This document shows, piece by piece, positions 1 through 58,233 of a stretch of DNA of 58,233 nucleotides. The DNA comes from Acidimicrobiales bacterium (GTDB lineage: Bacteria; Actinomycetota; Acidimicrobiia; Acidimicrobiales; AC-9), in the NCBI GenBank assembly GCA_051984395.1, contig JBPYEZ010000063.1:1-58233 (forward strand). The letters run 5' to 3'. Position 1 is the stretch's first letter; every line of letters starts with the position of its first letter. The notes under the pieces were generated by a model that was not told where the DNA came from, made no database searches, and worked only from the letters and a program-made list of their open reading frames with translations. Made by a program: the position numbers and the translations under genes.

Positions 1-102
1 GAGGGCGAAGCCGCGGCCGAGGCCCCCGCCGGGGAGGCGGCAGCCGCTGGCGGCTCGGGCGGCGAGGCAAAGGCCGAGGGCGAGCAGGGCGGCGAGGGCT
101 AG
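1..102 (+). CDS. 3' end of an upstream gene (partial). It has an acidic Ala/Glu/Gly-rich tail and is possibly ribosomal protein L25/Ctc, judged by position only.
   Basis: Frame 1 is open from the window edge to TAG at 100-102. It translates ...EGEAAAEAPAGEAAAAGGSGGEAKAEGEQGGEG*. L25(ctc)-pth adjacency is common, but no domain is visible. Confidence 0.3.
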   Translation, partial: EGEAAAEAPAGEAAAAGGSGGEAKAEGEQGGEG

Positions 103-147
103 GCCCTGCTCCGTCCCCGCACTGGCACCCCCGCCGACCTCCTGGCG

Positions 148-717
148 GTGGGGCTCGGCAATCCTGGCTCAGAGTTCGGCCGCACCCGCCACAATCTCGG
201 TGCCGACGTGATGTCCCTGCTGGCGGAGCGCCATGGTGGCCGTCTGCGGCTGACACGCGGGTCGCGCTCGCTCACCGCCGAGGTCAGGGTCGATGGCCGG
301 CGGCTGGCGCTGGCCTTCCCCCAGACCTACGTGAACGAGTCGGGCGTGGCGGTGGCGGGTCTCGTTCGCCGGTACGGCGTGCAGGACCTGGCGCGATTGG
401 TCGTGGTCCACGACGAGCTCGATCTGCCGGTCGGGCGCATCAGGGTCAAGCAGGGCGGGGGGACGGCGGGTCACAACGGGCTCAGGTCGATCCAGTCCCA
501 CCTCCACGACGCCGGCTTCGCCAGGGTGCGCATCGGGATCGGGAAGCCTCCCGGGCGTCGCCAAGGTGTCGATCACGTGCTGGGCCCTCCGCGCCGTGGT
601 GAGCAGGCCGAGCTCGACGTCGCCGTGCAGGAGGCGGCGGACGCCGTGGAGACGATCCTCGGCGAGGGCGTCGAGGCGGCCATGCGCAACTTCAACAGCC
701 GTCGCGACGAACCCTGA
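148..717 (+). CDS. pth: peptidyl-tRNA hydrolase
   Basis: 189 aa. N-terminus is GLGNPGSEFGRTRHNLG, followed by VVHDELDLPVGRIRVKQGGGTAGHNGLRS, typical Pth motifs. Confidence 0.95.
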   Translation: MGLGNPGSEFGRTRHNLGADVMSLLAERHGGRLRLTRGSRSLTAEVRVDGRRLALAFPQTYVNESGVAVAGLVRRYGVQDLARLVVVHDELDLPVGRIRVKQGGGTAGHNGLRSIQSHLHDAGFARVRIGIGKPPGRRQGVDHVLGPPRRGEQAELDVAVQEAADAVETILGEGVEAAMRNFNSRRDEP

Positions 718-741
718 CGGTCGGAGAACGCGGCCGCGCGG

Positions 742-909
742 GTCGGCGGCTTCGCCGCACCCGGGCGGGGCTTCCACCCCGTCCTCCTCCGAAGCGGCGG
801 GGACCCCAAACCCGCCGGCGGCGCTGTCGGCGGCTTCGCCGCACCCGGGCGGCGCTCCGTCCCCGCCCTCATCCGAAGCGGCGGGGACTCCAACCCCGCC
901 GCCGGCCGT
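742..909. repeat. two head-to-tail copies of an approximately 84-bp unit in the pth-mfd spacer
   Basis: Copy 1 is 742-825 and copy 2 is 826-~909. They share identical blocks gtcggcggcttcgccgcacccgggcgg and tccgaagcggcgggga, with diverged linkers. Confidence 0.8.
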
Positions 910-936
910 GGCCGGGGCCACCGGTAGCCTGACCCG

Positions 937-3900
937 GTGAGCCTGCGCTCGCTGCCTGGACTGCTGCGCCACGAGGACGCGCTCGTCGACGTGCTCGGCG
1001 CGCCCGGGGCGGTGGTGGCCGTCCCGGAGCCGGCGCGGGCCTTCGTGCTGGCCGGGCTGGCGGAGCTGAGCGAGCGCCACCCGGTGCTGGTGGCCGTCCC
1101 CACGGGCGCCGACGCCGAGCGACTCGCCTTCGACCTCCGGGCCTACGCCGGACCGGACGCCGTCGAGACCTTCCCGGCGTGGGAGACGCTGCCGTTCGAA
1201 CGGGTCAGCCCCAGCGTGGAGACGATGGGGCGGCGGCTCCGTGCCATGTGGGGACTGCGACACGTCGGCGACCGGGCGAAGGGACCCCGCCTGATCGTGG
1301 CCCCCGTCCGGGCCCTCATCCAGCGACTCGGACCGCGCGTCGAGGACACCGAGCCGACCGTCGTCGCTGCAGGAGACGTCCTCGACGCAGACGAGCTCGT
1401 CGAGCGCCTGTCCCTCGCCGGTTACCGCCGGGAGTACCAGGTGGAGCACCGCGGCGAGGTCGCCATCAGGGGCGGCATCGTGGACGTGTTCCCCTCGACC
1501 GCCGACGACCCCGTGCGCATCGATCTGTGGGGCGACGAGGTCGACCGTCTCACCGCCTTCGACGTGAACGACCAGCGGTCGACGGCGGATCTCGAGCGGG
1601 TGGAGATCTTCGCCTGTCGGGAGCTCCTCCCCACCGACGCCGTTCGCGAGCGGGCCCGGCTGCTCGTCGCCCAGCAGCCCTGGGGAAGGGACCAGTGGGA
1701 CCGGCTGGCCGAGGGCCTCGTGTTCGACGGCATGGAGTCGTGGCTCCCGTGGCTGGCGGGCGAGGAGCACCTCCTCGGAGACCTCGTCGGACCATCGGGA
1801 CAGGTGGTGCTGATCGACCCCCGGCGGATGCGCGACCGGGCCGCGGAGCTCATCGACGAGGAGGTCGCGCTGGCGGCGACGTTGGCCCAGACCTGGGGGG
1901 CGACCGACGCCGCCGACCCGGAGGGCGCGGCGCGAGCGTTTCCCCGGCTGCACCTGCCCTTCGAGCGGTTGCTCGCCCACACCGCGGCGCCGGTGCTGTC
2001 GGTCACGTCAGCGCCCGAGGCACCGGCGACGCCGAGGATCGGCGCCACGGGCTGGGATCCCGTGGTGGCCGACGCCGCCCGCCTGGCCAAGCAGCTCGGT
2101 GGCCTCGCTCGTGACGGCTACTCGGTCACGGTCTGCGCGGAAGGTGAAGGCAGCGCCCGACGTGTGGCGTCGATCCTCGGCGAGGAGGGGCTGGCGGCGA
2201 CCGTGTTGGACGGCGAGCGCGCGCCGAACCTCAGCGATCCAGGGGTGCGGATCGTCGTCCAGCCGCTGGAGGGCGGGTTCGTCCTGCCGTCGGCCAAGCT
2301 GGCCGTGCTGTCGGAGACCGACGTCACCGGGCGCCGCCGGGCCCACCGACGGGCCCGCCCCCGAGCCCGGCCCCAGGAAGGCTTCTTCGACGATCTGGCG
2401 CCGGGCGCCTACGTGGTGCACCACCAGCACGGGGTCGCCCGCTACGCGGGGATGGTGCGCCGCGCCATCGGGGGTGGCGAGCGCGACTACCTCCTGCTCG
2501 AGTACCGCGGCGGCGACAAGCTCTACGTCCCGTCGGACCAGATCGACGCCATCACGCCCTACACCGGCGGGGAGACGCCGACGCTGCACCGCCTCGGGGG
2601 CTCCGAATGGCAGCGCACCAAGGCCCGGGTGCGGGCGTCGGTGCACGAGATCGCCGAGGAGCTGGTTGCCCTCTACCGGACGAGGACGACGGCGCCCGGC
2701 CACGAGTTCGGCCCGGACTCGCCCTGGCAGCGCGAGATGGAGGAGGCGTTCCCCTATGCCGAGACGCCTGACCAGGCCCGAGCCATCGCCGAGGTGAAGG
2801 CGGACATGGAAGCGCCGGCCCCGATGGACCGGCTGGTGTGCGGCGACGTCGGGTTCGGCAAGACCGAGGTCGCCATCCGGGGTGTCTTCAAGGCGGTCCA
2901 GGAGGGCCGACAGGCTGCCGTGCTCGTACCGACGACGCTGCTGGCTCAGCAGCATCTCCAGACCTTCTCCGACCGCCTCGCCCCCTATCCGGTCCGGGTC
3001 GAGGTCCTGTCGCGCTTTCTGACCGCAGCGCAGGCTCGACGGGTGGTGGACGGGTTGGCCGACGGCTCGGTGGACCTCGTGGTCGGCACCCACCGCCTCT
3101 TGAGCCCGGACATCAAGTTCAAGGACCTGGGGCTGCTGGTCGTGGACGAGGAGCAGCGCTTCGGCGTGACCCACAAGGAGGCGATCAAGGCCCTCAGCGC
3201 GGGCATCGACGTCCTCACGCTGACGGCGACACCGATCCCGCGCACGCTGGAGATGAGCCTCACCGGCATCCGTGACCTCAGTCTGATCAACACGCCTCCG
3301 GCCGAGCGGCTGCCGATCCTCACCTACGTGGGCGAGCTCGACGAGCGGGCCGTGAGCGAGGCCATCCGTCGTGAGCTGCTGCGCGAGGGGCAGGTCTTCT
3401 TCGTGCACAACCTGGTCCACGACATCGAGGCCACCGCCACTCGCCTGCGGCGGCTCGTACCCGAGGCACGCGTCGCCGTCGCCCACGGCCAGATGGACGA
3501 AGGCAGCCTCGAGAGAGTGGTGCTGGACTTCTGGGAGGGCCGCTACGACGTCCTGGTGTGCACGACGATCATCGAGTCCGGCATCGACATGCCCACGGTC
3601 AACACCCTCGTCGTCGACCGGGCCGACCGTCTGGGGCTGGGGCAGCTCCACCAGCTCCGGGGCCGGGTGGGTCGGGCGGGCCAGCGGGCCTACGCCTATC
3701 TCTTCTTCCCCCCCGAGCGGACCCTGACCGAGGAGGCCTACGAGCGCCTGCGCACGATCGGCGAGCACACCGAGCTGGGGTCGGGGTTCAAGATCGCCAT
3801 GCGGGACCTGGAGATCCGGGGCGCCGGCAACCTCCTGGGGTCGGACCAGTCGGGGCACATCGCCGCCGTGGGTTACGACCTCTACGTGCAGATGGTGAGC

Positions 3901-4458
3901 GAGGCGGTCTCCGACCTGAAGGGGGAGGTCCGTCGCGAGCCCGCCGAGATCAAGCTGGACCTGGCCGTGGACGCCCACCTCACGAGCGACTACGTCGCTC
4001 GTGAGGACCTGCGGCTCGAGGCCTACCGGCGTCTGGCCTCGGTCACGACGCCCCGGGAGGTGGAGGACATCCGCGCCGAGTGGCTCGACCGCTACGGGCC
4101 CCTGCCCTCGCCCGCCGAGGAGCTGCTCGAGGTGGGACGGCTGCGAGCCGAGTGCGTCCGCTCGGGTGTGCGCGAGATCACGGTGACGCCGGCCCGGCGG
4201 GGTGGTCTCAGCGGCGGCCAGGCAGTGGCCCGCCTGGCGCCGCTCTCGCTCAAGGCCAGCACCCAGGTGGGTCTCCGGCGCCGGCACCCGGGGGCGGTCT
4301 ACAAGGAGGACCTGGAGCAGGTGGTGGTGCCCCTTCACGGAGGAGCGGACGTGCCGGGAGCCCTCGTCGAGCTGCTGGGCGAGCTCGTTCCCGTCGCCAG
4401 CGATGCTGACACCGGCAACGGGTCCCCCGGTGGCCAACCGGTGGCGGGCAGCCGATAG
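937..4458 (+). CDS. mfd: transcription-repair coupling factor Mfd
   Basis: 1173 aa. It has a UvrB-homology N-terminus, a CarD-like segment ([15 protein letters not shown]), a DEAD/helicase core ([33 protein letters not shown]) and a TRCF C-terminal domain. Confidence 0.96.
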
Positions 4459-4470
4459 CATCCCGACACC

Positions 4471-5523
4471 GTGCGCAAGCTTCTCGTCCTCGCGGTCGGC
4501 GTGCTCGCCCTCGCCGGTGCCGGGTGCAACGCCACGGCCCCTTACGCGGCCAAGGTGAACGGCGCCACCATCAGCCAGGGAGATCTCAACAGTGAGCTCA
4601 CGGCGATCCGGAGTGACCCCGCCTACCTGAACCAGATCCAGAGCCAGAGCCAGGTCACCGGTGCCGGCAAGGACAGCTTCGACAGCTCGTTCGTGGCCCA
4701 GGTCCTGAACCGCCAGATCGTCTTCCAGCTCGTCCATCAGGAGGCCGTCCGCCGCGGGATCACCATCAGCGGCCAGGATGTCAACCTGGCCCGGGCCGAC
4801 ACCGCGAGCGCCCTCGGGGGCACGAGCGTCCTCGACGGACTGCCGGTGTCGTATCAGAACAACCTGATCCGTCACTCGGCCGAGGTGACGGCACTGGAAG
4901 CGAGGCTGGCCCACGTCGACATCGGCCCGAAGGCCGTGGCGGCGTACTACGCCACGCACCAGCAGAGCTTCGTCCAGCAGTGCGTGAGCCACATCCTGGT
5001 CGCCACTCAGGCCGACGCCGCCGCCCTCCGGGCCCAGATCGTGGCCGGCGCCAGCTTCGCCGACGTCGCCCGGTCCCAGTCGCAGGACCAGGCCAGCGCG
5101 ACCAACGGCGGCCAGCTGGGATGCGGACCGACCGGACGCTTCGTGACCGGGTTCGAGCAGGCCGTCGACGCCCAGCCCACCGGGCAGCTGAGCCAGCCCG
5201 TCCAGACCCAGTTCGGCTGGCACCTCATCGAGGTGACGAGCCGCCAGCCCCTGTCCCTGACCCAGGCCCAGCCCCAGATCCGGGCGGCGCTCCTGGCCAA
5301 CGCCCAGACGGCGCTGACCAGCACGCTGCAGCGCGCCGAGTCCCGGGCCAGCGTGACGGTCAATCCTCGTTACGGCACCTACGAGACCCGTGGCAACCAG
5401 ACCGGGATCGTGCCGCCGTCGGCGCCGCCCTCATCGACGCTCAACTTCGTCCCCGCCAACGGAAACAGCTCCGGGGGCGGGTCGGGCACCTTGCCCTCCG
5501 CCACCGGCTCTACACCACCGTGA
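4471..5523 (+). CDS. parvulin-type peptidyl-prolyl isomerase (PrsA/SurA-like), probable lipoprotein
   Basis: The signal peptide ends ...LALAGAGC. The C-terminal rotamase domain reads VSHILV...ASATNGGQLGCG...FGWHLIEV. Confidence 0.8.
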   Translation: MRKLLVLAVGVLALAGAGCNATAPYAAKVNGATISQGDLNSELTAIRSDPAYLNQIQSQSQVTGAGKDSFDSSFVAQVLNRQIVFQLVHQEAVRRGITISGQDVNLARADTASALGGTSVLDGLPVSYQNNLIRHSAEVTALEARLAHVDIGPKAVAAYYATHQQSFVQQCVSHILVATQADAAALRAQIVAGASFADVARSQSQDQASATNGGQLGCGPTGRFVTGFEQAVDAQPTGQLSQPVQTQFGWHLIEVTSRQPLSLTQAQPQIRAALLANAQTALTSTLQRAESRASVTVNPRYGTYETRGNQTGIVPPSAPPSSTLNFVPANGNSSGGGSGTLPSATGSTPP

Positions 5524-6863
5524 CGCCCCGGGTCGTCGTGGTCGGGCTGGGCCCGGCCGGGCCCGAGCTCATCACCGCGGCCGGGCGGGCGGCGATCGAG
5601 GGTGCCCGCCACCGTTACCTGCGCACGGCACGCCATCCGGCGGCAGTCGCGGTGAACGACTTCCGCTCCTTCGACGACCTCTACGACTCGACCGCCTCGT
5701 TCGAGGACGTGTACGCGGGGATCGTGGACGCGCTCGTCCAGGCGGCGACCGCCGAGGGCGAGGTGCTGTATGCCGTGCCGGGCTCGCCGCTGGTAGCGGA
5801 GCGGACGGTGGAGCTGTTGCGCGACGACCCTCGGGTCGAGCTGGAAGTGCTTCCTGCTCCGTCGTTCCTCGACCTGGCGTGGCATCGCCTGGGGATCGAC
5901 CCGCTCGACTCGAGCGTTCGGCTGGTGGACGGGCCGTCCTTCGCGGTCCAGGCGGCGGGGGAACGGGGCCCGCTGCTGGTGGGTCAGTGCTGGAGCGGTC
6001 ACGTCCTCTCCGAGATCAAGCTGGCCGTCGATCGCCCACCCGAGGAGAAGGTCACCGTCCTGCAGCGTCTCGGACTGGAGGACGAGGCGGTCTTCGACGT
6101 CGCCTGGAGCGATCTCGACCGGTCGGTCGAAGCCGATCACCTCACGACGCTCTTCGTGCCCCGCCTCGCCGAGCCCGTGGCCGCCGATCTGGTCCGGCTC
6201 GAGGAGCTGGTGCGGACCCTGCGGCAGCGCTGTCCCTGGGACCGTCAGCAGACCCACGGCTCGCTCACCCGCCACCTGCTCGAGGAGACCTACGAGGTGC
6301 TGGAGGCGATCGAGTCGCTGGACTCGGGCCCGGCCGCCTACCACCACCTGGAGGAGGAGCTGGGCGACCTGCTGTTCCAGGTCTACTTCCACAGTGTGCT
6401 GGCGGCGGAGGCGGGCCAGTTCGGACTGGCCGACGTCGCCCGGGGGGTGCACGACAAGCTGGTGCTCCGGCATCCGCACGTGTTCGGGACGGTCGAGGCG
6501 GAGACGGCGGACGCCGTCATGGCGAACTGGGAGCAGATCAAGCTGGAGGAGAAGGGTCGCCGGAGCGTGATGGACGGGATCCCGGAAGCCCTTCCGTCCC
6601 TGCTCCACGCCCACAAGGTGCAGCGCAAGGCGGCCACGCTCGGGTTCGACTGGCCATCGGCTGACGCCGCCCGCCACGACGCCCAGGAGCGGCTCGCCGC
6701 CCTGGCCGCGGTGAACGGCTCCGACGACGCCGACCTGCTGGGCGATGTCCTCTTCGCCGTGGTGGGCCTGGCCCGCCACCTCGGGCTGGACCCCGAGGCT
6801 GACCTGCGGCGGGCCACGGTCAGGTTCCGCGACGCGTTCGCCGAGGTCGAGCCGCCCCGATGA
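5520..6863 (+). CDS. mazG: tetrapyrrole-methylase-like domain fused to MazG nucleoside triphosphate pyrophosphohydrolase
   Basis: I take the start as GTG at 5520, in a GTGA overlap with the upstream stop; the ORF-track start at 4980 overlaps the PPIase gene. The N-terminal half reads VVVVGLGPAGPELIT...YAVPGSPLVAERT. The MazG motifs are CPWDRQQTH, EETYEVLEAIE and EELGDLLFQV. Confidence 0.85.
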   Translation: MTPRVVVVGLGPAGPELITAAGRAAIEGARHRYLRTARHPAAVAVNDFRSFDDLYDSTASFEDVYAGIVDALVQAATAEGEVLYAVPGSPLVAERTVELLRDDPRVELEVLPAPSFLDLAWHRLGIDPLDSSVRLVDGPSFAVQAAGERGPLLVGQCWSGHVLSEIKLAVDRPPEEKVTVLQRLGLEDEAVFDVAWSDLDRSVEADHLTTLFVPRLAEPVAADLVRLEELVRTLRQRCPWDRQQTHGSLTRHLLEETYEVLEAIESLDSGPAAYHHLEEELGDLLFQVYFHSVLAAEAGQFGLADVARGVHDKLVLRHPHVFGTVEAETADAVMANWEQIKLEEKGRRSVMDGIPEALPSLLHAHKVQRKAATLGFDWPSADAARHDAQERLAALAAVNGSDDADLLGDVLFAVVGLARHLGLDPEADLRRATVRFRDAFAEVEPPR

Positions 6864-8704
<1,841 letters not shown>

Positions 8705-8778
8705 ACCAAGACGGCGAGTTGGGGTACCCGACGAGCAGCCCACTAGCCTGAGCGCTCTCGCCGTCTGGGAGGCAGCGC

Positions 8779-11046
8779 GTGAGCATCCTCGGTAATCGCG
8801 TCGTCCGTAAGGAGGACCCCAAGTTCCTCACCCGTGGCGGCACCTACGTCGACGACCTGAAGATCGACGGGGCGGCGCGTGTGACCTATGTGCGTTCCAC
8901 CTCGGCCCATGCGCGCATCCTCTCTGTCGACGTCGACGAGGCCCGGGGCGCGCCCGGAGTGCTGGCCGTTGTGACGGCGTCCGACATCGAGCTCGATCCG
9001 CTGCCGCTCGAGATCGCCATGCTGAACGAGAAGATGCCCCAGCCCTGGCTGGCGACCGATGTCGTGCGCTACGTGGGCGAGCCCGTGGTCGCCATCGTGT
9101 CGGAGACCCAGGCCCAGGGTGCCGACGCCGCGGAGCTGGTCCTCATCGACTACGAACCGCTCCCGGTCCTCGTGGACAGCGAACGATCCCTCGAGGGCTC
9201 GATCCTGTTGCACCCCGAGGCGGGGAGCAACGTGTCCTTCGAGCTCCAGTTCGGCCGGGACGAGTCGCTCTTCGACGGCTGCGACGTCGTCGTCAGGCAG
9301 CGCGTCAACAACCAGCGGGTGGCGCCCTGCCCCCTCGAGGTGCGGGCGGTCGCCGCACGGTGGGAGGACGACGGCCGCCTCACCCAGTGGTCGTCGACAC
9401 AGGCGCCGCACTCGGTGCGGGACGCGCTGGCCAAGGCCTACGGCCTCTTCGAGGACGAGGTCCACGTCATCAGCCCCGACGTCGGCGGCGGGTTCGGAGC
9501 CAAGATCGGCGGTTATCCCGACGAGCTGCTCATCGCCTGGCTGGCCCGACGGGTCGGCCGTCCGCTCAAGTGGACCGAGACCCGATCGGAGAGCATGGTC
9601 GCCCTGGGTCACGGGCGGGCCCAGCTCCAGGACATCGAGATCGGAGGCTCGAGGGACGGCACGATCGGTGCGTACCGCCTGACGGTGCTGCAGGACTCGG
9701 GCGCCTACCCCCGCATCGGCTCCCTGCTCTCGTTCATGACCCGGACGATGGCCTCGGGTACCTACCGGATCCCCAAGGTCGACTTCAACAGCCAGGCCGT
9801 CGTCACCAACACCACGCCCGTGGTGTCGTACCGCGGAGCGGGTCGGCCCGAGGCCACCGCCGCCATCGAACGGGCTGTCGACCTGTTCGCGGCGGAGATC
9901 GGACTCGACCCGGCCGAGGTTCGCCGCCGCAACCTGATAGCGAGCAGCGACTTCCCCTTCACCACCGCCCTGGGGACCACCTACGACATCGGCGACTACG
10001 CCCGCGCCCTCGATCTCGCCCTCGAGTCGTCGGGCTACGCCGAGCTGCGCAAGGAGCAGGCGCGGCGGCGAGACGCCGGAGAGGTCAGACAACTGGGGAT
10101 CGGACTGGGTGTCTACGTGGAGATCACCAACGGCGTACCGGGCAGCGAGTACGCCGCGGTCCAGGTACACGAGAACGGCACCGCGGTGGTGCGAACCGGC
10201 ACCTCGCCCCACGGGCAGGGCCACGTCACTTCCTGGGCCATGCTCGTCAGCGAGGCGCTGGGCATTCCGATCGACGCTATCGAGGTCGTGCACGGCGACA
10301 CCGACGTGGTGCCCCGCGGCGTCGGGACCTTCGGCTCCCGGTCGCTCCAGGTCGGAGGGGTGGCCGCCCACCAGGCCGCCGAGCAGCTCGTCGACAAGGC
10401 CCGCCAGCTGGCCGCCAAGCTCCTCGAGGCCGACCCGGCCGACGTGGTGCTCGACAAGATCGGCCAGCGTTTCCATGTCGCCGGCACCCCCGCGGTGGCC
10501 AAGTCGTGGGGCGAGCTCGCCCGGGAGGCGGCCTCGGAGCCCGGCGGCCTCTGGGCGGAGACCGACTTCACCCCGCCGGGGGCGACGTTCCCGTTCGGGG
10601 CCCACGTCGCGGTGGTGGAGGTGGACACCGAGACGGGCAAGGTGACCCTCGAGCGGCTGGTGGCGGTCGACGACGCGGGGCGCATCCTCAACCCACTCCT
10701 GGCCGAGGGCCAGATCCACGGCGGGCTGGCGCAGGGCGCAGCCCAGGCGCTGTTGGAGCAGGTCGCCTACGACGACGACGGCAATCCAGTCACCGCCAAC
10801 CTCGCCGACTACACGTTCGTCTCGGCCGCGGAGCTCCCCAGCTTCGAGACGACGTCGATGGAGACGCCGACGCCGGTCAACGACCTGGGCGCCAAGGGCA
10901 TCGGCGAGTCGGGCACCATCGGCTCGACACCGGCGGTGCAGAACGCCGTGGTCGACGCGCTCTCGCACCTCGGCGTGCGCCACGTCGACATGCCTGCCAC
11001 CCCGGAGCGGATCTGGCGGGCGATCAACCGAAGGGATCCGTCGTGA
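8779..11046 (+). CDS. xanthine dehydrogenase/CoxL-family molybdopterin-binding large subunit (not form I CODH)
   Basis: 755 aa. Motifs are [10 protein letters not shown]-like at the N-terminus, [21 protein letters not shown] and [13 protein letters not shown]. Confidence 0.9.
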
Positions 11047-11513
11047 GAGTTCGACTCGGTGTCAACGGAGCAACTGAGGAGCACGAGATCGAACCCCGCC
11101 TCCTGCTGGTCCATTATCTCCGCGACGTCGTGGGGCTCACCGGCACCAACGTCGGATGCGACACCACGTCCTGTGGTGCCTGCACGGTGTTGATGGACGG
11201 TGAGTCGGTCAAGTCGTGCACGGTGCTGGCGGCCCAGGCCGACGGGACGGAGGTGACGACCATCGAAGGGATGGCCCGCGATGGCGTGATGCGCCCGATC
11301 CAGGAGGCGTTCCAGGAGCACCACGCTCTCCAGTGCGGTTTCTGCACTCCGGGGATGGTGATGGCCGCCGCGTCGCTCCTGGAAGAGCAGGGCGATCCCA
11401 CCGAGGCCCAGGTGCGCGAGGGCCTCGAAGGCAACCTGTGTCGCTGCACGGGCTACCACAACATCGTCAAGGCGGTCCTGGCCGCGAGCGGGGCTCGGGA
11501 GGCGCTCGCATGA
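11043..11513 (+). CDS. (2Fe-2S)-binding small subunit of the Mo-hydroxylase (CoxS-like)
   Basis: GTG at 11043 in a GTGA overlap. Motifs are [12 protein letters not shown] and QCGFCTPGM...NLCRCTGY. Confidence 0.9.
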
Positions 11514-12328
11514 TCCCGGTCGCCTTCGACTACCACCGGGCGGCGTCGGTCGACGAGGCCCTCGGCCTCCTGTCCGCTCACGGCGAAGAGGCCAAGCTGC
11601 TGGCGGGGGGCCACTCGCTGCTGCCCCTCATGAAGCTGCGCCTCGCCGTGCCGACGGTGCTCGTCGACGTCGGGCGCCTGCGCGAGCTCTCGTACGTGCG
11701 GGACGCCGGTGACCACGTCGCCATCGGAGCACTCACGCGCCACCGGGACCTGGAGACGTCCCAGCTGCTGGCGGCCCAGGTGCCGATCCTCGCCCACGTG
11801 GCCGGGCTGGTGGGAGATCCCCAGGTGCGCCACCGGGGGACGATCGGGGGATCGCTGGCCCACGGCGATCCGGCCTCGGACCTGCCTGCGGTGGTCCTCG
11901 CCCTCGGGGGCACATTGGTGGCCCGGGGCCCCGCGGGCGAGCGGACGATCCCCGCCCAGTCCTTCTTCGAGGGCTTCCTGCAGACCGCGCTCGGGCCCGA
12001 CGAGCTGCTCACCGAGATCCGGGTGCCCAAGGCCAGCAGCGGCTGGTCCTATCAGAAGTTCAACCGCCGGGCCCAGGACTGGGCGATCGTGGGCGTGGCG
12101 GCCGTTCGCAACGGCAGAACCGGTGTGGCCCTGGTGAACATGGGGTCGACTCCTCTGCGTGCCGCCGCGACCGAGGCGGCCCTGGCGTCGGGCGCGACCC
12201 TCGGCGAGGCCGCCGCGGTCGCCGCCGAGGGTGCGGACCCACCGGGGGATCTCAACGCCAGCCCCGACTTTCGTCGTCACCTGGCCACCGTGCTCGTCCG
12301 CCGGGCACTGGAGGAGGCCGCCGGCTGA
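11510..12328 (+). CDS. FAD-binding medium subunit of the Mo-hydroxylase (CoxM-like)
   Basis: ATG at 11510 in an ATGA overlap. Motifs are [15 protein letters not shown] and [15 protein letters not shown]. Confidence 0.9.
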
Positions 12329-12367
12329 GGGGAACAGGATCCGGGGCGGTGGGAGAATTGCCCGGGT

Positions 12368-13303
12368 ATGGATCCTGATGGCGTCAGGGCGGCCCTCGCC
12401 GCTCACGAGTACCTGGCCGACGAGGGCCTGGCGACCGCCGTGTACCTGGCCGTGGCGTTGCGCCGGCCCCTCCTGCTCGAAGGCGAGGCCGGGGTGGGCA
12501 AGACGGAGGTCGCCAAGGTGCTCTCGCGCTGGACGGGCGGGGAGCTGGTCAGGCTGCAGTGCTACGAGGGGATCGACGTGGCCCAGGCGGTGTACGAGTG
12601 GGACTACTCGCGCCAGCTCCTGCACCTGCGCACGGCGGAGGTGCGGGGAGCCGCCGGCGGCGAGCCCCTCGGGCCGGACCTCGAGGACGAGTTGTACTCC
12701 GAGCGCTTCCTGGTGCGCAGGCCGCTGCTGCAGGCCATCGCCCCGGCGCGCCTGCGATCGGGCGGTGCCGAGGCCGCCCCCGATCGACCACCACCGGTGC
12801 TGCTCATCGACGAGATCGACCGGGCCGACGACGAGTTCGAGGCCTTCCTGCTGGAGATCCTGTCGGACTACGCGGTGACGGTGCCCGAGCTGGGCACGTT
12901 CCGGGCGGAGACGCCACCGGTGGTCGTCATCACGTCGAACCGGACCAGGGACGTGCACGACGCCCTGAAGCGACGCTGTCTCTACCACTGGGTCGAGCAC
13001 CCGGACTTCGAGCGGGAGGTCGCCATCGTGAGGCTTCGGGCACCAGGGGTGGCCGAGGTACTGGCGGAGCAGGTCGCGGCCGCCGCCGAGCAGCTGCGGG
13101 AGATGGGGCTGTACAAGCCGCCGGGCGTGGCCGAGACCATCGACTGGGCCCAGGCGCTGGCCGCCCTCGGCCGGTCCAAGCTCGACGAGCACGCCGTCGG
13201 CCTCACCCTGGGAAGCGTGCTCAAGTACCGAGAGGACGCCGAGCGGGTTCGCTCGGGGGGCATGGGCGACCTGGTGCGGGCCGCCGCCACCCGGGGGGCG
13301 TGA
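12368..13303 (+). CDS. MoxR-family AAA+ ATPase (CoxD-like)
   Basis: Walker A is LLLEGEAGVGKT and Walker B is LLIDEIDRAD; the tail is MoxR-type. Confidence 0.9.
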   Translation: MDPDGVRAALAAHEYLADEGLATAVYLAVALRRPLLLEGEAGVGKTEVAKVLSRWTGGELVRLQCYEGIDVAQAVYEWDYSRQLLHLRTAEVRGAAGGEPLGPDLEDELYSERFLVRRPLLQAIAPARLRSGGAEAAPDRPPPVLLIDEIDRADDEFEAFLLEILSDYAVTVPELGTFRAETPPVVVITSNRTRDVHDALKRRCLYHWVEHPDFEREVAIVRLRAPGVAEVLAEQVAAAAEQLREMGLYKPPGVAETIDWAQALAALGRSKLDEHAVGLTLGSVLKYREDAERVRSGGMGDLVRAAATRGA

Positions 13304-13307
13304 CTTA

Positions 13308-14441
13308 GTGATGGAGAGCGCGGCGCCGGCCACGGCCGGCGAAGGCGACCGGATCGCGGTCGCCTTCGCCCATGTCCTGCGGGGAGTGGGGCTGGACGTG
13401 CCGGTCGGGTCGGTCGTCAGCTTCGCTCAGGCCCTCGGCGCCGTGGGGCTGCGAGAGCGGCGCCGCGCCTACTGGGCGGGGCGGGCGACGCTCGTCACCA
13501 GGCCCGAGGATCTGTCGACCTACGACCGGGCGTTCGCCGCCTTCTGGCTGGGCGAGGCGAGCCCAACGCAGTCGCCGCCCGAGGTCGCTCCCCTGACCAT
13601 CGTGACCGACGACGCCCCGGAGGACGCGCCCTCGCCGCCGGAGGCCGCCGAGCCGCCGGGTGCGACCGTGGCCGTTCGCTACAGCCCGACAGAGGTCTTG
13701 CGCCACAAGGACTTCGCCGCCTGCTCGCCCGGCGAGCTGGCCGAGGCCCGCCGGCTCATGTCCGACCTCCGGGTGCGCGCCGCGCTCCGCCGATCCCGCC
13801 GGTTGGAGCCGACCCGCCGGGCCCGCGGGCGCCCAGATCTGCGCCGAACCGTCCGCGGCGCGCTGCGAGCGGGCGGCGAGCCGGTGCGGCGGGCCCATCT
13901 CGAGTCGGGGCGCCGGCCCCGCCGGGTCGTCCTCCTCTGCGACGTGAGCGGGTCGATGGAGCCCTACGCCCGGGTCCTGGTTCGGTTCCTCCACGCCGCC
14001 GTGGCCGGAGGGTCGCGGGTCGAGGCCTTCGCTGTCGGCACCCGGCTCACGCGCCTGACCCGCCAGCTCTCGGGACGTGACGCCGATGCCGCCCTGCGCC
14101 AGGCGGCGGCCGCCGTCGTCGATTGGTCCGGGGGGACGCGGCTGGGTGCGGGGCTCCGGGCCTTCAACGACCGTTGGGGTGTCCGTGGCGTCGCCCGCGG
14201 CGCGGTGGTGGTGATTCTCTCCGACGGCTGGGACCGGGGAGACCCTGCCGTCCTCGCCGAGGAGATGGCCCGGCTGCGCCGGGTGGCGCACCGAGTGGTC
14301 TGGGTCAATCCGCTCAAGGCCTCGCCGGGGTACGCCCCCCTGGCCCGGGGGATGGCGGCGGCGTTGCCCTATGTTGACGAGTTCGTGGAAGGTCATTCGG
14401 TGGCTTCGCTGGAGAACCTCGTGGATGTGGTCGCGCGATGA
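13308..14441 (+). CDS. VWA domain protein (CoxE-like)
   Basis: The MIDAS-type motif is VVLLCDVSGSM. C-terminal ILSDGWDRGDP and VVWVNP are typical of the CoxE family. Confidence 0.85.
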   Translation: MMESAAPATAGEGDRIAVAFAHVLRGVGLDVPVGSVVSFAQALGAVGLRERRRAYWAGRATLVTRPEDLSTYDRAFAAFWLGEASPTQSPPEVAPLTIVTDDAPEDAPSPPEAAEPPGATVAVRYSPTEVLRHKDFAACSPGELAEARRLMSDLRVRAALRRSRRLEPTRRARGRPDLRRTVRGALRAGGEPVRRAHLESGRRPRRVVLLCDVSGSMEPYARVLVRFLHAAVAGGSRVEAFAVGTRLTRLTRQLSGRDADAALRQAAAAVVDWSGGTRLGAGLRAFNDRWGVRGVARGAVVVILSDGWDRGDPAVLAEEMARLRRVAHRVVWVNPLKASPGYAPLARGMAAALPYVDEFVEGHSVASLENLVDVVAR

Positions 14442-14755
14442 GAGACGTGTTGGGCGACATCGAGCGGTGGCGGGGTTCGGGACGACGGGTGGCGCTGGCG
14501 CGCGTCATCGGCGTGGAGGGATCAGGACCGCGCGGGCCCGGGGCGGCCATGGCGGTGAGCGAGGACGGCGAGGTGGCCGGCTCGGTGTCAGGCGGGTGCG
14601 TCGAGGGTGCGGTGGTGACCGAGGCCCTGGACGTGCTCGGGGGTGACGGCCGAGCACGCGTGCGCACGTACGGCTACTCCGACGACGAGGCCTTCGCCGT
14701 GGGCCTCACCTGCGGGGGCACGATCCACGTCCTGGTGGAGCCGCTCGACTGGTGA
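14438..14755 (+). CDS. XdhC/CoxI-family N-terminal-domain-only protein
   Basis: 105 aa. It reads ALARVIGVEGSGPRGPGAAMAV...GSVSGGCVE...TCGGTIHVLVEPL. Confidence 0.75.
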   Translation: MRDVLGDIERWRGSGRRVALARVIGVEGSGPRGPGAAMAVSEDGEVAGSVSGGCVEGAVVTEALDVLGGDGRARVRTYGYSDDEAFAVGLTCGGTIHVLVEPLDW

Positions 14756-15642
14756 GCCTCTACGAGACGCTCCGCGACGCGCTGCGGGCCGAGGAGCCGG
14801 TGGCGTTGGCGACGATCGTGGAGGTGGCCGCCCTGGGTACGGAAAGCGACGCGGGACCGGAGCTCACGGTCGGCGCCAAGCTCCTCGTGCGGCCCGACCT
14901 CCCGCCGCTCGGGTCGCTCGGGGACGAGGCCCTGGACCGGGTCGTGGCTCGGGACGCACTCGGTGCCCTGTCGGCGGCGCGCACGTCCACCCGTCACTAC
15001 GGTCGTCATGGCGAGGCGCGCCAGCGCGACGTCGGCATCTTCGTGGAGGCGTTCGCTCCGCCTCCGAGCATGGTGATCTTCGGCGCCGTGGATTTCACCG
15101 CCGCCCTGGCCCGGGTGGCCAAGCTGCTCGGCTACCGCGTGACGGTGTGCGACGCCCGGGCCGTCTTCGCCACCCCGGCCCGGTTCCCGATGGCGGACGA
15201 GGTGGTGGTGGACTGGCCGGACCGCCACCTGACCAAGATCGGCGGAGGACTGGGCCCGCGAGACGCGGTCTGCGTGCTCACTCATGACCCCAAGTTCGAC
15301 GTCCCCGCCCTGATGGCCGCGCTGGCCACCGACGCCGGCTACGTCGGCGCCATGGGCTCGAGGCGCACCCACGACGAGCGGGTCCAACGGCTGCGGGAGG
15401 CGGGTGTCTCCGACGAGCATCTGGCCCGGGTGATGAGCCCCATCGGCCTCGACATCGGAGCCCGCACACCCGAGGAGACGGCCATCTCGGTGGCGGCGGA
15501 GATCATCGGCCTGCGAACCGGGCGCGGGGCACCTTCGCTGCGCGACGCTGAGGGTCCGATCCATCCACGGCCGGCCCTGGAGGCCGGTCCCGAGGGCACG
15601 GACGCGGCCACGCGCGCGAGGGCCCCGGCTGGGACAGACTGA
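14752..15642 (+). CDS. XdhC-family molybdenum cofactor insertion chaperone (N-domain plus Rossmann domain)
   Basis: GTGA overlap with the previous ORF. It reads ALATIVEV...GAKLLV...GSLG, then MVIFGAVDFTAALARVAKLLGYRVTVCDAR and HDPKFD. Confidence 0.85.
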   Translation: MSLYETLRDALRAEEPVALATIVEVAALGTESDAGPELTVGAKLLVRPDLPPLGSLGDEALDRVVARDALGALSAARTSTRHYGRHGEARQRDVGIFVEAFAPPPSMVIFGAVDFTAALARVAKLLGYRVTVCDARAVFATPARFPMADEVVVDWPDRHLTKIGGGLGPRDAVCVLTHDPKFDVPALMAALATDAGYVGAMGSRRTHDERVQRLREAGVSDEHLARVMSPIGLDIGARTPEETAISVAAEIIGLRTGRGAPSLRDAEGPIHPRPALEAGPEGTDAATRARAPAGTD

Positions 15643-15646
15643 GACC

Positions 15647-16939
15647 ATGGAGCAGCCACCACCCGACGACGGTTATCCGGTCGTGCGCATCTCCGACGCC
15701 GACCGAAGTCGGGCCGTCGAGCTCCTCAGGGGCCACACCACGGAGGGACGCCTCACCCTCGACGAGTTCTCCGAGCGGGTCGGGCTCGTGTTCGGCGCCC
15801 GCACCCAGGCCGACCTCCAGGAGGTCATGGCCGACCTGCCTGCGGTGCAGGCACCGGTGCCCGAGACTGCCCGCCGTCCGGCGAAGGGATGGACGGTCGC
15901 CATCATGAGCGGCTCCCGCCGCACGGGCCGGTGGCGCCCCAGGACCCACACCAAGGCGGTGGCGTTCATGGGTGGCTGCGAGCTGGACCTGCGTCAGGCG
16001 GAGATCGACGGTCCGGAGATCGTTATCACCGCCGTGGCTTTCTGGGGTGGGATCGACATCATTGTCCCCGAGGGCATCGAGGTGGACCTGACCGGCGTGC
16101 CCATCATGGGAGGCAAGGATCTCAAGATCCGGGACGTGGCCCCGACGCCGGGGGCGCCGCGCGTTCGAGTGCGGGCGTTCCCGATCATGGGCGGGGTCAC
16201 CGTACGCAACAAGGGCCTGAAGGAGAAGGTCCGGAGCATGGTCGAGAGTGGCGACGTCGCGGGCGCGCTGGGTGCCGCCTTCGAGGCGCGCGACCTGTCG
16301 CACCATGCACGGAGGCACGCTCACCGGGAAGCCCACAGCCGCCGCCGGTCGGAGCGCCGCTCTGGCAGATGGCCCGACGACGGTGAGGCCGACACCGTCA
16401 CCGAGCCCGAGGAGCTGCCCACCGCGCCCGACGGCACGGTGACGATCCTGTTCAGCGACATCGCCGGTTACACGCCCATGACCGAACGGCTCGGCGACCT
16501 CAAGGCCGGCGAGCTGCTCGACGCCCACAACAAGGTCGTGCGCAGCCAGCTGGCGGCCCACGGCGGCTACGAGGTCAAGGCCCAGGGCGACGGCTTCATG
16601 GTCGCGTTCGCCGGGGCCGGTCGGGCCCTGCGCTGTGCCATCGCCATCCAGCGGGCCTTCGCCGAGCGAAACGCCACCGTGCCGGCCGAGCCCATCGACG
16701 TCCACCTGGGGCTGCACACCGGCGAGGCCGTGCGCCAGGGCGACGACTTCCTGGGCCGGACGGTGATCATGGCCAGCCGTATCACCGCCGAGGCCCGGGC
16801 CGGGGAGATCCTCGTCTCCAGCCTGATCCACGAGCTGGCCGCCAGCTCGGGCGAGTTCTCCTTCGAGGAGCCTCGGCGCACCGAGCTCAAGGGCATCGCC
16901 GCGCCGCAGGTCCTCTACCCCGTCACCTGGTCCTCCTGA
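15647..16939 (+). CDS. DUF1707 domain / LiaF-C-like beta region / class III adenylate-guanylate cyclase fusion
   Basis: The N-terminus RISDADRSRAVELLRGHTTEGRLTLDEFSERV is DUF1707. The middle reads FMGGCELDLRQAEIDG...FWGGIDIIVPEG. The C-terminal cyclase motifs are TILFSDIAGYT, GDGFMVAF, LHTGEA and GRTVIMASRI. Confidence 0.85.
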   Translation: MEQPPPDDGYPVVRISDADRSRAVELLRGHTTEGRLTLDEFSERVGLVFGARTQADLQEVMADLPAVQAPVPETARRPAKGWTVAIMSGSRRTGRWRPRTHTKAVAFMGGCELDLRQAEIDGPEIVITAVAFWGGIDIIVPEGIEVDLTGVPIMGGKDLKIRDVAPTPGAPRVRVRAFPIMGGVTVRNKGLKEKVRSMVESGDVAGALGAAFEARDLSHHARRHAHREAHSRRRSERRSGRWPDDGEADTVTEPEELPTAPDGTVTILFSDIAGYTPMTERLGDLKAGELLDAHNKVVRSQLAAHGGYEVKAQGDGFMVAFAGAGRALRCAIAIQRAFAERNATVPAEPIDVHLGLHTGEAVRQGDDFLGRTVIMASRITAEARAGEILVSSLIHELAASSGEFSFEEPRRTELKGIAAPQVLYPVTWSS

Positions 16940-16956
16940 GCGGTCGCAGCCGGACC

Positions 16957-17517
16957 ATGACGACGGCCGCCGTGCTCCTGGCCGCGGGCGGCGGCAGCCG
17001 CTTCGCCCGACCGACGGCCAAGCTGCTGGCGCCGTTTCGTGACCGGCCACTGCTGTCGTGGGCGGTCGACGCCGCCATGGGCGCCGGCCTCGACGAGATG
17101 GTGGTGGTGACCGGGGCAGTGGATCTCGGCGCCGTGCTTCCCCCCGACATCACGCTGCTCCGGAACGAGGCGTGGGCGTCCGGCCTGGCCAGCTCCCTGC
17201 GGGTGGGGCTGGACTGGTGCGATCGCCAGGGTCACGGCGCCGCGGTGGTCGGCCTCGGCGACCAGCCCCTCGTCCCCGTCGAGGCGTGGCGGAACGTCGC
17301 CACCTCCACCGGTGCCCCGATCGTCGTGGCGACCTACTCCGGACGGCGCCGCAACCCCGTGAAGCTCGACCGCTCGGTGTGGGCCCTGGTCCCGGTCACG
17401 GGCGACGAGGGCGCGCGGGCGGTGATGGGCAGTCAGCCGGCGTTGGTCTGCGAGGTAGCGTGCCCGGGGGATCCAGCCGATGTCGACACGGTGGAGGATC
17501 TGAGACTGTGGAGCTGA
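16957..17517 (+). CDS. MobA/MocA-like nucleotidyltransferase (molybdenum cofactor cytidylyltransferase-like)
   Basis: Motifs are AVLLAAGGGSRF...KLLAPF and GLGDQP. Confidence 0.8.
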   Translation: MTTAAVLLAAGGGSRFARPTAKLLAPFRDRPLLSWAVDAAMGAGLDEMVVVTGAVDLGAVLPPDITLLRNEAWASGLASSLRVGLDWCDRQGHGAAVVGLGDQPLVPVEAWRNVATSTGAPIVVATYSGRRRNPVKLDRSVWALVPVTGDEGARAVMGSQPALVCEVACPGDPADVDTVEDLRLWS

Positions 17518-18287
17518 CCAACGAGTTCACCGTAGGTGTCCCGACCGAGCAGGCCTGGGCCCTCCTGACCGACGTGGAGCGGATCGCACCCTGCATGCCC
17601 GGGGCGGAGCTCCAGGAGGTCCAGGGGGACGAGTACCGCGGCGTGGTCAAGGTGAAGGTCGGGCCCATCACGGCGCAGTACAAGGGCAAGGCCAGCTTCG
17701 TCGAACGCGACGTCCCCGGGCTGCGGGCCGTGCTGCGGGCCGAGGGCCGGGAGACGCGGGGCCAGGGCAACGCCAGCACCACGATCAGCGCGTCGCTGCA
17801 CCCCGACGCCGGTGGTACCCGGGTCTCCATCGTCACCGACCTGGCGGTGACGGGCCGGGTCGCCCAGTTCGGCCGCGGCGTGCTCGCCGACGTGAGCACC
17901 AAGCTGCTCGGACAGTTCGTCGACTGTCTCGAGACCACCGTCCTGGGCCGGGTGGAGGCCGCGGACGAATCGCCCCTGGCCGCTTCCGAGCCGCCCGGGG
18001 GACCGTCGCCGGCGGTCGAGGTGGAGGTCGCCGAGGCGCCCCCGGCTGGCGGGGCGGCCGGCGGGAACGACCAGACTGCGGGCCCGATCACCAACGGCGC
18101 CCCCGCCACGCCAGCGACCGACGGCGCCGGGCAGCCGACCGTCCGCCGCACCGAGGGTGCGCCGGTGGAGCCGGTCGATCTCATCGGCGTCGCCGGAGGG
18201 TCGGTGGCCCGTCGGGCCGCGCCCGTCGGCGTCGTCGCCGTCCTGGCCATCGTCGCCATCGTGGTCCGCCGGCGCCGACGACGGTGA
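17508..18287 (+). CDS. SRPBCC/CoxG-family protein with a C-terminal Ala/Pro-rich linker and TM anchor
   Basis: GTG at 17508, in frame with ORF 17058..18287. CoxG-like sequence is FTVGVPTEQAWALLTDVERIAPCMPG...GPITAQYKGKASF...LAVTGRVAQFGRGV. The C-terminus is VGVVAVLAIVAIVVRRRRRR. Confidence 0.8.
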   Translation: MELTNEFTVGVPTEQAWALLTDVERIAPCMPGAELQEVQGDEYRGVVKVKVGPITAQYKGKASFVERDVPGLRAVLRAEGRETRGQGNASTTISASLHPDAGGTRVSIVTDLAVTGRVAQFGRGVLADVSTKLLGQFVDCLETTVLGRVEAADESPLAASEPPGGPSPAVEVEVAEAPPAGGAAGGNDQTAGPITNGAPATPATDGAGQPTVRRTEGAPVEPVDLIGVAGGSVARRAAPVGVVAVLAIVAIVVRRRRRR

Positions 18288-19687
18288 CCACCGACGACCG
18301 GCAGGCCGTGGCCGTCCAGCTCGGCCACCCGCCCCGGGGTCGCTTCGAGGTGGTTGTACGCGATACGAAGGGCGAGCCCACGGTCATTCGCAACGAGCCA
18401 TTCCTCGATGACGGGACCCCCATGCCGACTCGATGGTGGCTCGTGGCCCCCCGCCTGCGGGCATCGGTCGACCGTCTCGAGGCCGCCGGCGGCGTCAAGG
18501 CGGCGGAGGCGGCGGTGGATTCCGATGAGCTGGCCGCCGCTCACGCACGCTACGCCGCCGAGCGAGATGCAGCCGTGCCCGCCGGCCACCGTGGACCCCG
18601 TCCGGCGGGCGGCGTCGGAGGAACCGCCCGGGGGGTGAAGTGCCTACATGCCCACCTGGCATGGTTCCTGGCCGGAGGCGACGACCCCGTCGGGCGCTGG
18701 GTGGTCGCCCGACTCGATGCGACCGCCTCTCGAGCGGGTCCCGTGGCGGCCATCGACTGCGGCACGAACTCGACCCGGCTCCTCGTGGCGGATGCCGACG
18801 GGCGCCCGCTCGAGCGGCTGATGCGGATCACGAGACTCGGCGAGGGGGTCGACGCAGCCGGTCGACTGGATCCTCGCGCCATCTCCCGGACGGTTGCGGT
18901 GCTCCGCGAGTACCGCGACGTCATGGAGCGCCACGACGTCGTCGAGGCGCGGGCCACGGCCACGTCGGCCGCTCGCGACGCCGCCAACCGCGACCAGCTG
19001 TTCGCCGACGCCGAGCAGGCTCTCGGGGTGCCGCTGGAGCTCCTCTCCGGCGAGGCCGAGGGGCGACTTTCCTTCTCGGGCGCCACCGCCGAGCTCGATC
19101 CCCACGACGGCCCCTATCTCGTGGTCGACATCGGTGGCGGCTCCACGGAGCTCGTCACGGCGCCCGTCCCCGGCCCGAGCGACGTGAGTCGCAACGGTGT
19201 CGTCGCGACCCCTTCGATGAGCGTCGTGTCGGTCGATCTCGGATGCGTCCGGGTCACCGAGCGCTTCCTGCGCCACGACCCTCCGCTGCCGGCGGAGCTC
19301 GAGGAGGCCGTCGACGCCGTCCATTCCGGTCTCGACGCCGCTGTGGCCGAGCAGCCGGCGATCACCGAGGCGGCCCGGCTGGTGGGCCTGGCCGGAACGG
19401 TCACGACACTCTCCGCCATCGACCAGGGGCTCGCCAGCAACAGTGGCGAGCGCATCCATCACTCGGTCCTGACTCGACCGCGCGTCGAGGGGCTCCTCGA
19501 CGTGCTCTCCGGCGAGAACAGGGACGAACGCCTGCGGCGCCCCGGCCTGGAGGAGGCGCGGGCAGACGTGATCGTCGGCGGCACGGTGGTGCTGGCGACG
19601 CTGATGCGCCAGCTGGCGTTCGAGTCGTGTCTCGTGTCGGAGGCCGACATCCTCGACGGGCTCGTCCTGAGCCAGCTGTGGTCCTGA
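18284..19687 (+). CDS. ppx: DUF501 domain fused to a Ppx/GppA-family exopolyphosphatase
   Basis: The N-terminal ~130 aa (PTVIRNEPFLDDGTPMPTRWWLV...KCLHAHLAW) is DUF501. It is followed by VAAIDCGTNSTRLLVAD and VVDIGGGSTEL, the Ppx/GppA ASKHA fold. Confidence 0.85.
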   Translation: MTTDDRQAVAVQLGHPPRGRFEVVVRDTKGEPTVIRNEPFLDDGTPMPTRWWLVAPRLRASVDRLEAAGGVKAAEAAVDSDELAAAHARYAAERDAAVPAGHRGPRPAGGVGGTARGVKCLHAHLAWFLAGGDDPVGRWVVARLDATASRAGPVAAIDCGTNSTRLLVADADGRPLERLMRITRLGEGVDAAGRLDPRAISRTVAVLREYRDVMERHDVVEARATATSAARDAANRDQLFADAEQALGVPLELLSGEAEGRLSFSGATAELDPHDGPYLVVDIGGGSTELVTAPVPGPSDVSRNGVVATPSMSVVSVDLGCVRVTERFLRHDPPLPAELEEAVDAVHSGLDAAVAEQPAITEAARLVGLAGTVTTLSAIDQGLASNSGERIHHSVLTRPRVEGLLDVLSGENRDERLRRPGLEEARADVIVGGTVVLATLMRQLAFESCLVSEADILDGLVLSQLWS

Positions 19688-19722
19688 GGACGGGCTCCCG
19701 GGTCGTCAGTAGAGTGCCGGGG

Positions 19723-20820
19723 ATGCCCCTTTCCGAGCGCATCCTCATGGGTCCGGGGCCCTCGAACCTCTATCCCGAGGTGACGGCTGCGCTCGGGCAA
19801 CCGCTGCTCGGCCACCTCGATCCTGCGTTCCTCGCCGTGCTGGACGGGACGTGTGATCGACTGCGAGCGGTCTTTCGTTCCGCCGGCGCCTTGACACTGC
19901 CGATCAGTGGTACGGGCTCGGCCGGGATGGAGGCGGCGTTCGTCAATCTCGTGGAGGCCGGTGATCCCGTCGTCGTCGGGGTGAACGGCTTGTTCGGAGA
20001 GCGCATGTGCGACGTGGCCGGCCGGTGCGGAGCCGAGGTCATCCGCGTCGAAGCAGCGTGGGGGGAGCCGATCGAGCCCGACCGCCTGATCGCCGCCCAC
20101 CGCTCACCCAAGATCATCGCCGTCGTGCACGCCGAGACCTCGACCGGGGTGCGTAACGACGTCGAGCCGCTTGGACCGGCCAAGGGCGACGCCCTTCTCC
20201 TGGTCGACTGTGTGACGTCGCTCGGCGGCATCCCGGTCGACGCTGACGCCTGGGGCATCGACGTGGCCTACAGCGCCACCCAGAAGTGCCTCGGCGTTCC
20301 TCCTGGCCTGGCGCCGCTCACGGTCAGCGACCGGGCGCGGGCCTGCCTGCTCGATCGACCACGGTCGTGGTACCTCGACCTGGGCATGCTCGCGGACTAC
20401 ATGGAGGCCGGTGGCGGACGCCGGTACCACCACACGGTCCCGGTGCCGATGATCGTTGCCCTGCACGCCGGTCTCGGGGTGCTGCTCGAGGAAGGGCTGG
20501 AGTCGTCGTGGGCCCGCCACCGCGAGTGCGGCCGCCAGCTGCAGGATGGCCTCCAGAAGCTCGGCTTCGAGCTCCTGGCCGCCGACACCCACCGCCTTCC
20601 CGAGCTGACCACGGCGTGGGTCCCCGACAGTGTGCTGCCACGAGGTCTGACCGAGTCCGCCGTCCGGGCCACGCTGCTCGACCGCTACGGGATCGAGATC
20701 GGCGGTGGGGTTGGGCCCCATGCCGGCCGGGCGTGGCGCATCGGCTGCATGGGGCACACCGCCCGCCCGCGCAACGTCACCCTGCTGCTCGCCGCCCTGG
20801 GCGAGGTGCTGGGCCGATGA
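19723..20820 (+). CDS. class V aminotransferase (alanine-glyoxylate / serine-pyruvate aminotransferase-like)
   Basis: ATG at 19723. It reads LMGPGPSNLYPEV and LLVDCVTSLGG...DVAYSATQKCLG, which contains the PLP lysine context. Confidence 0.85.
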   Translation: MPLSERILMGPGPSNLYPEVTAALGQPLLGHLDPAFLAVLDGTCDRLRAVFRSAGALTLPISGTGSAGMEAAFVNLVEAGDPVVVGVNGLFGERMCDVAGRCGAEVIRVEAAWGEPIEPDRLIAAHRSPKIIAVVHAETSTGVRNDVEPLGPAKGDALLLVDCVTSLGGIPVDADAWGIDVAYSATQKCLGVPPGLAPLTVSDRARACLLDRPRSWYLDLGMLADYMEAGGGRRYHHTVPVPMIVALHAGLGVLLEEGLESSWARHRECGRQLQDGLQKLGFELLAADTHRLPELTTAWVPDSVLPRGLTESAVRATLLDRYGIEIGGGVGPHAGRAWRIGCMGHTARPRNVTLLLAALGEVLGR

Positions 20821-22874
20821 GCGGGTCCGAGACCGGCCAGGGAGGCCGGCTGGGAGGACCTGCCTCGGGTGCGACCGCGCCCGAGACCGGCCCGGGAGGC
20901 CGGCTGCGAGGACCTGCCTCGGGTGCGACCGCGCCCGAGGCCTGGCGGCCCGATCCCGGCGAGGCGGCGGCCACCAATGTGGGACGGTTCATGGCCCGCC
21001 ACGGGCTGACCCGCTTCGAGGACCTCGTGGCCCGCTCCATCGACGATGCCGAGTGGTTCTGGGCAGCGGTCGTCGAGTTCCTCGGCATCCCGTTCGTCGA
21101 GCCATGGCGGGAGGTGCTGAACGTCGAGCAGGGGGCGCCGTGGGCCCGGTGGTTCGTCGGGGGACGCCTCAACCTGGCCGAGGTGTGTGTCGACCGCCAC
21201 GCCGCCGCCGACTCCGGGAAGGAGGCGGTCGTCTGGGAGGGCGAGGACGGGGAGGTTCGCCGGTGGACCTACGGCGAGCTCCGAGCGCAGGCAGACGGGC
21301 TGGCCCGCATGCTGGCCGAGCACGGCGTGGGGGAGGGCGACACCGTCGGCATCTTCCTGCCCATGGTGCCCGAGACCGTCGCCACGCTGATGGCGGTGGC
21401 CAAGCTGGGGTCCGTCTTTCTCCCGTTGTTCAGCGGGTACGCGCCGGCGGCGGTCAGCGCGCGGCTGTCGGATGCAGGGGCCGTGGCCCTCGTGACCGCC
21501 GACGGCTTCCACCGGCGGGGGACCGTCGTCCCTATGCTCGAAGTGGCAAGAGAGTCTGTCGCCGCGGTCCCGTCAGTTCGCACCGTCGTCGTCGTGGAGC
21601 GGCTCCGTACCGGCGGTCTCGACGGCGTTGGTGTCGACGGTGCTCCCGTCGAGGGGTGCACCTGGGCGCGGTGGCCCGGCCCTGGCGCAGCCTTTTCGTC
21701 ACGCCCGCTCGACTCCGAGCACCCGCTGTTCATCGGCTACACGTCGGGCACCACCGGGCGGCCGAAGGGCTCGGTCCACGTGCACGGCGGATTCGGGGTC
21801 AAGGTGGCCGAGGAGGTGGCGTTCCAGTTCGACTGCCGGCACGACGACGTCCTCTTCTGGTTCACCGACATCGGATGGATCATGGGTCCCTGGGAGGTGT
21901 TCGGCGGGCTCGCGCTGGGCGCCACGCTGCTGCTGTACGAAGGCGCCCCCGACTACCCGGCTCCCGACCGCCTCTGGGCGCTGCTCGAGCGGCACCGGGT
22001 GAGCATCTGCAGTGTGAGCCCCACCCTCGTGCGGGCCCTGATGGCACACGGGAACGATCCCGTGACGACGCACGACCTCTCGGCGTTGCGCATCCTCGGC
22101 TCCACCGGGGAGCCCTGGAACGAGCAGCCCTGGTGGTGGTACTTCCAGGTGGTGGGCGGTGGGCGCTGTCCGGTGATCAACATCTCGGGTGGGACCGAGG
22201 TCGGCGCCTGCTTCCTGTCTCCCCACCCGGTCGCGCCCTTGAAACCGCTGTCGCTCGGGGGCCCGGCGCTCGGCATGGCCGTCGACGTCTTCGACGAGCA
22301 GGGCCGATCGCTGCGCAATGCCGTCGGAGAGCTGGTGTGCACCAAGCCGTGGCCGGCGATGACGCGAGGCCTGTACCGCGACCCCGAGCGTTACCTCGCC
22401 ACCTACTGGTCTCGGTGGCCCGGCGTGTGGACCCACGGCGACTGGGCGTCGATCGACGAAGACGGTGAGTGGTTCCTGCACGGGCGCAGCGACGACACCA
22501 TCAAGCTGGCGGGTAAGCGCCTCGGGCCGGCGGAGGTCGAGTCGGTGCTCGTCTCGCACCCCGGCGTCCTGGAGGCCGCCGCCGTCGGCATCCCCGACGC
22601 GCTCAAGGGAGAGGTCCTCTGGGCGTTCGTGGTGCTCGGCCCCGGATGCACACCGTGCGAGGAGCTCCGGGTCGAGCTCACGACGCTGGTCGCGGACCAG
22701 CTGGGACGGTCGTTCCGGCCATCGAGCATCCGCTTCGCCGCTGCCCTGCCCAAGACGCGCAACGCCAAGGTGCTCCGGCGCGCCGTCCGCTCGGCGGCGA
22801 CCGGCGCCGATGCCGGCGACCTGTCCGGCCTAGAGGATCCGGCGGCCGTGGACGCCGTTCGGGAGGCCCGATGA
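20817..22874 (+). CDS. AMP-forming acyl/acetyl-CoA synthetase-like ligase with a repeat-containing N-terminal tail
   Basis: ATG at 20817 in an ATGA overlap. Motifs are FIGYTSGTTGRPKG, GEP, WTHGDWASIDEDGEWFLHGRSDDTIKLAGKR and LPKTRNAKVLRR. Confidence 0.85.
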   Translation: MSGSETGQGGRLGGPASGATAPETGPGGRLRGPASGATAPEAWRPDPGEAAATNVGRFMARHGLTRFEDLVARSIDDAEWFWAAVVEFLGIPFVEPWREVLNVEQGAPWARWFVGGRLNLAEVCVDRHAAADSGKEAVVWEGEDGEVRRWTYGELRAQADGLARMLAEHGVGEGDTVGIFLPMVPETVATLMAVAKLGSVFLPLFSGYAPAAVSARLSDAGAVALVTADGFHRRGTVVPMLEVARESVAAVPSVRTVVVVERLRTGGLDGVGVDGAPVEGCTWARWPGPGAAFSSRPLDSEHPLFIGYTSGTTGRPKGSVHVHGGFGVKVAEEVAFQFDCRHDDVLFWFTDIGWIMGPWEVFGGLALGATLLLYEGAPDYPAPDRLWALLERHRVSICSVSPTLVRALMAHGNDPVTTHDLSALRILGSTGEPWNEQPWWWYFQVVGGGRCPVINISGGTEVGACFLSPHPVAPLKPLSLGGPALGMAVDVFDEQGRSLRNAVGELVCTKPWPAMTRGLYRDPERYLATYWSRWPGVWTHGDWASIDEDGEWFLHGRSDDTIKLAGKRLGPAEVESVLVSHPGVLEAAAVGIPDALKGEVLWAFVVLGPGCTPCEELRVELTTLVADQLGRSFRPSSIRFAAALPKTRNAKVLRRAVRSAATGADAGDLSGLEDPAAVDAVREAR
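20829..20936 (+). repeat. in-frame 54-bp tandem duplication (2 copies, 52/54 identical) within the ligase 5' end
   Basis: Copies are 20829-20882 and 20883-20936. They encode ETGQGGRLGGPASGATAP and ETGPGGRLRGPASGATAP. Confidence 0.9.
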
Positions 22875-22898
22875 GGCGGACCAGGTGAGGCCGACCCA

Positions 22899-23501
22899 GT
22901 GATCCGGGCCTCCACCCTCGAGCTGACCGGGCGCCGGGTGCTGCTGCGGCCCCTGGTCGAGGGCGACTTCCCCCAATGGCAGGAGGTCCGTCGCCGGTGT
23001 CGTGACTGGCTGGTCCCATGGGAGCCCCGACCGCCCATGGGCTCCTCCGACGCGGTCGAGGACCGGCGGGCCTTCGCAGCCCGGTGCGGCGGACGTGAGC
23101 GCGAGCGCCAGCTCGGCAGCGGCTACGGGTTCGGCATCTTCGTCGAGGGTCGTCTCGGTGGGGAGATCAACCTCTCGTCGATCCAGCGCGGCCCGTTCCA
23201 GAACTGCTACGTCGGCTACTGGGTCGACGAGGCCCTCGCCGGCAGGGGCTATGCGCCGGAGGCCCTGGTGGTGGTGCTTCGCTTCGCGTTCGAGGACCTG
23301 GCGCTGCATCGACTCCAGATCTCCATCATCCCCCGCAACCGGGCCAGCCGACGGGTGGTGGAGAAGCTCGGCCTTCGCAACGAGGGTGTCGCCGAGCGGT
23401 ATCTCCAGATCAACGGGCGATGGGAAGACCACATCCGCTATGCCATCACCGCCGAGGAGTGGGCCGAGCGGCGGGATGGATACCTCGACGCCTGGGGCTG
23501 A
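22899..23501 (+). CDS. GNAT-family N-acetyltransferase (RimJ/RimL-like)
   Basis: 200 aa. It reads LRPLVEGDFPQW...GYWVDEALAGRGYAPEAL...LHRLQISIIPRN..S..V.EKLG. Confidence 0.85.
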   Translation: MIRASTLELTGRRVLLRPLVEGDFPQWQEVRRRCRDWLVPWEPRPPMGSSDAVEDRRAFAARCGGRERERQLGSGYGFGIFVEGRLGGEINLSSIQRGPFQNCYVGYWVDEALAGRGYAPEALVVVLRFAFEDLALHRLQISIIPRNRASRRVVEKLGLRNEGVAERYLQINGRWEDHIRYAITAEEWAERRDGYLDAWG

Positions 23502-23507
23502 CCTCCG

Positions 23508-24554
23508 TCAGGCCTCAGGATTGCGCACGACGGCCGGTGAGTGGCGGAAGAACGCCTCCACATCCCGCTCGTAGGTGTAGTCGGGAGGGGTGGCGCCCAC
23601 GGTCCGCCGCAACCGTCGGGCCCGGGCGAAGTTCTCGACGGCGCCGGCCGAGGTGTACCGGTAGGTGAACCCCGCCTCCTTGAGCCGGCGGTTGTCGATG
23701 CCCCGCCCGAACCGGAGCAGGGTGAGCAGTTCCGAGGGCAGGTCGAGCAGGCCCATCTGCCGGAGGGGCGCGGCGGCGACGTTGGTCATGATGAAGGGCA
23801 GTGGCAGCAGGCGGACGCCGCAGATGTTCGCCACCTCGCTCCAGGGCAGCCGGCCGTCTCCGGCGACGTTGTAGATGCCGGCCACGCCGTGCTTGGTGAC
23901 GAACTCGAGGCAGCGGACGACGTCGCCCTCCTCGACGAACTGGACGAGAGGGTCGAAGCCGAAGACGTAGGGTGCCGTCTGGCGCTCGAGGGCCTGGCTC
24001 GTCGCCGTCACGATCTCGGTGCCGAGCACGTTGGCGAACCGCAGCAGCGTGACCACGACGTGGGGGTTGTCCTCGGCGAAGTCGCGCAGATAGCCCTCGG
24101 CCTCGAGCAACGACGATTCGACCCGGGTGTGCGGCGGCCCCGTTCGAGGCGTCTCCTCCCGGAACCACACCGGATCCTGGAACGACGACCCGTACACCAA
24201 GCTGGACGACTTCACCACGATCTGACGGACCGGTGCTCCCGCGGCGCTGGCCGCGGCCAGGAGGTTCATCGTCCCGATGACGTTGGTCTCGTGCAGTGCC
24301 CGTCCGCTCATCCGGGTGGAGTCCACGACGAGGAAGGTGTGGACGATCGTGTCGACCTGGGCGGCGCGCACGATGCGCGAGAGGATCGAGTAGCTCTGGT
24401 CGGCGCGCACGTACTCGGTCCGCTCCAGCTCGACCGAAGGTGTCACGGTGTCGAGGCCGACGATCATCTCGACGTCGGGGTCCCGCTCGAGCGCCTGGGC
24501 CATGCGACCGCCCCAGAACGTCCCGAGTCCCGTGATCAGGACACGCCGCCCCAC
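23508..24554 (-). CDS. NAD-dependent epimerase/dehydratase family protein
   Basis: GTG at 24554 gives VGRRVLITGLGTFWGG, a Rossmann GxxGxxG. The rest of ORF 23508..25325 upstream overlaps the acyltransferase gene. Confidence 0.85.
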   Translation of the reverse strand: MGRRVLITGLGTFWGGRMAQALERDPDVEMIVGLDTVTPSVELERTEYVRADQSYSILSRIVRAAQVDTIVHTFLVVDSTRMSGRALHETNVIGTMNLLAAASAAGAPVRQIVVKSSSLVYGSSFQDPVWFREETPRTGPPHTRVESSLLEAEGYLRDFAEDNPHVVVTLLRFANVLGTEIVTATSQALERQTAPYVFGFDPLVQFVEEGDVVRCLEFVTKHGVAGIYNVAGDGRLPWSEVANICGVRLLPLPFIMTNVAAAPLRQMGLLDLPSELLTLLRFGRGIDNRRLKEAGFTYRYTSAGAVENFARARRLRRTVGATPPDYTYERDVEAFFRHSPAVVRNPEA

Positions 24555-24559
24555 TCTCG

Positions 24560-25444
24560 TCAACCGAACCAGACGCTGCGACGGTCGCGCAGCATGTCGT
24601 ACAGGTTGTCCTGGAGCTTGACCCTGATGGCCTCGGCCTCGTCCATGACCCGGCTCTTGGAGTACCGCTCCTGCTCGGGAGGGACCTGGAACGTGACCGG
24701 ATCGAGCACGCGCAGCTTGAACTTGGACGGGAAGTAGGCGATCGTCCCCACGACGGGCCCGAACACCAGATGATTGGCGGTGATCGGGACGTAGGGTACC
24801 CCGAGCGCGCGGGCCAACGCCGGCACCTTGGCGAGCGTCGGCATCGACTCCTCGGCTCCCACCACGGCGATGGGGACGATGGGCACGCCGGCGCGCATCG
24901 CCATCTCCACGAACCCACCACGCCCGAAGCGCCGGAGCCGGTACCGGTCCTGGTAGAGCTTGCCCGGACCCTTGGTGCCCTCGGGGAACACCAGGACGAG
25001 CTGGCGCTGCTCCCGCAGCAGGCGGAAGGCGTTCTCGGGGTGGGCGGCCACACCGCCCAACCGCGACCACATGGTGCCGATGACGGGGAAGGTCTTGAAG
25101 ATGTGGTCGGCGAGACCGTAGACGGGTCGCCCCAGCTCTTCCTCGATGCCGTGCATGATCACCGGTGCGTCGGATGGGATGGCGGCGGCGTGGTTGGCGA
25201 CCAGGAGCGCACCGCCGCTGGTCGGGATCTTCTCCAACCCCTGCCACTCCACCCGGAACCACTGACGGTAGAGCGGTGCGTAGATCTGCCGGGCGATGGC
25301 CCGCATGTGCTCCGAGCGGCCCCACTCGTCGACGTCGGACAGCCGGGGATCGTCCGGCGGCGCCTCGACACCGGCCTCCCTGGGCCGGAGCGGGACCAAC
25401 GCCGCCGGTCTCGTTGCCTCGACGAATCTGTCGCCAGCCGCCAC
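24560..25444 (-). CDS. lysophospholipid/1-acylglycerol-3-phosphate acyltransferase family (PlsC-like)
   Basis: The HX4D-type box is VANHAAAIPSD; also FPEGTKGPG and PIVPIAVVGAEE. Confidence 0.85.
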   Translation of the reverse strand: MAAGDRFVEATRPAALVPLRPREAGVEAPPDDPRLSDVDEWGRSEHMRAIARQIYAPLYRQWFRVEWQGLEKIPTSGGALLVANHAAAIPSDAPVIMHGIEEELGRPVYGLADHIFKTFPVIGTMWSRLGGVAAHPENAFRLLREQRQLVLVFPEGTKGPGKLYQDRYRLRRFGRGGFVEMAMRAGVPIVPIAVVGAEESMPTLAKVPALARALGVPYVPITANHLVFGPVVGTIAYFPSKFKLRVLDPVTFQVPPEQERYSKSRVMDEAEAIRVKLQDNLYDMLRDRRSVWFG

Positions 25445-25494
25445 GGAGTCATGTTAGGCCGCCGAGAGGGGCCTATCGTGAGGGCGAGGATGAC

Positions 25495-25568
25495 GGGGAC
25501 GTAGCCCAACCGGCAGAGGCGGGGCGCTTAAAACGCCCGTAGTGAGGGTTCGACTCCCTCCGTCCCCA
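25495..25568 (+). tRNA. tRNA with anticodon UAA (nominally Leu), 74 nt. It is class-I sized with a 5-nt variable loop, which is atypical for bacterial tRNA-Leu.
   Basis: Folded by hand into a cloverleaf. The acceptor stem is GGGGACG/CGTCCCC. The D arm is GCC-CAACCGGCAGA-GGC. The anticodon stem is GGGCG/CGCCC with loop CTTAAAA, placing anticodon TAA at 25529-25531. The variable loop is GTAGT, the T arm is GAGGG-TTCGACT-CCCTC, and the discriminator is A. No CCA is encoded. Confidence 0.8.
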
Positions 25569-25606
25569 CTCCGGACGCTTCGCGGCCGGGTGGGGATATC
25601 GGCTGC

Positions 25607-26203
25607 TCAGGCAGGTCGTCTCGCTCCATCCGCGCCGTCGCTGTCCGTGAAGGCGACGTCGGCAGCCGCCAGCTCGCCCCGGACCGTCGCCGTGGTGGCG
25701 GGCGAGACGCCGGCGCAGAGATCCTCGAGCACGGTCGTCCGGAAACCGGCGTGCACGGCGTCCCAGGCGGTGGCGGCCACGCAGTAGTCGCTGGTGAGGC
25801 CGACGATGTGGACATCGTCGATCGCCCGCCCGCGCAGCCACGTCTCCAGGTAGGTGCCCTCGGCATCGGTGCCCTCGAAGCCCGAGTAGGCGGCCCGGAA
25901 GCGACCCTTGGTAAAGATCGCATCGGGGTCGCAGTGCAGGTCAGGGTGGAACTCTGCTCCCGGCGTACCGATCACGCAGTGGGGTGGCCAGGTGTTGAGG
26001 TAGTCGGGCTGATCGGTGAAGTGGTGCCACGGAGCCTCGTGTGCGTCCTTGGTGGCGACCACGGCGGCGTAGAGGTCCCGATGGGCGCCGACCCACGTCG
26101 TGATGCGCCGGGCGACGTCGTCGCCTCCTTCGACCGCCAGCGATCCCCCGGGGCAGAAATCCAGCTGCACGTCGGTCACGACGAGGGCCGTCGACCTGGA
26201 CAC
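25607..26203 (-). CDS. pncA: nicotinamidase/pyrazinamidase (isochorismatase family)
   Basis: It reads ALVVTDVQLDFCPGGSLAV, ATKDAH, WPPHCV.GT.GAEFH and GLTSDYCV. Confidence 0.85.
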   Translation of the reverse strand: MSRSTALVVTDVQLDFCPGGSLAVEGGDDVARRITTWVGAHRDLYAAVVATKDAHEAPWHHFTDQPDYLNTWPPHCVIGTPGAEFHPDLHCDPDAIFTKGRFRAAYSGFEGTDAEGTYLETWLRGRAIDDVHIVGLTSDYCVAATAWDAVHAGFRTTVLEDLCAGVSPATTATVRGELAAADVAFTDSDGADGARRPA

Positions 26204-26360
26204 CGTGCCACCTCCTCACGGCCGCTTCCTGGTCAGCAGCTTACGAGGCGCCGGGGAGACCACTGCGCCCCGGCGTGGTCCGTCACCAGTGACGATCCCC
26301 CCGGAATCTTGCGACGTCGTTTCCCCGCCGCCCCCGAGGGAGGGGTACGGTCTGCTCGCC

Positions 26361-27161
26361 ATGGCCAGCATGGACGACATCACGGCCGACCTGACGGCGG
26401 AGCAGGACGATCTGGACGCGCTGGTCGGGTCCCTCGACGACCGGGACTGGATCCGTCCGACGCCCGCCGAGGGCTGGAACGTGAGGGACCAGATCGGTCA
26501 CCTCAACTACTTCGATGCCGCCGCCACGACGGCGCTCGTGGCACCGGAACGGTTCCGGGCGGAGGTCGAGTCCGCCCTGGCCCAGGGCGCCGACTTCACC
26601 GCCCACCACCTCGATCGGGCGCGCGCCATGTCCACCGCGGAGCTGCTCGAGGCGTGGCGAGGGGGACGCAGGGACCTGCTGGCGGCGGTGGCCGCCGCCG
26701 ATCCCGCCGTCAGGGTTGCCTGGTACGGGCCGCCGATGAGCCTGGCGTCGTTCGCCAGCGCCCGGCTCATGGAGGCCTGGGCTCACGGCCAGGACGTGGC
26801 CGACGGCATCGGGGCCGACCGGGTGCCGACGGATCGCCTGCGCCACGTCGCCCACATCGGGGTGCGATCGCGTCCGTTCAGCTACACGGTGCGCGGTCGC
26901 CAGCCACCGGCCGAGCCGGTCAGCGTCGAGCTGGTGGGTCCTTCTGGTGACCGGTGGACCTGGGAGGCAGACGGGTCGGACGACGTGGTACGGGGGTCGG
27001 CGCTCGGCTTCTGCCTCGTCGTGACCCAGCGCCGCCACGTCGACGACACCGACGTGGCTGCCGAGGGGCCGATGGCCCGGGAGTGGATGGCGCTCGCCCA
27101 GGCCTTCGCTGGCCCGCCCGGGCCCGGTCGTCGTCCGGGCCAGTTCACCCGCCTCGGCTGA
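26361..27161 (+). CDS. TIGR03084-like / mycothiol-maleylpyruvate-isomerase N-terminal (DinB-like) metal-binding protein
   Basis: ATG at 26361. It reads WIRPTPAEGWNVRDQIGHL..FD and MEAWAHGQDV. Confidence 0.7.
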   Translation: MASMDDITADLTAEQDDLDALVGSLDDRDWIRPTPAEGWNVRDQIGHLNYFDAAATTALVAPERFRAEVESALAQGADFTAHHLDRARAMSTAELLEAWRGGRRDLLAAVAAADPAVRVAWYGPPMSLASFASARLMEAWAHGQDVADGIGADRVPTDRLRHVAHIGVRSRPFSYTVRGRQPPAEPVSVELVGPSGDRWTWEADGSDDVVRGSALGFCLVVTQRRHVDDTDVAAEGPMAREWMALAQAFAGPPGPGRRPGQFTRLG

Positions 27162-27179
27162 GGGCCGTCGAGCCGGCGA

Positions 27180-28031
27180 TCAGGTGGCGGCCGGCACCTC
27201 GGCGCTCGGCCCGGGCTCGGGCACAGCGCCTTCTGGGCGCGCCGCGTCCTCGCGGCGCCGCCGTCGCCAGAGGACGGCCACGGCGACGAACCCGGCGGCG
27301 CTGAGGATCAACGACACGACCTCGACCGCGTCCCACAAGTGCGGAACGGCGAGCCAGAAGTACTCGTCGGTGAACCGGGTGAGCGACCACAGGGCGACCG
27401 CCGACGCCACCAGCAGCCCCACGGGCCGCCCCCGCGTCCAACGCTCCAAGAGGAGCAGGATCCCGAGGATGGCGAAGCACTCGAGTGACTGGAAGACCGG
27501 TACGGGGATGCGCTTGCCCACCTGCCCGGCGTACTCCAGCCCGTACCAGGCGTTGGTGGGATGGCCACCGCCATTGACCATCAGCTGGGGGCCCAGGAGC
27601 CGACCGACTCCCCAGGCGGCCACGAGCACCGGCGCCACCAGGTCGAGGGCCCTGCTGGTGGGGAGCTCGGGGCAGCGACGCCGGGCCAGCACGATGGCGA
27701 CGGGAACGGCGAAGAGGAGACCCCCGAACGACGACAGCCCGCCGTGCCAGATGGCCAGGATGTCGCCCGGGTTGTCGGCGTAATAGCTGATGTTGGCGAT
27801 CACGTGCACGACCCGGGCCCCGACGATGGAGGACACCACGACCCAGAGGAAGATCCCGCTGGCCCACCGCCATGGGTAGCCGTTCTTGCGCAGGCGGTGC
27901 TCGAAGTAGCGCAGCGAGAACCAGAAGGTGAGCGCCAGCCCGATCCCATAGGTGTGGATCTGGAGCGATCCGATGTGGAAGTCGACAGGGATTGGCTTCA
28001 ATGCGGCTCTCCGGGCGACCGATTGGGGCAC
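27180..28031 (-). CDS. lgt: prolipoprotein diacylglyceryl transferase
   Basis: It reads IHTYGIGLALTF, IWHGGLSSFGGLL and GRLLG...NGGGHPT. The start is uncertain (GTG 28031 or TTG 28001); the ORF-track start at 28280 is implausibly far upstream. Confidence 0.85.
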   Translation of the reverse strand: MPQSVARRAALKPIPVDFHIGSLQIHTYGIGLALTFWFSLRYFEHRLRKNGYPWRWASGIFLWVVVSSIVGARVVHVIANISYYADNPGDILAIWHGGLSSFGGLLFAVPVAIVLARRRCPELPTSRALDLVAPVLVAAWGVGRLLGPQLMVNGGGHPTNAWYGLEYAGQVGKRIPVPVFQSLECFAILGILLLLERWTRGRPVGLLVASAVALWSLTRFTDEYFWLAVPHLWDAVEVVSLILSAAGFVAVAVLWRRRRREDAARPEGAVPEPGPSAEVPAAT

Positions 28032-28126
28032 CCTCAGTATGCACCTCCCGACGAGAGCTACGGACCGCAGCGCTCCAGGGATGCCACCCCTGGATTCCCG
28101 AACACACGTTCGACTAGGATCCGACC

Positions 28127-30238
28127 GTGACCGATGGCCCCGGTGTGCCGGTGCGACTCCGCTGGCGGCTGGCGGAGGACGACGGCGGACAGCCGGCGCT
28201 CTTCGGCGACGACGAGCTGTTGGACCGGCACGTGGGCAAGGGGGAGTTCCGGGGCCTGGAGTTCCTCCACGTGAACGCACGCCGGGTGATCAACGAGGTC
28301 CCCGCCGCGTCGCGCATGCCCTTCCGCTACACCATCAACGCCTACCGGGGATGCAGCCATGCCTGTCCGTACTGCGTCGGAGGGGAGACGCCGATCCTCA
28401 TGTCCGACGGGCGTACCCGACCGATCGCCGATCTGCGGGCCGGGGATCTGGTCTACGGCACCAAGCGGGAGGGCAGATATCGCCGCTACGTGACGACACC
28501 CGTGCTCGCCCACTGGTCGACCCGCAAGCCGGCATACCAGGTCGTGCTGGAGGACGGCACCGAGCTCGTAACCAGTGGCGACCACCGGTTATTGACGCAG
28601 CGTGGCTGGAAGCACGTGACCGGCACCCAGAACGGTCGTCTCCGCCGCCCGCACCTGACGCTCAACGACAGGATGGTCGGGACGGGTCGGTTCGCGGCCC
28701 CACCTGAGCACACTCCTGACTACCAGCGAGGGTATCTGTGCGGGCTGATCCGAGGCGATGGCAACCTCAAGACCTACACCTACGAGCGGCCCGGTCGAAC
28801 GAACGGTGACGTGTACCGCTTCCGCCTCGCTCTCACTGATCCCGAGGCGCTTCGGCGCGCCGAGCGCTATCTACTCGACAGGGGAGTTGCCACCCGCTCG
28901 TTCGTGTTCACGGAGGCGGTGGGCGCCCATCGGGCGAGTCACGGCATCCGGACTCAGGCCCGCCTGGCCGTCGCCGCCATTCAGCAAGCGGTCGCCTGGC
29001 CGGCTGTGCCTTCGTCGGACTGGTGTAAAGGGTTTCTGGGGGGGATCTTCGACGCAGAGGGCTCGTACAGCGGCTGCATCCGCATCTCCAACACCGACGA
29101 GGCGATCATCGGACGGACGACGGCGTGTCTGACAGGCCTCGGGTTCGACACGACGGTCGACATGGGCAAACGGCCGCGGGTGAAGTACGTCAGGATTCGT
29201 GGCGGCCTTCGGGAGAATCTGCGCTTCTTTCATACCGTCGACCCGGTCATCACGAGGAAGCGCGTCATCGAGGGAACCGCCCTGAAGAACCGCGCCCCCC
29301 TGAGGGTGGTGTCGGTTCAGGCGCTCGGCGACGAGCTCCCGATGTTCGACATCACGACCGGAACAGGTGACTTCATCGCAAATGGGGTCGTCAGCCACAA
29401 CTGCTTCGCTCGCCCGACCCACGAGTACCTGGGGCTGAACATCGGGGAGGACTTCGACCGGCGGATCGTCGTCAAGGTGAACGCCGTCGAGCGGGTCCGG
29501 GCCGAGCTGGCAGACCACAGGTGGCGAGGAGAGCCCATCGCCATGGGCACCAATACCGACCCCTACCAGCGGGCCGAGGGCAAGTACCGGCTGACGCGCG
29601 GGATCGTCGACGCGCTGGTTGCCGCGGGCAATCCCTTCTCGATCCTCACCAAGTCGACCCTCGTGCTGGGCGACCTCGACCGCCTGGCCGAGGGCGCGAC
29701 GCGAACCAGCGTGAGGGCCAACCTGTCGATCGGCACCCTCGAGGAGTCGGTGTGGCGGACGAGCGAGCCGGGCACACCGCATCCTCGCCAGCGGGTCGCG
29801 GCCGTGGCCCGGCTCAACGAGGCCGGCGTCCCGTGCGGAGTCCTGATCGCGCCGGTGCTGCCCGGTCTCTCTGACCATCCCGACCAGCTGGAGGAGGTCG
29901 TGGACGCGTGCGTCGAGGCGGGCGCCGTCTCGATCTCGACGAATGTCCTTCACCTGCGCCCCGGCGTGCGGCAGCACTACCTGAGCTGGTTGGAGCGGAC
30001 CTATCCGGATCTGCTCGACTCCTATCTGCGCCGCTACCGGGGGAGTGCGTATCTTCCGAGCGCCGAGCAGCGCCAGCTCAGCGGCCTCGTCACCCGCCTG
30101 GTCGACGCCGCCCGGGCCCGTCGGGGCGGCGGCACCCGGTCCCGCAGGACCGATCGGGCGCTCACCCCGAGGGAGTCCCCGCCGAGCCGACCGCGAGCGG
30201 GCGCCCCGCCGCCGGCCCAGCTCGATCTTGGCCTGTGA
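28127..30238 (+). CDS. Rv2578c/SplB-like radical SAM protein, precursor containing an intein
   Basis: The exteins read ...FRYTINAYRGCSHACPY + CFARPTHEYLG...MGTNTDPYQ...ILTKS.... Joining them gives a 360-aa radical SAM protein with the CX3CX2C motif CSHACPYC. Confidence 0.9.
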   Translation: MTDGPGVPVRLRWRLAEDDGGQPALFGDDELLDRHVGKGEFRGLEFLHVNARRVINEVPAASRMPFRYTINAYRGCSHACPYCVGGETPILMSDGRTRPIADLRAGDLVYGTKREGRYRRYVTTPVLAHWSTRKPAYQVVLEDGTELVTSGDHRLLTQRGWKHVTGTQNGRLRRPHLTLNDRMVGTGRFAAPPEHTPDYQRGYLCGLIRGDGNLKTYTYERPGRTNGDVYRFRLALTDPEALRRAERYLLDRGVATRSFVFTEAVGAHRASHGIRTQARLAVAAIQQAVAWPAVPSSDWCKGFLGGIFDAEGSYSGCIRISNTDEAIIGRTTACLTGLGFDTTVDMGKRPRVKYVRIRGGLRENLRFFHTVDPVITRKRVIEGTALKNRAPLRVVSVQALGDELPMFDITTGTGDFIANGVVSHNCFARPTHEYLGLNIGEDFDRRIVVKVNAVERVRAELADHRWRGEPIAMGTNTDPYQRAEGKYRLTRGIVDALVAAGNPFSILTKSTLVLGDLDRLAEGATRTSVRANLSIGTLEESVWRTSEPGTPHPRQRVAAVARLNEAGVPCGVLIAPVLPGLSDHPDQLEEVVDACVEAGAVSISTNVLHLRPGVRQHYLSWLERTYPDLLDSYLRRYRGSAYLPSAEQRQLSGLVTRLVDAARARRGGGTRSRRTDRALTPRESPPSRPRAGAPPPAQLDLGL
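28373..29401 (+). mobile_element. intein (343 aa) with a LAGLIDADG homing endonuclease domain
   Basis: It starts at Cys (CVGGETPILMSDG, block A) and has block B TSGDHRLL. The two LAGLIDADG motifs are YLCGLIRGDGNL and FLGGIFDAEGSY. Blocks F/G read FDITTGTGDFIANGVVSHN and are followed by the +1 Cys. GC is visibly lower and A/T-ending codons (TTA, CTA, GTA, AGA) are more frequent than in the flanks. Confidence 0.9.
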
Positions 30239-30242
30239 CCGT

Positions 30243-31256
30243 CTAGAGCAGTGGCGTCAGCCTGCCGTCGCAGGGGCAGGCGGCATCGCCGAGATGGGCG
30301 ACGCCGTACAGGTCCTCCACCGTGGCCAGCATGCCAGCGTGGTCGACCGGCTGGGTCCACCGCAGCGCGCCAGGCGCCCCCTGGGCGACGACTATGGTGG
30401 CGATACGACCGCCGCGAGCACCGTTGCAACACGATGCACCGGAGGTGCCCTCGTCAAACGTCACGATCACGACCCCGTGGTCCCTGAACCAGCTGGATCC
30501 CAGCACCGGCTCCAGGTTCTTGGCCAACCAGGCGTCCATGATCGCTGTGGAGCAGTCGTGCCCGTCGTCGCAGAGGTCAGGTGTGACCCAGAGGAACGGT
30601 GGGGCGGCTCCGCTGGTGAGATCCCCGGACAGCTCGTTGTAGGGGACGACCCGTTGACAGAGCGCGGGATTGTCGGCCAGGTGCGAGACGTACATGAACG
30701 GATCGTGCTTCTTGGCGTAGGTGCCGTAGGAGACGCCGCGAAAGCACGGCATCGGCATGGCCTCCATGTAGGCCTTCCAACCGATCCCCTTGGCGCCGAG
30801 CTGGTCGACGAGCGTCGAGCCCTCCGTCCGACAGTCGCCGCAGTCCGAGTCGATGCCAAAGGTCGTGCCCGCCAGCAGCTCCAGGTAGTTGGGAAGGCTG
30901 GGATGGGTCGTGGCGAAGGCGTCCTCGGCCGTGCCGAAGCGTCTGGCCAGACCGTTCAGATAGGGCGCCTGGGGGTCGCCGATCACCGAGCTCCGCTCCC
31001 GGTTCTCGAGGACCACGACCATCACGTGGGCGACACCCGCCGGTGTGGCGGTGGACGTCGGGGTGGGCGTCGCTGGCGCGGCGCCGGGGCGGACCGCAGC
31101 GTGTCCAGCGGTGCCGCCACAGGCGGCAGCGACCACCGCCACGCCAATGGCCAGCCAATTTCCACGCCGGCCTCGTCGGCGAGCGATGGAGCTCGGTCGT
31201 GCCCATCGGCCCTGATGGCGCGGCATGACCCATCCTCGCAGCCGATCTTTCGCCAT
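30243..31256 (-). CDS. phosphoesterase-family protein (acid phosphatase/phospholipase C type), secreted or lipoprotein
   Basis: It has an Arg-rich N-terminus and ...AVVAAACGG, then VMVVVLENRERSSV and HPSLPNYLELLAG. M11 at 31226 is an alternative start. Confidence 0.8.
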   Translation of the reverse strand: MAKDRLRGWVMPRHQGRWARPSSIARRRGRRGNWLAIGVAVVAAACGGTAGHAAVRPGAAPATPTPTSTATPAGVAHVMVVVLENRERSSVIGDPQAPYLNGLARRFGTAEDAFATTHPSLPNYLELLAGTTFGIDSDCGDCRTEGSTLVDQLGAKGIGWKAYMEAMPMPCFRGVSYGTYAKKHDPFMYVSHLADNPALCQRVVPYNELSGDLTSGAAPPFLWVTPDLCDDGHDCSTAIMDAWLAKNLEPVLGSSWFRDHGVVIVTFDEGTSGASCCNGARGGRIATIVVAQGAPGALRWTQPVDHAGMLATVEDLYGVAHLGDAACPCDGRLTPLL

Positions 31257-31267
31257 ACTTTTCTCCT

Positions 31268-32605
31268 GTGGCGTCCGAGGACCTAGATACCCGACCCGAC
31301 CTGCGCGCCGACACGCCGTCGCCGCCGGGTCCTCCTCCCGTGGTCCCGCCGCCGCGCGAGCGCCGCCGCGGTCGCCACCGCCGCCGGCCGCGGCTCTGGA
31401 ACGGCGTCTCGACCCGGGGGCGGGCGATTCGGGGCGCCTTGGCCGCCCTGTTGCTGCTCGTCATCACCTGGTTCGGCTGGTCCTTCGGCCACGCCCTGAC
31501 CGTTCCCGGCGGCGCCAGCCTCGGCGCCAACGCCACCGAGTGGGTGCGGGACCACGGGGGCGCCAGCATCGTGCGCTGGGTCGAGCGGGAGTGGTACCTG
31601 CACCACCAGCCCCCGAAGGGCGGCCGCCCGGCGCCGGGCCTCATCCCCTCCGCTGGCTCAGGGACGAAGGCGCCGACCAGCAAGGGTCCCCCGCACCTGC
31701 CACCGCCGGCACCGGTCGTGCCGTTGGCCAGCCCGCCCCTGCCCGGCGAGGGGGACTGGCATCCCATCGGGCGTCCGGTCGGCGGGCTGACGGCCGCGTA
31801 CGCCGCCTACGTCCGCCCCGACCCCGTCCACACCAGCCTCGTCACCGGCGTGGCGTGGATGGACACGGACCTGCTCCGGGCGAAGCTCTACTCGGGATCG
31901 GAGGTTCCTGGCGGCACCTGGCCCACCATGACCCCCGTCGCCCCCGACCTGCGTCCCGCCATGGTGGGCGTCTTCAACTCGGGATTCCGCCTGCAGGACT
32001 CACGCGGCGGTTACTACACCGACGGCCGGCTGGCCAAGCCTCTGGTCGACGGCGCCGCCTCCCTGGTGATCCGGACCGACGGCGTGCCGACGGTCGCCAA
32101 ATGGGGCAGAGATGCCGTGATGGGTCCCGACATCGCCTCGGTCCGCCAGAACCTGGCCCTCATCGTGGACGACGGCACCCCTGTGCCGGGTCTCCAGAGC
32201 GACTCCAACATCGCGTGGGGTGCCACCTTCGGAAACGCCGTCCTCGCCTGGCGTTCGGGCGTTGGCGTCACGGCCAACGGAGGCCTGGTGTACGCCGGAG
32301 GCCCCGGGCTCAGCGTGTACACGCTGGCCCAGGTCCTGGCCCACGCCGGGGCGGTGCGGGCCATGGAGCTGGACATCAACAGCGCCTGGGTGAACTACAT
32401 CTCCTACGCCCAGGCGCCCGGCCTCCCGGCGGCGCCAGAGAACGGCACCAAGCTGCTCCCCGGCATGCAGTGGACGACGGCGCACAGCTTCGACGCCAGC
32501 ACCCGCGACTCGGTCGTCATGTCGGCGACGCCGGGAGCGGATGCGCTGGCCAACCGGCCCACTCCCACGACGGCCACACCGACGACACGACCCGCACATA
32601 GGTGA
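31268..32605 (+). CDS. phosphodiester glycosidase (DUF2233) family membrane-anchored protein
   Basis: It has an N-terminal Pro/Arg-rich tail and a TM helix (ALAALLLLVITWFGW). The C-terminal domain reads GVFNSGF...GGYYTDG...AWRSGVGVTANGGLVYAGG...RAMELDIN. Confidence 0.75.
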   Translation: MASEDLDTRPDLRADTPSPPGPPPVVPPPRERRRGRHRRRPRLWNGVSTRGRAIRGALAALLLLVITWFGWSFGHALTVPGGASLGANATEWVRDHGGASIVRWVEREWYLHHQPPKGGRPAPGLIPSAGSGTKAPTSKGPPHLPPPAPVVPLASPPLPGEGDWHPIGRPVGGLTAAYAAYVRPDPVHTSLVTGVAWMDTDLLRAKLYSGSEVPGGTWPTMTPVAPDLRPAMVGVFNSGFRLQDSRGGYYTDGRLAKPLVDGAASLVIRTDGVPTVAKWGRDAVMGPDIASVRQNLALIVDDGTPVPGLQSDSNIAWGATFGNAVLAWRSGVGVTANGGLVYAGGPGLSVYTLAQVLAHAGAVRAMELDINSAWVNYISYAQAPGLPAAPENGTKLLPGMQWTTAHSFDASTRDSVVMSATPGADALANRPTPTTATPTTRPAHR

Positions 32606-33378
32606 GCGAGCCCACGCTCGCGCCGCTCGACAGGTTCCGCCTCGACGGGCGGGTCGTCCTCCTCACGGGAGCATCCAGCGGGATCGGGGAGCACCTGGCC
32701 CGTGTCCTGCACGGCGCCGGCGCCGAGCTGGTGCTGGCGGCGCGACGAGCTGATCGCCTCGAGGTCCTGGCGGACGAGCTCGGTGGCGCCCTGGCGGTTC
32801 CCTGTGACGTGGGTCGGGACGAGGACCTGGCCCGCCTCGTCGAACTGGCCCTCGACCGCCACGACCGCATCGACGTGCTGGTGAACAACGCCGGTACCGC
32901 CGACCCGATGCCGGCCGAGGAGGAGCCCGCCGAGCGCTTTCGGGAGGTGCTGACGGTCAATCTCTCCGCTGCCTTCGTCCTCACCCAGCTCGTGGGGCGT
33001 CAGATGCTCGAACGGGCCAGCGGCGTGGTGGTCAACGTGGCCTCGGTGCTCGGGCTGGTGGGGTCGGGCCAGATTCCTCAGGCCGGCTACGTCGCCAGCA
33101 AGGGGGGCCTGGTGAACCTCACCCGGGAGCTGGCTGCCCAGTGGGCCCGTCGAGGCGTGCGCGTGAACGCGCTGGCGCCGGGATGGTTCCGTACTGAGAT
33201 GACCGAGATGATGTTCGCCGACGAGGGTGGTCGGCGATGGATCAGGCGCAAGACCCCGATGGGCCGGGCCGGCGACCTGCACGAGCTCGACGGCGCCCTG
33301 CTCTTCCTGGCCAGCGACGCCAGCAGCTACGTCACCGGCCAGGTGCTCACCGTCGACGGGGGATGGACCGCCATCTGA
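32602..33378 (+). CDS. short-chain dehydrogenase/reductase (FabG-like)
   Basis: It reads VLLTGASSGIG, NNAG, a YVASKGG catalytic Y-x3-K, and GQVLTVDGGW. Confidence 0.9.
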   Translation: MSEPTLAPLDRFRLDGRVVLLTGASSGIGEHLARVLHGAGAELVLAARRADRLEVLADELGGALAVPCDVGRDEDLARLVELALDRHDRIDVLVNNAGTADPMPAEEEPAERFREVLTVNLSAAFVLTQLVGRQMLERASGVVVNVASVLGLVGSGQIPQAGYVASKGGLVNLTRELAAQWARRGVRVNALAPGWFRTEMTEMMFADEGGRRWIRRKTPMGRAGDLHELDGALLFLASDASSYVTGQVLTVDGGWTAI

Positions 33379-33403
33379 GGCGCGGCGTGGTCGGCGGTGT
33401 CCG

Positions 33404-34348
33404 TCAGCCCTCCGTGAGCACGACCACCTTGCCCAGCTTGCCGGGAGCAGCGAAGCGGTCGTAGGCCTCGGTCACCTGCTCGAGGGCGAAGCGAGCGGCG
33501 ATCGGCACCTGCAGCCGACCTGCCGCCAACAGGGGAAGAGCCTGGCGCTCGAGTCGTCTCGCGGCGTCGGCCTTGCCCTCGAGCGGACGAGCCCGCAGCG
33601 TGGAGGCGACGATGTGGCCCCGTACCATCATCAGGACGCGCAGGTCGACCTCGGCGGTGGCGCCGGCCCCGACGCCGATGATGCTGATGCGGCCACCGAC
33701 GGCGAGCGACGCCAGGTTGGCGGCCATGTTGGTCCCGCCCACCAGCTCGAGCACGACGTCGAACGGCCCGCGCGCCGCGAACTCGTCGGTGCCGACCACC
33801 TCGGCGCCGAGGGCTGCCACCGCCGAATGCAGCTCGGCGCGCCGCACGGTGGCCGTGACCCGTGCGCCTCCGGCCGCAGCCAGCTGCACGGCCGCCGTGC
33901 CCACGCCACCGGCAGCGCCATGGACGAGAACGTGCTCGCCCAGGGTCAGCTGGCACTGGGTGAACATGGCGTCGTGCGCGGTGGTGAAGGCCTCGGGGAA
34001 GGCGCCGGCGGCGTCCCAGCCCATGGTGTCGGGGACGGGCAGCGCCGTCCGCTCGTGGACGAGGACGAGCTCGGCCTGGGCGCCTCCGCCGACGACCGCC
34101 ATGACGCGGTCCCCGGGCGCGAACCGCTCGACGTCAGGTCCCACGTCCACGACCTCGCCCGCCAGCTCCAGACCGGGTATGTCGCTCGGGCTGCCGGGGG
34201 GCGCGGGGTAGGCGCCCTTGACCTGAAGGAGGTCGGCGGCGTTGACGCCCGCGGCCCGCGTCCGCACGAGAAGCTGGCCGGTGGCAGGCACCGGATCGGG
34301 CCGGTCGGCGACGACCAGGGCGCCGCCGGTGATCGTCGCCGCCCTCAC
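33404..34348 (-). CDS. NADPH:quinone oxidoreductase / zeta-crystallin-type medium-chain dehydrogenase
   Basis: It reads VRTRAAGVNAADL...G.YP, VLVHGAAGGVGTAAVQLA and GKVVL. Confidence 0.9.
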   Translation of the reverse strand: MRAATITGGALVVADRPDPVPATGQLLVRTRAAGVNAADLLQVKGAYPAPPGSPSDIPGLELAGEVVDVGPDVERFAPGDRVMAVVGGGAQAELVLVHERTALPVPDTMGWDAAGAFPEAFTTAHDAMFTQCQLTLGEHVLVHGAAGGVGTAAVQLAAAGGARVTATVRRAELHSAVAALGAEVVGTDEFAARGPFDVVLELVGGTNMAANLASLAVGGRISIIGVGAGATAEVDLRVLMMVRGHIVASTLRARPLEGKADAARRLERQALPLLAAGRLQVPIAARFALEQVTEAYDRFAAPGKLGKVVVLTEG

Positions 34349-34377
34349 GTTGTCAGTCTCTCAGCAGCGGCGTACCG

Positions 34378-35478
34378 CTACCGAACCCGACCGGCCCCGT
34401 AGTACCCGCTGCGGATGGCGGGCTGGTAGGAGACAGTGGTGCCAGTGTGGTCGGCCACGACCATCTGCCCGTTGCCCACGTAGATGCCCACGTGACCAGG
34501 TGCAGGCGACTGGCCGCCGTAGTTCTCGAAGATCAGGTCCCCAGGTTGCAGGTCGCTCTGGGAGATCCGGGTCGTGACGTCGTACTGCTCGTTCGAGGAA
34601 TGGGGCAGCGACACGCCGGCATGCTCCCAGGCCCACATGGTGAGGCCCGAGCAGTCGAAGGAGTCCGGTCCGGCTCCTCCGTACTGGTAGGGCTTTCCGA
34701 TCTCCTGTTCTGCCCAGTACACGGCTGCCGACGCTCCGCCGTTGGACGGCGGGGCCGGCCCGGTGGCCGCGCCGGTCACGTGGGATGTCGAGCTGGCGGC
34801 GAGCGCCTGGGCGGCCTGGCGCTGCTGCTGGGCCTGGGCCACGAGGCCGACGAGCTGGCCCTTCACCCGGGACAGGGTCGCTTCTTCGGCCGCCGTCTCG
34901 GCGGCTGCGGCCCGGTCGGCGCTGGCCACCGAGGCCAGGGCGGCCTGGGCGTTCTGCTGGTCCTGCTCGAGGGCGGCCTGCCGGGCCTGCAAGGCGTGCC
35001 GGGCCTGACGCAGGCGGCCCACGACCTGGTGCTGGTCGCCCGCCAGCGCGTCGACGTACTGCTGGCGCAGGAGAGCGTCGTAGCGGGCGCCGGTCAGCAC
35101 ATCGGTCGACTGAGCGGTGCCTCCGTCCATGAAGGAGCTGACGGCGTCCTGACGCAGATGGTCATCGATCGCGCTCACCTGCTGCTCGTTGTCGGTCACC
35201 TGGGCTCGCGCCGCTGCCACCTGGGCCGACACCGAGTCTGCCCGGATCCGGGCCAGGTCGTACTCCTCGGTGAGATGGTCCTGCTGCGCGTTCTCGGCGT
35301 CGATCTGGGCGGCCAGGGCGCTGGCCTGAGCTTGCAGGTCTCCTGCTGCATCCCCGGCTGCAGGCTTGGCTCCGGCCGCCAGGGGGTAGGCGACCACGGT
35401 CAGAGCGGCAGCGGCAAGGGCGAGAGAACGACGCCACGGCGCAGTCGTCGCCGGCGCGATCCGTGGGGCGAGGCGCAC
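34378..35478 (-). CDS. secreted NlpC/P60 peptidoglycan endopeptidase with a long N-terminal coiled coil (RipA-like architecture)
   Basis: It has a signal peptide and an Ala/Gln-rich coiled coil. The C-terminus reads [24 protein letters not shown]...GDLIF...[14 protein letters not shown], containing the catalytic Cys and His. Confidence 0.9.
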
Positions 35479-35481
35479 AAC

Positions 35482-35592
35482 GGGTCAGCAACCTACGAGG
35501 CCGCTGTCTCGTGATGCAAACCGCCCTCAAGCAGTTTCGCCTGATGAGCCGGTTCCTCACCTAGCAAAGCCCGGGACCCCGGTGCTTACACC
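35482..35592 (-). promoter_or_regulatory. candidate ydaO-type (cyclic-di-AMP) riboswitch in the 5' leader of the NlpC/P60 gene
   Basis: The minus-strand RNA reads ...GCACCGGGGUCCCGGGC...GGUGAGGAACCGGCU...GAGGGCGG...CACGAGACAGCGGCCUCGUAGGUUGC, followed by the GUG start. The order and sequence resemble the conserved ydaO blocks (ACGGGGACCC / GGUGAAUC / GGGG / CCGACAGCUAACCUCGUAAGC). This was aligned by eye only. Confidence 0.4.
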
Positions 35593-35623
35593 CAGGTCAA
35601 CGCTCGGCGCTACCGTCCCGAGC

Positions 35624-37024
35624 ATGAGTGACATGTCAGCCGCTGGTGAGGACAGGATCGAGCACGACTCGATGGGGGAGGTCAGGGTTCCGGCGGCCGC
35701 CCGGTGGGGGGCCCAGACCCAGCGGGCGGTCGAGAACTTCCCCATCTCGGGGATGCGCATCGATCGCTCGTTGATCGCCGCCCTGGCGGCCATCAAAGCG
35801 GCGGCAGCCAGGGTCAACGGTCGCCTCGGGATCATCGACGCCGACGTGGCCGAGGCTCTCCAGCAGGCGGCCGGCGAGGTGGAAGCAGGCCGGTGGGACG
35901 ACCACTTCCCGGCGGACGTGTTCCAGACGGGATCCGGCACCTCCTCGAACATGAACATGAACGAGGTCCTGGCCAATCTGGCCGGCGAGCGGCTGGGCCG
36001 CGAGGTCCGACCGAACGACGAGCCGAACGCCTCGCAGTCCTCCAACGACGTGTTCCCGTCCGCCATCCACGTCGCCGCCTGCCGCGGGATCGTCTCCGAG
36101 CTCGTGCCCGCTCTCGAGCACCTGCGCGAGGTCCTGCGGGAGCGCAGCCGCCGGTTCGCCCGCGTGGTGAAAGCTGGTCGGACCCACTTGATGGATGCAA
36201 CCCCGGTGACGCTCGGGCAGGAGCTCGGCGGCTATGCATCGGCCATGGAGAACGGTGTCGGCCGCCTGCGCGACTGCCTGCCGCGCGTCGGCGAGCTTCC
36301 GCTCGGCGGGACCGCCGTGGGGACCGGCCTCAACGCCCCCGAAGGTTTCGCGTCAGCGGTGGTCGACGAGCTGGCCACCACGCTGGGCCTGCCCCTGACC
36401 GAGGCACGCGACCATTTCGAGGTCCAGGGCACCCGTGATGCCCTGGTGGAGGCGTCGGGAGTGCTGCGCACGGTGGCCGTGTCGCTCTACAAGATCTGCA
36501 ACGACCTGCGATGGATGGCGAGCGGGCCCCGGACCGGGTTGGCGGAGATCCGGCTACCCGACCTGCAACCCGGGTCCTCGATCATGCCCGGGAAGGTCAA
36601 TCCCGTCGTGCCAGAGGCAGTCTGCCAGGTCGTCGCCCAGGTGGTCGGAAACGACGCCGCCGTCGCCTTCGGAGGCGCCGCCGGGAACTTCGAGCTCAAC
36701 GTCATGCTTCCGGTGATCGCCCGCAACCTCCTCGAGTCCGTGCGCCTGCTGACCGCTGCCAGCCGGTCCCTCGCCGACAAGTGCATCGCCGGCATCGAAG
36801 CCGACGAGGAGCGCTGCCGGACCAATGCTCTGTCGTCGCCGGCCATCGCCACGGCCCTCAATCCCTACATCGGCTACGAGCAGGCGGCCAAGGTGGTGAA
36901 GCAGGCGATGGCCGAGAACAAGGACCTGCGCACCGTCGTGCTCGAGCTCGGACTGCTGTCCGAGGACGAGGTCGACAAGGCGCTCGACGTCGAGGCCATG
37001 ACCCGAGGCGGCATCCTGCGTTAG
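35624..37024 (+). CDS. fumC: class II fumarate hydratase
   Basis: ATG at 35624. It reads [12 protein letters not shown]...[19 protein letters not shown] and the [12 protein letters not shown] signature. Confidence 0.92.
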
Positions 37025-37101
37025 CGCGGGTTCGCCTGGTGATCGGCCCCTGGGATCCAACGCTCGGGGGCTCACGGGTACCCGTTGGTAAGGTCGCCGG
37101 G

Positions 37102-37905
37102 GTGCATCCCATCGAGCGGCTCCGGTACGTGGCCCGAGCGGACGGAGCCGGTCCGGGATCACTCGCCGCCGAGGCGGCGCATGCCCTGGCGGGCTTCGCC
37201 GACGACTCTGCCGCGCTCGTCACCGCCTGCCGACGGCTGGTCGACCGTCACCCGACGGCCGGCCCGCTGTGGTCGCTGGCGTGCCGGGTCCTTGCCGCGA
37301 CCGATCCGGCACAGGAGGTGTGGAAGGTGGCGGACGAGCTCGAGTCCGACCCCACGCCGCTCGTGCTGGCTGATCGCCTACCGGCAGACGCGACGGTCGC
37401 GGTGCTCGGTTGGCCCGAGCTGGCCGGTCGCACGCTCGGCCGCCGGGCCGACCTGCGGGTGCTCGTCGTCGACACGTTGGGCGAGGGGTCGAGCCTGGCC
37501 CGGCGTCTGCGCTCGTCGGGGAGCGAGGTCCTCGAGGTGCCAGAGTCCGGCCTGGGCAGCGCGGTGGGCGCCGCCGACCTGGCCGTGCTGGAGGCCTCGT
37601 TGCTGAGCGGAGAACAGCTGGTCTCCGTCTCCGGAGCGAGGGCGGCGGCCTCGGTGGCCCGACTGGCCTCCCGCCCCCTCTGGGTCGTCGCCGGCGCTGG
37701 ACGGGTGCTGCCCGCCCGGCTCGGGGAGGCGGTGTGGCGTCGCCTCGACGACGATCCCGATCCCCCCTGGGATCGCGACGACGAGATCGTTCCCGTCGAT
37801 CTCGTCGATCAGGTCGTCGGACCCTCCGGAGCCGTGGCGCCGGCCGAGGCTCTGCGCCGGACGGACTGCCCGGTGACCCCCGAGCTGCTCAGGCAGGTCG
37901 GTTGA
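37102..37905 (+). CDS. hypothetical protein with weak resemblance to the IF-2B (eIF-2B alpha/beta/delta-like) fold
   Basis: GTG at 37102 is the first start after fumC in the frame of ORF 36511..37905. The segment ADLAVLEASLLSGEQLVSVSGARAAASVARLASRPLWVVAG resembles the IF-2B family C-terminal region. GC3 is high. Confidence 0.5.
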   Translation: MHPIERLRYVARADGAGPGSLAAEAAHALAGFADDSAALVTACRRLVDRHPTAGPLWSLACRVLAATDPAQEVWKVADELESDPTPLVLADRLPADATVAVLGWPELAGRTLGRRADLRVLVVDTLGEGSSLARRLRSSGSEVLEVPESGLGSAVGAADLAVLEASLLSGEQLVSVSGARAAASVARLASRPLWVVAGAGRVLPARLGEAVWRRLDDDPDPPWDRDDEIVPVDLVDQVVGPSGAVAPAEALRRTDCPVTPELLRQVG

Positions 37906-37973
37906 GGCTCCGCTCGTCGGCCGGTTGGGGGCGGGTTCACGCCGGACGGGTCGGCCGCTAGCGTCCGGGGCTC

Positions 37974-38651
37974 ATGGGCGAGATCATCGAGTTCCCGAGC
38001 AACGGCAACACCGTTCAGGGGTACCTGGCCACCGAGGGCACGGGCCCGGGCGTCGTCGTCATCCAGGAGTACTGGGGGCTGGTCGACCACATCAAAGAGG
38101 TGTGCGACCGCTTTGCCGCTCAGGGCTTCGTGGCCCTGGCGCCTGACCTCTTCCACGGTCAGCAGGCCCGCGAGCCCGACGAGGCCGGCAGGCTCATGAT
38201 GGCGATGAACCTCGAGCAGGCGGCAAAGGACATGAGTGGCGCCGTCGACGCGGTGAAGGCGCGCTGCTCGAGCCACGGGGTCGGCGTGGTCGGGTTCTGC
38301 GTGGGTGGTGGGCTGGCACTCGTGCTGGCCTGCCAGCGTCCGGACCTGGTGAGGGCCGTCGTTCCCTTCTACGGGTTGATCCCCTGGCCCGAGCTCCAGC
38401 CCGACTACGCCAAGCTCGATGGCGCCGTGCAGGGCCACTTCGCCGAGCGCGACGACTCGGCCGGGCCCAAGGCGGCGAGAGAGCTGGAGGACACGCTGAC
38501 GGCGCTGGGCAAGCGGGCCCGGATGTACATCTATCCAGGTACTCAGCACGCCTTCTTCAACGACGACCGGCCGGAGGTGTACGACGCCACGGCGGCCCGG
38601 GAGGCGTGGGAGAAGGTCCTGCCATTCCTGCGGGAAGAGCTGCTCCACTGA
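37974..38651 (+). CDS. dienelactone hydrolase family protein
   Basis: It reads GPGVVVIQEYWGL..HI..V.DRFA..GFVALAPDL, the GVVGFCVGG nucleophile elbow, and YPG..HAFFND. Confidence 0.9.
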   Translation: MGEIIEFPSNGNTVQGYLATEGTGPGVVVIQEYWGLVDHIKEVCDRFAAQGFVALAPDLFHGQQAREPDEAGRLMMAMNLEQAAKDMSGAVDAVKARCSSHGVGVVGFCVGGGLALVLACQRPDLVRAVVPFYGLIPWPELQPDYAKLDGAVQGHFAERDDSAGPKAARELEDTLTALGKRARMYIYPGTQHAFFNDDRPEVYDATAAREAWEKVLPFLREELLH

Positions 38652-38720
38652 TTCCCGAGGGCCGACGCCGCCAGCGCCACGGCTTGGCGGCCGTGCGGGG
38701 GCGCCCGTAGCATCCGGTAC

Positions 38721-39659
38721 ATGTCAGCGAGATCCAGGGATCTGCCCCGTCGTTCCTGTCTGTCCGTGCCCGGTTCCAGCGAGCGCTTCCTCGAGAAGGC
38801 GCCGAACGTGCCCGCCGACATGACGTTCCTCGACCTCGAGGACTCGGTCGCGCCGCTGGAGAAGGAGTCGGCCCGAGCAAAGGTGGTCGACGCCATCAAG
38901 AACCACGACTGGGGCGAGCGGGTGATGTGCGTCCGGGTGAACGCCTGGGACACCAAGTGGACCTACGGCGACGTCGCAGAGGTGGTCGGGAACGCCGGGG
39001 ACCGCCTCGAAGAGATCATGCTGCCGAAGACGCAGTCGGCCGCCGAGGTCGTGGCGCTGGACCTGCTTCTCACCCAGGTCGAGGCCAACGCCGGGCTGCC
39101 GGCGGGTCACATCGGGATCGAGGCCCAGATCGAGACCACTCGGGGTCTCATCAACGTCGAGGACATCTGCGCAGCCTCGCCCCGCCTGGAGACGATCGTC
39201 TTCGGGCCCGCCGACTTCGCCGCGTCGATGGAGATGCCGGTGCTGACCGGGGGAGTGTCGATCTCCGAGTACCCCGGCGACCACTTCAACTACGTGTTCT
39301 CCAAGATCCTCATGGCCGGACGGGCCAACGGTCTCCAGGTCATCGACGGACCGTTCCTCAGGATCCGGGAGCTCGACGCGCTTCGCGAGTACTGCATGCG
39401 GACCCGGACGCTCGGCTACGACGGCAAGTGGGCGCTCAACCCCGACCAGGTGACCGTCCTGAACGAGGTGTACTCGCCCACCCAGGAGCAGTACGACCGC
39501 GCGCTGGCGATCCTCGCCGCGTACCGGCAGGCAACCGAGGACGAGCGCAAGGGTGCGGTGATGTTCGGCGACGAGATGATCGACGAGGCCAGCCGCAAGA
39601 TGGCGGTCAAGTTCGTGACACGGGGGGAGCGGGCGGGGTTGACGCCCAGCTCCGGCTAG
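38721..39659 (+). CDS. HpcH/HpaI aldolase / citrate lyase beta-like (CitE) family, malyl-CoA/beta-methylmalyl-CoA lyase-like
   Basis: It reads LDLEDSVAP, GDRLEEIMLPK, SPRLETIVFGPADFAASM, IDGPF and YDGKWALNPDQV. Confidence 0.8.
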   Translation: MSARSRDLPRRSCLSVPGSSERFLEKAPNVPADMTFLDLEDSVAPLEKESARAKVVDAIKNHDWGERVMCVRVNAWDTKWTYGDVAEVVGNAGDRLEEIMLPKTQSAAEVVALDLLLTQVEANAGLPAGHIGIEAQIETTRGLINVEDICAASPRLETIVFGPADFAASMEMPVLTGGVSISEYPGDHFNYVFSKILMAGRANGLQVIDGPFLRIRELDALREYCMRTRTLGYDGKWALNPDQVTVLNEVYSPTQEQYDRALAILAAYRQATEDERKGAVMFGDEMIDEASRKMAVKFVTRGERAGLTPSSG

Positions 39660-39679
39660 GACGGGCGCCCGGATCGCCC

Positions 39680-40396
39680 GTGGCCGACCGACCATTCGAC
39701 GCGCCTGTCATCGACGCGATCCTGCCGGCGCGCAACGAGGCGCCCACGGTGGCGACGGTGGTGGAGGCGTGCCGGCGGTGCGCGGCGGTACGCGAGGTCA
39801 TCGTGGTCGACGACGGCTCGGTCGACGACACCGCCGACCGGGCGGCGGCGGCAGGCGCCAAGGTCATCCATCGCGACGATGCCGCCGGGCCGTCGCTCGG
39901 CTCGAAGGCGCACGCCATGGAGGCCGGTGTTGCCGCCTCGGACGCTCCCGCCGTGCTGTTCGTCGACGCCGACCTGCTCGGGCTGACCAGTGATCACCTC
40001 GACCAGGTGTGCCGGCCCTTCCTCGAGGGGACGGCCACGATGTCGGTGGGCTGGTTCGACTACCGGGCATGGAACCCGCTCGTGCTCCGGCTGCCTCCGA
40101 CGACGGGGGAGCGGGTGGTCCCGCGCTGGGTCTTCGAGGCCATACCACCGGAGAAGCGGGACGGCTACACGATCGAGATCATGATCAACGAGGTCATCGC
40201 CGAGCGCCGCCTGCCCACGACCGCCAGGATCATGCGCGGCGTCACCCATCGCACCAAGCGCCAGAAGCTGGGCCGCCTGGAGGGGTACCGGCGTACCTGG
40301 GAGATGTTCTGGACCCTGCTGTCCCTTCCGCTCACGGGTGTCGTGCGCTGGAGGAGCTACTGGTTCTATCTGCGGGGCCTCACCATCGAGCGCTGA
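39680..40396 (+). CDS. family 2 glycosyltransferase (GpgS-like size and topology)
   Basis: GTG at 39680. It reads AILPARNEA.TV...VIVVDDGSVDDT and FVDADL. Confidence 0.75.
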   Translation: MADRPFDAPVIDAILPARNEAPTVATVVEACRRCAAVREVIVVDDGSVDDTADRAAAAGAKVIHRDDAAGPSLGSKAHAMEAGVAASDAPAVLFVDADLLGLTSDHLDQVCRPFLEGTATMSVGWFDYRAWNPLVLRLPPTTGERVVPRWVFEAIPPEKRDGYTIEIMINEVIAERRLPTTARIMRGVTHRTKRQKLGRLEGYRRTWEMFWTLLSLPLTGVVRWRSYWFYLRGLTIER

Positions 40397-40402
40397 CGCC
40401 GC

Positions 40403-42010
40403 TCACGAGGCCGAGCCGGCCGCGAGGCGCCGGGCGATGACCTTGAGGGCCAGCGTCTCGTCGGCCCCCTCGAAGATCGAGAGGACCCTGGCGTCCACGA
40501 AGTACCGGCTCACCGGGAACTCCTCGGCGTAGCCCATCCCGCCGTGGATCTGCATGGCCTCGCGCGTCACCCACTCGGCCGCACGGCACACGTACGCCTT
40601 GATCATCGAGGCCTCGAGGGCTCCCTCGCCCTTGGCCATTAGCCGGGCCACCTGGTAGGCGAACTGCCGGCTGGCCTGGATGATGGCCGCCATCCGGGTG
40701 AGCTTGGCCCTCGTCAGCTGGTAGTCGAGGACCGGCGAGCCGAACACCACCCGGTCGGTGGCGTAGCGCAGCGCCGCCTCGTATGCAGCTTGCATCAGCC
40801 CCAGGGCGCGCGCCGCCGTCTGGAGCCGTCCGTTCTCGAAGCCTTCCATCTGGAAGTAGAAGCCGCGACCCTCGCCCTCGGGCCCACCGATGAGACAGTC
40901 GTCGGGGACCCACCACCCCTCGAAGGCGAGCTCGTAGGAGTGCATTCCCCGGTACCCGAGGGTGTCGATCGGGCGGCCCTCGAGACGTCCGGCAGGTCCG
41001 GCCCGTCCCTCGGCTGCGGGGTCCTGGGTGAGCACGAAACCGTGACCATCGCCGCGGGGCTTCGGGACCACGAACAGCGACAGACCGCGGTGGGCCTTGG
41101 CCCGGTCGGGATCCGTGCGGGCCAGCAGCATGAGGACGTCGGCTCGCGCCGCGAACGTGCACCAGGTCTTCACCCCGTCGATCACCCACCCACCGTCGCC
41201 GCGCACCGCCGTCACCTTGATGCCCGCAACATCCGAGCCGAAGTCCGGCTCGGTGACCGCCACCGCCGCCATCGCCTCGCCGCTGGCGAGCTTCGGGAGC
41301 CAGTGCTGCTTCTGCTCCTCGGTACCGCCCTTGACGAGGGCTCGAGTGAGAATCTCGGGCCGGGTCACGAGCGAGCCGCCGGCGCCGAGCGACCCTCGGG
41401 ACAGCTCCTCGGTGGCGACGACCATGCCCATGTAGTCGCTCTCGCCTCCCGCCGCGAACCCGCCGTACTCGGCGGGCACCGACAGGCCGAAGGCACCCAT
41501 CTCGGCCAGTCCGGCGATGATCTCCTCGGGGATGTCCTCGTTGTGTCGATGGATGGCCTCGGCGACGGGCTGGATCCGGTCCTCGGCGAAGCGGCGGAAC
41601 GTGTCCTGAACCATCTCGAAGTCGGCGTCGAGGTGGCGTGGGCCCTCCTCACCGGCCAGGTCGGCCAGTACCCCGGGCGAGCGGTAGGCCCGTACGAACG
41701 GCAGGGTGGCGTCGAGGTGACCGGGCTCTGTCCCCCACTCGTCCTCCCGGCCGAGGATGCGGGTCAGCAGGTCGTGCACGGCGTCGGCGACGAAGACGCA
41801 CGCCAACACGGCCTCGACCTCGCCCTTGGAGCCGTAGTCGAGGACGGCCCGGGCGCACTCCACCGACGCGGCGGCGTGGGCCAGGTCGTAGGCGACGACC
41901 TGCTGCTCGTCGGGCCCGCCACGGGACGCCAGGTGTCGAGCGGCCTCGTCGACGGCGACCTTGGCCTCCTCGACGACGACGGCAGCAGCGTCCAGGTCTG
42001 CAGCGATCAT
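40403..42010 (-). CDS. acyl-CoA dehydrogenase with a ~150-aa N-terminal extension (535 aa)
   Basis: ATG at 42010. The ACAD core reads GAFGLSVPAEYGG, AVTEPDFGSDVAG, DG.K.W.T.A and IHGGMGYAEEFPVSRYF.DARV..I.EG. Confidence 0.85.
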   Translation of the reverse strand: MIAADLDAAAVVVEEAKVAVDEAARHLASRGGPDEQQVVAYDLAHAAASVECARAVLDYGSKGEVEAVLACVFVADAVHDLLTRILGREDEWGTEPGHLDATLPFVRAYRSPGVLADLAGEEGPRHLDADFEMVQDTFRRFAEDRIQPVAEAIHRHNEDIPEEIIAGLAEMGAFGLSVPAEYGGFAAGGESDYMGMVVATEELSRGSLGAGGSLVTRPEILTRALVKGGTEEQKQHWLPKLASGEAMAAVAVTEPDFGSDVAGIKVTAVRGDGGWVIDGVKTWCTFAARADVLMLLARTDPDRAKAHRGLSLFVVPKPRGDGHGFVLTQDPAAEGRAGPAGRLEGRPIDTLGYRGMHSYELAFEGWWVPDDCLIGGPEGEGRGFYFQMEGFENGRLQTAARALGLMQAAYEAALRYATDRVVFGSPVLDYQLTRAKLTRMAAIIQASRQFAYQVARLMAKGEGALEASMIKAYVCRAAEWVTREAMQIHGGMGYAEEFPVSRYFVDARVLSIFEGADETLALKVIARRLAAGSAS

Positions 42011-42020
42011 GCCCGGAAGG

Positions 42021-42662
42021 CTATCGACGCTGTGCCAGGACGGTGACGAGTGGCGGCAGGACGACCGGATCCTCACGGGGGTCGACGTCGGTGAGGCTGG
42101 CGAGGTAGTCGGTCACCGGACCAGGGCCGGCACCGGCCGGCGCCTCGGCCCAGGCGTCGACGAGGTCCAGGCCGGCCTGGCTCACGAGGGCGGGCAGCAG
42201 CGAGCCGAGGTCGGGGTGGGGAGCCCCGGGCATCGACAGCGCACCGCCGCCGATCCGGCCGGCGCTGGTGATCGGCTCCTGGGCGACGACCCACCCACCG
42301 GTTCGCACGGCGGCGGCCATGCGCTTCAGCACCGCCACCGGCTCGACCACGTGCATGAGGAGGAACCGGCAGAAGGCCAGGTCCACCGGCTCGGGCAGCA
42401 GCAGGTCCTCGCCGGCCTGGGTGATGGCCAGCACCTGGGTGTGGGCGGCGGCGGTCTGCGCCACCGCGTCCCGAGCGCGGGGGTCGTTGTCGACCGCGTA
42501 CACCCGCCCGGTGCGCCCCACCATCTCGGCCAGGGCCACGCTCACGTCTCCACCGCCCGCGCCGACGTCGACGCAACGCCATCCCTCTCCGACGCCCAGC
42601 CGTTCCAGGGCAGTGGCCAGTGGGCGGCGATAGACGTCGTTTCGGAGCCCCAGCTCGGTCAT
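42021..42662 (-). CDS. class I SAM-dependent methyltransferase
   Basis: Motif I is CVDVGAGGGDVS...RVYAVDND. Confidence 0.8.
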   Translation of the reverse strand: MTELGLRNDVYRRPLATALERLGVGEGWRCVDVGAGGGDVSVALAEMVGRTGRVYAVDNDPRARDAVAQTAAAHTQVLAITQAGEDLLLPEPVDLAFCRFLLMHVVEPVAVLKRMAAAVRTGGWVVAQEPITSAGRIGGGALSMPGAPHPDLGSLLPALVSQAGLDLVDAWAEAPAGAGPGPVTDYLASLTDVDPREDPVVLPPLVTVLAQRR

Positions 42663-42692
42663 GCCGCTCGCACCGCGTCGCCGACCTCGCCG

Positions 42693-43886
42693 ATGGCCAC
42701 GGGCATGCCCGACGGTAGCCTGTCGGCCGTGCCGAACCGAACCGATCCGGCGTTGGCCGACGACCTCGTCGAGGCCGTGCGGACGTTCGTGGCCAAGGAG
42801 GTGATGCCGGTCGCCTCCTCACTCGAGCACGCCGACGCCTATCCGGACGACCTCGTCGAGGCCATGCGGGACCTGGGCCTGTTCGGGTGCCTGGTCCCCG
42901 TCGAGCACGGAGGCCTCGGCCTCGACACCGTGACCTACTCCCGCATCGTGGCCGAGCTGGCAGCAGGCTGGATGTCGCTCACGGGCGTGCTCAACACCCA
43001 CATGATCGTCACGACCCTCCTCGTTCAGCACGGGACGGCCGCCCAGCGGGCCCGCTGGCTGCCCCGTCTGGCCACGGGCGAGCTCCGGGGAGCGCTGTCG
43101 CTGAGCGAGCCCGACGCCGGCAGCGACACGGCAGCGCTGCGCTGCCGGGCCCGGCGGGACGGCGACACCTACGTGCTCGACGGCACCAAGATGTGGGTCA
43201 CCAACGGCGAGCGGGCCGGGCTCGTCGCCCTGGCCGCCCGCGCATCGGAGGGCGTCACCTGCTTCATGGTCGAGAAGGAGCCCGGCCCCCGCTCCGGTGG
43301 CATCACCATCTCGCGGCGGATCGGGAAGCTCGGCTACAAGGGCATCGAGACCGTCGAGATGTCCTATGACGGCCACGTGGTCCCCGACGACGCAGTGCTC
43401 GGGGGAGCGGCGGGGTTGGGCAGGGGCCTGCCCCAGATCCTGGGCGGGCTCGAGCTCGGGCGGGTGAACATCGCGGCGCGCGCCTGCGGGGTCGCGGGTG
43501 CGGCGTTCGACGCCGCTATCCGCTATGCCCAGCAGCGGGAGGCGTTCGGGGTGCCGATCGCCCGCCATCAGGCCATCCAGTTCAAGCTGGCGGACATGGG
43601 GACCAAGCTCGAGGCGGCCCGTCTGCTCACCCGCTCGGCCGCCGAGAAGCTCGATGCCGGTGAGCGGGCCGACGTGGAGGCCGGCATGGCCAAGCTCTTC
43701 GCCTCCGAGGCGGCGCTGGAGATCGCCACCGAGTCGATGCGCATCCACGGCGGGTACGGCTACAGCACCGAGCTGCCGATCGAGCGGTACTTCCGGGATG
43801 CCCCGCTGATGATCATCGGCGAGGGGACGAACGAGATCCAGCGCATGGTGATCGCCCGGGGACTGCTCGGCCGCCATCCCCTCTGA
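42693..43886 (+). CDS. acyl-CoA dehydrogenase (standard ~390-aa type)
   Basis: ATG at 42693. It reads LGLFGCLVPVEHGG, LSEPDAGSD, DGTKMWVTNG and IHGGYGYSTELPIERYFRDAPLMIIGEGTNEIQ. Confidence 0.9.
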   Translation: MATGMPDGSLSAVPNRTDPALADDLVEAVRTFVAKEVMPVASSLEHADAYPDDLVEAMRDLGLFGCLVPVEHGGLGLDTVTYSRIVAELAAGWMSLTGVLNTHMIVTTLLVQHGTAAQRARWLPRLATGELRGALSLSEPDAGSDTAALRCRARRDGDTYVLDGTKMWVTNGERAGLVALAARASEGVTCFMVEKEPGPRSGGITISRRIGKLGYKGIETVEMSYDGHVVPDDAVLGGAAGLGRGLPQILGGLELGRVNIAARACGVAGAAFDAAIRYAQQREAFGVPIARHQAIQFKLADMGTKLEAARLLTRSAAEKLDAGERADVEAGMAKLFASEAALEIATESMRIHGGYGYSTELPIERYFRDAPLMIIGEGTNEIQRMVIARGLLGRHPL

Positions 43887-43977
43887 CGGCCGGGGCGGGG
43901 TCGGCGCCCGCCCGGGGCGGCATTCCTGAGAGTCACGCAGAACGAGGCCCCCGAGCCGCGGGCTACGGTGGCCGCTC

Positions 43978-44409
43978 GTGAAGGTGACCATGTTGCTGTG
44001 CGACTCGGCCCAGGTGGCGGACGGGAAGCTGTTCATCCTCGGCGCAGGCTGGAGCATGATCGGCCCCGAACCTGCTCCCTCGGCGGTGGCGTTGAAGATC
44101 GAGGTCGGCTGGCAGGAGGCGCTCCAGCCCCATCACTGGGAGCTGTACCTGGTCGACGCGGACGGGAGGGACGTGAACATCGACACCCCCGAGGGCCCCC
44201 GTCCGGTCGAGGTACGGGGGGACTTCCACGTGGGACGGCCCACCGGCGTGCCCGAGGGCAGCCCGAGCGACGTCGCTCTGGCCGTCAACCTGGGCCCGGT
44301 CCCGCTGGCGACCGGCTCCCGCTACACCTGGAGGCTCAGCATCGACGGGGAGACCGACCAGAGCTGGGAGCTCGGGTTCAGCACCAGGCCGTCGGTGCCG
44401 ACGCCGTGA
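43978..44409 (+). CDS. hypothetical protein (143 aa), no domain recognised
   Basis: The frame has high GC3. Its stop overlaps the start of the MaoC gene (GTGA at 44406-44409). The sequence looks beta-rich (KLFILGAGW...VALKIEV...WELYLVDADG...YTWRLSIDG). Confidence 0.6.
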   Translation: MKVTMLLCDSAQVADGKLFILGAGWSMIGPEPAPSAVALKIEVGWQEALQPHHWELYLVDADGRDVNIDTPEGPRPVEVRGDFHVGRPTGVPEGSPSDVALAVNLGPVPLATGSRYTWRLSIDGETDQSWELGFSTRPSVPTP

Positions 44410-44918
44410 CGGTCCACGAGCGTCCCTTCGGCGCATACCTGGAGGACTTCGAAGTCGGCGATGTCTACCGGCACTGGCCCGGCAAGACGATCACCGAGTA
44501 CGACGACCATCTCTTCTGCATGATCACGATGAACCACCACCCGTTGCACACCAACGAGTGGTTTGCCGAGTCCGAGACCGTGCACGGCCGCAACGTCGTC
44601 GTCGGCAACCTCGTCTACTCGCTGGTGCTCGGCATGAGCGTCCCCGACATCAGTGGGTCCTCGATCGCCAATCTGGAGGTCGAGTCGCTCGTCCACCGCT
44701 TCCCGACCTTTCACGGCGACACCGTCTACGCCGAGACCCGGATCCTCGACGTCGTCCCTTCGCGTTCCAAGGACGACCGGGGGATCGTGACGGTCGAGAC
44801 GAAGGGCTTCAACCAGCGGAGCGAGGAGGTCTGCTACTTCCGCCGTAAGGTCATGGTCTGGAAGCGGGAGCATGCTCCGGCGCGGCGCCGTCCGTACGGC
44901 GAAGGCGTGTGGGACTGA
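44406..44918 (+). CDS. MaoC-family (R)-specific enoyl-CoA hydratase/dehydratase
   Basis: GTG at 44406. The hot-dog fold motifs read GDVYRHWPGKTITEYDDHLFCMITMNHHPLHTN...GRNVV.G. Confidence 0.85.
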   Translation: MTVHERPFGAYLEDFEVGDVYRHWPGKTITEYDDHLFCMITMNHHPLHTNEWFAESETVHGRNVVVGNLVYSLVLGMSVPDISGSSIANLEVESLVHRFPTFHGDTVYAETRILDVVPSRSKDDRGIVTVETKGFNQRSEEVCYFRRKVMVWKREHAPARRRPYGEGVWD

Positions 44919-45005
44919 GAGGTCCTGGCCGCGGGCCGGCGTCCGTCTGAGACATATGTCACAGTGAATTATCCGGTCCGACACGCGCGGGTAACCTCCT
45001 GTTCA

Positions 45006-45866
45006 GTGCCAAGGGGGGCAACGCTGAAGGTCACCTTCTACGGGGTGCGAGGATCGTGCCCCTGTCCGAGCGAAGCCAATCGACGCTATGGCGGGAACAC
45101 CGCCTGCGTCGTCATCGACGCCCCTGGTGAGCTCCCGATCATCCTCGATCTCGGGACCGGGCTGCGACAGTTCGGGGACCACCAGCCGACCGACGGCTCG
45201 TTTCGCGCCACGGCGTTCCTCACCCACATCCACTGGGACCATGTGCAGGGCCTCCCGTTCTTCCCGCCCATCGATCGGGTCGGTGCCACGCTCGACGTCT
45301 ATGGCCCTCCCCAGACGGAGGGCTCCCTGCACGACGTGTTCGGGAACTTCATGCGCCCCCCATACTTCCCCGTTCATTTCAGCGAGCTGCGGGGCGACAT
45401 CCGCTTCCACGACGTGGTCGACGAGGACCTCGCCGTGGGGGCGGCCAAGGTGCGGATCCGTCCGGTCCCCCACTGCGGACCGACCATCGGCTTCAGGGTC
45501 GAGACCGGGGGCCGGAGCATCGCCTACGTCAGCGACCACCAGGCTCCGGTGTCGCTGCGCGGCGTCGCGGACAGCGTGCTCGAGCTGTGCGACGGTGTCG
45601 ACCTGCTGATCCACGACGCCCAGTACACGCCGAGCGAGTTCCGGGAGAAGGCCCACTGGGGTCATTGCACCGTCGACTACGCTCTCCTCGTGGCCAAGGA
45701 GGCCGGCGCCCACCGGCTCGCTCTGTTCCATCACGATCCCGCTCACAACGACGACGAGCTCGACCGGCTTCTGTCGAGCGCCCGCCACAGCTCCAGCGCT
45801 GCTGGCGGCGTGGACGAGGTGACGGCGGCCTCCGAGGGCCTGGTTATCGACCTCCACCGCCCCTGA
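45006..45866 (+). CDS. MBL-fold metallo-hydrolase
   Basis: It reads KVTFYGVRGS...GGNTACV...LDLGTG and the metal motif THIHWDHVQGLPFF. The start is uncertain (GTG 45006, GTG 44964 or CTG 45024). Confidence 0.8.
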   Translation: MPRGATLKVTFYGVRGSCPCPSEANRRYGGNTACVVIDAPGELPIILDLGTGLRQFGDHQPTDGSFRATAFLTHIHWDHVQGLPFFPPIDRVGATLDVYGPPQTEGSLHDVFGNFMRPPYFPVHFSELRGDIRFHDVVDEDLAVGAAKVRIRPVPHCGPTIGFRVETGGRSIAYVSDHQAPVSLRGVADSVLELCDGVDLLIHDAQYTPSEFREKAHWGHCTVDYALLVAKEAGAHRLALFHHDPAHNDDELDRLLSSARHSSSAAGGVDEVTAASEGLVIDLHRP

Positions 45867-45867
45867 C

Positions 45868-46377
45868 GTGGCGGCGCAGGACGACCTCGAGCGCGGGTCG
45901 GCGGCGACGTTCGACACCGCTCGGTACCGCGAGGTGCTGGGTCACTTCGCCACGGGTGTCGCCGTCGTGACCACTGCCGACGACGATGGGCCGGCCGGCT
46001 TCACCTGTCAGGCCTTCAACGCCTTGTCTCTCGACCCACCCCTGGTCGTGTTCGCCCCGTCCCGCTCGTCACAGAGCTGGCCGAGGATCGAGCAGACGAG
46101 AGTGTTCTGCGCCAACGTGCTGACCGAGGACCAGGAGGCGCTGGGGCGGGTGTTCGCCACCAAGAGCCAGCAGAAGTTCGACGGCGTGGGATGGCGCCCC
46201 GGGTCCACCGGATCTCCGGTCCTGCACGACGCCCTGGCCTGGGTGGAGTGTCGCCTCGAGGCGGCCCACGACGGCGGCGATCACCTCGTCGCCATCGGTC
46301 GCGTGCTCGACATGGGCGTGGGGCACGGCCATCCGCTCGTGTTCTACCGGGGAGGCTTCGGCCGCTTCGAGGCGTGA
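45868..46377 (+). CDS. flavin reductase family protein (NAD(P)H:FMN oxidoreductase-like)
   Basis: It reads FATGVAVVTT...G.TCQAFNALSLDPPLV and FYRGGF. Confidence 0.85.
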   Translation: MAAQDDLERGSAATFDTARYREVLGHFATGVAVVTTADDDGPAGFTCQAFNALSLDPPLVVFAPSRSSQSWPRIEQTRVFCANVLTEDQEALGRVFATKSQQKFDGVGWRPGSTGSPVLHDALAWVECRLEAAHDGGDHLVAIGRVLDMGVGHGHPLVFYRGGFGRFEA

Positions 46378-46395
46378 CCGCCTAACCTCGCCGTC

Positions 46396-46947
46396 GTGCC
46401 CACCGTCACCCCATCGGCGCAGATCATCGATGTCGTGGTGGTGCAGCCCGACGTCCACGGGGACGAGCGGGGGCGCTTCCTGGAGACCTACCGCCGATCG
46501 TGGTTTCCCCTGGGGCGCGAGATGGTGCAGGGGAGCTGCTCGGACAAGCGGGCCGGCGCGCTGGTGGGCCTCCACTACCACCTGCACCAGGCCGACTACT
46601 GGTACGTGGTGCGGGGCGAGGCCCGCGTGGTGCTCCACGACCTCCGCCTGGGGTCGCCCACCGACGGCGCCACCATGGCACTCGACCTCGGTGAGCGGAC
46701 GGGCCTCGGCGTCTTCATCCCCCCCGGTGTGGCCCACGGCTTCGCCGCGCTGGCCGACATGACGCTGACCTACCTGGTCGACGGCTACTACAACCCGGCG
46801 GACGAGCTGGGAGTGGCTTGGGACGACCCGGAGGTCGGCGCCGACTGGGGGGTGACGTCCCCGGTCGTCTCCGACCGGGACCGGACCAACCCCCGCCGTT
46901 CGGATCTGCCTCCCGCCAGGCGCCCGACCCTCGGGCTACGGGCATGA
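46396..46947 (+). CDS. rmlC: dTDP-4-dehydrorhamnose 3,5-epimerase
   Basis: It reads HGDERGRFLETY, GLHYH and IPPGVAHGF...YLVDGYYNP.DE.GV.WDDP. Confidence 0.9.
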   Translation: MPTVTPSAQIIDVVVVQPDVHGDERGRFLETYRRSWFPLGREMVQGSCSDKRAGALVGLHYHLHQADYWYVVRGEARVVLHDLRLGSPTDGATMALDLGERTGLGVFIPPGVAHGFAALADMTLTYLVDGYYNPADELGVAWDDPEVGADWGVTSPVVSDRDRTNPRRSDLPPARRPTLGLRA

Positions 46948-47115
46948 GTGGCTTCTGCGCCGAGGGCGTCTAGGCTGGTGAGAGGCCTGGCGGGTCGCTC
47001 ATGAGGCCTGGCGGTCTGTGAAACACAGAGTCTCCGATTATTCGGTTCAATAGAGTCTCGTGTACGGCAACGGGAGTGACATCCCGAAGGGGTCCACGAC
47101 CCCCCGTCGGGAAAG

Positions 47116-48831
47116 GTGGGCACGCGGACAATGAGCATCTTGCTCCTCGTCGTGGTCCTGCTCGTCGTAGCCATCGTGCTGTCCCGACTGACCTGGGCGT
47201 CTCTGGGAGAACGGCAGTCGATCAGGCACCACGAGCAGGCGATGGACGTGCTGCGGTCGGTGTCGGGCCGCCCGGTCGGGCCCGACGAGACCGAGGTGGA
47301 GGAACACGGCGGCGCGCACGTCAAGTCATCGGCGCACAACACCGGTGGCTTTCCCGCGCCCGCCGACACCAGGGCGGTGCCCGAGGCAACCGCGCACCGC
47401 GACGACACCATTCGGATCCTCAGGGCCGAGCCGACCGGCGCCGCACCGTCCAACCTCGAGGCGGCCGAGGGTCGGACGGATCCGGCGGCGGCGTCGGCCG
47501 CCTCGACGCGACCCGCCCCGCCGCCGACCGGCCCGCCCGCGGGTCCGGACGCAGCCGAGCAGCCGGCGGGCGTCGAGGCCCGCCCGGCCGGCGCTGGATC
47601 GGGACCGAGCTGGGAGCCGGCCGACTCACGCCCGCGCTCGCCCGACCTCGACGGAGACCAGGCCAAGCCTGCTTTCGTGTTCATCGCCGACGACAGCGGC
47701 CAGCCCGGTCCCATCACCGTGCCACCGAGCGTCGCCGACGCTGTCCGCCGCAGCGGTCGCGGTCGCTGGGGCGACGGACGGAGCGATGGTCAGCGGCGCA
47801 CGAACGGCGGACGGGTCGACGAGCCACGTCCGGCAGACGAGCCTGCCGCCGCGCCGTCGGTGCTGCCCAGGCCACCCTCGCTCGAGGAGCAGGAGTGGTC
47901 CGCCTCGTCCAGGAGCGAGGCCCGGTCGCGTTCGCGGGCGCGGACTCGATCGAGACTGTGGGGGCGCGTACTGGCCCCGGTCCACGCCACGGGACGGATG
48001 GCATCGGAAGCGCGCGGTCGTCTCGGGTCCGCCCACCGTCCTGTCCCGCCTGCCGGCGACGTCGCTCGCGCCGACGACGGGTGGTTGGGAGGCGTCCCTG
48101 GTGAGCCGACAGGTGAGGGCGTGACGGTCATGACGGCCGATGCCCCGCCCGTCGCCACCGGTCCCGAAAGAGGGGAAGCCGTCGCCGAGACGGCTCCCAG
48201 CCCCGCGGCACCTGCGGGCCCGCCGCCTTCGGGCCCGCCGCCCGGCCCCGATCGTGACTGGTTCAGCGCCGCAAGCGACGGCGTCGGGACCGCCGCTTTC
48301 GACGGCCGTCAGGCCGAGCAGCCGGGGCCGCCGTTCCTCCAGCGGTCGGCGCGGGCGCGGCGGCGCGGCGTCGTCGTGGGCCTGGCGACCGTCGTGGTCG
48401 TCGTCTGTGTCGTTGCCGGCGTCCTGGTGGCGACGATGTCGGGCTCCTCCAACTCGAGCAAGGCCCCGCCCAGCCGGCAGGCGTCGCCCCCGGCGAGGCC
48501 AGCTCCTGGTCCTGCTCCGGCTCCCTCGCCGCTGACACTGGTCTCCCACGACGACAACGGGGCCGTGTACAACCTCAACGCCGGTCGGGTCTCCTTGTCG
48601 GCCGTGGCCAGCGGGCGAGTCTGGATCGAGGTCGTCTCCGGCACCGGACCGTACGGTCAGGTGCTGTGGCAGGGCATCCTCACCGACGGCCAGAGTCAGC
48701 AGGTCACCAACGACGCGCCGGTCTGGGTCCGCATCGGTGCCGCGTCCAACGTGGCCGTGACCGTCAACGGAGGCGGCGTCGTGCTTCCGCAGTCACCGAC
48801 GACCTACAACCTCACCTTCTCGCAGGCCTAG
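47116..48831 (+). CDS. membrane protein with a long disordered Pro/Ala/Arg-rich region and a C-terminal RodZ-type (DUF4115-like) domain
   Basis: An N-terminal TM helix (SILLLVVVLLVVAIVL) and a second TM helix (VVVGLATVVVVVCVVAGVLVA) are present. The C-terminal ~95 aa reads VWIEVVSG...VLWQGILTDGQSQQV...VWVRIGAASNVAVTVNGG. GC3 is high throughout. The start may be GTG 47116 or ATG 47131. Confidence 0.6.
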   Translation: MGTRTMSILLLVVVLLVVAIVLSRLTWASLGERQSIRHHEQAMDVLRSVSGRPVGPDETEVEEHGGAHVKSSAHNTGGFPAPADTRAVPEATAHRDDTIRILRAEPTGAAPSNLEAAEGRTDPAAASAASTRPAPPPTGPPAGPDAAEQPAGVEARPAGAGSGPSWEPADSRPRSPDLDGDQAKPAFVFIADDSGQPGPITVPPSVADAVRRSGRGRWGDGRSDGQRRTNGGRVDEPRPADEPAAAPSVLPRPPSLEEQEWSASSRSEARSRSRARTRSRLWGRVLAPVHATGRMASEARGRLGSAHRPVPPAGDVARADDGWLGGVPGEPTGEGVTVMTADAPPVATGPERGEAVAETAPSPAAPAGPPPSGPPPGPDRDWFSAASDGVGTAAFDGRQAEQPGPPFLQRSARARRRGVVVGLATVVVVVCVVAGVLVATMSGSSNSSKAPPSRQASPPARPAPGPAPAPSPLTLVSHDDNGAVYNLNAGRVSLSAVASGRVWIEVVSGTGPYGQVLWQGILTDGQSQQVTNDAPVWVRIGAASNVAVTVNGGGVVLPQSPTTYNLTFSQA

Positions 48832-48848
48832 GCGAGCGCGCCCTCGCC
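48831..48848. terminator. short GC hairpin between convergent genes (possible bidirectional terminator)
   Basis: ggcgag-cgcgcc-ctcgcc forms a 6-bp stem. There is no U-tract. Confidence 0.25.
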
Positions 48849-48852
48849 GCGC

Positions 48853-50961
48853 TCACGCGGCGATGCCGACCGCGCGCAGCACGAAGGCGAGCACGAACGC
48901 CTCGTCCCGCCAGGCGTCGTAGCGTCCCGAGGGGCCCTGGTGACCGGCGCCCATCTCGGTCTTCAGCAGCACCCGGGCGTCGGGATCGGTCGCACGCAGC
49001 TTCGCCACCCACTTCGCCGGTTCCCAGTAGCTGACCCTGGGGTCGGTCAAGCCCCCGGTCACCAGCATCTCGGGGTGGGGGCCAGCGGTCACGTTGTCGT
49101 ATGGGGCGTACGACTTCACGTAGGCGTAGGCGTCGGGGTCGTCCCTCGGGTTGCCCCACTCCTCCCACTCGAGCACGGTGAGCGGCAGCGAGTCGTCCAG
49201 GATCGTGGTGAGGCAGTCGACGAACGGCACCTCGGCGACGACCGCCCTGAACAGCTCCGGCGCCAGGTTGACCACGACGCCCATGAGCATGCCGCCCGCG
49301 CTCCCGCCCCGAGCCACGAGCCCATCCACCGAGGTCCAGCCCTCTGCCACCAGGTGACGGCCGCAAGCCAGGAAGTCCGTGAAGGTGTTGGTCTTGTGGA
49401 GGAGCTTGCCGTCCTCGTACCAGCGCCGCCCCAGCTCGCCTCCACCGCGTACGTGGGCGATGGCGTACAGGAAGCCCCGGTCCAGCATGCTGAGGCGCAG
49501 CGAGGAGAAGAGAGGATCCAGGCTGTGCTCGTAGGCGCCGTAGCCGTAGAGAAGGGCTGGCCCTCCCGGCGCCCTGTCCTCCCGGTAGACCAGCGAGATG
49601 GGAACTCTCGTGCCGTCGTCGGCGGTCGCCCAGGCTCGCTCGGTCCGGTACCGGGCGGGGTCGTAGCCGCCGAGGACGGGCTGACGCTTCAGCAGTCGGG
49701 CGGTGCGGTCCTCCATGTCGTAGTCGTAGACCGACCGGGGCGTGACGAGGGAGCTGTAGTCGTAGCGCAGGACCCGTGACCCGAACTCGGGGTTGGGGCC
49801 GCCCCAGGCGGTCGACACCGTCTCGGGCTGAGAGACGGTGTGGGATCGGTCGTCGCGCAGGCTGGTCACCCGGATCCGGCGGCTGGCCTCCGCCCGTTCG
49901 TACACCGCCAGGTGGTCGGCGAATACATCGATGTCCTCCAGCCTCACGTCATGCTGGTGGGCGATGACGTCCCGCCAGGCGTCCCTCCCGGGGCGGTCGA
50001 CCGGCGCCGCGACGAGCCTGAAGTTCTCAGCATCGGCGTTGGTCACGATGAGGAACCGCCCGTCGTGGTGCTCGACCGCGTACTCGACCCCCTGTCGGCG
50101 GGGCTCGATGACCCGGAAGTCGCCATCGGGGTCGTCGCCCGCCAGCACCCGGACCTCGCTGGTGACAGTGCTCTGGAGCTCGAGCACGACGAAGGCGTCG
50201 TCCTTGGTCTTGGAGACGCCCACGTAGAAGCGCTCGTCGACCTCCTCGTGGACGCACGCGTCCTCTTCGGGAGGACTGCCCACGGCATGGCGCCAGAGCT
50301 GGTAGGGGCGCATGGCATCGTCGGGCCGGGTGTAGAAGAGGGTTGCCCCGTCGTTGGCCCAGGCCAGGCCGTAGTACACGTCCTCCAGCTCGTCCGGGAG
50401 GTCGGTGCCGGTGCTCAGGTCACGGACCCGCAGGCGGTGCCGCTCGCCGCCGGTCGTATCGACCGCGAAGGCCATCAGCCGGTGGTCGGGGCTCACCGCC
50501 AGCCCGCCGAGGGAGAAGTACTCGTGGCCGGCGGCGAGCTCGTTCTCGTCGAGGAGCACCTGCTCGGCCGGGTCACCCGGCGAGGTCGCGGGGTCGATCG
50601 GATCGGGATCGCCGGGCGGAGGGGCCGGACGGCGACAGTGGATGGCGTACTGGCGACCCTCGACGGTTCTCGAGTAGTAGCTCCAGGGCCCCTTTCGGAC
50701 GGGCACGGAGAGGTCCGTCTCCTGGATCCGGGCCACGATCTCGGCGTAGAGCGCTTCCTGCAGGGCGGTGGTGTCCGCCGTCGCCGCTTTCGTGTACGCG
50801 TTCTCGGCCTCGAGGTAGGCGATGACGTCGGGGTCGTCCCGCTCACGGAGCCAGTACCAGTCGTCGAGGCGCTCGTCGTCGTGGGCCCGCAGCACGGTCG
50901 GCCGGCGGGGAGCGACAGGCGGAGCCGGAGGGGTGTCCGGCGTGCGGTCAGGGATCGCCAT
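48853..50961 (-). CDS. ptrB: oligopeptidase B / prolyl oligopeptidase family S9A serine protease
   Basis: ATG at 50961. It reads DDWYWLRERDDP.V..YLEAEN.Y, the nucleophile motif GGSAGGMLMG, and MGAGHQGPSGRY. Confidence 0.9.
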   Translation of the reverse strand: MAIPDRTPDTPPAPPVAPRRPTVLRAHDDERLDDWYWLRERDDPDVIAYLEAENAYTKAATADTTALQEALYAEIVARIQETDLSVPVRKGPWSYYSRTVEGRQYAIHCRRPAPPPGDPDPIDPATSPGDPAEQVLLDENELAAGHEYFSLGGLAVSPDHRLMAFAVDTTGGERHRLRVRDLSTGTDLPDELEDVYYGLAWANDGATLFYTRPDDAMRPYQLWRHAVGSPPEEDACVHEEVDERFYVGVSKTKDDAFVVLELQSTVTSEVRVLAGDDPDGDFRVIEPRRQGVEYAVEHHDGRFLIVTNADAENFRLVAAPVDRPGRDAWRDVIAHQHDVRLEDIDVFADHLAVYERAEASRRIRVTSLRDDRSHTVSQPETVSTAWGGPNPEFGSRVLRYDYSSLVTPRSVYDYDMEDRTARLLKRQPVLGGYDPARYRTERAWATADDGTRVPISLVYREDRAPGGPALLYGYGAYEHSLDPLFSSLRLSMLDRGFLYAIAHVRGGGELGRRWYEDGKLLHKTNTFTDFLACGRHLVAEGWTSVDGLVARGGSAGGMLMGVVVNLAPELFRAVVAEVPFVDCLTTILDDSLPLTVLEWEEWGNPRDDPDAYAYVKSYAPYDNVTAGPHPEMLVTGGLTDPRVSYWEPAKWVAKLRATDPDARVLLKTEMGAGHQGPSGRYDAWRDEAFVLAFVLRAVGIAA

Positions 50962-51127
50962 CGCCCCGAGAGGATAGGACCGGCCGAGGGCCGAGGCAGG
51001 GGGCTCGGACGGGGGCGAAACGCCCATAGTCTGGTGGGCGTCGGAGGTTTCTGGGCCCGCTGGGAGTTGTTACTATGGACGTAGGAGAAATTCAGGCCGA
51101 GCCGATGATGGAGGGGCTGATCGCCTG

Positions 51128-52528
51128 ATGGCAACCACCGATCTGGACCTCGACCGGTACAAGCTCGGGTGGAGCGACGTCGAGGAGTACATCTTCAAGC
51201 CCAAGAAGGGCCTCAACGCGGACATCGTCCGGGAGATGTCCTGGATGAAGGGTGAGCCCGACTGGATGCGGGACATGCGGCTGAAGGCGCTCCGGCATTT
51301 CGAGCGCAAGCCGATGGCGCCCTGGTTCGCCGTCAACATGCCGAACATCGACTTCGACGACATCTACTACTACATCAAGCCGACGGAAAAGCAGGTCGAC
51401 GCCTGGGACGAGCTGCCCGAGTCGGTCAAGGCCACCTACGAGAAGCTCGGGATCCCCGAGGCGGAGCGCAAGTACCTGGCGGGCGTCACCGCCCAATACG
51501 AGTCCGAGGTGGTGTACCACCGCAACCGGGACAACCTAGAGAGCCAGGGGGTCCTGTTCTGCGACATGGACACCGCGCTGCGGGAGTACCCCGAGATCGT
51601 GAAGCGGTACTTCGGCACGGTGATCCCGCCCAACGACAACAAGTTCGCAGCCCTCAACTCGGCGGTGTGGTCCGGCGGGTCGTTCATCTACGTGCCGCCC
51701 GGCGTGAAGGTGGAGATGCCGCTCCAGGCGTACTTCCGGATCAACGCCGAGAACATGGGCCAGTTCGAGCGGACGCTGATCATCGCCGACGAGGGCGCGC
51801 AGGTGCACTACATCGAGGGATGCTCGGCCCCGGTCTACACCTCGGACTCCCTGCACTCGGCCGTGGTCGAGCTGGTGGCCAAGCCCAGCGCTCGCATCAC
51901 CTACACCACGATCCAGAACTGGTCGAGCAACGTCTACAACCTCGTGACCAAGCGGGCCCGCTGCGAGACCGAGGGCCACGTCGAGTGGATCGACGGCAAC
52001 ATCGGGTCGCGCCTGACCATGAAGTACCCCTCGGTGTACCTCGTGGGGCCCAAGGCGTCGGGCGAGGTGCTCTCGGTGGCGTATGCCGGGCCCGGTCAGC
52101 ACCAGGACGCCGGAGCCAAGATGATCCATGCCGCCCCGGAGACCAGCTCGACCATCGTGTCGAAGTCCGTCTCCAAGGACGGAGGGATCACGACGTACCG
52201 GGGGCTGGTCCACGTGGACGAGGGGGCCACCAACGCCAAGAGCTTCGTCCGCTGCGACGCGCTGCTCCTCGACGAGATGAGCACCTCCAACACCAAGCCC
52301 TACATGGAGGTCGAGGAGCGCGACGCCCAGATCGGGCACGAGGCGACGGTCTCCAAGGTCGGCGACGACCAGCTCTTCTACCTGATGAGCCGCGGCCTCT
52401 CCGAGCAGCAGGCCATGAGCATGATCGTGAACGGCTTCATCGAGCCCGTCACGCTCACGCTGCCGATGGAGTACGCCGTCGAGTGGAGCCGGCTGATCGA
52501 GCTGCAGATGGACGACGCCGTCGGCTGA
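51128..52528 (+). CDS. sufB: Fe-S cluster assembly protein SufB
   Basis: 466 aa. It reads [30 protein letters not shown] and [24 protein letters not shown]. It is uninterrupted, with no intein. Confidence 0.97.
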
Positions 52529-52556
52529 TCTCCGTGGGCTGATCTCCGTCGGCTGA
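52523..52556. repeat. 14-nt unit ggctgatctccgt(g/c) repeated 2.4 times at the sufB stop codon
   Basis: Units start at 52523, 52537 and 52551. Each carries a TGA, so stops fall in all three frames. Confidence 0.7.
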
Positions 52557-52631
52557 GTGTAGACTCATGTTCCCTCTAGGCGAATGGGTGGAGCAACAGG
52601 GAGCGCCCGCCTGGTCGGGGGGATAGAGCTC

Positions 52632-52988
52632 ATGCCGATGCGCGAGGAATGCAAGCACTTCCAGAGCCGGACCTACGCATCCGGAGAAGTGGCCCGCTTC
52701 TGTGTGCTCGACCTTGCTCCCGAGGCACCCTGGCGGTGTCCCGAGAACTGCCCGGCCTACGAGCGCAGGATGGCTGACGCGGGCTGGGCGCACGGCAGCC
52801 TGGTCGAGCCGGCGATCGAGGAGGAGCCCGCCGTCCCCGGTCCCGAGGCCACGCACCTGCTGGACGAGGCCGAGGACATCGTGAACTCCGTCGGCGCCAG
52901 CGTGGCCGCCGAGGTCGAGCGGGAGCGGGAGCGCCGAGCGGCCACCGCCGCCAACCCCTGGTGGCGCCGCTGGCGCCGCGGGCGCTGA
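52632..52988 (+). CDS. small hypothetical protein with four N-terminal cysteines and a basic Trp/Arg C-terminus
   Basis: ATG at 52632 is preceded by gggggga. The Cys pattern is C-x16-C-x11-C-x3-C (ECKHF...RFCVL...WRCPENCPAY). It lies between sufB and sufD. Confidence 0.55.
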   Translation: MPMREECKHFQSRTYASGEVARFCVLDLAPEAPWRCPENCPAYERRMADAGWAHGSLVEPAIEEEPAVPGPEATHLLDEAEDIVNSVGASVAAEVERERERRAATAANPWWRRWRRGR

Positions 52989-52992
52989 ATCC

Positions 52993-53808
52993 CTACTGGC
53001 CCCTGAAGGTCGGCTGACGCTTCTCGGCGAAGGCGACCATCGCCTCGCGTAGATCGTCAGAGGGGAGGAAGGCCGCGTTCCAGGCGGCCACGTAGTCCAG
53101 CCCCTCGGCCACGCTGCGCTCCTCGCCCGCTGCCAGCACCGCCTTGGTCCCCTGGACGGCGAGTGGCGAGTTGGCGGCGATCTCGGCTGCCATCCCGGTC
53201 GCGGCCTTCACCACGCTTTCGTGGTCGGGAAGCACGTCGTTCACCAGGCCGATCTGCCGGGCGCGGTCTGCAGGGATGTCCTTTCCCGTGTAGGCGAGCT
53301 CCGCCACGTGGCCCATGGGGATGATCCGCGGCAGGCGTTGCAGGCTGCCGAGGTCGGCGACGATGGCGATCTTCGTCTCCCGCACCGAGAAGACGGCGTC
53401 GGCTGCGGCCAGCCGGATGTCGCAGGCGGCGATGAGGTCGACCCCGCCGCCGATGCAGTAGCCCTGCACGGCAGCGATCACCGGCTTGGGGCATTCGGCC
53501 ACCGCGGTGATCGAAGCCTGCATCCGGTGTACCTCTCTCAGGGTCTGGCGGGCGTTGGCCACCTGCGACCCGCCCGAGCCCGCCACCGAGCCGCCCATGG
53601 CCTTGAGGTCGAGGCCCACGCTGAAGTGCGGTCCCCGCGCCGCCACGACGACGGCGCGGACCTCGTCGTCGTCGGCGAGCTGCGCCATCAGCGCGGGAAG
53701 GTCGGCCCAGAACTCCGGACCCAAGGCGTTGCGGCGCTCGGCGCGATCGAGCCAGAGGGTGGCGATGTGGCCGTCGCGCTCGACGGACAGGACCTCTGAG
53801 GTGGACAT
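52993..53808 (-). CDS. enoyl-CoA hydratase/isomerase (crotonase) family protein
   Basis: ATG at 53808. It reads IATLWLDRAERRNAL, FSVGLDL and GYCIGGGVDLIAACDIR. Confidence 0.9.
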   Translation of the reverse strand: MSTSEVLSVERDGHIATLWLDRAERRNALGPEFWADLPALMAQLADDDEVRAVVVAARGPHFSVGLDLKAMGGSVAGSGGSQVANARQTLREVHRMQASITAVAECPKPVIAAVQGYCIGGGVDLIAACDIRLAAADAVFSVRETKIAIVADLGSLQRLPRIIPMGHVAELAYTGKDIPADRARQIGLVNDVLPDHESVVKAATGMAAEIAANSPLAVQGTKAVLAAGEERSVAEGLDYVAAWNAAFLPSDDLREAMVAFAEKRQPTFRGQ

Positions 53809-53850
53809 GGCGGCCACAGTAGCGGCGGGCGGAGGATAGGTTCGCCTGAC

Positions 53851-54663
53851 ATGGGCATCGAGCTGCGGTACCGGATCGTCGACGTGTTCTCCGATCGACC
53901 GCTGGCGGGCAACGCGGTCTGTGTCGTGCTGGACCCCTGTCCCGAGCCCGTGATGGGCGCCATCGCCCGTGAGGTCAATCTCAGCGAGACGACCTTCCCC
54001 TCCGTGCTCGGGCCCGACGAGTACGAGCTGCGCATCTTCACGCCGACCCTCGAGCTCCCCTTCGCCGGTCACCCGAGCCTCGGCACGGCGTGGGTCCTCG
54101 GACCCCGCCGCTGGACCCAGACGTCCGAGGGGGCGACGGTCGACATCGTGGCTGACGAGACCGGTGCGGTGATGAGCCAGCCGACACCGGAGATCACCGA
54201 GGCCCCGAAGGCCTTGCTGCCGGATTCGACGCTGCCGGGGGCCGAGGGCGCCGAGGGCGCCTACCGGGCCGAGGCGGGGGGCATCGCGCACCTGCTCATC
54301 CCGACCTCGGTCCGCCTCGACCGTCTCCGCCCGTCACCTGCGGCGGTGGCAGAGGTCGCGCAGAAGGCCGGTGCGGCCACCGTGGCTCTCTTCGCCCGGC
54401 GAGACGACTCGAGCCTCCACGTGCGGGTCTTCGTTCCGAGCCCGGGCAGCTCCTCCGGGGGCTTCGAGGATCCCGGCACCGGTTCGGCGGCCGGCCCCGT
54501 GGCGCTCCTCGCCCGCCAGCTGTGGGGCACGGCCGCCGACGTGACGATCTGCCAGGGCGACGAGATCGGCCGGCCCTGCCGGATAGAGGTGCACGCCGAG
54601 GAAGGCGACGTGCGGGTCGGGGGCAACATTGCCGCCTGCGCCGAGGGCAGCTTCACGCTGTAG
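53851..54663 (+). CDS. PhzF-family isomerase-like protein
   Basis: It reads YRIVDVFSDRPLAGN.V.VV and NLSETTF. Confidence 0.85.
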   Translation: MGIELRYRIVDVFSDRPLAGNAVCVVLDPCPEPVMGAIAREVNLSETTFPSVLGPDEYELRIFTPTLELPFAGHPSLGTAWVLGPRRWTQTSEGATVDIVADETGAVMSQPTPEITEAPKALLPDSTLPGAEGAEGAYRAEAGGIAHLLIPTSVRLDRLRPSPAAVAEVAQKAGAATVALFARRDDSSLHVRVFVPSPGSSSGGFEDPGTGSAAGPVALLARQLWGTAADVTICQGDEIGRPCRIEVHAEEGDVRVGGNIAACAEGSFTL

Positions 54664-54692
54664 GGCGGGGCAGTGCGAGTAACTAGAGTGGA

Positions 54693-56033
54693 GTGGCTGG
54701 CCTGGAAGCATCCAGCGCCGGACCGCTCACGATCTCGTCGCCCGAGAGAGATGACCTGCCCTTGACCGAGTTCACCCTGGATGCCGCGGCTGCGTTGCCC
54801 GGACCAGCCTGGATGAGGCAGCGGCGCGCCGACGCACTGACCCGGTTCGAAGCGGGGGAGCTGCCGACCGAGGCCGAGGAGGTGTGGCGCTACAGCCGCA
54901 TCGACGACCTCGATCTCGGCTCCTTCCGACCGGTCCTCGCCACCGGGGTGGAGACCGGACTTCCCCCGGCGGTGTCGGCCGTCGCCGACACCGTCGGCCC
55001 GCGCTCGGGACTGCTCGTGCTGCGCGATGGCCGCGTCGCCCACGCCGAGGTGCGCCACGACCTCGCCGCTCGTGGCGTGGTCCTGGACAGCCTGCTGCAG
55101 GTGGCCCCCGACGAGGGAGCCGAGCTCCTGGGGGCAGTGGCGGGCGCCCCCGACGCCTTCGTCGAGCTGGCGACCGCGTTCCTCGCCGAGGCGGCCCTCG
55201 TCCGGGTGCCGCCGAAGGTCGAGGTGGACGCGCCCCTCGTGGTCGTGCACTGGCTCGACACCGAGGGAGGCGCCGTCTTCCCCCGCACCGTCGTACAGGT
55301 CGGCGAGTCCAGCCAGGCCAGCGTGGTCGAGGTGATGGCGTCCGGCGACGTCGCCGCCCTGGCTGCTCCCGTCGTCGAGCTCGACGTGGCCGACGCCGCC
55401 AACCTCGCCTACGTGGGGCTCCAACAGCTCGGCTCGCGCGTCTGGCAGGTCGCCTATCAGGCCAGCCGGGTCGGCAGGGACGCGAGCCTGCGCTCCTTCA
55501 CCGCTGCCCTCGGCGGCGAGTACGCCAGGCTGCGTACCGACTCCCGGCTGACGGGCCAGGGTGGGTCGAGCCAGCTGATGGCCGCCTTCTTCGGCACCGC
55601 CGACCAGATGCACGATTTCCGCACCCTGCAGGACCACGACGCCCCGAGGACGACCAGCGACCTGCTGTTCAAGGGGGCGGTGAGGAACCGGGCCCGCTCG
55701 GTGTACAGCGGTCTCATCCGTATCCGCCACGGCGCCCACGGAAGCAACGCCTTTCAGACCAACCGCAATCTCGTGTTGTCCGAGGGCGCCCACGCGGACT
55801 CGGTTCCCAACCTCGAGATCGAGGAGAACGACGTTCGGTGCAGCCACGCCTCGACGGTGGGACCGATCGACGAGGAGCAGCGCTACTACCTGGAGAGCCG
55901 GGGCGTGCCTCCTGGCGCGGCCGACCGACTGATCGTGGCCGGGTTCTTCCGCGACATCCTCGACCGGGCCCCGGCACCCGGAGTGCGGCCCCACCTGCAG
56001 CGGGCCGTGAGCGATCGTCTGGGGAGCGACTGA
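54693..56033 (+). CDS. sufD: Fe-S cluster assembly protein SufD
   Basis: It reads EEVWRYSRIDDL, LLFKGAVRNRARSVYSGLIRI, DVRCSHASTVGPIDEEQRYYLESRG and AGFF. Confidence 0.9.
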   Translation: MAGLEASSAGPLTISSPERDDLPLTEFTLDAAAALPGPAWMRQRRADALTRFEAGELPTEAEEVWRYSRIDDLDLGSFRPVLATGVETGLPPAVSAVADTVGPRSGLLVLRDGRVAHAEVRHDLAARGVVLDSLLQVAPDEGAELLGAVAGAPDAFVELATAFLAEAALVRVPPKVEVDAPLVVVHWLDTEGGAVFPRTVVQVGESSQASVVEVMASGDVAALAAPVVELDVADAANLAYVGLQQLGSRVWQVAYQASRVGRDASLRSFTAALGGEYARLRTDSRLTGQGGSSQLMAAFFGTADQMHDFRTLQDHDAPRTTSDLLFKGAVRNRARSVYSGLIRIRHGAHGSNAFQTNRNLVLSEGAHADSVPNLEIEENDVRCSHASTVGPIDEEQRYYLESRGVPPGAADRLIVAGFFRDILDRAPAPGVRPHLQRAVSDRLGSD

Positions 56034-56350
56034 TGGGCGAGCGAGTCAGGCTGTGCGCGACCGCCGAGGTGCCGGCGGACACGGCCCGGCGCTTCGAGGT
56101 CGGTGAGCATCGCATCGCGTTGATACGGATCGGCGACTCCTTCTACGCCATCGGCGATCGATGCAGTCATGCCGACTACTCGCTGTCCGAGGGCGAGGTC
56201 TTCGCCGAGGACCACGAGATCGAGTGCTGGAAGCACGGCAGCACGTTCTCGCTCGAGACGGGCGAGCCCCTGTGCCTTCCCGCCACCCAACCCGTTCCGG
56301 TGTACGAGGTGGAGGTCGAGGGCGACGACGTGATGGTGGTGCTGCCGTGA
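56033..56350 (+). CDS. Rieske (2Fe-2S) ferredoxin-like protein embedded in the suf operon
   Basis: The ATG at 56033 overlaps the sufD stop by 1 nt. The Rieske ligand motif is CSHADYSL...CWKHGS. Confidence 0.9.
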   Translation: MGERVRLCATAEVPADTARRFEVGEHRIALIRIGDSFYAIGDRCSHADYSLSEGEVFAEDHEIECWKHGSTFSLETGEPLCLPATQPVPVYEVEVEGDDVMVVLP

Positions 56351-57138
56351 GCCCGGCCCCGAAGGCCGGCCCCGACGGGATCGCCGAGCTCTCGATCACC
56401 GGGCTGCGAGCGGGTGTCCCCGAACGGGAGATCCTCGAGGGTATCGATCTCCGGCTCCGCAGCGGCGAGGTCCATGCCGTGATGGGCCCCAACGGCTCGG
56501 GCAAGAGCACCCTCGCCCACGTGCTGATGGGCCGGCCGGGATACCGCGTCACGGCTGGTGGCGTGACGCTCGACGGTGTCGACCTGTTGGCCTTGCCGAC
56601 CTGGAAGCGGGCCCAGGCGGGGTTGTTCCTCGTCCCCCAGTACCCGACGGAAGTGCCGGGCGTCAGCCTCGAGGATGCGCTGGGCGAGTCCCTCGCCGCA
56701 GCCGGGCGGGATCGGGGCGAGGTGAGTGAGCTGGTGGCGGCGGAGGCAGGGCGTATCGGGTTCGACCCGAGGTTCCTCGTCCGGCCCCTGAACGTCGACC
56801 TGTCGGGTGGCGAGAAGAAGCGCAACGAGACGGTGCAGCTCGGAGTGCTTCGCCCCAAGTTCGCGGTGCTGGACGAGGTCGACTCGGGTCTCGACATCGA
56901 CGCCCTGCGGGCGGTGGCCCGGCGCATCGAGGCGGCGACGACGGAGTCGGACCTCGGGGTGCTGGCGATCACCCACTACACGCGGCTTCTCCATGTGCTC
57001 CGGGCCGACGCCGTCCACGTGATGGTCCGCGGGTCGCTCGTCGCCAGCGGCGGACCGGAGCTGGCCGAGGAGCTCGAGCGGACTGGCTACGCCCCGTACG
57101 GGGTCGACGAGCCAGGAGCAGCTGTCTCAGGGGCCTGA
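56347..57138 (+). CDS. sufC: Fe-S cluster assembly ATPase SufC
   Basis: GTG at 56347 in a GTGA overlap. Walker A is GPNGSGKST, the signature is LSGGEKKR, and Walker B is AVLDEVDSGLD. Confidence 0.95.
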   Translation: MSPAPKAGPDGIAELSITGLRAGVPEREILEGIDLRLRSGEVHAVMGPNGSGKSTLAHVLMGRPGYRVTAGGVTLDGVDLLALPTWKRAQAGLFLVPQYPTEVPGVSLEDALGESLAAAGRDRGEVSELVAAEAGRIGFDPRFLVRPLNVDLSGGEKKRNETVQLGVLRPKFAVLDEVDSGLDIDALRAVARRIEAATTESDLGVLAITHYTRLLHVLRADAVHVMVRGSLVASGGPELAEELERTGYAPYGVDEPGAAVSGA

Positions 57139-57172
57139 ACGGCCCGCTCGGGTCCCGATGGCGGCGGACGCG

Positions 57173-57661
57173 CTAGTCGCGCGCCCGCATCACGGCAAGG
57201 ACCACCAGTCCGACCCCGACGACGAGAAAGCCGGCGCCGAAGCCGATGGTCGATCCGCGGGTGAGGTTCAGGGTGACGTGGGTGAACGCCTCGTAGGCCA
57301 GCGCGCCATAGGCGAAGCCGACGATCAAGAAGCCCGCTGCGGCGAGGAAGAGGCCGGGAGCGATGCTCGCCCGGTGCCGGTGGCTGGGCGGCGCCGCCGT
57401 CGACCGCAGCTGGGTCTGGGGTCCAGGACCTCCTCCCGGCCCGCCAGGCCCGCCAGGCCCGGTGGCAGGGTTTCTCGTGGTGGTGCCGGTCATCGTGGCG
57501 GTGCCGACGCCCGGCCCCGGACCGCCGCTCGTGCCCGTGGCAGGGTTGGGCCCGCCGCCGCCCACGGCCGGGCCTCCCGGGGAGGCGAGGTCCGCGCCGC
57601 AGTGGGGACAGAATCGAAACTCCGAGGGCACCTCATGCCCACATCGTCCGCAGTAAGGCAT
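57173..57661 (-). CDS. zinc-ribbon domain membrane protein
   Basis: The N-terminus is MPYCGRCGHEV...FCPHCGADL. A Gly/Pro-rich linker follows, then two C-terminal TM helices. Confidence 0.7.
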   Translation of the reverse strand: MPYCGRCGHEVPSEFRFCPHCGADLASPGGPAVGGGGPNPATGTSGGPGPGVGTATMTGTTTRNPATGPGGPGGPGGGPGPQTQLRSTAAPPSHRHRASIAPGLFLAAAGFLIVGFAYGALAYEAFTHVTLNLTRGSTIGFGAGFLVVGVGLVVLAVMRARD

Positions 57662-57821
57662 GACTCAACCTTCCTCGACGGGGGTTTGCCCCGCTCCAAG
57701 CACCCGTCGGCGTGCAGGGTAGCGCGTGCGCCGGGAGCCGGGGGTGACCACTGGATATGGCGTCCGGCTAGAAGCGCGGTCCCGGAGAGGGCATTCTGGT
57801 GTGGTGGGCGACGACCGGAGG

Positions 57822-58233
57822 ATGACGATGGGTAGGCACGTGATCCCCCTGGACGCTGGCGCGGAGGCGGAGGAGGAAGCCCTGCGGGTCGCGGACCAGG
57901 CGTACGACAAGGCCATGAACGCCACCATGGACGTGGCCAACAGCGAGCTCGAGCGGGCCGAGGCACTGCGCGTGGCGACTATCGCCCGTGCCGAGGCGCT
58001 CCGGGCGGCGACAGTGGCGAGAGCGGACGCGCTGCGGCGGATCTCCGGCGAGCACATCGGTTCCGTGCGGCGGGCCGAGGCGGAGCGCACCGAGGTGATC
58101 CGGCGGGCCGAGACCCGCTACCAGGACGCGCTGGAAACGGCGGAGGAGTCGGCAACCAAGGCGGTCGAGTACGCCTACGAGGCGGAGATGGGGGCCGCTC
58201 AGGCGGCCCACGAGGAGGCGCTGCGAGCGGCGG
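57822..58233 (+). CDS. hypothetical alpha-helical (Ala/Glu/Arg-rich, coiled-coil-like) protein, 5' partial running off the window
   Basis: ATG at 57822 is preceded by ggag. The frame stays open to the window end with high GC3 (MTMGRHVIPLDAGAEAEEEALRVADQAYDKAMNAT...). It is absent from the ORF track because no stop lies in the window. Confidence 0.5.
   Translation, partial: MTMGRHVIPLDAGAEAEEEALRVADQAYDKAMNATMDVANSELERAEALRVATIARAEALRAATVARADALRRISGEHIGSVRRAEAERTEVIRRAETRYQDALETAEESATKAVEYAYEAEMGAAQAAHEEALRAA

Follow-up and report, generated by a model that had tools for sequence, protein, structure and literature searches.

A chromosomal tRNA-Leu(UAA) gene with a short variable arm in an Acidimicrobiales bacterium and its apparent kinship with phage and Streptomyces tRNAs

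Results

The DNA analysed here, called the window throughout (58,233 nucleotides), has a GC content of about 71%, and its genes, which were chosen by third-position GC bias and then scanned against Pfam, are core chromosomal in content (Mfd, PPIase, enolase, a CO-dehydrogenase/xanthine-dehydrogenase (Cox) cluster and Ppx/GppA, among others). At 25495..25568 on the forward strand lies a 74-nt gene for a short-arm (type I) tRNA-Leu with anticodon UAA, an assignment based on ARAGORN, Rfam and covariation within its family. The order of Pfam families on the two sides of the gene is acetyl-CoA synthetase, GNAT, NAD-epimerase, PlsC-type acyltransferase, the tRNA, isochorismatase, MDMPI/DinB and Lgt, after which come an intein-containing radical-SAM protein, fumarase and SufB/SufD; the flanking acyltransferase has homologues in Acidimicrobiales/Acidimicrobiaceae MAGs, with a best identity of 93%. 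The Pfam scan of the window found neither phage nor integrase nor transposase genes in the vicinity of the tRNA, no gene for LeuRS anywhere in the window, no dedicated synthetase gene adjoining the tRNA, and no tRNA-dependent transferase near it (Fem/MprF/L-F-transferase, cyclodipeptide-synthase and PEARL-type domains were undetected in the neighbourhood). The window holds no second copy of the 3′ half of the tRNA that could represent an att-like repeat, and a plasmid collection yielded zero matches to the window tRNA. Lacking any prophage, tRNA array, integrase or HNH context, and lying in conserved synteny as described below, the tRNA does not have the character of a phage-borne or mobile gene; it is a stable, lone chromosomal gene.

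The full sequence of the gene is GGGGACGUAGCCCAACCGGCAGAGGCGGGGCGCUUAAAACGCCCGUAGUGAGGGUUCGACUCCCUCCGUCCCCA. It comprises an acceptor stem (GGGGACG paired with CGUCCCC), the linker UA, a D arm of the form GCC(C) AACCGGCAG (A)GGC, a single G, an anticodon stem (GGGCG with CGCCC) closing the loop CUUAAAA, the variable loop GUAGU, which is 5 nt long including nucleotide 48, a T stem (GAGGG with CCCUC) closing the loop UUCGACU, and the discriminator A73. ARAGORN called a tRNA-Leu(taa) at 25495-25569, the sole tRNA of the 58-kb window, and the Rfam covariance model RF00005, whose gathering score is 29, matched 25495-25568 with 58.3 bits (E=4.8e-10) over model positions 1-71 of 71. An earlier note on this DNA had folded the cloverleaf by hand, and its 7-bp acceptor stem and 5-bp anticodon and T stems are borne out by the full-model Rfam match and by ARAGORN; the T loop UUCGACU, U33, A37, A73, the anticodon UAA and the variable loop GUAGU that it had read are all present, and the ARAGORN run that it had proposed agrees on both the anticodon and the Leu call. 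It had also allowed that the gene might score as a pseudogene or that the hand fold might be wrong, but the fold holds and the covariance score is high (58.3 bits vs 29).

In the Rfam alignment the only non-standard position of the window tRNA is the D-stem pair C13/A22, which equals a 3-bp D stem with an 11-nt loop. The 3′ CCA is absent from the gene, the next bases being CTC. The tRNA carries U8 and A14, both of which are invariant across an 87-sequence alignment of the family. A minimum-free-energy fold of the window tRNA alone (z=-2.0) recovered the acceptor and T arms and placed the D and anticodon arms in a shifted register; because of this shift, the cloverleaf described here is based on the covariance model and on covariation.

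About 8-27 nt before the tRNA, at 25470..25489 on the forward strand, lies a conserved upstream block, GGCCTATCGTGAGGGCGAGG / GGCCTATCGTGAGGRCGAGG, within which TATCGT (25474-25479, forward strand) is a candidate actinobacterial -10 element (TANNNT) that may belong to the promoter of the tRNA. The block shows few substitutions and keeps a constant distance to the tRNA in the window and in seven other loci (L008, L009, L143, L159, L166, L168 and L169), across which the 3′ flanks of the tRNA diverge. A generic scan found no sigma-70 consensus promoter and no intrinsic terminator at the window tRNA.

In the closest relatives (L008 and L009, with 93% and 92% identity of the flanking protein), the tRNA occupies the same position and differs in D-loop positions 16/17, at position 26, at position 45 and in T-loop positions 59/60, all of which are unpaired, while the flanks have diverged. 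Both retain the short variable loop, which speaks against the strain-specific deletion that the earlier note had proposed to look for at the loci of relatives. We then consider the wider distribution, as obtained from a scan of 185,579 species-representative genomes with a pattern that joins the anticodon arm to the T arm through a variable gap admitting both short and long forms; the pattern represents one anticodon-arm sequence, and long-arm tRNA-Leu(UAA) genes with a different stem are outside its reach. The completed scan gave 66 matches, each of them a lone tRNA gene: 34 short-arm loci, 6 Mycobacteriaceae variants of 76 nt, and 26 long-arm tRNA-Leu(UAA) genes. The short-arm loci are distributed over 33 assemblies, with 28 loci in 27 assemblies under the labels Acidimicrobiales, Acidimicrobiaceae or Actinomycetes and carrying the same, near-identical tRNA type, 2 labelled 'Actinomycetota' and having a different acceptor stem, and 4 in Planctomycetota. 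The tRNA of one Acidimicrobiales MAG, SMAG_U4834 (L132/L168), is identical to that of the window, and its flanking proteins are 80-97% identical. The relatives that the searches brought up include, as complete or near-complete sequences, OY970155.1, CAVTQZ010000001.1, CAVWVW010000003.1, CAWKDD010000003.1 and DASXYV01, the assembly of SMAG_U4834. At 12 or more Acidimicrobiales loci besides L008 and L009, the tRNA adjoins the window's neighbour genes or lies within a few kb of them (the acyltransferase-epimerase-GNAT-ACS block at 11 loci and isochorismatase-MDMPI-Lgt at 1), with protein identity down to about 60-70%.

The family alignment of 87 cellular and viral sequences has 99.3% of its cells paired and compensatory change in 14 of the 20 pairs, and its covariation score (0.759) far exceeds those of shuffles (0.178) and of slid controls (at most 0.145). 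As the D and T arms were already specified in the search patterns, the independent covariation signal is that of the acceptor and anticodon stems. The gene encodes a genuine tRNA, and purifying selection acts on it.

The window tRNA and the 26 long-arm tRNA-Leu(UAA) genes have the same anticodon arm, GGGCRCUUAAAAYGCCC, and because these genes come from many phyla, this identity points to common decoding constraints and not to recent descent; A36-A37-A38 is the sequence in which i6A37 usually occurs in readers of UNN codons. With the variable region removed, the window tRNA shares 67-70% overall with Acidimicrobiia long-arm tRNAs (acceptor stem 2/7, D region 11-13/20) as against 68-88% with short-arm tRNAs from other phyla, Mycobacterium and viral contigs (D region 15-18/20). 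The resemblance to a class II Leu D arm that had been claimed for this gene thus fails, the D region being closer to the short-arm family. An 88-nt tRNA-Leu(UAA) whose anticodon arm is nearly the same does occur, in the same orientation as the window tRNA, 3.3 kb upstream of the same gene block in L005, a locus that comes from one organism with L191/L006 and has 78% identity in the flanking protein. However, the PDDEXK, HEM4 and DUF179 genes that separate this tRNA from the acyltransferase in L005 are missing from every short-arm locus, so that neither positional orthology with the L005 long-arm gene nor deletion of the arm in situ is supported. The suggestion of an arm-deleted Leu tRNA therefore survives in part: the gene does encode a tRNA-Leu without the arm, but one that is neither derived from the resident class II gene (acceptor 2/7, D region 11-13/20) nor, given its presence in relatives, peculiar to a strain.

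Two further acyltransferase homologues (L003 and L004, 88% and 84%) were considered as tRNA-less loci and proved uninformative, since they have the acyltransferase alone in common with the window and no synteny. Relative to L005 and L007, the window tRNA sits at a synteny breakpoint. Among the 185,579 genomes, the short and the long tRNA-Leu(UAA) of the scanned anticodon arm never occur together in one assembly, a distribution that fits functional replacement.

A BLAST search against phage genomes turned up phages of Streptomyces, Gordonia, Mycobacterium, Corynebacterium and Sinorhizobium with annotated tRNA-Leu genes of 75-79 nt, in which the D arm, GTAGCCCAATTGGCAGAGGCGG, is almost identical to that of the window tRNA. 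With a pattern made of the D arm, a variable loop of 4-6 nt and the T arm, and with any anticodon allowed, the scaffold was matched at least 120 times in IMG/VR. Among the matches listed, UAA was the commonest anticodon of the viral short-arm tRNAs (80, followed by UAG with 20, CAA with 16 and CAG with 4), and A73 was present in every match listed. Three scans for non-Leu anticodons on the scaffold (position 35 not A; NAY; RAA) returned 0 matches each, and a positive control for these exclusion scans succeeded, so the pattern syntax was valid. Because the anticodons come from both Leu boxes and from no other, and because leucine alone is common to the UUR and CUR boxes, the scaffold appears to carry Leu identity, and it is best regarded, on these pattern searches, as a coherent family bound solely to Leu anticodons.

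Short-arm tRNA-Leu(CAA) genes of Streptomycetaceae share this scaffold. A strict metagenome pattern with CAA and the variable loop ACAGC gave 0 matches because the tRNAs of Streptomycetaceae have G15; with the pattern relaxed at position 15, short tRNA-Leu(CAA) matches were found, including one on a Kitasatospora-like contig (L199) that adjoins pyruvate kinase, 92% identical to Kitasatospora proteins. At the same locus, Streptomyces sp. NBC_01537 (CP109392.1, L202) has a 73-nt tRNA-Leu(CAA) with D arm GTAGCCCAGCGGTAGAGGC, loop TCAGC and A73, and in a second Streptomyces isolate (L201) the pyruvate kinase gene has no tRNA next to it. The D arms of NBC_01537 and the Kitasatospora-like contig read GTAGCCCAGCGG(C/T)AGAGGC, with loop NCAGC and A73, where the window tRNA has GTAGCCCAACCGGCAGAGGC, GTAGT and A73; A15:U48 in the window and G15:C48 in Streptomycetaceae constitute a covarying tertiary pair. 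These two Streptomycetaceae sequences are the ones with which the window tRNA was aligned, the S. coelicolor tRNA being compared by its variable loop ACAGC and individually listed nucleotides alone. The window tRNA has the features of a type I tRNA-Leu (a 5-nt loop, a Leu anticodon, the shared scaffold of D arm, NNAGY and A73, and U8:A14) and, to judge from its sequence, is a member of the short-arm tRNA-Leu family.

The expectation of the earlier note that UUA would be very rare is correct for the window, where TTA accounts for 2 of about 14,200 codons, one probably upstream of the true MDMPI start and one inside the radical-SAM intein. TTG is found 58 times among the same codons, spread over housekeeping genes. 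With UUA near-absent and UUG in regular use, the tRNA most likely serves in routine translation, where it would read UUG and the rare UUA.

Discussion

A tRNA-Leu without the long arm is not without precedent in bacteria. In S. coelicolor, one short-arm ("type I") tRNA-Leu(CAA) with the 5-nt variable loop ACAGC exists beside four long-arm tRNA-Leu (Fan et al. 2019, PMC6614811), and the single LeuRS of this species charges both types, with a kcat/Km of 6.25 for type I vs 14.2 s-1 uM-1 for the long-arm form, or about 44% (PMC6614811). Leucylation of the type I tRNA depends on U8:A14, which is a shared identity element for this LeuRS, and on a variable loop no shorter than 5 nt, A73 being unimportant; the type I CAA gene is essential, and attempts to delete it failed (PMC6614811). 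Acceptance differs between enzymes: E. coli and S. purpurogeneiscleroticus LeuRS refuse the type I tRNA, the leucine-specific domain being what decides, human mitochondrial LeuRS charges it, and S. coelicolor LeuRS fails on the human mitochondrial tRNA (PMC6614811). The same paper describes the short form as rare, counts bldA among the long-arm (class II) tRNAs, with 17 nt in its variable region, and relates that in the work of Pettersson and Kirsebom (2011) a type I tRNA with a UAA anticodon substituted for bldA in vivo (PMC6614811). A tRNA-Leu(TAG) with a short variable loop is also known from a Mycobacterium tRNA cluster (PMC6582537). The earlier note's premise of a class II structure for every bacterial tRNA-Leu is thus outdated. 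Beyond these two papers, our literature searches yielded no other account of short-arm bacterial tRNA-Leu and no description of a family of the breadth found here (viral, Acidimicrobiales and Planctomycetota).

The window tRNA resembles S. coelicolor type I tRNA-Leu(CAA) in being an Actinomycetota chromosomal 7/5 cloverleaf with a 5-nt NNAGY loop, in having U8:A14, G18G19, U54:A58 and A73, and in decoding the UUR box, and the D-arm scaffold GTAGCCCA(A/G)..GGYAGAGGC is common to it and to the Streptomycetaceae examples. It differs in its anticodon (UAA, not CAA), in its host class (Acidimicrobiia, not Streptomycetaceae) and in having A15:U48 where Streptomycetaceae type I tRNAs have G15:C48; moreover, the demonstrated leucylation is that of the Streptomyces tRNA. 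The window tRNA therefore adds an isoacceptor (UAA) and a host class (Acidimicrobiia) to a kind of tRNA known from Streptomyces and from phages. The same scaffold is found in the short-loop tRNA-Leu of phages and tRNA clusters (Streptomyces phage WRightOn, Sinorhizobium phage Phosso and the mycobacterial tRNA-Leu(TAG), PMC6582537), with near-identical D and T arms, but unlike these phage and array members, the window gene is lone, syntenic and chromosomal, without mobile-element context. Animal mitochondrial tRNA-Leu(UUR) is likewise type I, with anticodon UAA and A73; however, animal mitochondrial tRNAs are structurally degenerate and AT-rich, and the likeness noted here concerns type, anticodon and A73.

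We thus conclude that the window tRNA is very probably an ordinary functional elongator tRNA-Leu(UAA) of the short-arm family, charged by LeuRS and reading UUA and mainly UUG. Under such circumstances, it would be transcribed from its own candidate promoter, would presumably undergo RNase P maturation and CCA addition, and would be charged with leucine by the organism's LeuRS, as the analogy with S. coelicolor suggests, before the ribosome used it for UUA and, chiefly, UUG. It would thereby take the role held by a long-arm tRNA-Leu(UAA) in sister lineages and may be the main or only UUR decoder of the cell. Because UUA is almost unused, its necessity would depend on the presence of a tRNA-Leu(CAA).

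Alternatively, one could envision a regulator resembling bldA, the Streptomyces tRNA-Leu(UAA), that is, a normal Leu tRNA whose abundance gates a few UUA-containing genes. The anticodon is the same, UUA is extremely rare (2 of about 14,200 codons), and the host is, as in the bldA precedent, a high-GC member of the Actinomycetota (PMC6614811). However, no regulatory gene of the window contains a TTA (of the two, one probably stands in non-coding sequence and the other in an intein, places that carry no information on regulation), a tRNA with U34 normally reads UUG too, of which 58 codons are in use, and bldA has a long arm where the loop of the window tRNA measures 5 nt. No regulatory or developmental role is suggested for the latter. 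Acidimicrobiales are also not known to have a developmental programme, and we consider this explanation unlikely. Somewhat less likely again is an accessory tRNA recently gained from a phage and supplementing a resident long-arm tRNA-Leu(UAA), even though phage genomes and viral contigs carry the scaffold in abundance, the acceptor stem GGGGACG is also found in a viral contig (L011) and in several Mycobacterium genomes, the gene lies at the breakpoint with L005/L007, and L005 combines the same gene block with its upstream long-arm tRNA. The surroundings of the window tRNA are core chromosome (Mfd, enolase, the Cox cluster, fumarase, SufBD) with no phage, integrase or mobile genes near and no att-like repeat of the tRNA 3′ half in the window, no scanned assembly has both forms, and the gene and its neighbours are conserved over many Acidimicrobiales species, so any acquisition from a phage must be ancient.

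A far more remote explanation is recoding or deliberate mistranslation, in which UUA/UUG would be read by a tRNA with a non-leucine amino acid attached. The architecture is indeed unusual for a Leu anticodon, the rarity of UUA would make reassignment cheap, and mistranslating tRNAs of the tRNAProX type in Streptomyces are a precedent for a mismatch between anticodon and identity. On the other hand, the scaffold has Leu anticodons of both boxes and no others were found, the homologous Streptomyces tRNA is leucylated (PMC6614811), and in the window UUG is used in ordinary housekeeping genes and no dedicated synthetase adjoins the tRNA. Charging with something other than leucine, which the earlier note had raised, is accordingly unsupported by a scaffold coupled to Leu anticodons of both boxes alone, and the window tRNA is not evidence of recoding or of a change in the genetic code. 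Its other proposal, a use outside translation, in which a transferase would take the aminoacyl group from the tRNA to modify, for example, lipids, the cell wall or natural products, fares no better and is just as improbable: dedicated non-proteinogenic tRNAs exist in other bacteria and the neighbours include a PlsC-type acyltransferase, GNAT and Lgt, but none of the Fem/MprF/L-F-transferase, cyclodipeptide-synthase or PEARL-type domains was detected in the neighbourhood, the anticodon loop and arm are canonical, conserved and those of an ordinary long-arm tRNA-Leu(UAA), although donor tRNAs need neither, and the family is found in unrelated contexts in Planctomycetota, Streptomyces and phages. 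Finally, the 88-nt tRNA-Leu(UAA) of L005/L191, with its near-identical anticodon arm, its orientation and its place upstream of the same block, could suggest that the window gene is a pseudogene, or that a normal long-arm tRNA-Leu(UAA) lost its arm in this strain alone. Outside the anticodon arm, however, the two tRNAs agree at only 2/7 acceptor and 13/20 D-region positions, the intervening L005 genes are missing from the short-arm loci, the covariance score is high (58.3 bits), and the short form is kept in dozens of species with compensatory changes; conservation and covariation refute this explanation, which is the least credible of those considered here.

The favoured reading, an ordinary elongator of the short-arm family, places the window tRNA in a family that, by the pattern and genome searches, appears to be very common in phages and to be fixed as a chromosomal UAA isoacceptor in many Acidimicrobiales species and some Planctomycetota. 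Textbooks and most annotation heuristics treat the long variable arm as a defining trait of bacterial tRNA-Leu, and isotype models used in tRNA annotation may mark short-arm Leu genes as mismatches. The finding also bears on which LeuRS enzymes accept armless substrates and on the flow of tRNA genes between phages and their hosts. It is possible, although we hold this broader reading tentatively and at somewhat less than even chances, that a phage-type short-arm tRNA-Leu has permanently taken the place of the canonical long-arm tRNA-Leu(UAA) in a large clade of Acidimicrobiales abundant in soil and, as a separate event, in some Planctomycetota, and acts there as sole decoder of UUA/UUG. If true, such a replacement would imply co-adaptation of LeuRS, and the loss of class II structure in a Leu isoacceptor would be recurrent, phage-seeded and not confined to Streptomyces.

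Conservation and covariation within the tRNA

Among long-arm tRNA-Leu(UAA) genes recovered in our scan of species-representative genomes (loci within L133–L193), we found that many groups carry exactly the same 17-nt anticodon arm, GGGCRCUUAAAAYGCCC, the bearers being Gemmatimonadota, Longimicrobium, Eisenbacteria, Burkholderiales-like bacteria, Myxococcota, Chloroflexota, Bacteroidota, Rhodobacteraceae and Dormibacterota. Positions R31 and Y39 form a Watson-Crick pair in every scan match (66/66), and conservation of this arm is unusually deep for a tRNA stem.

The tertiary Levitt pair 15:48 covaries inside the short-arm Leu family, as a comparison of the Streptomyces locus L202 with the window tRNA illustrates (alignment A3, 87 cellular and viral members). 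Short-arm tRNA-Leu of Acidimicrobiales and Planctomycetota have A15:U48, as do the viral members retrieved by a pattern specifying A15; the short tRNA-Leu(CAA) of Streptomycetaceae has G15:C48 and a D loop shorter by one nucleotide.

Distribution and possible mobility

In Streptomyces sp. NBC_01537 (L202) the short tRNA-Leu(CAA) adjoins a pyruvate kinase gene, whereas no tRNA was found within 3 kb of the orthologous pyruvate kinase gene of Streptomyces sp. NBC_01476 (L201, CP109446.1), a contrast that echoes the report of Fan et al. (PMC6614811) that the type I tRNA-Leu gene is missing from some Streptomyces. On a 2196-bp metagenome contig (L197, Ga0247727_10155722; 58% GC), 12 tRNA genes, among them a short-arm tRNA-Leu(CAA) whose variable loop is ACAGC, are densely packed into 2.2 kb in an array resembling mycobacterial phage-like tRNA clusters.

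A lone 76-nt tRNA-Leu(UAA) gene is identical across six Mycobacteriaceae species (Mycobacterium and Mycolicibacterium spp.; L142, L148, L176, L177, L179 and L189); its acceptor stem and anticodon arm match those of the Acidimicrobiales tRNA, but its D loop differs and its variable loop is 7 nt long (GACATTT). In M. stellerae an ORF ends 2 nt 5' of this gene, with a borderline HNH_3 endonuclease match (24.2 bits, below the 24.8 cut-off), and the high third-position GC typical of the host is missing from the 2.5 kb around it. The mycobacterial form may be a mobile HNH–tRNA cassette.

Neighborhood of the window tRNA

The window tRNA (25495–25568, +) lies divergent from an acyltransferase gene (24560–25444, −), with only 50 bp between the latter's start codon and the tRNA (region 25425–25494), so that the conserved block upstream of the tRNA (25470–25489) falls in the shared intergenic stretch and would be part of a putative divergent promoter region for both genes. 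Two contigs from one sample (L003 and L004; ENA ERZ25039489) have acyltransferase genes that share about 82% DNA identity with that of the window, but their flanks are wholly unrelated to the window's and contain many very short called ORFs; these contigs could be error-rich long-read assemblies or could reflect a moved gene.

Further along, a radical-SAM gene (28127–30238, +) is split by an intein with Pfam Intein_splicing and LAGLIDADG_3 matches. The window has just two TTA codons, and the one at 28589 falls within the intein's block-B-like motif SGDHRLLTQRGW, which suggests that the intein has foreign codon usage.

Follow-up and report, generated by a model that had tools for sequence, protein, structure and literature searches.

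The insertion locus and its upstream region

The window, meaning the whole 58,233-nucleotide stretch of DNA that was analyzed, contains a GTG-initiated gene for an intein-containing radical SAM protein of the Rv2578c family. The gene, its exteins and the elements preceding it are as follows.

28098..28113, no strand assigned: predicted LexA (SOS) box-like palindrome CCGAACACACGTTCGA, with a GAAC-N4-GTTC core
28115-28120: -10-like TAGGAT, ending 6 nt before the GTG start
28127..30238, forward strand: gene for the 703-aa precursor, an Rv2578c-family radical SAM protein with an intein; GTG start (ORF list, NF038136)
28127..28372, forward strand: N-extein, 82 aa, ending C76-S-H-A-C80-P-Y, which holds the first two cluster cysteines
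29402..30238, forward strand: C-extein, 278 aa and stop codon, its first residue, Cys+1, being the third CX3CX2C cysteine; carries the radical SAM barrel core

The exteins are separated by an insert of 343 codons (nt 28373-29401, CVGGETPIL...VVSHN). The N junction reads NAYRGCSHACPY/CVGGETPILM and the C junction FIANGVVSHN/CFARPTHEYL (slashes mark junctions), placing Cys1 at precursor residue 83 and Cys+1 at residue 426. In-silico splicing of the 703-residue ORF leaves a 360-residue protein with CSHACPYC restored, reproducing the coordinates, remainder and motif described in an earlier note on this DNA. As that note also proposed, the +1 nucleophile read at the C junction is the third CX3CX2C cysteine; this residue, C426, is unchanged across 116 sequences with and without the intein. 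The exact insertion point is established by intein-free orthologs (P0121-P0127, P0139 and P0165), which read CSHACxY/CFARPTH and show a clean gap at exactly these 343 residues, an agreement far beyond what chance would give. The alternative of orthologs running colinearly through the segment is thereby contradicted, as the alignment shows that they lack it.

The palindrome CCGAACACACGTTCGA lies 16 nt before the start codon and is the only GAAC-N4-GTTC within the window. The operator consensus of mycobacterial LexA is TCGAAC-N4-GTTCGA. A perfect copy of this sequence is present at the same offset in five syntenic loci (L001-L005) whose flanking sequence is otherwise variable, and an upstream box was found in 45 of 69 intein-bearing loci of other Actinomycetota, with zero background matches. 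In Mycobacterium tuberculosis, Rv2578c has a LexA ChIP-seq peak (PMC3381160). On the strength of the conserved operator, the host gene is predicted to be LexA-regulated and SOS-induced. A scan of positions 27950-30400 for sigma-70 promoters and intrinsic terminators found none, a negative that carries no information in an actinobacterium with 71% GC. The conserved SOS box before the host gene might interest specialists.

Alleles with and without the intein

The exteins of the intein-free orthologs are 82–91% identical to those of the window and occupy the same gene neighborhood; 110 intein-free relatives were found. The neighborhood is identical in the window, in two loci with no intein (L001 and L002), in one with the full intein (L003) and in one with a mini-intein (L004), and other syntenic relatives carry a mini-intein of 142–156 residues at the identical point. 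Full, mini and intein-free alleles intermix across the extein tree. In one pair, P0124 (no intein) and P0006 (full intein), the extein core is 99.7% identical, and exteins that are 97% identical can contain inteins that are 62% identical. It is this presence or absence between near-identical exteins, together with the incongruence of exteins and inteins, that indicates mobility of the intein, and not its GC content.

The earlier note had taken base composition as a sign of horizontal acquisition. The intein (GC 65.8%, GC3 81.6%) is indeed lower in GC and richer in A/T-ending codons than the exteins (GC 70–72%, GC3 89–90%), and ranks among the bottom ~4% of in-frame windows of equal length drawn from the genes of this 58-kb stretch. 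However, the dip is modest, and it is smaller in the syntenic L003 locus (GC3 87 versus 90), so that the GC and GC3 signal for horizontal origin is weak.

The intein is present in at least 553 species genomes, and an intact ORF at Cx3Cx2/C..HN/C[FY]AR was found in 75 of 80 inspected genomes. A search of a phage collection returned no close relative, leaving phage vectoring unsupported; a viral radical SAM-like protein contained an intein of 25% identity, and the other matches were distant inteins of mycobacteriophage terminases.

Predicted splicing, cluster assembly and homing

The insert divides into a splicing domain and an interrupting endonuclease domain.

28373..28681, forward strand: intein N-terminal splicing (Hint) region, intein residues 1-103 (TIGR01445, invariant residues, pLDDT >90)
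Start of 28373..28681, forward strand: block A, Cys1, CVGGETPIL
28574-28585: block B, S68-G-D-H71, with Ser68 and His71 in 117/117 homologs
28682..29269, forward strand: LAGLIDADG homing-endonuclease domain, intein residues ~104-299 (Pfam LAGLIDADG_3, fold match, absent from mini-inteins)
28733-28768, forward strand: LAGLIDADG motif 1, YLCGLIRGDGNL, with Asp129 (YLCGLIRGD129G)
29033-29068, forward strand: LAGLIDADG motif 2, FLGGIFDAEGSY, with Glu229 (FLGGIFDAE229G)
29270..29401, forward strand: intein C-terminal splicing region, intein residues 300-343, blocks F and G
Within 29270..29401, forward strand: block F, MFDITTGTGDFIANG, with Asp326 in 117/117 homologs
Within 29270..29401, forward strand: block G, VVSHN, His342-Asn343, both residues in 117/117 homologs

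Cys1, Ser68, His71, Asp326, His342 and Asn343 are present in all 117 full-length homologs, in agreement with the earlier claim that the splicing residues (Cys1, block B His, the terminal His-Asn and Cys+1) are in place. Block B has Ser where Thr is usual, and the His common in block F is missing; both features are invariant among the 117 homologs of the family. HMM searches of the kind that the earlier note had proposed place intein_Nterm (TIGR01445) and LAGLIDADG_3 (29.4 bits versus a cutoff of 22.5) above cutoff, whereas Pfam Intein_splicing matches below its gathering score (26.8 versus 35.8). The N-terminal Hint region is kept in mini-inteins in the ortholog alignment, and the C-terminal splicing region has a dN/dS of 0.10 against L003. 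The AlphaFold (AF2) model of the precursor has pLDDT >90 over the intein, and Foldseek returns TliVMA, PI-PfuI and PI-SceI as top matches (E 1e-14 to 1e-10). It is very likely that nt 28373-29401 encode a class-1 intein (Cys1...His-Asn/Cys+1) with a double-motif LAGLIDADG endonuclease, placed between the second and third CX3CX2C cysteines of an Rv2578c/SplB-like protein, and that it is primarily a selfish mobile element occupying a conserved site of the host gene.

From established intein chemistry, Cys1 would undergo an N-S acyl shift after translation, and the resulting thioester would be attacked by Cys+1. Cyclization of Asn343 would then free the intein, and an S-N shift would link Tyr82 to Cys426, giving CSHACPYC. 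The loop that holds [4Fe-4S] and SAM would take its native form in the 360-residue enzyme only after ligation. The statement in the earlier note that the [4Fe-4S]/SAM site cannot form before the intein is excised is an inference. The precursor itself still reads CSHACPYC, because Cys1 of the intein replaces the third cysteine, which leaves room for a cluster bound to the precursor or for a disulfide between Cys80 and Cys83.

It is tempting to speculate that the intein is a conditional switch and serves as a regulator besides being a parasite, although we consider this somewhat improbable. A Cys80-Cys1 disulfide formed under oxidizing conditions would block the first step of splicing, and a cluster or metal held by Cys76, Cys80 and Cys1 could have the same effect; an oxygen-labile, SOS-induced enzyme would then mature only in a reducing cell. 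The CxxC formed by Cys80-Pro-Tyr-Cys1 (CPYC) is read directly in the sequence and is common to every intein at this site, with Cx3Cx2 preceding the intein in 82 of 96 related N junctions, and the position of the host gene behind a conserved SOS box makes it plausible that the timing of activity matters. MoaA is a radical SAM enzyme. The intein of P. abyssi MoaA provides an experimental precedent: its native Cys(-3)-Cys1 disulfide is reported to stop splicing until reduced (Callahan et al. 2011, through PMC3922620 and PMC10663303), and it resembles the window's intein in having an oxygen-labile host and an N-extein Cys at -3 that forms a CxxC with Cys1. The P. abyssi host is an archaeal enzyme of molybdenum-cofactor synthesis, and thus differs from the window's in both function and domain of life, and its insertion point is likened to the CX3CX2C site by the Cys(-3)/Cys1 description only. 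Redox control has been demonstrated there for the MoaA intein, whereas for the window's intein it is a proposal by analogy. The CxxC arrangement, moreover, follows automatically from the insertion site, and so is no evidence of adaptation. The near-identical intein-free genomes and the interleaving of mini and null alleles further indicate that the intein is dispensable and not an adapted regulator. The full-length, mini and intein-free alleles in syntenic, near-identical genes form a clean natural series, for which cultured Micromonospora carriers exist (among them Micromonospora sp. CA-249363, NZ_CP192020.1), and this series is well suited to asking whether splicing in the cluster loop is gated by redox or Fe-S status, as in P. 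abyssi MoaA.

The freed intein would probably cut intein-less alleles at the DNA encoding ...GCSHACxY/CFARPTH... and spread by gene conversion, which would account for its patchy distribution. The corresponding intein-less site in L001 is:

nt ~4220-4270: GGATGCAGCCATGCCTGTGCTTAC/TGTTTTGCTCGGCCGACGCACGAT

Both LAGLIDADG motifs noted earlier are present, with the catalytic Asp129 and Glu229 in 117/117 homologs. The modeled endonuclease aligns with I-DmoI over ~180 columns (target TM 0.70–0.77, rmsd ~3.4 Å; Foldseek), in keeping with an alpha-beta-beta-alpha-beta-beta-alpha pseudo-dimer fold, and mini-inteins (P0030, P0085 and P0231) lack exactly the endonuclease segment. These mini-inteins of 142–156 residues at the same site show that endonuclease decay occurs in the lineage, and raise the question of whether the window carries a splicing-competent intein with a dead endonuclease, a fixed passenger retained only because the Fe-S motif would not survive an imprecise deletion. 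The closest inteins to that of the window sit in the closest exteins, a grouping compatible with vertical descent; this copy may therefore be vertically inherited, and its endonuclease may not be active today. A dead endonuclease is nonetheless unlikely, given that Asp129 and Glu229 are invariant, that the endonuclease domain is under purifying selection (dN/dS 0.183 against L003), that full-length inteins of 340–350 residues dominate (111/116 and 74/75 in two sets), and that strain-level presence or absence and extein-intein incongruence fit ongoing homing.

The host enzyme and relation to known inteins

The top match of the precursor is NCBIfam NF038136, which it matches over its full length (model positions 10-568 of 574, E 7e-204) with 678.8 bits versus an NCBI cutoff of 700. 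The spliced extein has NF038135 as its top match, likewise over the full length (394 versus a cutoff of 430), and Pfam Radical_SAM matches residues 450-585 (1.2e-10, 42.3 bits versus a cutoff of 29.5). Precursor homologs are 60–83% identical, and some of them (P0005 and P0107) bear the NCBI name for the intein-containing Rv2578c family. Both HMM scores fall narrowly short, and assignment to this family is supported instead by orthology with P0005, the syntenic relative in L003, which is 80% identical and NCBI-named an intein-containing Rv2578c family radical SAM protein. In PDB sequence searches the spliced extein had no match at E≤1, and the search with the intein gave weak matches to gp41-1 and I-DmoI only. 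The model of an intein-free ortholog has a radical SAM core with pLDDT >90, and its fold matches SPL, SuiB, AprD4 and LipA.

The earlier description of the host as Rv2578c/SplB-like is supported by the NF038135 match and by spore photoproduct lyase being the best PDB fold match of the intein-free ortholog model. The host shares with SplB (PDB 4FHC/4FHG; E 1e-5, TM ~0.5) the partial TIM barrel of radical SAM enzymes and an N-terminal CX3CX2C motif, but identity between SplB and the host ortholog is only 16–18%. TIGR04070 (photo_TT_lyase) scores 21 bits versus a cutoff of 400, showing that the host is not an SPL ortholog. The JGI annotation of the host family is 'DNA repair photolyase'.

Against L003, dN/dS is 0.096 for the extein and 0.207 for the intein, and values for intein-free orthologs are 0.085–0.12. 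That the 343-residue insert does not splice, and is a colinear, permanent extra domain or the mark of a pseudogene, is highly improbable and was rejected: two curated HMM cutoffs (NF038136 and NF038135) are narrowly missed, but the ORF is intact, the splicing residues are invariant, the segment is precisely absent from orthologs, and the exteins are as strongly constrained as in intein-free orthologs. Nor could the CX3CX2C geometry of a radical SAM cluster loop accommodate 343 residues placed permanently between its second and third cysteines.

A splicing intein in the Rv2578c-family cluster motif is already catalogued, and that of the window is an ordinary further example, with hundreds of actinobacterial genomes carrying it. 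The novelty implied in the earlier note does not hold, as it is predated by the dedicated model NF038136.1, 'intein-containing Rv2578c family radical SAM protein' (rSAM_Rv_intein), and by the listing of Novikova et al. 2016, which gives 48 SplB (COG1533) inteins in Actinobacteria (PMC4760082). These agree with the window in host family, insertion point and intein lineage, the insertion point of the listed SplB inteins being presumably the same. The model has ~259 intein positions versus 343 residues in the window's intein; part of the endonuclease domain therefore aligns as insertions. A search of the literature on inteins with radical SAM, 4Fe-4S or Acidimicrobiia found no description of this insertion site; the candidate papers checked use the paired terms in unconnected contexts. 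At 83% identity to its nearest database protein, this is a new allele and not a new kind. The family has an NCBI model of its own and is included in a published intein census; the case described in the earlier note is of textbook quality but no discovery.

Related inteins (35–48% identical) occupy the same CX3CX2/C position in radical SAM families unrelated to one another, namely PA0069, DUF5131/'mobile pair A', B12-binding BchE/HpnJ-like and NrdG-like proteins, and in a viral radical SAM protein. Any intein inserted at CX3CX2/C inevitably brings about a Cys(-3)-x-x-Cys1 pair. Whether one intein lineage has specialized on the radical SAM cluster loop, and may gate the maturation of oxygen-labile enzymes by redox or Fe-S status across the superfamily, is doubtful; if true, the gated enzyme in the window would be an SOS-induced repair candidate. 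The M. tuberculosis SufB (Pps1) and mycobacterial DnaB inteins, whose splicing responds to oxidative stress (PMC8891592, PMC6195587), are likewise actinobacterial, with catalytic cysteines and hosts tied to Fe-S metabolism or DNA transactions. However, their hosts and insertion sites are unlike those of the window's intein, and the DnaB model PRK07773 (E ~1e-6 versus 1e-72 for NF038136) indicates only a distant sequence relationship. SufB in the window (51128-52528) has no intein.

As modeled, the window's intein would share the bipartite plan of PI-SceI, PI-PfuI and TliVMA, a Hint domain into which a monomeric double-LAGLIDADG endonuclease is inserted. Foldseek E values against these three and I-DmoI are 1e-14 to 1e-9, at 14–20% identity. 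PI-SceI and PI-PfuI (454 aa each) are larger than the window's intein (343 aa), in which no added region for DNA recognition like that of PI-SceI is evident. The recurrence of one intein lineage at one motif in several radical SAM families might also interest specialists.

An intein within the radical SAM cluster motif

The inserted segment and its host gene were placed in the window as follows.
28127-30238 (+), precursor ORF, 703 aa (ORF listing)
28373-29401 (+), intein, CVGGETPIL...GVVSHN, exactly 343 codons (translation)

In the translation, NAYRGCSHACPY precedes CVGGETPILM at the N junction, and FIANGVVSHN is followed by CFARPTHEYL at the C junction. In silico removal of the 343 codons leaves a 360-aa protein containing CSHACPYC. 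The coordinates and all residues quoted in the earlier note, which had proposed a LAGLIDADG intein inside the CX3CX2C motif of a radical SAM enzyme, are correct. The observation of an intein at 28373-29401 is confirmed, and its interpretation as an insertion into the cluster motif is supported. The precursor matches Pfam Radical_SAM and LAGLIDADG_3 above cutoff, Intein_splicing below the Pfam cutoff, and NCBIfam intein_Nterm above cutoff.

Orthologues colinear through the segment, which the earlier note held would speak against an intein, are not what is found, given a clean gap in the alignment and a shared gene order. A search with the spliced extein yielded numerous intein-free proteins of 340-375 aa; of these, P0121-P0127 (77-91% identical to the spliced extein) read ...GCSHACxY then CFARPTH... 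in alignment A1, with a gap of exactly the 343 residues. At the identical insertion point, P0030, P0085, and P0231 carry mini-inteins of 142-156 aa that still have the two splicing ends but no LAGLIDADG region; their host genes, including locus L004 (4001-5551), are syntenic and 87-92% identical. One gene order is common to the window, L001 and L002 (intein-free), L003 (full intein), and L004: acyltransferase, isochorismatase, MDMPI, Lgt (-), radical SAM gene (+), phosphoesterase (-; uncalled in L002 and L003), NAGPA, SDR, ADH, and NlpC/P60. These radical SAM loci are orthologous.

An AlphaFold2 model of the precursor (116 aligned sequences as input) has a mean pLDDT of 84, and >90 across the intein. 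Its best PDB matches are the endonuclease-containing inteins TliVMA, PI-PfuI, PI-SceI, and PhoVMA, and I-DmoI superposes on the modelled endonuclease domain with a target TM of ~0.75. The model of intein-free P0121 has a confident barrel core and a low-confidence cluster loop, as expected since the cofactor is absent; its best fold match is spore photoproduct lyase, followed by other radical SAM enzymes.

Predicted splicing chemistry and integrity

The SAM-binding [4Fe-4S] cluster of radical SAM enzymes is ligated by the three cysteines of the CX3CX2C motif. The anatomy of the insertion comes from the present analysis, and its chemistry is modelled on the established class-1 pathway: splicing would begin with an N-S acyl shift at Cys1 and proceed by trans-thioesterification onto Cys+1, cyclisation of Asn343, and an S-N shift, giving a product that regains CSHACPYC. 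The precursor itself still spells CSHACPYC, because Cys1 stands in for the third cysteine in the sequence; this corrects the reasoning in the earlier note that the [4Fe-4S]/SAM site has to await intein excision. This placement raises the main alternative, a conditional switch in which cluster binding by the precursor, or a Cys80-Cys83 (CPYC) disulfide, would block the first step, the acyl shift. A direct precedent is the Pyrococcus abyssi MoaA intein, where a native Cys(-3)-Cys1 disulfide keeps this oxygen-labile enzyme unspliced until the surroundings turn reducing (PMC3922620, PMC10663303). However, the CxxC pair arises automatically from the insertion site and near-identical genomes manage without the intein, and a switch is for these reasons considered unlikely. 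The natural allele series could be used to test redox or Fe-S gating of splicing.

Cys1, block B Ser68-x-x-His71, block F Asp326, block G His342-Asn343, and the LAGLIDADG acidic residues Asp129 and Glu229 are invariant in 117 full-length homologous inteins, and Cys+1 is invariant in sequences with and without intein. The splicing residues and both LAGLIDADG motifs listed in the earlier note are present, with their catalytic positions conserved. Extein dN/dS against L003 matches that against intein-free orthologues (0.085-0.12).

dN/dS of the window gene against L003
Exteins: 0.096
Whole intein: 0.207
Endonuclease domain: 0.183
C-terminal splicing region: 0.10

Distribution, mobility, and related inteins

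The arrangement is already known and catalogued, and the window copy, whose closest relative in the databases is 83% identical, is one more allele. NCBIfam model NF038136.1, "intein-containing Rv2578c family radical SAM protein," finds a full-length match in the precursor (E 7e-204; 678.8 bits, slightly below the 700-bit cutoff), and NCBI records give homologues P0005 and P0107 this name. A published census counts 48 inteins in SplB/COG1533, all from Actinobacteria, which puts this family with the most frequent intein hosts in bacteria; the census does not take up the Fe-S motif in its main text (Novikova et al. 2016, PMC4760082). When one genome per species was scanned, at least 553 carried the intein, and in 75 of 80 loci inspected the intein ORF is intact at Cx3Cx2|C...HN|C[FY]AR. 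Carriers among the matches listed include Acidimicrobiales, Solirubrobacterales, Thermoleophilaceae, cultured Micromonospora, Pseudonocardiaceae, and Streptosporangiaceae, with a few from outside the actinobacteria.

The latter (among the matches listed, L058, L062, L067, L070, and L081) include Microbulbifer magnicolonia and a Betaproteobacteria MAG, both with PA0069-type hosts (CEHGCVY|..|CYARPSH), and Kofleriaceae, Acidobacteriota, and Tepidisphaeraceae MAGs; they point to cross-phylum transfer or else bin contamination. Intein-containing P0104 (676 aa) reads CSHAGTY|C, with Gly replacing the second cluster cysteine; this reflects either an error in sequencing or the inactivation of a host gene whose intein is still intact.

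The intein is lower in GC than the exteins (65.8% vs 70-72%; GC3 81.6% vs 89-90%), which the earlier note took as consistent with horizontal acquisition, but the argument is weak: the composition lies in the lowest ~4% of comparable in-frame windows, and the contrast almost disappears in L003. The allele pattern is better evidence. Full, mini, and intein-free alleles are intermixed across the extein tree; extein cores of P0124 (no intein) and P0006 (full intein) are 99.7% identical; some pairs share 97% of extein but just 62% of intein residues; and the two identities correlate poorly (r = 0.45). Such a pattern is expected of a homing cycle in which inteins invade, their endonucleases decay, and the elements are lost. 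The window intein groups with those of its nearest exteins, so this copy may have passed down vertically for a while. No mobile-element context surrounds the host gene in the window, whose housekeeping genes include Mfd (937-4458) and enolase (6936-8258). The window SufB (SUFBD_core, 51128-52528, +) is intein-free, in contrast to the well-studied, intein-bearing SufB of Mycobacterium tuberculosis.

An exhaustive intein-only search of 1.84 billion representative proteins gave 2081 matches, of which the best 150 were examined. Among these, the N junction is Cx3Cx2| in 82 of 96 visible cases and the C junction has Cys+1 in 77 of 84. Hosts include Rv2578c and PA0069 families, DUF5131/"radical SAM mobile pair A"-like proteins (one fused to ParB, ParB_N), B12-binding (BchE/HpnJ-like) radical SAM enzymes, and an NrdG-like protein. 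Inteins of other families (P0267, P0273, P0280, P0283, P0286, P0303, P0312, P0387, and others) are 35-48% identical to the window intein and share its CX3CX2|C position. In all these hosts, no other NCBIfam intein model comes close to the intein portion of NF038136 (E 1e-41 to 1e-82, vs 1e-6 to 1e-12 for DnaB/RtcB models). In P0336 (821 aa, B12-binding) the intein lies one cysteine earlier (GCPYR|intein|CNFC), making the second cluster cysteine, not the third, the +1 nucleophile. The best 150 of 2081 matches suggest that a single intein lineage may have specialised on the cluster loop and radiated over the radical SAM superfamily; no paper stating this was found, and residual interest attaches to this possible superfamily-wide lineage and to the natural allele series.

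P0246, P0268, and P0284 (363-393 aa) are intein-like ORFs nearly devoid of extein flanks, some missing Cys1 or the terminal HN; these could be stand-alone or degenerate intein/endonuclease genes, or else fragments produced by assembly. The sole phage-collection record spanning the entire query is KX853510.1 (Virus Rctr197k), with a full-length intein (20420-21472, 25% identical) in a "radical SAM protein-like protein" gene.

The upstream region

A predicted LexA box lies 16 nt upstream of the GTG start of the radical SAM gene.
28098-28113, LexA/SOS-box palindrome CCGAACACACGTTCGA (TCGAAC-N4-GTTCGA type), the sole GAAC-N4-GTTC in the 58 kb window

The box is perfectly kept at the same offset in five syntenic loci, L001-L005 (-27 to -12 from the start codon), amid divergent flanks, and 45 of the 69 more distant loci with the intein also have a LexA-type box upstream, against zero background matches. 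A TAGGAT -10-like hexamer (TAnGAT type, 28115-28120) lies 3' of the box and ends 6 nt before the start; together they suggest a leaderless, LexA-repressed transcript that would be DNA-damage-inducible. In M. tuberculosis, LexA ChIP-seq shows a peak at Rv2578c, whose induction depends on RecA (PMC3381160). The mechanically called Lgt ORF (27180-28280, -) runs at its 5' end over the box into the radical SAM gene. Since Lgt is called as 273-291 aa in homologous loci, its true start is probably ~90 codons downstream of the first GTG, which would leave a short divergent intergenic region (<~150 nt) holding the LexA box.
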